DNA of 54,423 nucleotides, from positions 62,001-116,423 of the forward strand of contig NW_026938289.1 of assembly GCF_032062105.1 (NCBI RefSeq). The letters are read 5' to 3'. Origin of the DNA: Saccostrea cucullata (lineage: Eukaryota). The translations under genes were made by a program, and so were the position numbers. Under the pieces are notes generated by a model. It saw only the letters and a list, made by a program, of their open reading frames with translations. It did not search any database and was not told the origin of the DNA. Shown here one piece after another: positions 1-54,423 of the stretch; within the stretch, counting starts at the first letter, position 1, and the number at the start of each line of letters is the position of its first letter.

Positions 1-360
1 TCTTATGCAGCAATATACATGTACCTTCATCACCTGCATATGGACTTTATATCTCTCAGTTCATTTCGTTCTACATCTATGGTCGATACAATGACCTTGT
101 CAGCAAATACAATTTCCACTGTGTCAAATGCTGACTGACGTTTTTTTTCATATTATTTGTTAGTCCATTATTTATACACTGAATTGATGACTGTTTTTTT
201 CGTTATTTCCCAATCATGACAAGGAGTACACGATGGGCGTTAGCGATCGCCATTAGATGCTCAATCCACCATGGCACTTGATCCCACATTTATTGCTTTA
301 GAAGTCCGTGTTTGAACTACTCAATTTGTATTATTTGAAAGCCCTTCGTTATATCTACAT
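1..360 (+). mobile_element. Penelope-like (Naiad-type) retroelement 3' fragment
   Basis: Degenerate RT C-terminus (LCSN..PSSPAYG.YISQ; GRYNDLVSKY) plus the same 3' tail seen at 14740-14960 and 21900-22150. Confidence 0.7.
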
Positions 361-1052
361 TTTTTAACAAAAGCGTATGTATACTATATCCGTATTCCTA
401 TACTCGAACCTTGTTGTACGTATGTACCAAAATTAATATATCTCACTTCTCTACAAATATCAACATTGCAAAAAGTCATAGTACACAAATCCAATGTAAT
501 TGTTTTTCACGTTTTTCTATCGTATTCTTTGTTTTTCACAGAAATCAACTTTCAAACCCCATTTAAAACGGACTTATAAATTATATCGGATATTTCGCTT
601 TTTCTGGTTTAGTATCCAGTCAACACTAGCTATTTCCACATGTTTCTGTATTTGTCCCATTTATATTTGGGTGTTTTATTTCTTTTTTTTTTTTTGGCAA
701 TAAAAGTTCTGTGAATGTTCGTTCCTTTAACAGTTGTTTATTTCTTTTATTTCGAATGTTAAAACTGAGCTCTAAGAATACTATTATATGATTTATATGT
801 CGTTTTTTATCCTAATGTCAAAGAAAAAAACAAATGGACATCTCCAAGAAATCTAATTTATTAACAAAAATACTTGTTTATAAAAGGAACGTTTAATACA
901 AAAAGCGCTGTTTATTTGGCAGAAGCAATATAAAATGCATAAATAAATAAAATATCTTACTACTGGTTGCATATTTCTCAAGGGGTTGCTAAATAATGAA
1001 ACAAATTTATTTATAGTTATACACTACAACGTTTTACAATCCAACAGAACTA

Positions 1053-1229
1053 CAGTTGAACGTCAATATCTCACGGGATATAGTTAGTCAATACCATGGA
1101 TATATCGAGGCAACTTGAAAGTCTCTAATTCTTTTTTCTTCAAGTATTTTATCTTAGATATGTCGATTTGTCGGATATCTCGAATATTTTTCTGGGTCAA
1201 ATAAAATGTGAGTTATCGAAGTCAGATTG
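1053..1229. mobile_element. Tc1/mariner-type MITE remnant
   Basis: TA|CAGTTGAAC...GTCAGATTG|TA imperfect terminal inverted repeats with internal GATATATCGA/GTTATCGA repeats. Confidence 0.4.
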
Positions 1230-1244
1230 TAATTTATGTAAAAC

Positions 1245-1810
1245 CTACGGGTTCTTTGTTAGACTACCTTTCTTGTGTGTAAGGATCATGGAAGAAAAAA
1301 AGAGTATATAAGGATTACAAGAAAAATTCAGAAAACCAAAGATTATACCAATGTCAAAGGTAAATGCTTCATGGGTATAGGTAAACGGGCTGTTTTCATC
1401 TGAGAAAAAGAAGGATAATACAACGACGCTGTATAATAATTGTGAGATTTGAAAGTAGATAAAAACTGATAATATAATGGAAACTATGACATCCATTCTT
1501 CTACTGATGCTGTTAGTGACAGAAGATTTTCTTAGGGCTTTCCTCTTTAGGAAATGTAATGCAAGAATTACACATATCGGAATTAACCCACATAAAGTAA
1601 TTCGCATTAATACATATATGATTAAAAGTAATTCAATTTCATCACTTGAAGCTTTTATAGCCCATAATATCATTAAAAGAATAAACACTGAAAAAAGTAA
1701 ACATAAAATCCAAACCATAAGAGAACAACAGATAACAATTGACGTAGTTAATCGTGCTTTGCTTCGTAAAGGATGGACAGTCAATAAATATCTCATAATA
1801 AATAGAACTA
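1245..1810 (-). pseudogene. Class A GPCR TM3-TM7 fragment (paralogous second copy)
   Basis: MRYLLTVHPLRSKARL repeats the TM3/ICL2/TM4 of the upstream ORF; TM5 CGLIP; TM7 LNFSCNPYILF (NPxxY-like). Confidence 0.75.
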
Positions 1811-1877
1811 GAGGTACTGTGAGCGATGAGCTCAGAAGATTTTCCCCGCCCCCCATATGGTTATTACTGGTGAAAAA

Positions 1878-2681
1878 TTACATGTTTTCCTGTGGCCGGA
1901 AAACCCACATAATATGTGTCGCATTATTAATAGTAAAATAAAGGTGCACAATGGCAATATGTAATAAAGATTCTGTGAAAGTTGCATCAAATTTCATTAA
2001 AGAAATAAACATTGAAAAAAGTAAACATAAAATCCAAATCCCAAGAGAACAGCAGATAACAGTAGACGTAGTCAATCGTGCTTTGCTTCGTAAAGGATGG
2101 ACAGTCACTAAATATCTTATAATAAATAGAAATACAATGTGTGCACTAGAACTATAGGCAAAAGCTTCTTCTAAGGATTTGACGGTTATGAACTCAAAAA
2201 TACTTGAGAATAAAGCATATCTTTGAATAACAAATGAAACCAGGTTAGAAAATTTAATCAGAAACAAACTACCGATATTGAGAGTGTCTGGAAAAGCAAG
2301 GCACCCAATGGCAACAAAAGTCGGAGTGTGAAACTTTTTATCGCACAACACCTTGCTGATGGTGACAACATTTCCCATGAAACCCAGTAATCCAAGTATA
2401 ATTGCCAGTACTACGACAATTGTTTGGAATCCTTCCGATGTCAAATCATTCATCCTCGAATGGAACAAATAGAATGTTAATTCTACTGTAGTATTCTCAT
2501 TATATCCATTGTAATTAAATTCAGTAGAGAAGTTTTGAGTTTCGTTCCAAATATTCTGAAGAGGTTGTATCGTTGAAGACGATATTGGATACCCAAAAGC
2601 ACTGATGTTGTTCTGTGTTAACGTTGTTTCTTTATCAAAAGTTGTTGGATTCCATTTGAATGGTAAGGATGTGTTTACCAT
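1878..2681 (-). pseudogene. Class A (rhodopsin-like) GPCR, N-terminus to TM4/start of TM5, truncated
   Basis: N-terminus rich in N-x-S/T sites; TM1 LGFMGN; TM2 CLAFPD; TM3 end IRY..TVHPL; TM4 Trp. Frame shifts in TM5 near 1930 and homology ends at ~1895. Confidence 0.75.
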
Positions 2682-3069
2682 AATTTCTTTATGAGATGCT
2701 TTTTCAAGAAAATCTGTTCAAAGAAATTGGTTTCATTTGCATATTCTATTTTACACTTTTTCAAACAAACTAACTAGACAAGCAAGACAAAACAGAATAA
2801 TTGTAAAGAAAACATTAAGAATAACATTTTTCGGTTTACATGATAGAAAGATAAACTTTTAATTTTAGAAAGAATTTTATTTTACATACCTCACTGTGTA
2901 AAAAGATACACTTTTCGTGTTTAAAATCTTCACTGAAATAAGGAATTTAATCTTTCCTGTTTTTGGTTTTCTCTCATGTGCATATAGTTGTATCAGATGA
3001 ACTTTTTTTGTACTTTACAGCTTATGTATAATGATAAATACTAGTCTCCTGTGTATTGTTCATTAAGCC

Positions 3070-3620
3070 GATCCTTTATTATTAGATAATTACTAACTGT
3101 GCTCTTTTTAGTTGTTATAGCTTTTGTCTGTTTATCTGTTTGTGTGTTTGTCTGCAAACTTTAACCTTTGTCATAACACATGAAAGAGTATGTGTTACAA
3201 ACTCTTTAAAACTCATTAAAATAACCTTGACTGTCTATGAACTAAAATATTTTTTCTGCAATCTTTAACTATCGCCATAACTTTTGAACCATACAATGAG
3301 TTTTTTATGGCTATTTATGATAAAATTCTTTAAAATGGCCACCATAGTCAATGTCTCTCCTGCGATATCAAATAAACCTTTTTACTGCTTTACAGTTATG
3401 CATAATGATACTAATAATAAAACCCTTTCACTGATTTGTATTGTTCATTTAGTCCTGATGCTAAAAGTAGCTTTTTTTAACCTTCACCATAACATTGAAC
3501 CCTGAGAGATACAGACTTCATATTTGATAATAATCAACAAATGACATTGACCTTTTTTTGACCTATATGCTTAAAATAAAAAAAAACGGGTGCATAGTGT
3601 TTCACAAACACATATTGTTC
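3070..3620 (-). repeat. Degenerate Helentron/HINE-like repeat
   Basis: (CTGT/TTGT)n-like microsatellite followed by AAACTTTAACCTT...CATAAC-type units and a TTCACAAACACATATTGTT end; reverse-orientation counterpart of the layout at 32996-34010. Confidence 0.4.
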
Positions 3621-4199
3621 TACATTTATTTATATAGGTGAATCAATATTTCGATTCTTTTTAAGGTAATTTTTTTCACTTCCTCCAAAAATTGATTTTA
3701 CATTTTACTTTTATTTTTTCTTCCAAAAGTTGACACTCTGTACCAAACATCTAAATTCTTTTTCAGCTTTTATCTTTGTGAAGAGTCACAAAGAGCGGTA
3801 GTGAAAGCGTTCCCTTGCAGTGTTGAGAAGACGGAAGATCCTTAAGTTTCGGATTCGAATACCACTTTTGGACATGGAGATCGTTCCTACGAATGAGAGC
3901 TAGTCTTGTTTACTTAGGTGCCGTATTGTAGTCGGTGATAGCACAAAAAAAATCCTGACTTGAGGCCATAAAGGCCTGAAACAGCTTAAAATCTGATGCC
4001 TCATCACTTCTCAAAATGAGTGAAAAAAACTAATTAAGAGGGTGTAAAACAAAAGAATAAAATCTTTATTTTTGAATATATATTATCAAAAACATTATGG
4101 TGTGAAAATTTATATCCCTTTTCTTTGTCCAATTTCATACAAGTAATAATGAAATACATGTATGAAAGTATATTGTAAAAGGATAACATGTCTTCATTC

Positions 4200-4480
4200 A
4201 TTCATTCATTCAGGATTGATTATATATTGTTTAACGTCCGTCTCGAGAATGATTCACTCATATGGAGACGTCACCACTTACCGGTAGAGAGCTGCATCTT
4301 GGCACTTAGGGCCATTGGGCAGGGAGGAATCTTTTTCGTGCCAGCGACTACTGCGACACGAGACCTCAATTTATACCGTGTCATCCGAAGGACCGGTCTC
4401 CACGTCGGGATTCGAACCCACGAAGTAATTAAGGATTGGCTCCTTAACTCGCGACTCTAACCACTGCGCAACGCAGACGA
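4200..4480 (-). mobile_element. tRNA-derived SINE
   Basis: On the minus strand: B box GGTTCGAATCC (~4410-4420), a body similar to 14430-14730 and 31221-31483, and a short (TGAA)n tail. Confidence 0.7.
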
Positions 4481-5360
4481 CTCTTCAGTCATGAAGGATA
4501 ACTCTTAAAATCATTATCTAATTCAAAAAGTCTTAAAATTAAGGTTGAAATGATTACCTTTTCATGCAAAAACTTTCTTTTTTACATTATAACATGATTC
4601 AAGGTATATTTGAAGTCCCAAAAAGGGTCATGTAAAAAGTTGAAATTTGTACCATTTAAATGCAGTTTTACCATTTGTGCCATTTTAATGCAGTTTAATA
4701 TATAATAATTGGATTTTGATTGAAAATAGTCCCTCTAGAATATTTCACTGATTTTTGTTGACATGATATGAAATAAGAAGTGACCTGTGGTTTCTTGCAA
4801 GGATAACACAAGCTATTTAAGCCATGTAATATATAATAATTGAGAGAAAGATAAACTATCTAGAATACCGAATTAGTACTATTAAAAAACATGGATTTTT
4901 TCTTAATGCCTTAATACTGAAGTTTTTAACCTTTAATATATTTGTTAATCAAATTGCATTTTAAAAAAAAAAGTCGATATTTTTCTATTCGCTGTTGCTT
5001 AATGCATATTAAAGATTTGATAAGTTTCCCTATACAATTAACAAAACTTTTATAACGAAATAATTAACTCGTTATAACGAAATACTAATTACATGTATAG
5101 ATGTAATAAGGAGCACATATATACACTCTAATTGTTAAACATTACTTATGGTAAACCTTATCAAAGTAAAATACTCGATATCAAGGTACAGATGTTATAC
5201 ATATATAATGTTTGTGAGTTCTTTTATACGTGTCATTGCTGTACTTGTAGTATGTATGCAAGAACATAGAAAAGGCGGAGATATTTTCTCTATTATCAGA
5301 ATGCACTGAAATGTAAAAATAACCAACTTCTTAAAGGGTAGCACGTAGGAAAATACAGGT

Positions 5361-5366
5361 TATATA
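5361..5366 (+). promoter_or_regulatory. Candidate TATA box of the TIMP-like gene
   Basis: TATATA ~55 bp upstream of the ATG at 5417; weak evidence in AT-rich DNA. Confidence 0.35.
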
Positions 5367-5416
5367 GAATAACGACTGTAGACGTGTGTTATAGCTCCGT
5401 CAGACGTCTGGTAGAG

Positions 5417-7694
5417 ATGAGGTTGATACTGACCCTGTGTTCCCTGTCCCTGTACCTGTATTACTCCGAGGCCTGCACATGTCTCCCTATCCCTCCTAAT
5501 GGATGTGGTTCTGACTATTGTATGTCATTCTTAAACGATTTCATCACATTGTTTTCGTTTCTTAAGTTTTTTTTTCTAGTTTTGAAGAGTTCATAAAAGT
5601 TCTAAAATGATAAAAGTATATATATTGTTGATCAATAAACATTCATTTAATATAAATGTAATTAGATTTACATAAAATGTAAGCGTTTTCAAACTTTAAT
5701 AACTTTTTGTGAAAACCCCATAGAATTGTGTTTGATTTTGAATTACGAAAATAAAGTGGTAGTTATTTTAAAGAAATATGATTTTTCTTATTCTCTTCGT
5801 TTATAGATTTATAACAATTTTATTCTTTAGTTTGTGTTCTTTCGCGTGATAGTACCATAAAATTCCTGAAGGATATTAAATTTTACTTTTCATGTTTATA
5901 TGTTCAAAGCAATCCTAGGATATGTTGTTGGAGTTAGAAGAATCGGACAAGCGCCAGGGGATAGGAATATCTACACAGTAGTCGTACAGCGTGTCTTTAA
6001 GGTATTTTTTCCTTGAAATCTTGATTGATTGATTGATTGATTGACTGATTGATTTATATTTCGTGTGAGAATAGATTGATTAATTGTTTGCGTATTGATT
6101 TGATTACCTTACTAATTGATTGATTACCTGATTGATTGATTGCTTTTTTTGTTTCTTGTGAGAATAGGTTGATTGATTGTTTGCGTATTAATGTTCTGAA
6201 TCTCCTACAGAATTTTTCAGGGCTCATTGGGAGACTACCAGATAATTTATTTGACGGTTGGAGAGATTTTCTATTTGAACATGTTTTGTATATTTTTTGC
6301 AGTCCATTTAAATCGTACCAATCAATTTTAAACCAGTTAATGTTGAACATCCCAAACCCTGGAAATGACCAGGTACGATCCCATTGATTAACTGTAAATA
6401 CATTACATTTATACAAAACAATTTACATAAAAAAGGAGAATACTCCTGTTTTGACTTTCATCTCTCTACATCCAGGTATATTGACGGGGCCATGCATTAT
6501 CATTTAACCTAAGTTTCTTAGGTTTTTATGTCGATACGATATATCCGATTGAACTTAAAAAAAAGACACACCTGTTTTATACTGTATATCTTAAAGGAAA
6601 AGGTGTGAATGGTAGCCTAGCATGAAAGTTTTATGAAAATTAAATGTTTTGTTTTTAACTTTTCTATCGTCAGTTTTCTTTACTTATGTAGCAATAAACA
6701 TTTACCCTTATAATCTGCAAATGTGTTTTTGTCTCCCATTCTTGATTCATAACAAAAGAGTGTGTTCTTAATCCATCAACTTTTAAAACAAGGTATGCTG
6801 TTGACTGAAAAGCGAGGCAACAGGAATATCAAAAGTGCCCTTGTCATGATCGGGAAATAACAAACAATCTGTCGACAATGCAGTATGTACAAAATGGAAC
6901 ACATACGTTATCATGTGACTTAATGATAAATTTTATACACAGACAAGGTCGTTGTATCAACCCTAGACCGTACGAAATGATTAAGTTGTCATTAAATTTT
7001 AAACAATTCATTGATTTTATATTCTGTTGCAATTTGGCTAATTTACTAACTATTTTTTTTTCTTATTTCTCCTAATAAATATTATTTTACAGAGATCCAA
7101 ATATCTAAAGTACGTGATTCGAATTGAATCCAATGTCTCCAGTGCTGCTTGTGGTGTCAATTTACAAGTCGGGAAAACTTACGTCATTTCCGGTAATATT
7201 ACCCAACGTATAATAGTTTGTATGACATCTAGAAATATGGTATTATTCAATCCCTTTAAGACTTTTTTCGTAAAGGATGGACTAAAACTGACGCTATAAA
7301 ACGTTATAAATGCTTATATACTTTTAATATTGTTTTCTACAAGGCTCTTATAATTTGTTTTAATCCCTTATCAATGCCATATTCGTTTTTAATTTAGACT
7401 AAAATGAAAAAAGTATTTAAATCTCCTGATCCGATTTAATTTATATCAATCTTGAACACAAATGATAAACAATTGTTTAACTATGATATAAATATCAGAG
7501 CAATTATGAAATGAATACATGTGTAAAATACCACGCTGTTTAATTGCCAAAGAAAAATGAATGAACACTTTTTTATTTATCTTCTAGGTAGTGTAAATAA
7601 GTACAGATTTTCCACCAACTCCTGTCAGTATGTTCGGGAATGGAGGAGAATTCCTCTCTCACAGAGGAAAGGACTATTCTGTAGAAAACGTTAG
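5417..7694 (+). CDS. Secreted single-domain TIMP/NTR-family protein, 133 aa, 4 exons (5417-5519, 5910-6001, 7093-7192, 7588-7694)
   Basis: All introns GT-AG and phase-consistent (103+92+100+107 = 402 nt). Protein: MRLILTLCSLSLYLYYSEA|CTCLPIPPNGCGSDYSILGYVVGVRRIGQAPGDRNIYTVVVQRVFKRSKYLKYVIRIESNVSSAACGVNLQVGKTYVISGSVNKYRFSTNSCQYVREWRRIPLSQRKGLFCRKR. Signal peptide, mature C-x-C start, six Cys, SAACGV and YVISG motifs. Confidence 0.88.
6021..6185. repeat. (TTGA)n microsatellite, degenerate, in TIMP intron 2
   Basis: ttgattgattgattgattga runs interspersed over ~160 bp. Confidence 0.8.
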
Positions 7695-7754
7695 ACAAGT
7701 TTGTCTCTAGTTTGAAATATGTCATCTTTATAAACGTGAATGAATGATACAATT

Positions 7755-7760
7755 AATAAA
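7755..7760 (+). terminator. Candidate polyadenylation signal of the TIMP-like gene
   Basis: AATAAA 61 bp after the stop codon. Confidence 0.5.
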
Positions 7761-8974
7761 ACGATATATGTACTAATTTCATAAGATTGTATGCGTCTTT
7801 AAATTTCTTTTGTCGTTCCTAATCCTATATTACGTCATGAAGAAAAGTTAATGATTACTTTTAAAAAAAATATGCTCCTTGTTTTCTAGGATACCTGTCA
7901 CAGAAAAAAAGCGGCTGGCACAACGGTCGATACAGGCCTTGGTGGAATCGAACATAATTACTTTTTTTTGGTTTTTTAATATCAATAAAATCGAAATAAT
8001 AAATCAATAGGTCTATATGGAATTAAACAAGTTCAAGATCAAAGATGGGAAACATTTCTTTAGTAAAGGATCGTTATCAAATGGCTTATAATACGTTTAA
8101 TTTCATAATTAAATTGCGTACAGATATTTAGATATATACTAGTAATGAAATGCACGCATATCCCATAATCCATCAAGAATCATCAAACAGGAATGTCAGC
8201 AAACGTACATAAATATGTAGCTTGAAAATGTTCACAATAAATACACTTGTAATACCTTGGAAAAGGAAATGGTTCCAGTTTAAACATCAATTATTTATAT
8301 ATATAAAAAAACTTAGACGATGGGCCAATTTAGAAAGGAAATCTCTGAAATATTGTCAGAATGGATTAAATGTTACAAATCCATGTTAAAATCTCGTATT
8401 AAAAGATTGAGGGGCAATATCAAAACCATCTATTCTTCTGTATTGAATAATCCAAAAGTGGAAAAAGAACTGGATAGATTACATAATCAGTACGTAACTG
8501 TCTTCGTTCGAAAAGCTAATTATATAAATTGTATTTTAGAAGAACGTGGATTTAATTTTCAAGTATTTATCCATCTTATACTCATAGTTCTCTTTCTAAG
8601 GAGGAAATTCTTCAATTCAGTTTTGAGTATTTTCAATATCACAAACAAACAATTACAAAATGAATTTGAACTACCATATGCATATTGGCTTCTTAAACTA
8701 CATAAGAATCATCACAAACAAAGATACATAATGTGTTCCAATAAATTTTCGACAAAGCCTCTTTCGTTACTTATTACTAAGAAACTAATAGCAGTGAAGT
8801 AGAAACTTCAACAGCACCGTACAAAATATATATTCAGGAAATAATGTAAATCAGATGTGGATACTTAAAAATTCCAAGGAACTTTTTGACAATTTGAAAT
8901 CACAAAATTTTACAAACATTTACAGCTTAAAAACGTAGGACTTTCAACTATATACACAATAAATTAAAGTCTAG

Positions 8975-9012
<38 letters not shown>

Positions 9013-9505
9013 ATCTGATTTAATTTTATTTCCCAGACCTATGCTATAACATACAAATTCCCTACTCAGATATTTATGGCAGTTGCCAGGGATGGGGCCC
9101 TGACTAAACTCCATCTAAATACATTTACAAAAATTAAATTCTATATCACCTCGCAGGATGATTATTGATATTGTAAGACAAATAGCGTACATAAGTAATA
9201 ATAGTTACATTATTTTTTATAAACAAATAATGTTTATATTAGAATGTTTTTATATATCTAAAATATAAGTAATTGAAAATATTATTGTATTAATTTTACA
9301 ATCAATATATAAGAGGAGTATATGAATACACATTCCCATTGCTGTTTAAAGGGGAGATCACATAGACTGGCTCAGTCCTTGGGTTCCCCTTCAGCAGCAC
9401 TACTAGGGGGACTGAAACTGCCAGTAGCGGGAATTATTAAACTTATAAAACTAAATTCTAAATGTATTATTGATATACATAAATGTATTTACATACAAAT
9501 ACAAT

Positions 9506-12500
9506 TTACAGTAATTTTGTAAACTTATCAATAATATCAACATTAAGTGAATAATTACAACATTTAATTACTTTGCACCAAAATACTGTGGATTTTTTTA
9601 TATGATGTAAAATATTATATTCAGTTTCATCAAGATTTTCTATTCTACAGAACATTTTGTATTTATATATCTTTAATGCAATAAAGGAAATAAAATTATT
9701 CAAAAAATATGTTTTCTTATTACATTCTAAGTAAAAACCAATAATAATGTCTTTCCATTGGATTTTAATTTTCAACACAGTGGAAGCTATATCCCAGATA
9801 TATTTAACATTTCTACATTCAAAAATAAGATGTTGCATGTCTTCTACATTAGAACAGATAGAACACTTATCTGAGGTTTCTTTTTTCCATTTTACCATAT
9901 ATTTTTTACAACAAAGTAAATTGTGTAGTAATTTGTAATTGAAATCTGCAATGTTTTTATCTACAGCTACTTTAATCTTTTGCTGATAAATAGATTTCCA
10001 CATTTCTTGATTAACATTGAATATTTCTCCAAGTAAACGCTGATGTTTTGGCGGAGAAAATTTCTTACTCAAAAGGACATTATAAAAAAAATGACACTTC
10101 TTACTTTCAATCTTACAATAGTTTCCATGAAAATTAAAATACCTTTTATTCTTTATATTAATAAATTTATGTTGTTGATATCCATTTTTTTCTCTAATAT
10201 ATTTAAAAACAGAGTAAATTATTTTATATTCACACAATATATTTGACTTTTTTTGAATTTCTTCTCCTATATTTCCGATAGTTTTAAAACCAGCATCTGA
10301 AAACAGGTCTTTTACATATTTTATATTTTTAACCCAGTGTTTAAAGAATATCGTTTTCCCCTTAAATAAAAAGAGTCTATTATTCCATATTGGTTCTTGT
10401 AGAATTTCGTTTATATTCATCCTTTTTAGGTCAGGAAGTTTTTTACATTGATTAAAATAAATAAAAATCTCTTTATAAAACAATGGTAATCTTTTAAATG
10501 GGTCAAAGTCGTTTAGACTACTGCTGTTGGTTTTTAATATATATTCAACATTTACATTATATGTCTCTAATAAATTCTCAAGGTGAGAGTGCAAAGAGTT
10601 GTGATCAGCATTATTTATAAGGCGTGGTATCCAAGCAGCTTTTAATGCCTGGAACTTAGTAAGTACGTCAACTACTCCAATCCCCCCTTCTTCTATTTTA
10701 CCAATTAATGTATTCCGTTTAATCCTGTCTCTGGAGTCCCAAAGGAAGTTAAAAATTAATTTGCTTATTTTTTTTAATTCGTTTTCTTTTGGAATAGGCA
10801 AGATAGATGCAACATAGATGAATTTACTTATACCTAAGCTGTTTATTATTTCAGTCTTGCCAAAAATTGTGAGTTTTCTTTTTTTCCATGATTCAAAGAG
10901 TTTTTGCATATTTTCACATTTATCAACCCAATTTTTTCTATAGCATTCATCTTTATTTACACCTATGTATATGCCCAAACATTTAAGAGATGAAGTATTT
11001 ACTTTAATACCTTCTATTTTTTCTCCGACACGACTCAATGCTCCTGTCAAGATGCATTCAGTTTTATCTATATTCAACTTGGATCCGGCGTATTTAGAAA
11101 ACTCGTGTATTGTTTTAAGACATTCTTTCATCGATTCCACATTTTTTTTAGAAACAATGTAAGAGCATCTGCATGATGGACATGTTTATATTCTTTACCC
11201 CTATCGTATAGTTTTATCCCAGAAATTTGGTCTTAATTCTGAATTTTAAGAGCTAGAATATCAGCGACAAATAGAAATAATATCGCTGAGATCGGACGCC
11301 CCTGGCGAATTCCCCTATACAGAGTGCATGTTTAAGATACTTACCCATTGTTTTTAAATCGAAATACTGCATTTTTATAAAGAATTTTCATCCATTTTAA
11401 AAAATTGCTTTAAGGTTGCATTTCTCTAAAGTTTTGAGTAAAATCTTCCATTCTATCGAATCAAAAGCCTTTTCAAAGTCTAAAAATAGCAATATCCCAT
11501 CATTGTTGGTTTCTTCACAATATTCTAATATATCTAAAAGAATTCTAGCATTTTCACCAATATATCTCCCTTTGATATATGCAGATTGATTTTCATTGAT
11601 TATATTTCCAATAACATTTTGCAATCTTTTTGCGAATATAAAAGCAATTATTTTATAGTCAGTATTAGTTAAACTGATTGGGCGATAGTTTTTTAAATTT
11701 TTTTCATCGCCTTTCTTATATAAAAGAGAGATAACTGCAACTCTCTGTGAAAAACTCATTTGTTCATTTTCAAAAATCTTTTTCAATGCTTCGTAAAACA
11801 GAGGTTGTATATCTTTCCAAAAACATTGATAAAATTCGTTTGTGAGACCATCTAACCCGGGCGATTTGTTAGGTTTTAGATTAAATACTGCTTCAGAACA
11901 TTCCTCTAGAGAAGGAAATTGTTCACAGAAATTAGCGTCGCTTTCGCTTAGTGTATTTTCCAGTTCAATTGAAGATAAATAATTGTCTATGCCATCGTCA
12001 GATATATTATTTGAAGCGTATAGATTTTCATAAAATTCACACATAGCGCCTAAAATGTCATCCGTAGTCTCTATATTATTGTTATTTATCTTTAATTCTT
12101 TTATGACATTTTGTTTTTGTCTACTTTTTTCTAAATTAAGAAAAAATTTTGAACATTTTTCACCTTCTAATATCCATTTTGATCGTGATCTCACAAAGGC
12201 ACCTTTACACTTTTTGTCATAAAGCTCATCTAATTCTCTTTCTATTTTGCGTTTTTTGTTCATGTCAATATTTTGAAAATCTGATTCTTCTATTTTATCT
12301 AATTCCTTTTCTAATAAGTTAATTTTTTGCTTAATATTTTGACTTGATTTTTTTGCGAATCTAATAGAAAATCTCTTGCTTTAATTTTGAAAGATTCCCA
12401 CCTATCTATCGGGTTTACCTGCTGTTCTTGTAGCTCACTTATTATATTTTTAATTCCTTTTTTATATTCTAAATCAGTTAAATGGGAATTGTTTAATTTC

Positions 12501-13252
12501 CAGTACCCACTCCCTCGTTTTTTCTCATCTAATTTAAATGATATTTTTAATACCCTATGATCAGACATTCTTTTTCCGAAATTTGTTCCAGGAATTTTAC
12601 GTATAATTATGTTATTTAAGTCCAAGGCAAAATTTTTGCTTAATAATATATAATCTATTCTACTACTAGGAATATTTTCTGAATTGCACCATGTCTATCC
12701 ATTTGAGGTTGGATATTTCGTTTTCCATGTATCTATTAAATCAAACGAATTTAGTATTTTTTTTAGCTTTTGAATACTTTGATCGTGATCATTATCAATT
12801 TTACAATTAAAATCACCACATAAAATAATATTATCATCATCTGGTGTACACTTTTTATGCATGAAACTATGCAATGTTTGAAAAAATAGACCTCTTTCTT
12901 TTACAGAGTTTGGTGCATAAATATTTATAAATGAATATAATATTTCATTTATTTTTACTTTTAAAAATAATCTTCTACCGTCATGAGATACATGTTTCTC
13001 AACTATTTCTGTATTCAATTCTTTCTTAAATAAAATACTGACACCTCGACTGAATGATGAGTCACTATAACAATGAAATGACTTTCCGAACCATCTTGAG
13101 TCATATTTGATCTTATTTTTCTCGACATAATGGGTCTCTTGTAAAAAAATAACATCTATTTTCGTATCATTTAACCATGTATATAGTTTAACCCTTTTTT
13201 CGTCCGAGTTTAGTCCACGGACATTTACTGACAATATTTCAAGATTATTCAT
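9506..13252 (-). pseudogene. LINE ORF2 (AP endonuclease + reverse transcriptase + C-terminal CCHC), disrupted
   Basis: SVNVRGL, FLQETH, NIYAPN, CGDFN, SRIDY, SDH; PGLDGL, NYRPISL.NTDYK, LDFEKAFD, GIRQG.P.S; C-terminal CSIC...H...C. Nonsense codon at 12695, several frameshifts, and the catalytic YADD-type motif reads HADA (~11165-11175). Confidence 0.92.
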
Positions 13253-13336
13253 TTAAGATCTGTGAAAAAAAACATGTTTTGTGACAAAAGAAATATTCCA
13301 AAATTCTAACAGTGTCTGAAGATTCACATTAAACAT

Positions 13337-25855: not shown

Positions 25856-26839
25856 ACACAGACAAATACTACGGTACATAAAACTTTCACAGACGACAAA
25901 AAATTATCGGATGAATAAAGCATAATTAGACCTAATTTCCACTTTAACCCTGATCGGACATCGAAAACGCTTTTTTGAATAAAAAAAAGTCTTTGTGCGG
26001 ACAATGTAAGTAAGTGTTGTTCTCTCTTAGCAGGAATATATTTATTCTATTTCGCATTTCATTGTACTTATTCCGTGGACTTCGTACTTTAATATCTGGA
26101 ATTATTTATTACATCATCATCTTTTTTGAACAATTAATTTTTTGTCAGTGCGAAGAGATAATTTGAAAAATTAACTTCAGATTCAGCCTAATAAGATAAA
26201 TCAAAAATGAATAAACAATGTATCTTGTTGAATTTGATGAATAAGGTACATTGATATTCTTACTGTACAACATACTGTAGAATTTTAGGGATGGCTAAAT
26301 TTTTTAAAATATTTTTTTTAACAATTTAGTTTTTGTAAAAAATGAAACTCTCAAAATAGTTTTTAAAGGGTGTGAATTTGTTAAGCCATATATGGCGTAT
26401 ATATGGCATAGATTGAGACTAACTAAAATAAAAAAAAAACCATATATATGTATATATACCCCGGTAAATCTATTTTTTGTTACTTTTTGTAAAGATAGGA
26501 CTTTCCTTTAAATTTCACAATTTATATCAATCGTGTTTCATAGATATCCACAATATGAAACAAAGATATAAATTTATTTATTTATCGACTATCTTAATAT
26601 CAGACACATGCAGTTTATGGTCAGTTTTACTATAATTCTTATGTTTATGTTTAAGTTTCAAATCAATGAAAATTTAATTTGAACGTGAAAAGCAAATATC
26701 AAGTAAATGTTCCAAATATAAATATTTTTCAGCTCATATACACCATATAAAGCTTTAATATTTTCTGAAATAAATTAATGAAATTTCTTTCTGAATTGAA
26801 ATAAAAACATTTCTTTTCAGGATATACAGCTGTATTATA

Positions 26840-28549
26840 ATAGCCTGCTCTCAAGCACATTACGTCATTCGATGTCAATACTGCAAGGACGAGCCCGCTG
26901 TCTTCCACTGTGTTCCGTGTGGAGATGAACTCTGTCCTCGGTGTAAAGTCTTCTATCTAAAAAGTAAAGTTCCTTCTTGACAGAAAATCGCCCGTATGTC
27001 TGGTAGACTTCATCCAACTGACCAGATCAAAATGTGTGAAGTTCACGCATCTGAAACGTATGAGGCTTGTTGCGGAGATTGCCAAGTCCCTGTGTGTTTA
27101 ACGTGCATTAAGGAAGTTCACAGAAAACACCCCATCGGAAGGATACAAGATCTTTACGAGAAACAAAAAGCCGAAACTGCTGATGAATTGTCTAAAATGA
27201 AGACACAGTTGAAGTCGGAGATCATTCAGAGAATTAAAGATTTTAAAAATGGAGAGAGGGAAATAAAAAACAGCCATAAAAATATTAGAAAGAAAATGAA
27301 GAAACAAGCTCAAGATTTTATTGATCATATCAGCACAATTTTGAAAGAAGCCTTGGATGAATCCACGAAAGACGAGAGAGAAAAAGTGATGGAAATATCT
27401 CAATATACAGCAGAAATGGAGAGCTTTGAACAAAACTTGGATCAATTGATTGAGAAATTTGAAACTCTTACTGAATCCAGTCATCCTGCCGACCTTATAT
27501 TGTACAGAAAAAGAAATTCTGACACATTTAAGAGATTAAAATTTCCTGAAAAAATAAATCTCACTATGCCTTCATTTACAATTGGTCATTTCAACAAATC
27601 TCAAAATGAGCACCAGTTTGGTAAATTTACCAGAGGTCACATAAGCCATCTTAAATCAAGCGATGATAGCTTACAAGTTCAAGATCTTTCTGGGTCTAAA
27701 CGTGTAAAATCATCTACCGAAAAAGTATCAGTACTTTCAGTCCGTTCAGTGAAAATAAGCGAAACAAACCCCCAAAAGAGAGAATTATATCACGTGTGTC
27801 GTGATGACAGATCAGCGTACATCAGTGGTTATGGTCCTGGCATTCAACTGATAGACAGGTCAGGGACAGAGCTGAATAACATCAATACTGACACTGAACC
27901 ATCTGGTCTGGCTGTGATGCAGGACGGAAGTCTGATTTACTCTGACGTCTATAATAAAGTAATCTAGAGTGTCACTCAATAAACAGACAACAAGACTTAT
28001 AAATACTGAGTATGATCCTTTTGGACTGTGTTGTACCAGGTCAGATGATATCCTGGTCTGTATGCAAGATTTCATGGTTTCGGTGCGAGTGGTAAGGTAC
28101 AGCAGCAGTGGGAGAAAAACCCACGAATTCCAGACAGATCAGAACGGGGAGGGACTTTTTCTTGATCCAAGGTTTGTTTGTGAGAATATCAACGAGGATA
28201 TCTGTATTAGTGATTGTAATACGTGTGGAAACAGTAAAGTGGTCGTACTGAGCAAGGCTGGAAATCTTCGGTTTACATATGACGGGAAGTGCGAAGCTGG
28301 GGCGTTAAAATATTTCTTTCAACCGCTTGCTGTAACTACCGACAGTCTGGGCCACATCCTTATCGCAGACAAGGCCAATGATGCCGTGCACTTGATTAGC
28401 CAAGACGGGATCTTCCTGTCTGTAATACTGACAGAGAATGATGGGATATCAGTACTATTCGAATCTCTGTAGACACGTCAGATAACTTATGGCTGGTAGA
28501 ACAAGAAAAAGCCTGTATCAAACTGTATCAGTATTTGTTCCAAAATTGA
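26840..28549 (+). pseudogene. B-box/B-box/coiled-coil/NHL (TRIM-like) pseudogene, copy 2
   Basis: Paralog of 17349-19014. Presumed start reads ATA; TGA at 26978 (GGA in copy 1); frameshifts at ~27966 and ~28460. Confidence 0.85.
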
Positions 28550-29079
28550 AGGACCCGTTCATATACTGTGAACTTTCACAAATGTATATATTATCCTTAC
28601 AAAATAACACGCCATCAAAACAAAATATACTTATTCCTATCTCGTATATAGGCAAATGATCTAATATACATGTTGACTTATTTTTTTGTATACTTTAATT
28701 TCGCCTCGTTTTAAATTCGCCCAAAGGAGGATAGGGCGAAAGGGGCGAAAATTTCCCTGTATACAGTATTGTTCGAAAAAAATATACTACGAACTTCAGC
28801 ATCTACAAACGTATGTAGAACCACTTCCAACAAGATCATCTTCAATTTTTGGTAAAAGTATTTTTTTTTCCGAATAATCTATTTACTACAGATGTTAATG
28901 AAATAGCTTTGTAATTGGTTGGAATACATTGATCTTTGTTCTTAACTTTATAGACAGTTATAATTATTCCTCCTAATTTAAACATTTAAGGGACATATTT
29001 TCTCTAATTGCAACACTAAAAAGTAATCACAGCTGTTCTGCCACAGAATGCTGCTCTCTCTTTAAAATTTCTAACAGAA

Positions 29080-30005
29080 ACCATGATTGACATTGGTAAA
29101 AAATTTAATAGACCAGAAAGTTGTACTGTGTTGAAAGTTTCATGTGTAAACAAGGAAATATGGGATGTTGTGGGAAAACAAGCTCATTCTTCTGATTTGT
29201 CTTTTCAAGAGATACAGAAGTCTGTGGACCAAGGTTTAGTACTAATAGTTAATATATAAGATGAATTGGCAAATTTTTATTGGAATGTCAATTTGCACAT
29301 ATTCACTGTTCTTCCTTTTTGGTTGGCCTCTGTGCCGAGAGATTTTACTAAAAAAAAATGTTTTGAAAACAACTCTTGCAGCCTTCAGACCTATAAATAT
29401 TAAATGTGTTCACTATTGAAGTTTCTCTCAATGTAAATAGAAGTTTTGATAATTGTAAGGGAGAAACTGATATAGTGACATATGTGTCGGACAATCAATT
29501 AATCTCAATATGTCAGTAATGATACCCACTTATTAAATTTTTTTTGCCTTATCATTGATTATGTTAAAAAAATTACAAGAGCGAATTTTTCTAGTTCGTA
29601 AATTTGCATCCATGATTAATCTTGTTCATGTATTTAATGCCATATTTGTTGGACCTTTGTTTTTTGCAGAAACTTGGAAAGAGACAAAAAAGTCATAAAA
29701 ATGTCATTAATTATGAATCGGAAATAGTTATTTCAGAAAATAGTGTTCAGGATATATGGTTGTTACATATTGTAAAAAAACAAACAGAATGGGAAATCAA
29801 TTCGCAACCCATCAGTTGACTGTTGGGTTGAATCTGATTCATCCTTTTAAGGTTGGGGAGCAAGTTTTGAGGATAAATTTGCTGGAAGCTGTTAGTCTGT
29901 TTTAGAATCTAATTATATGATACATATTAACAAATTGGAACTTGGAGCTATTTAGTTTCACACTCAGAGCTCTTTTTGCGAGCTATTCAGATTCTCGCAT
30001 ATTTA
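29080..30005 (+). mobile_element. DIRS-like tyrosine-recombinase retrotransposon remnant, left part
   Basis: Degenerate RPE.C..LKV.CVNKEIWD (gag), IFTVLPF..LASVPRDFTK (RT), ESDSS..GWGA and HINKLEL.AI (RNase H). Confidence 0.7.
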
Positions 30006-31220
30006 TTAACGTAGGTGTTGCCGGATGACCAAGCGTCTTATCCATTCTATTTGAATACTCAATAAAACACAATTCCAAAAAGGTTTCAAATGTATATTCT
30101 GGTTTTAAAATTACAATGATTCACTGGAATCGTACACGTGGTGTTCCTCGTTGCGCACACTCCCCTCTCGGGTTTTGGGACCTCAGAAGCTGAGTGTCTG
30201 TATCTAATAAACTTTTGCTTAGGAAATATTGTTGAAATTATCTCAAATTTAACTGGCTAAGGATGGAATTCACACATTTACAAAATTATCAAAGACCCGT
30301 GCATGTTCTAGCGTGACCACACTGCTCAACGCGTTATCGGCAACTCGGTTGTTATCGGATACTCGGTGCAGGAAAAAACAATGCAAAGAAAACGTAGGTG
30401 ACTTTAAATTTCTTCATTCAATGATAATTATTTACTTCTGCAAACAAAGTTTGTGATTTTTGGCAGATAAATGATAATACTTTCAGCGGTAAAAAGCACG
30501 CTCCAAATCACACTCTTTCAAAAGATCTACAGCTCTTTAAAATAAAATTTAATCAAATTTTCTGAATATGTCAACATATTTTAGTCTTTGTAGAGGTCAG
30601 AATCAATTTGTTTTATAAAATAAAGTGATTTATTAACTATATAGACAATCATAAACCTTTAGATAAGCAGACATATATCAAAATTCAAATTATGGTTTCT
30701 TTTACGGGCATTTGAAATGTTTCGTTGGGCAAAAACATGTTATCGGAAACACGGTTGAAGTTGCCGGATAATTCGGCTTTTCACGGGTGCAGGTTATCGG
30801 AAACCTAGGTTAAAAAATTTCTTTCTGTTTCAACAAAAGATTAAAAAAAAGACGAAATTCCATAAATTCTGCGGTCAAGGCTTTCAGTTCTTAAAGAATA
30901 ACAATAATTTGAATTTCAGCAAACGAAGTTTGTGATCTATGACAGATAATTGATTATACTTTCAGCAGCAGAAAGCACAAATCGTATCAAAAGATCTACA
31001 GCTCTCTCATATAATATTTTATCTTTAAAAAATTCGGATTATGTCATCACAATTTAACTTTTGTAGAATTCAAATTTAATTCATTCTATCAAACTGGTAG
31101 GGGGTATATTTATTCTCTGGACAATCAAATCAAGCCCCCCCTGGCCCCTCGGATACTACGCCCCTGACTATCCTATCTGTTTAATCATTTTCTCATGTTT
31201 TCCATTCAAGTGAATCTCTT

Positions 31221-31483
31221 CCCGTGGGAATCCGGGTTAGAATAGGTCCTCAGTACCCCCTTGCTTGTCGTAAAAGGCGACTAAATGGGGCGGTCCTCCG
31301 GATGAGACCGTATAAACCGAGGGCCCGTGTCACAGCAGGTGTGGCACAATAAAGATCTCTCCCTGCTCAATGGCCCTAAGTGCCGAGCATAGGCCCAAAT
31401 TTGCAGCCCTTCACCGGCAATGGTGACGTCTCCATATCAGTGAAATATTCTGGAGAGGGACGTTAAACAGTATACAATCAATC
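31221..31483 (+). mobile_element. SINE with TSD
   Basis: 3' half similar to 14560-14730; CAATCAATCA tail; TCAAGTGAATCT repeated at 31206-31217 and 31482-31493. Confidence 0.8.
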
Positions 31484-32294
31484 AAGTGAATCTTTTTAAG
31501 CTTCAGGAGGTTTCAGACGTAAATCTTTAATTTATCATAACAATTACTTTTGTTTTATGATAAACTGAGTATTACATTATTATTATTTTTTAAATCAAGT
31601 TCCCCCATGATCCCCAGAATCACGTCACAGTTTGATTCATTTTCAGTTCCTCATATGTTTAACTTTTTTTACAGTCAGTGATTAGCGTTTTCAATTACAC
31701 TTTGGGCGGGTGGAGGGGGGATTTTTGCTTCAATAAAACATCCAATAGCAATGCAATATCCATGTGAATCCCCCCTCGATCTATCTGAGATGAGCTCTAT
31801 ATTTACATACTGCATCTGGCCAATAATGACGAAGAGCACACTGCTGGATGTAACCGTTTATCAGGTGGTTCTTATTCCTTCTTGGTATGTTAAACAACCT
31901 CCTATGTCTTAAGAAATCCATGTTTACGATTTCGTAATTTTTTATGTCAATCTCTTTTCTCCTCAAAAGTTTTTATTCTACGTCATATAGCTTAGTCTAA
32001 CGCCCTATTTGGAAATACATTTAACCACCCTCAATTTTATTGAGTTTGAACTCTTTAACGACGTTAGATCCTGATATTTAAAGTCTTAAACTTTTTTGCC
32101 AACTATATTTTTAGTTTCTACATACATAGCTTTATTAAAATTCAAATCAAAAAATGGGGGTCAATATGCTTCTTTTAGCGCTACATTACATTTAATATGA
32201 CCTTTCTGCACTGAAATGTGTGTTTTAATTAAAAATTACTTCTTCGACGTTTTCCCTCCAATATTTTTATCCAATTAAAGCATAAAACTAAATT

Positions 32295-32631
32295 CATGCG
32301 CGGATCTAGAGGGGGGTCGGGGTCCCCCTGGAATTTAGCAGGTTAAAAAATGTATATACTATAAGAAAAAAACAGTTACCATGGACCCCCCCCCTGGAGA
32401 ACTCAGACACCCCCTGGTAAGCGCTAACATGTGTGAAGTGGGTAAGAAAAGTGAAAGATTTGAAGCAATAGAAGTCACCATTCCCCCCCCCCCCCCACGA
32501 AATAGGTTTTTGACGTATGCCCGATTTTCCTTTTTTTTTTTTTTTTTTTGCTTTTCAAGAAATTTCTGGGATAGGATTTTTTTTTGACTGAGGTGGACCC
32601 CCCCTGGAAAAAATTTCTGGATCCGCGCCTG
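32295..32631. mobile_element. MITE
   Basis: CATGCGCGGATCTAGA...TCTGGATCCGCGCCTG inverted ends; AAATT on both flanks. Confidence 0.65.
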
Positions 32632-32995
32632 AAATTAACTCTAAGTATGTTTTAAAAAAGACACTTAAAAATTGTGACTTAGAAAAAGTTTCAAATTGCT
32701 TCGCATAATCAATTATTTGACCTTTCTGCACTAATAAAATGTTATTTTTCTGGCATTGAAAATATAATAGGAAAGAAAATTATTTTAAAGTCTTAAACTT
32801 TTTCTGATTTTAAGCAAATAGGTCAAAGTTATCTTGAATATTTAGAAAAGAACATCAAAAGTTGGGGTATATGGTGTACATTTTTAGATATTACCAAAAA
32901 AGTGTAAATTTTACGTTAAAATTGGCTCATTTTTTCCCGGATTTTCAGAATATATTTACTATATTTGTCACACTTTGCTGGTAGAATTTAATAGG

Positions 32996-34010
32996 AAACA
33001 AGCAAATTCAAAGAATTTTGGTCCCCCGCATTCGGTATCTTTGTGGGCAAGATATCATTTTTAAGGTCAAGGTTAATAGGTCAAAGTTTTTGGTATCCCA
33101 TGGAAAGTCTTGCCATAAAGAATACATATATTTAAAATATGAAAGTCCTAGTTTCTACCGTTCAAAAGTTGTGACCAAGGTCAACGTTTTTGAAAAGTAG
33201 TAAAAACTCTAAGGTCAAGGTCAAAGGGTCAACGTTCTTGGCATGCAATGAAAGGTCTTCTCACAAGGATTACATACGTGAAGTACGAAAGCCCTAGCCC
33301 TTACCGTTTAAAAGTTATGGTCAAGGTTAAAGTTTTTTCAGAAGTACGTAAATCTCCAAGGTCAATCCAAAGGTCAAAGTTGTTCATATCCAATGAAAGG
33401 TGTTGCCTCAAAGAATACATGTGTGAAATATGAAAGTCCTCGTATCTAGCGGTCAAAAGTCGTGACCAAGGTTATAATTCTTAAAAAGTAGTTCAACGTC
33501 AAGGTCAAAAGGTCAAAGTTTTTTGTATCCAATGAAAGGTCTTCTTACAAGAATTAAATATGTAAAGAATGAAAGCTGTAGCCCTTACCGTTCAAAAATT
33601 ATGGTCAAGGATATAGTTAAATATATGTACGTAAATTTCCAAGGTCAAAAGGTCAAAGTTCTTGGTATTCATTGAAAGATCTTGTCACAAAGAATATATA
33701 CCTGGTATGTGAAATATGAAAGTCCTAGTGCCTACCATTCAAAAGTTATGGCCAAAGTAAGTAAAAGTTTGGAATTTTTTAATAAAAGTAGTTGAAGCTC
33801 CAAGGTCAAGGTCAAAAGGTCAAATTTGGTGGTACTCAAAGAAAGGTCTTATCACAAGAAATACACATATGGTATATGAAAATTATAGCTCCACTAAATC
33901 AAAAGTTATGGGCCAGGTTAAAGTTTTTGTGACGGACGGACAGACTGACGGACCGACGGACAGACAAATGAGATTTAATGTCCCCTCGCTTTCGCGAAAG
34001 CGGGGGACAA
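32996..34010 (+). mobile_element. Helentron/HINE-like element carrying a ~145-bp satellite array
   Basis: AACAAG start; about six monomers with AAGGTCAAGGTCA motifs; (GACG/GACA)n microsatellite at ~33930-33965; 3' palindrome CCCCTCGCTTTCGCGAAAGCGGGGG. Confidence 0.75.
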
Positions 34011-34397
34011 TAATTTAATAGATATTTCAGAACCAGCATAACATATTTCACTGCAAAAAACAGCTTTGTGTGCAACCAGCATGGAAAAATAGGCATCCAA
34101 AATTAGCAGTACTGTTATAGTTTAAATGGAAAAAAACTGACCATTTTCGTCTATAAAACCTTCCGCCACAAAATATAGTCCCTAGCTTAATTCTACTTGA
34201 ATGGAATTTAGTCGCGGTTTTTTCATTGAATATAGTTTAATTTGCATTGTAGAATTCAGTTTTATTGTTAGAAACTAAAAATGATGCTAAATTTTATGAA
34301 TAAAGGACCTACGCGAAATACGCTCAAAATATCAGGATCGAATGTCCTTAATCGCTTTAGGCCAGTTAACTTATAAATTTATTCGTGTTGGAAAGTG

Positions 34398-34731
34398 TGA
34401 AGTGTGGATAATACCCCCCCCCCCCTCTTTAATGAAAAAAAAAATATATAAGAGTGTATAATACCTGGAAAATATATAATTTACCCTTCAAACACATTTA
34501 TATGTCGTTATAGATTGTACTTTTTCTCACGTTTAAAGAATGTGCCTATTCGGTATTATAAAAAATTTTATAATACCAAATAGGACCTTTCATTAAACGT
34601 GAAAAAAAGTTCATTTTGCTAGCATATAACGACATATACATGTGTTTGACAGGGAAATTGTATATTTTTGAGGTATTATACACTCTTACATTTCTTTTCA
34701 TTAAAAAAAGGGGGGTATTATCCATACTTCA
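34398..34731. repeat. ~330-bp foldback inverted repeat
   Basis: Arms are complementary around TTATAAAAAATTTATAA at ~34556-34572. Confidence 0.8.
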
Positions 34732-34744
34732 GGTGCCTGTGTGT

Positions 34745-34960
34745 TGTTTAACGCCACCTTGAGAATTTTCAAGTCATATGGAGACGCCACCACTTGCCGG
34801 CGGAAATAACAATACTTGTCCTATACTCGGCACTTAGAGCCATTTAGCAGTGAAGGATCTTTTTTGTGCTAGCACCTATTGCGGCGTCCCACTTTGGGAT
34901 ACGCACTAGCAACGTATAAGGATCGACTCTTTATTTGGCGACTCTACAGCAGACACTCTT
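34745..34960 (-). mobile_element. Degenerate SINE
   Basis: GTTTAACGCC...CATATGGAGACGCCACC matches the reverse complement of the SINE 3' end. Confidence 0.6.
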
Positions 34961-35911
34961 ACCAAGGGCGACCTCGGTAGATTGAAATGAAATTTGTAAC
35001 TAATACCATATTTAACAACAGGTCAAGATCATGCAGATATCAATGAGATATGCCAAAAACACACATTTTTTAAAGTAACATATTCTTAAAAGAGGTAAAT
35101 AATAACATAAAATTAGTATTGTGTGCCAGCCACTTTATATATTTAGATTTCTTGCAAATTTCTGTCGTTCCTTTATATTTTTCCTAATCTATCTCAACCT
35201 TTGTTTCCGATAACCAAAACCGAAGTTTCCGATAACAAACTGAATTATTCAACCGTATTTCCGATAACATACTGAAAGTTATAATTGGGCATTTTTTGTC
35301 CGTTAATAACATAGTTGCAAGATTCTGACGATGTCTTCTTGTGGACAATCATTAACGCTAGGTAAATATAAGGATTTTGAATACAAAAGCTATTTACAGC
35401 ATTGCCAATTGGAGAAAAACTTGCAAAACATAACAGATTTGACTTTTTAAGCCTTCTCAAGGCTAACAAATGCTATTCTTATACGTATCGAGGCTTTATA
35501 CTATATCCATATTTATTTCTTTTTACAAAAATAACCATGAACATTCTCTGTTTCTATTTTAATAGAGTTTATTTGAAATAATTTACTACCCTGTAAAAAA
35601 TTGTGATCAACCGAGTGTCCGATAACAACCGAGTTGCCGATAACGCGTTGAGCAGTGTGGTGACACGGCAGGAAAAAGAGACTGGTTTACTCAACCGTGC
35701 CTGTTAAATAGACTTGAAGAATTGGGGCTCCATAAAGGATAAAAAAGTAGAGGTCACCTACAGGATAACTGAGTATTATACAAATAAATACATACATGTA
35801 GAGTAAATGTGACAATACCTCCTTCCTTTGAAGAAGTATGAAAATACTTTTGAACACACATTTACATGAATAAAATCAACCGTTTCTTTAATTCAGAATT
35901 CTATATACAAA

Positions 35912-38900
35912 TCAAAGTCTACTGAGATAATCAGCACCCTGGTTATCTTTCCCTCTGATTGCAATAACCCTATACCTATAAGACTGAAGACTAAGCGCCC
36001 ATCGCATCACTCTGGAGTTGATCACTTTAGTCTTGTTGAGATAAATCAAGGGTTGATGGTCTGTCTCAATCAGAAATTCTTGTCCATAAAGGTAACGCTG
36101 GAATTTGTTGATTGCCCAAACTATGGCCAGACATTCCTTTTCAATGGTTGAATACTTACATTCGCTCGGTTTCAGTTTACGGCTAGCGTATGCTACTGGA
36201 AGTTTCAACCCAATCTCATCGTCAAGCTGCAAAAGAACGGCACCAATACCACCATCTGACGCATCTGTCTGAAGAATGAATGGTTTAGCAAAGTCTGGAA
36301 GTTTCAAGATAGGTGAATGCATTAGCATTTGCTTAAGAGTATTAAAGGCGTTTTCCTGTGGTTTATCCCAAACTATTTTGTTAGGAGCGCCTTTCTTTGT
36401 GAGATCTGTAAGAGGCAAAGCAATTACAGAAAAATTTGGTACAAATTTCCTGTAAAAACTTACCAAACCAAGAAAAGATCTAAGCTGGCGTTTCGTCTCT
36501 GGTCTACTTGCGTCTTGAATAGTCTTTACCTTTTCAGGATGTGGTTTTAGTCTATCCTCACCTACAATGTGTCCAAGACATTCTAAACTGCTGTACCCTA
36601 TTGAACATTTTGATGGTTTGGCTGTCAAATATGCATCTCGCAACTTACTGAAGAGTTCCTCGAGTATCTTCAGATGCTGGTCTAAATCAGGTGTGAATAT
36701 GATAACACCGTCAATAAAATTATCAATGCTCTGCATACCACAAAGTAACTTACGCATAAGTCTTGAGAATGTCGCTGGAGCTGTTACTAATCCAAACGGC
36801 ATAACTCGGAACTGAAACAAACCTTTGGATGTTTGAAAGGCTGTCTTTGGCTTTGAGGATGCAGTAAGTGGAACTTGCCAGTAACCTTTGGACAAATCTA
36901 GTTTTGAAAACACTTTGTGATTAGCAAATTTTGAGAAAATCTCTTCAGCGTTAGGCATTGGTTCAGCGTCAAATTGAGAACAAGAGTTAATAGCCCTAAA
37001 ATCTACACAAAAGCGAAACGTATTGTCCTTTTTCTTAACAAGTACAATTGGTGAACAATAAGGACTGTCTGAGGGCTCAATCATGTTCAACGCAAGCATT
37101 TTCTCTACCTCTTTATCCACAGTATCTCTCATTGCAAATGGTACTGAGTACGACTTACTTCTGATTGGTTGATCTGAATTAGTTTTGATATCATGCTCAA
37201 TCAAGTGAGTGCAACCTGGAACGTCAGAGAGAACATCTGAGAATTTATTCAAGAGTGAAATTACTTTCCTTCGGTCATTACCTGACAGTTCTGGATTAAC
37301 ATCGACGCTTTCTGGTCCTTCCGCATTCCCTGAACATGGAATATCATCTGTCTCTTCCTGTTCATCTGCCGTACAATCAATCACAGCGGAGCTGACAATT
37401 GCGTTGACCTCATGATCTAAGTCTTCTTGAGCAGTGTTCCTGTCAAGGTATTTCTTTAACATGTTGATATGAAATGTTTTCAACTTACCTCCCATGCTGA
37501 TCTGATAATCTACCTTGTTTACCTTCTTTATTATGATAAAGGGGCCCTTCCACTGCAGTTATAATTTATTGGAATCTGTGGGTAAAAGAACCAAAACCTT
37601 ATCACTTACTTTCAAATGTCTAGCTCTTGCTGATTTGTTGTAGTATTTTGTCTGTTTTTTAGCTGCCTTCTCCAGGTTTTCTCTCGCTAGTGCAGCTGTT
37701 GATTCTAGACGCTCTCTTAAGTCCAATACATACTCGTAAGTTGTTCTTACCTTAGGATCTTCGACATCTCTTGTCCACAGTTCTTTGAGGATACTTACCG
37801 GTCCCTTGACATGCCTTCCAAAAACTAACTCAAACGGGGAAAACCCTGAACTCTCCTGTGGGACTTCTCGGTACGCAAATAGAACTGGATTTATATATCT
37901 GTCCCAATCTCGGGGACAATCTGCAGAAACTCGTTTAAGCATTTGTTAGAGAGTATCATTAAATCTTTCGACCATTCCGTTCGTCATAGGATGATAAGGT
38001 GTTGTGATTATCTGCCTGACTGAAAGCAAACGACTTACCTCTCTCATGAGTGCTGATTTGAACTGACTACCCATGTCACTTAAGATTTCGTCAGGTATAC
38101 CCATCCTTGAAAAGATCTCCAAGAGTCCCTCCGCAACTCTCTCAGTTTCTATTGATGCCAGAGGAATGGCTTCTGGATACCTAGATGCGAAATCAATTAA
38201 AGTGAGTATATACCTGTTTCCTTTATCTGTGACCGGATGGATTGGTCCAACAATATCTACTGCGACTCTTTTGAACACTTCGTCTATGAGAGTCATCTTC
38301 TGCAAAGGATGTCTGGTAACTCGGCCTTTGTGCACTGTTCTCTGACAAATATCGCACGGGTGACAGAAACGCTTAACATCAGACTGTATTCCGGGCCAAT
38401 AAAATTCTGTAAGAATCCTAGAAGTTGTGCGACAAGTTGCTAAATGTCCTGACATAATGGATTCGTGCGCAAATTTCATTACAACCTCTTTAAATTTCTG
38501 TGGTACCACAAGTTGAATAAAAAACTTACCGTTTTCATCTGTTGATTGATACTTACTGTAGATTAATCCGTTTTTCAGAAACCAGCGTATTTTACCTCTC
38601 CGTTTCAGTACCTCCTGGTCTGCTGCTACCCATTGTCGAATCTTTCCAAGGGTTTCGTCTTTCTCCTGTGCGATCTTAATATCATCTGGTCTTATATTGT
38701 CCTTCACAATCTCTGGGACTTGAAGTTGAGGATATGGTTTCTGCTTTTTCTTGACTTGTTGTCGAGTCTCTACTGCATGTACTTCAGTCCACAGCGGATC
38801 TGGATCATCAGGCGATCTTACCTTATCGATGTTGCCGATGATGAGATCATAAATAGGGTTATCCATGCACCAAGCGTCAAAAGTTCCTGTAATATATGGC

Positions 38901-40258
38901 ATATCGATAGAAATAGTAGCTACAGGTACCTTGACTGAAGATCCATCTGCTAGAATGCAGGTTTGAAACTTGTTTCTTATGAAATTATCCTCACCAACTT
39001 TGCTTTTTCTCACAACTATACCTGTACATCCCGTGTCTCTCAAAACTGTTACGGGCATACCTTCGGCATATCCAGCTGAAATAGGTAAGTTATTTTGCTT
39101 CTGATAGCAAGATGAAGAGACCTTAGTTGAAAAGTCACCTGCGTCAGAGTTTGTTACATTGCTTGTTGGTAAAGAAGAAACAAAACTTACATGTACCTTG
39201 GCCACGGTTTCATCTTTTGCAGTTTCCTCATTTATAGAATTCTCCGATTGCTTATGAGTAACTGAACTAACCTTTGGCTTGTTTCTGCATTCTGAAGCTA
39301 TATGGCCTATATTATGACATACATAGCATCGTCTTTCTGATTTTGGAATAAATGCTGGCTTAGCTTGATATTTTCTCTCACCTTTACTACTTCTGTGACT
39401 GTCATGATCGTGTCGATCCTTCTTTTGTGGTCGGTAATCAATGCTTTTGTCGCTAGTGAATGTTACAGCATTAGCCAACCTTGCTTCCCGGTATTGATCT
39501 GCTAAACAAGCCATGTCTTGAATGGATTTTGGTATTCGCTCTTTTAGGAAAAGAGTTAAATCCCTATTACAAACATGCAAAAACTGATCTCTTAGAACCA
39601 AATCAAACAAAGCTTCAAAAGTTTCAGCAATGTTTGCCATTCTCAACCATCTTTGCAGATAATTAATAAGTCTCACAGAAAACTGAATGAAAGTCTCACC
39701 TTCTTCTGGCCTGGAAGATCTAAATTGTCGCTTAAATCCATCGTCAGTAAGGTCATAGCGCTTAAGTAAAGCTAATTTTAACTTATCGTAGTCAAGAGCT
39801 TCCTCTGAAGGTAATAGAGCATACACATCTAATGCCTTACCTTTAAGAAGTGCGCTGAGATTTGTAGCCCATGTTAACTTAGACCATTTCTGTGTTTCTG
39901 CGTATCTCTCGAATCTCCTAAGATAACTATCCATGTCATCTTTTCCATCTGCAAATGCTGGAATCTTTGGTCCTTTCATTTTTACACTAACCTCATCACT
40001 TGGATCACTAATCTTTAGTTTCCCTTTCTCCTGGAGTACTTCCATTTCAAATTGGTGGGAGATTTGTTGAAGTTTCAATTCTTTGTCATACTTCTTTTTC
40101 ATTCGTTGATACTCTAATTCCTCTTTCTGTCTTTCTCTTTCTGCTCGTCTTTCTTCTCTTTCGATGTCCTGTTGGGTTCTTACAAATTCTCTCAAATCAT
40201 CTTCCTTATAACCTAATGATACCCCATAGTCAATGAGTTCTTTCAACCTTTCAGCCAT
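35912..40258 (-). pseudogene. Gag-Pol (capsid/SCAN-like, CCHC, protease, integrase, RT, RNase H) with two nonsense codons
   Basis: CYVCHNIGHIASEC; LRDTGC; H..GH...CDIC; VAVDIVGP; GMVERFN; FCVDFR, LDLSKGYWQ, MPFGL, FIDG (second catalytic Asp lost); QTDAS, IEKE, TDH. The three ORFs share one frame, with TAA at 37946 and 37559. Confidence 0.93.
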
Positions 40259-43200
40259 GATTAAAGGATACACAAAAGTCAAGAGTACAAAAGTAAAGAT
40301 ACAAACAAAATCAAACTTGGGTGAAACAACTCAAAATTTCCGAACATACCTAGAGTGGTATTCACCTGAGTCTGTGTCCAACATACATGCACTTGGGTAC
40401 GCCAAACATGCACATATTTTATCTAATATACACATTTTACACTGAAACCACTTACTACTTACACAACACAGACACACAACTTACTGAAGTGACTTCTTAT
40501 CAGTTTGGAAATTTTGGAGTTTCAGCAGTGATTGAACCTCTGGGTCCAGATTAACTCTCTACATAGCATATCTACAATACAAAAGTACAGCATATGATTT
40601 TTTTTTTTTAATACAAAAATTAAATTAAAGACAGATTGATAGGAAGAAGACAGGTAGAAATCAAATTGTGTTTTATTCTCAATTCAATTTGAAGTTTAAT
40701 TTTCACAAAACAAATAATATTCTCTTTATGATATCAATAAGTTTTTTAGCTAGTGTTGTTCTGTGATTCTCCCCAGTCCTTGTTCCTATTTTGTTCTTGA
40801 ACCAGATGACTGCTGCAGCTTTAACTTCGCTGAAGTTGGAGCCAAAGTGTCATCATCTGTCTCTCATCAGAAGTTTGGAGCTAGTTGCTAACAATAATGA
40901 AAAGAGACACAAACACAACTTTAAATTTAAGTAACAATTCAGAGGAAAAATCCAACGTTGAAAGGAATGTTGAAATAAGAAATGTAGTTGTTCAGCTGCT
41001 GTTGCCGGAACCAAATTATCGCTAACAATGTTGCTGGACAATGAATGATACAGTTGCTGCTTTTGTCATAGTTGTAGATGAGCCGTTGAATGAGATACAC
41101 GAATGGATTAGCTCTCTATACAGAATCCGTTTTTCCTTTAGGAATCGTATCCCTGGAAGAATCCTATCCCACTTCTGACACCATTGTTGCCGGATGACCA
41201 AGCGTCTTATCCATTCTATTTGAATACTCAATAAAACACAAGTCCAAAAAGGTTTCAAATGTATATTCTGGTTTTAAAATTACAATGATTCACTGGAATC
41301 GTACACGTGGTGTTCCTCGTTGCGCACACTCCCCTCTCGGGTTTTGGGACCTCAGAAGCTGAGTGTCTGTATCTAATAAACTTTTGCTTAGGAAATATTG
41401 TTGAAATTATCTCAAATTTAACTGGCTAAGGATGGAATTCACACATTTACAAAATTATCAAAGACCCGTGCATGTTCTAGCGTGACACGGCAGGAAAAGA
41501 GGGTGATTTACTCAACCGTGCCTGTTAAATAGCCTCGAACAATTGAGGCTCCATAAAGGTTAAAATAGTAGAGGTCACCTACAGGATAACTGAGTATTAT
41601 ACAAATAAAATCATACATGTAGAGTAAATGTGACAGTAGGTCGCGGGTTTGCTGACGTCATTAAAACTGGGTACGCAATTTATATGATTTATATAACTTT
41701 CTTGTGCACATCTGATTATGACGTCACGGTGAGAAAGGGAAAATTTCAGTACATAATCTAGCTGTAACATTTGTTGAAATAATAGTTAAGTGTAACATAT
41801 TCATAGAACATGCTGAAGTTATAAAAATAATAAAGGCTTATTTTGATTCGAGTGACCATCACTGAAAGTGTTAGAAGCGTTTCATTACGTATCATCAATC
41901 GCATCTTCTCGGGTCTATTCTGAGAGCACATGTACTTGTTTCGGAAATAAATTTTAACCCTTGTATCATGTATGATTTATAAATATTAAATACCGGTATT
42001 AAATGAGTATAATTTTAAAACAGGTTATCTAACTCCGAATTACACTCGATACCCCCTCCTCAGAAACGCACTCATTTTATTGTACACTTTCAGTGGAAAT
42101 GCACTAAACAAACTGTTTATTAGCATTGTCTTCTACGATAATTTATCTACACAACCACATATGGCATGCATGTTTTGTTTTTTATTTATCTCCGTAAACA
42201 GCGTCAAAACTTTGAAGGTCGAACTCAATTATGAAACGGTATGTGCTAATCTCAGACTAATGTATATAAAGGTTGATCACAAATTAAAAACTGCTAAGGC
42301 ACAGGTCTCCGGGGTAATCTTAATGAAACATAAACTAAATTATATACCGGGTATATTATATATACATTTTTTGAGCGGCATTGACCTCTTGTAAATAACC
42401 ACAGGCACGTAGGATATGACCCCCTCCCTCCTTTCCATTTTTTACTTCCTAACGCCAGGGATGAGTAAACTTTTTCCATTTTTTTTAATTTTTACTCCAC
42501 CCTATATGTGCACGTTGATTTAAGGTAGTTCTATACTCGGCACTAAATGGGCTCAATCTTTAAAAATCTGCTTTTATAAGATAGACATACATCCCAGCAA
42601 TGGATAGACACAAGAAAAATTATATGTCAACATGTTCACTTTTCCGCTATAGCCTATCAAGTATATACCCCGAAATGTAAAATACTGAAATTTTACCTAT
42701 CTTAGATTTTGTTGTATATAAATTAATTTAAGTCTACATATTCAACTTTAATACCCAAAATAGAGTAGAAACATGTTATTAAACAATAAAATATCATTGT
42801 TTTGCATGAATTATTATAAATAGATGAACTTTGTTAGGCTATTGTATCAAAATCTGATGTGAGAAGATATGCTTCCCAGGACAATCTTGGTCATTTAAAA
42901 AAAATTATGGACTCAAACTTCGTAAATTTGCATTATTTTTACTAAATTATATTTAAGAAAAATAATAAGCTTAAAAAATTATATGTTGACGCATTAATTT
43001 TCGTGGTATGAGGTCTACACTTAAGGTACCCCCCTACTTTCTTTCTTCCAGAAGTCATGAATTGTCACATATTTCTGTAATACTGTTAATGTTTGAGTGT
43101 ATACTTGTATTTACAAGCTTGTGCATTATTTAAAACAATAATCATACACACCCAAAACCTATTGTCCCTAAAATTTATCTTATTTTACTCGAAAAATAAA

Positions 43201-44467
43201 ACACACTTGTCTTTAAATTGCAGACGATGAAAATGAAAGTAATTCACTGATTCTCAGAAACTGGATGATTTTGTCACAGAAAGTAACAAAGTATGCTGCA
43301 AGTGAATCAACTTTTGTCAAATACTTATTCAAAAGATAATTTTGCATTGGGGTTCGTGGGTAAGCAGGTTGGGGGAGGGGGTATGTGTTTTATGCAATTA
43401 TTATTATCTAAAGTAAATTTTGTAATGTTTGATTAGTAAAATTAATAAGTTTTCAAATCGTAGTCATTACTTTTCTTCCGAATTATCACTATAAGCTTCA
43501 ATTTGGCCACCGACAACAGTTGCCTCGATAGTTTGATACAGTCATGTTCTGATGTAGCATGTCTATGGTCCGTGTTTTCGACGCTGCATATCAAACATGC
43601 ATCATTCACAGAAATATTGTTTTATTACCTAATTATTTCTGTCAACCGAAAGTTGTTCCCAGCCTTTTCTTTTTAATTAATTTATCCTTAAACTGTACAA
43701 TATGTGTTTGTTGACGCGACCGACTTCGAGCAAAATCGTTACCGGATATTTAAAATGCTAAGTAAAAGTCAAACCAATATAGTATAGTATTTTCTACCTG
43801 TATCTACATATTAGCTGTGATGGCGGAATACACAGGGAAAACACTATGAGATAAAATCCGCTCTTTATTGCGTTAGTGGTCGCCAATAATATGTAACAAT
43901 TACACAAACTTACAGAGGACAATATAACACGTCTGGTCGGGTCGACGATCAGCATGGAAGAGAGTGACGATTACGTCACAGCCCGCATCACTGCCGGCCA
44001 CGTGATCGGAGGCTGCTAGGGAATTCGTCCCTAGCGCCCCTAGGACCACTACATTCCTCCCCATTTTGTAAGAGGGCGTCCCAGCCCGTAAAGTAATTAC
44101 AATGGGACAAACTATAATATACAAATAATAAAAATTAACTCCTAGCAGGGCCTATCTTACATACATACACATGCATTCACACAATAATAAACATTAAACA
44201 TTACTGTCTCTATAATAATAAAAATCACAATTAACAGTTCATATCACACAGTCACTCATCATCCGCGTCGTCTCGGAACACCACGAGGTCCATCGTTGTA
44301 AACATCTACCAAGTGGTCCAACGTTGATACATCTGGATAGGCTCTGCTCGGTACATCTAAAGGCGACATCTAAAGTGCGGCATAAGTCATCAGGACTATC
44401 TGCTCCCAATTCAGGTAAGTTCAGGTAAGTACATCCGAGTTACCAGTCTCGGTCACGGCATACTGGT

Positions 44468-45199
44468 TCAAAACGGTCCCCTCAACTGAGGTCCAAAGAA
44501 CACTCTGAAGTTCCTAAAAACTAGGCCCGCCAGCAAAGCGACATCCTGTCCCCTCGCTGCGGCAACTCTCCTGTACACCTCCCTGATGTGTCTGGGACCC
44601 ATCGGTGCTTCAACCCCACAAGGAAATTCAGGACTGTCCGACTCGACCAGCAGTCGGTCCATAGGAATAGCTCTAACTCCCGACAACTGGGTCGCGGACA
44701 TCTCCGCGATCCGACCTCCAACTCCAAAGAAAACGGGTCGGCCAGACTCCACCCAGAGTCTCACCTGCTCCGGTCCACCTGTGAAGTCACGGACAAAGAT
44801 AGGTACCAGGATTGGAACAAACATCCCGTCCAACAGTGTAAGGCAATCTTGGGTAGGGACGCGGCCCAAAGGGTCGTCCGCGTTCCCCCTCAAAACCAGT
44901 ATCATCGCTGTACTGAACGACGCCTGGCGGAAGAACTCCGCCAGCACAAACCTCTGACACCTCTGGGTAGACGGACCGGAATAATCCAATCCTATTTCCC
45001 CTAGCACAAAGTTCCTATTTCTACACACTCCCACAATGCGGGCTACATCTGCTTGTGTAATCAAGTCCGCCAACCCAGGGGAAATCCCCTGAGCTACGAC
45101 CCAATGCGGATTACCAACCTCCGAGAAAGGTTCCTCTCGGAAACCATATGCTACATATCACTTCCTAAGCGGAGATTCCGCTCTCGAAGACAAACTCAT
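44468..45199 (-). CDS. TatD-fold (TIM-barrel) protein lacking the canonical His ligands; in-frame TGA at codon 14
   Basis: LGEIGLDY, IPMDRLLVESDSP and N.R.FF motifs. The frame extends upstream of the listed ORF to an ATG at 45199 via VVAQGISP (GxHP position), with TGA at 45160-45158. Confidence 0.82.
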
Positions 45200-45360
45200 C
45201 AATCTTCTTAGACATCACTAACGAACCTACAAAGACATGTAAGTTTATCAAACCAATGCCTAACTACTAACTAATTCATGTACAAGTCTACCTAAACCGG
45301 ATCTTAACCTACTAAAACTTGCACATGCTTCCGCACCCCTGCGGAAACCTTACTAACTAA

Positions 45361-48300
45361 CTAACCAGTGTCGACTATGACCGGACTACATTCGGGGCAG
45401 ATATACTGAGGTACAGATTTAGCATAATCCTCACTTATACCCACACACCCTGGGTGAAACCAGTCCCGACAATTGTCGCACTGCACCATCATTCCCTTGG
45501 GATTAGATTGTAAACAAACATAATACTTCTTAGCTCTAGTTCCCTTAGTGGCTCTAGGTCTCTTGGGCGATTGGGGTTGTTTATTCTGGTCTAATCTTTC
45601 CCTAACCCGTTTACGAGTACCCATATATGGACCTACTGACTCCGCTGGTTTGGGGCTAACTATTGAGTGACCCCCACTCCCCGGGCTCTCAGGACTTAAT
45701 CCTGACTCTGTGGACCCCAGCGGTGTAACCACGTTATGTATATGGGAACTATCCCCATCTCGGGCTACTGACTGTCCGGGCAACCTATTTTTGTAGTTTA
45801 TTAACCATTTAGGGAGTTGCCTGGACTCGCACCTTTTAAGCTTGTCATGGTGCATAACCTTGACCTCGCGCCGAGATTTTACAACAAATATTGTGTCTGA
45901 CTTGGTTTCTATTATTATCCCAGGACCCCTCCATACTGACTCTACCTTTTTTCCCGCATTGCGGCGCCAGTAAACCAAATCTCCGACCTTGAACTTACTG
46001 GTACGGACCTTAATGTCATGCGACCTTTTCATTGCCTTTTGCGCGACTTTTAGTTTTCCGCGGGCAATATCGTGCGCTCTCTGAACATTGTCTTCTAGAT
46101 CACGTACATACTTGTCCACCTCACCCTCCTCCCCATTTTGAAAAGACGTGGAAGGCGGTGGGGCGAACATCAAGGTTGCTGGGATATTTACTTGATCGGC
46201 AGGGACTGCTTTCCCTACCTTAGTTCCCTTCTCAACAATATGACTTTGGTCTGTCATATTTAAAATGCACAGCTTGGCTTTGTTACCTGCGGTATTGTAT
46301 GTCCGCGAAGCTACTATACCAGGCGGAAATATGCTGGCTGGCTCCAACATAAACTCTGGCATATCGGAACTGTGGGTACTCTCGATGATCTGAGCAGTGT
46401 GCGGGGGAATCCGCACTCTGCGGGCTGAAACCGCATCGAGTACTGGTACTGACTCATCAACACTCATAACAAATATAGTGTCGATGCCTTTAACCCTTAA
46501 AGTTCCGGCTTCACAAGAAATCTCTACACCATGCTTACGCAGGAAATCTATGCCTAGGAGCATCTCGTCCTGCAGAGAACCAACATAGATCGGGTGTACA
46601 AAGTCATAATCCCCGATGCGTATATTAAGACAACCGAGGTACTGAGCGGTCATACCAGCTCCCTCGCCAGCCAACCTAACATTAGTGTTACTCAAAACTT
46701 CGGGCTGCGGCCTCAAAGACTTATAAACGTCACTAGATATTATTGATATGTCGGCTGCGGTATCGATTGTCGCTCGGACCTGTTGGCCTCCAAGCTGTAT
46801 CGGAATCCGCCAAGCTCCCGAACCAGTGACTTGACTACCGGACCTGACTGACGGGATAACGTAGGTCGCGTTTACATTTGGCTCAGTGAACTTGACTTTA
46901 GTCTCATGTTTCGGTGCGCGATATCTATCCTCGTCCTCGCTATTTACTGACTTAAGGCAAGGCTTAGGGGACCCCGATCTACGCCGTCGCTGGCGGATCG
47001 GGCAATCGCGTAAGAAGTGTCCTGGCTCCTGACACTCAAAGCACACAATGGGCTTCGTCGCACTAGAGCGGCCCCTACTCGGTGACGGATCCCTCGAGGA
47101 TCCTCGCTCTACACCATGCTTACGCAGGAAATCTATGCCTAGGAGCATCTCGTCCTGCAGAGAACCAACATAGATCGGGTGTACAAAGTCATAATCCCCG
47201 ATGCGTATATTAAGACAACCGAGGTACTGAGCGGTCATACCAGCTCCCTCGCCAGCCAACCTAACATTAGTGTTACTCAAAACTTCGGGCTGCGGCCTCA
47301 AAGACTTATAAACGTCACTAGATATTATTGATATGTCGGCTGCGGTATCGATTGTCGCTCGGACCTGTTGGCCTCCAAGCTGTATCGGAATCCGCCAAGC
47401 TCCCGAACCAGTGACTTGACTACCGGACCTGACTGACGGGATAACGTAGGTCGCGTTTACATTTGGCTCAGTGAACTTGACTTTAGTCTCATGTTTCGGT
47501 GCGCGATATCTATCCTCGTCCTCGCTATTTACTGACTTAAGGCAAGGCTTAGGGGACCCCGATCTACGCCGTCGCTGGCGGATCGGGCAATCGCGTAAGA
47601 AGTGTCCTGGCTCCTGACACTCAAAGCACACAATGGGCTTCGTCGCACTAGAGCGGCCCCTACTCGGTGACGGATCCCTCGAGGATCCTCGCTCGGGACT
47701 TGATCTTCGGGTGCGGTCCTCCGAGTCACTGGAGCAATGACCCTTACCTGCATCCCAATCCGGTGACTCGGAGCGGTCCCTATTAGCGCGGCGATCAGAA
47801 CGGTCTCTGCTGGCACGGCGAGGACGGTCCTCGCTGGCACGATGAAGACGGGTTCTGCTGGCACGATCTGAGGAACGGTCCTCGCTGGCACGATAAGGAC
47901 GGTCCCTGCTGGCACGATAAGGACGGTCCCTGCTGGCACGATTAGTACGGTCCCGCGACTCCGAGCGTTCTGTGCGTGCCACCAAAAAGTCTTGGCTCTC
48001 AGAGTCTGACCGGGCGCGATAAAAACTTGAACCTGGCGACTGACTCCGGTCCCTCTAAAGCGATCGTACTGCCCTCGGACGGCGGGCTAAAGCTCTACGG
48101 CTAAGTTGATACGTTTTTACGCGTTTAATTGCCTCCTCGAGAGTTCCCGGGGGATTATTGATCAACTGTTGCCCCGCCTCGCCATCATTACACCCAAGAG
48201 CAAAACGGACAATAATTTGCTCCTGGAAAACCTCTGGCGAGGTGCCGCCACCGAACGCTTTCTGGGCGGTGTCCATCACCCTATCTCCCCATTGCTCAAT

Positions 48301-49702
48301 AGCTTCGTCCGCCCGCTGGCTGATCGAGTTAAACTCCAGCTGTGAGGCGGCTCTAAGAGAAGTCTTACCGAATCGCTCCTCCATCCGGAGAACGACCTCA
48401 CGGAAACTTAATAGCGCGCCTCGTCGCCTGAGGATGTCAAAATACTTCAGGGCTGCCCCCTCTAACGTGAGACTGAGGGCAAACAGAGAGTCGGGGTCGC
48501 TCCATTGATGGTACTCGGCAATGGTAGAAAACTTCGAGTAAAACGGACCCCATTCTACGTCCCCGTTATATCTAACCCCTTTAACCTCTGCTGGAATATT
48601 TCGACTAATACAGCTACGGGTACCCGCGGGAAGGCAACAGGCTCTGGTATGCGGTGGTCATCAGGGAATGTCCCTGTCCTGCAGTATGCGGACCCCCCTG
48701 ACTGGGCATAAACGACGGACTACCCCCTAATGCTACTGACTCCCCAACCAACCTACCATAGTGGCCAGCGCCCTGACCACTCGAGTTAGCAACACTAGGA
48801 TGCGCAGACGCTACGGGCATTGTCGCGGAAGTACCCACTCGGGTGCACCATGCAACCTGACCCGGAACCGGTGGGCCCGTGCTGGGAAGCACTGGGTAAT
48901 CGGTCCCCCCTGATGCGAAAGAACCCAGAGTTATAGTACTCGGCAACCCCGAGACTAAACTGTCATTGCCAAGTGAGGATAGGGACTGACCTTGATACAT
49001 GTGTACACTAGGACCCCCCACAGAGACAGGCATATACCCCCCGCTATGTGCGGTCACTACAGGATTACTAATAGGCACCTGCTGTCCGGGTAGTGCGCTA
49101 GGGACCCAAGGACTCCCTTGGCTACTAGTCACTACAGAGCTGCTAACAGATATCTTATGTCCGGGTAGTGCGCTAGGGACCCAAGGACTTCCCTGGCTAC
49201 TAGTCACTACTGGCTGACTGACCCTATTATCCTGCGTGGGTGGGGGTGACTGGGGCTGGCTGGTCTTCATCAACCCAGCCAACATTTGAGTAATGTTACC
49301 CAACTGGTCCCCCATACTTGTCTCCATGGACCCAACCTGTGTTGACACACCTGTAACACTGTTCCAAAGGGCGTCTATCTCGGACCCCATAGTCCTCAGC
49401 TGTTTTGACACATTGGCCCCCAGGGTATCTATGTCCCCTCTCAGGGCCCCCATATCCCGACCCAGGGTATCCACCCTCTTATTCACAGTGTCCATTTCCC
49501 CCTGGATCCGGTCTACCGCTCCCTCCAGTATGTGCTGACGTTCCTGGAGGAGGGAATGAAAAGCGGACCATCCGGGTGTTTCCCCTGGACCCTCCGAGAT
49601 AGCTCCCTGTGTAAGTGACATGTCCCCCTCCCCATACTGAGTGACATTATCCGGGGCACTCCCCCCCCTGGGGCACAGGTGTACTCGCCACACCCGGGAC
49701 AA
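45361..49702 (-). pseudogene. Gag-protease-(RT/RH/IN core deleted)-IN C-terminus-PHD polyprotein, disrupted
   Basis: Coiled-coil and low-complexity N-terminus; capsid-like YNGDVEWGPFYSKF...LEGAA; CFECQEPGHFLRDC; IDTAAD...LLGIDFL; FKVGDLVY...WRGP...HHDKLK; PHD at the end. Frameshift near 48620-48700 and TAG at 48055. Confidence 0.85.
46522..47691. repeat. 585-bp in-frame tandem duplication (zinc knuckle + protease)
   Basis: 46522-47106 and 47107-47691 look identical; CTC microhomology at the junction. Confidence 0.92.

Positions 49703-54423: not shown

Follow-up and report, generated by a model that had tools for sequence, protein, structure and literature searches.

To our knowledge, little is known of the third genes other than env that animal LTR retrotransposons carry, and none has a demonstrated role. 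The nearest described case is that of the bdelloid rotifer LTR retrotransposons Juno and Vesta, in which the third open reading frame (ORF3) encodes a DEDDy 3'-5' exonuclease of unproven role (PMC5408684). The excerpt of that paper notes GDSL derivatives in retroelements that are catalytically dead, and does not mention TatD. In errantiviruses and env-carrying metazoan Ty3/Gypsy elements, env is the third ORF and occupies the place between pol and the 3' LTR; it is likely expressed from a spliced RNA and is missing from many copies (PMC13524379; the excerpt of this env survey mentions neither TatD, nor nuclease, nor PHD). On the enzyme side, TATDN2 and other class II TatD proteins combine a barrel with a long N-terminal extension and have the motifs HxH-GxHP-GE-HxR-HCF-ETD (PMC10085689, PMC10711561, PMC12709183). 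One class II TatD, the bacterial QatD of the anti-phage system QatABCD, has been recruited into genetic conflict on the side of defence and is catalytically intact (PMC13434339). We found no published TatD-carrying retrotransposon in the literature searched, with supplements, Repbase and most subscription journals outside the search, and the word TatD is absent from the main text available for two surveys of mollusc transposable elements (PMC6238403, PMC10294476).

Here we describe such an element in the oyster Saccostrea cucullata. We started from a window of 54,423 nucleotides (the whole stretch of DNA analysed), where a sequence-only reading had noticed an ORF with TatD signatures in the position of env. 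As in Juno and Vesta, a captured gene with a nuclease fold occupies this position in a Ty3/Gypsy element. Unlike their DnaQ-like protein, the oyster ORF3 encodes a TatD TIM barrel together with a finger/helical domain (Pfam gives PF01026 alone in ORF3, with no DnaQ-like DEDDy exonuclease domain, and the fold is a TIM barrel), and its clade spans molluscs, echinoderms and a hemichordate, with one branch lacking the active-site histidines under apparent purifying selection. The gene resembles env in its place, likely spliced RNA and absence from many copies, but it has the fold of an enzyme and neither a signal peptide nor a clear membrane anchor. It resembles TATDN2 in its barrel, in its long N-terminal extension and, in the intact families, in its motifs, whereas the element genes are intronless, lie inside LTRs, have a finger/helical domain of their own and, in the window's family, none of the histidines. 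The latter also sets this family apart from QatD. What this work adds is a test for selection in a family without any of the histidines, an active site lost stepwise and more than once, evidence for splicing, and a probable domesticated gene.

The window's element has the LTR pair, target-site duplications, primer-binding-site-like stretch and polypurine tract of an LTR retrotransposon (Table 1). Its LTRs are identical at 262 of 272 columns, and the window contains no tRNA gene matching the primer-binding-site-like stretch. As had been read, ORF3 follows the pol stop (45361) on the same strand and precedes the polypurine tract, all within the LTR pair, and shares the higher GC content of the element (0.54 in the remnant ORF and 0.51 in the element, against 0.32 in the flanks). 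The LTRs of this family terminate in TA, not CA.

Table 1. Features of the TatD-carrying element, in window coordinates.
Feature	Position	Strand	Remark
Target-site duplication CTAT, 5' side	50370..50373	-	4 bp; 4-bp duplications in sister copies too
5' LTR	50100..50369	-	270 bp, ends TG...TA
Splice donor GTAAGT in 5' LTR	50224..50229	-	Counterpart of the donor in the run X4 joint
Primer-binding-site-like stretch	50085..50098	-	TGGCGCTGCG, directly behind 5' LTR
gag N-terminal and capsid region	48055..49705	-	Two frames (48614-49705, 48055-48657)
897-residue frame	45361..48054	-	RS-rich stretch, zinc knuckle, protease, integrase C-terminus, PHD finger
585-bp tandem duplication	about 46522-47691	-	Doubles zinc knuckle and protease in the 897-residue frame
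Junction of 2.76-kb pol deletion	46186..46193	-	Short microhomology
Branch point, pyrimidine tract and AG acceptor	45227..45247	-	11 nt 5' of ORF3 start
ORF3 natural start (ATG 45215)	45158..45215	-	In the window copy, stop at codon 17
Junction of ~1.13-kb ORF3 deletion	45154..45157	-	Residues ~20-398 gone
ORF3 C-terminal remnant	44468..45157	-	TatD barrel without strand 1
Polypurine tract	44054..44068	-	
3' LTR	43783..44053	-	271 bp
Target-site duplication CTAT, 3' side	43779..43782	-	4 bp

The frame upstream of ORF3 had been called pol. In the window copy this pol lacks RT, RNase H and the integrase core, whereas sister copies have the order PR-RT-RNase H-IN of Ty3/Gypsy. We took one undeleted sister copy (L035) as the coordinate reference for the deletions. 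Relative to it, the window misses 2.76 kb of pol, comprising these three domains (junction near 46190), and about 1.13 kb of ORF3, i.e. residues ~20-398 of 625 (junction near 45155), with microhomologies at both junctions. The element is a copy of a Ty3/Gypsy LTR retrotransposon and a double deletion derivative. The ORF3 deletion takes out the finger domain (residue 139) and the first strand of the barrel (residue 360), and the remnant is a 229-residue open frame (44468-45157, minus strand) with GEIGLDY and DRLLVESDSP. Two details of the sequence-only reading have to be revised: the start placed at 45199 is superseded by the natural ATG at 45215, in a different frame, and the reported in-frame TGA is found 5' of the junction, where its frame is not the coding one. 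The junction rules out an otherwise whole ORF with a single nonsense mutation. Splice products are ruled out as the origin of the ORF3 and pol deletions, the ends of which are microhomologies and not GT..AG. Since the first Met of the remnant is residue 85 of 229, the window copy probably lacks a folded barrel, and it probably makes no working protein.

Among 20 close copies (the window and 19 other loci), ORF3 is undeleted in nine. The 1.13-kb deletion is present in seven of the 20 (the window and six others) and deletions of 0.88-0.90 kb in four; much of ORF3 is thus missing from 11. Several of these 11 have LTRs that are 98.5-100% alike, and two deletion junctions are each common to several insertions. 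By these LTRs and common junctions, ORF3 is dispensable in cis, as would be expected if its product were used in trans. Deletions of ORF3 recur at microhomologies (L031-L050 and the window), and the 1.13-kb one occupies three places on the TatD tree.

Among the outcomes that the sequence-only reading had named as speaking against it were an ORF unique to this copy and a dN/dS close to 1 in sister copies. Sister copies carry ORF3, and in the nine undeleted ones the dN/dS of the barrel is 0.12 (p = 3e-50 against 1), a rough value, like all those given here, because the copies recombine and CpG decay inflates dS. The recombination follows from the disagreement between the gag and TatD trees. In the same comparison the integrase core has a value of 0.17, the finger domain one of 0.10 and the acidic part one of 0.44, and all 20 close copies together give 0.13 by pairwise counting and 0.19 under a codon model. 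Judged by these codon substitutions, the His-less barrel is under purifying selection. One may ask if ORF3 is a dead passenger, i.e. a captured host gene decaying within the element: much of it is gone from the window and 10 other close copies of the 20, and the RNA signal is low. This is most improbable, given that the dN/dS of 0.12 largely refutes it, that the columns of the scaffold were retained while the histidines were lost, that the splice sites are conserved, and that the same His-less state is found in a second species, Saccostrea echinata. The TatD remnants have a dN/dS of 0.30 in five deleted copies of the window's subgroup and of 0.2-0.3 in deleted copies overall. That this value is 0.30 rather than 1 is not fully explained by the non-cutting binder that we favour below; the deleted copies may have recombined with undeleted ones.

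The assignment to TatD, first made from short signatures, is confirmed by the PF01026 profile, by PDB matches and by Foldseek on the model of a sister. The window remnant matches the profile with an E-value of 1.1e-15 and 58 bits (cut-off 27); undeleted His-less copies score 51-55 bits and an intact sister 98. Searching the PDB sequences with the remnant gave eight matches, every one of the TatD family. Among named proteins, those of Saccostrea oysters are closest, and the genome search returned 125 matches among 150 scored candidates. The idea of a captured TatD in the env slot therefore stands, but the whole gene encodes a multi-domain protein of 625 residues, and the window retains no more than its C-terminal 229. 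The undeleted protein starts with an acidic N-terminus, followed by a C2H2-type finger (C-x4-C-x12-H-x4-H) and its helical domain, then by a linker and finally by the TatD barrel. The model of the undeleted His-less protein has a full barrel, and its top 15 Foldseek matches listed are all TatD-family, the best being YcfH (1yix, E 9e-11). In the intact-family model, built from the alignment of 112 relatives, both the finger/helical domain and the barrel are folded (mean pLDDT 90.7), and the barrel superimposes on 6l25 with a Z of 29.9 and an rmsd of 2.4 over 245 residues. We detected no signal peptide and no clear membrane anchor in ORF3, the N-terminal hydropathy of which is negative. Its only hydrophobic 19-mer (1.78) sits within the barrel; other families reach at most 1.24.

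We made the census of the active-site histidines on 29 close loci. The two HxH sites are L and F in all 18 loci that retain strand 1. The GxHP site is never His in the 28 loci covered (it reads S, P or A), and the LHxR site is V or A in the 28 loci covered. The HCF site is R in 26 of the 29 loci, H in two and C in one. The acidic ligands show the opposite pattern: the Glu of GE is kept in 28 of 28 loci, and the Glu and the Asp of ETD each in 29 of 29. In the window remnant the His sites are S, V and R, with the GE Glu and the Glu and Asp of ESD retained, so that the earlier readings of GISP, VLR and RDF and of the kept acidic residues were accurate. The absence of HxH had also been reported; the motif is unreadable in the window copy, where strand 1 is deleted, and its loss is real in the undeleted sisters, which read DCLWF. 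One HCF-site His codon was checked: it is CAT where 19 of 20 copies have CGT, which fits CpG decay.

The proposal that the loss was concerted finds support in a comparison with 207 intact domains, in which 24 columns are at least 90% conserved. All five His columns are changed in the window's family, against two of the 19 others (Fisher exact test p = 5e-4), and the loss is fixed across the 29 loci. A protein of Saccostrea echinata (P0002) is of the same type, with loss at the three His sites covered. Another protein of this species (P0125, LOC133189848), a 627-residue sister of the His-less ORF3, has three of the His losses in common; it keeps the other two His and is without the GE Glu and the ETD Asp. 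Since different remaining ligands were lost in the two descendants, we infer that catalysis had already lapsed or become dispensable in their ancestor. Further degenerate relatives occur in the databases (P0114, P0120, P0135, P0181, P0204 and P0216).

Loss of the histidines is true of the window's branch and not of the wider lineage, where TatD is mostly intact and presumably active. All five His are kept in 207 of 279 distinct related domains and in 183 of 226 database rows. Among the families of the same genome, the nearest (L029) keeps all ligands and is 54% identical over the remnant and 87% over RT-RNase H. By these comparisons, the loss is derived and belongs to a single branch. The term pseudo-nuclease is likely apt for this branch, even if the three carboxylates that were necessary in the mutagenesis of TatD and TATDN2 are all kept. 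The latter leave room for a remodelled nuclease, where the kept Glu, Glu and Asp would hold a Mg ion and the new Arg would help to hold the phosphate. The three residues are retained in 28-29 of the 29 loci and correspond to E91/E201/D203 of E. coli TatD and E593/E705/D707 of TATDN2, which are necessary or important by mutagenesis (PMC10711561). Moreover, single His-to-Ala mutants of human TATDN1 retain their exonuclease activity (PMC10085689), and the Arg is kept in 19 of 20 copies despite its mutable CGT codon. We rank this explanation first among the alternatives and nevertheless consider it rather unlikely: the family has lost the phosphate-binding His along with all four metal-binding ones, with L, F and V now standing in the place of three; class I enzymes without HxH still keep the other His; the sister P0125 also lost the Glu and the Asp; and the 183 of 226 database rows that keep five His suggest that they are normally needed in the clade.

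The reading we favour, with modest confidence, is that the undeleted His-less ORF3 of the window's family would be a non-cutting nucleic-acid binder aiding the element in trans. The ancestor of the clade would have captured a TATDN2-like nuclease once, and the captured nuclease would have been joined to a zinc-finger/helical targeting domain. In the intact families, ORF3 may cut R-loops, RNA:DNA hybrids or stray single-stranded cDNA of the element, aimed by the finger domain, where these structures would, if left uncleared, attract host repair or sensing. In the window's branch, catalysis would have been surrendered stepwise and the binding surface retained, such that the protein may cover these structures or compete for them with host TATDN2. 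An AP-site binder and a decoy, both put forward in the sequence-only reading, are candidate roles. Human TATDN2 degrades the RNA of R-loops, which requires E593 and E705, and its N-terminal part is required for binding, a parallel for the targeting domain of ORF3 (PMC10711561). Metal-free binding is not assured, since the catalytically dead TATDN2 E593A bound R-loops weakly (PMC10711561). TATDN1 and TATDN3 are 3' exonucleases and AP endonucleases (PMC10085689), and medaka tatdn2 protects primordial germ cells (PMC12709183). The charge of the barrel counts against a binder: the His-less one has 26 Lys and Arg, against 33 in the intact sister, i.e. it is not more basic. Intact and His-less proteins occur as natural pairs in one genome, and the need for cutting versus binding can be tested on them by plain biochemistry.

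The finger/helical domain, of ~138 residues, is a new conserved domain, predicted to bind zinc. It has no Pfam match, and its leads in the ESM Atlas are all below 0.9; structure searches with the 460-residue two-domain model gave match lists filled by the barrel. The barrel might be a scaffold for binding proteins and the finger/helical domain the active part, e.g. as an anti-silencing or chromatin adaptor. This domain is conserved like the barrel (dN/dS 0.10, rough as above), and its C, C, H and H are near-invariant, each at least 90% conserved across 112 relatives. It is absent from nine of nine host TATDN2-like proteins and doubled in L068, a stand-alone oyster gene whose barrel is degenerate (see below), and a PHD finger closes the pol of the window's branch. 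However, no partner is on record and the domain lacks a family match, and we regard the scaffold as distinctly unlikely.

A GTAAGT donor is found within the LTR in 15 of 15 LTRs aligned. Of 21 rows, 18 have an acceptor (branch point, pyrimidine tract and AG) 11 nt ahead of the ORF3 start, and the other three do not match the start motif. Across the clade, 11 of 13 ORF3s have, by eye, a T-rich AG just 5' of the first Met. In run X4, one contig joins the LTR donor to the ORF3 acceptor exactly, by a GT..AG joint that skips 7238 nucleotides; its short side has 29 letters, below the 31-letter mark of the tool, and runs X3 and X4 are guessed to be RNA. One contig of run X3 starts at the ORF3 acceptor. 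The joint is absent from three raw RNA runs, which have only 79-143 reads on 9.3 kb, on both strands, too few for ranking ORF3 against pol. Hence, ORF3 is likely read from a spliced, env-like mRNA.

The gene type is old and widespread, and likely spliced like env. Parts of gag or pol lie on the same strand in 54 of the 59 stretches fetched around TatD matches; a few could come from adjacent elements. ORF3 sits inside an LTR pair in 15 of 20 close stretches and in 15 of 39 distant ones, many of which are too short upstream. A bacterial origin or contamination is ruled out by these intronless TatD genes inside LTR pairs on oyster contigs and by the gag and pol parts around them. Oysters, pearl oyster, scallops, mussels, clams, abalone, a sea slug, Diadema and Ptychodera all contribute named relatives, and a profile E-value of 1e-30 is attained by 461 clusters (at 50% identity); these are probably elements too. 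Of the two main branches of the clade, one, to which the window's element (45361-45520) belongs, has a PHD finger at the end of pol, and the other has none there. Some members have unusual structures. Three short elements (L104, L105 and L118) have LTRs 96-98% alike, gag and the TatD gene, and no match to RT or integrase. In another (L113:4976-8212), ORF3 is in one open frame with integrase (1079 residues), and in L134:1125-3959 PR-RT-RNase H is joined directly to the last 58 TatD residues.

The three groups of the RT tree, which was built on 18 of 25 rows without the intended outgroup and midpoint-rooted, are those of the TatD tree. This agreement and the presence of the finger/helical domain in both main branches favour one old capture. 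The best tree places all element TatDs tentatively in a single clade (support 53), for which the shared finger/helical domain argues. Element TatDs and TATDN2-like proteins are separated from TATDN3 and two bacterial rows with an SH-aLRT of 94, in a tree where TATDN1 is absent and long branches meet. The element TatDs are not nested within mollusc TATDN2. Among host genes, the oyster genome has a cluster of tandem intronless TATDN3-like copies (L071, L072, L120 and L140 on G000:C14024, E 7e-95 to human TATDN3), two multi-exon TATDN2-like genes (L132 and L139) and the exons of a probable TATDN1 (L133).

The stand-alone gene L068 (G000:C18394, about 57,780-61,100) is one frame of 1104 residues, with two finger/helical domains and a degenerate TatD barrel that has lost four His and the GE Glu. 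No pol match occurs near it in the three surrounding stretches. Over its length it is 52% identical to a protein of Ostrea edulis (P0240, LOC130052597) with the same degenerate residues, and it is likely a domesticated ORF3. A single loss of the histidines for the element family and these two genes is rejected (AU test for grouping them, p = 5e-4). As far as these phylogenies go, L068 and P0240 lost their active site independently of the window's family. Taken together, the data point tentatively to a clade of Ty3/Gypsy elements in animals, ancient and so far undescribed, where a spliced accessory gene with a finger and a TATDN2-like nuclease would manage the R-loops or cDNA of the element against host repair and sensing. 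Conversion to a non-cutting binder would have occurred several times, once in a still-mobile oyster family (that of the window) and once as a domesticated gene of Saccostrea and Ostrea. This broader account, which we regard as possible but far from assured, would also explain many bivalve annotations as TatD or TATDN2.

These results carry a warning, as many bivalve gene models named TatD or TATDN2, and some entries from bacterial MAGs, are probably genes of retrotransposons. For example, four TatD proteins labelled as from Candidatus Thiodiazotropha MAGs (P0058, P0079, P0087 and P0090) match the element type, and two of them were placed in the clade. They are probably host clam DNA in the assemblies.

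The window contains other repeats. In a second Gypsy-type element (35912-40330, minus strand), the integrase precedes RT and RNase H, an order reminiscent of Gmr1-like elements, and the gag region is SCAN-like. The repeats at 30016/41185 (300 nt, 100% identical) and 35674/41495 flank the region of this element. A degenerate tandem array with units of about 140-148 bp lies at 33060-33938.
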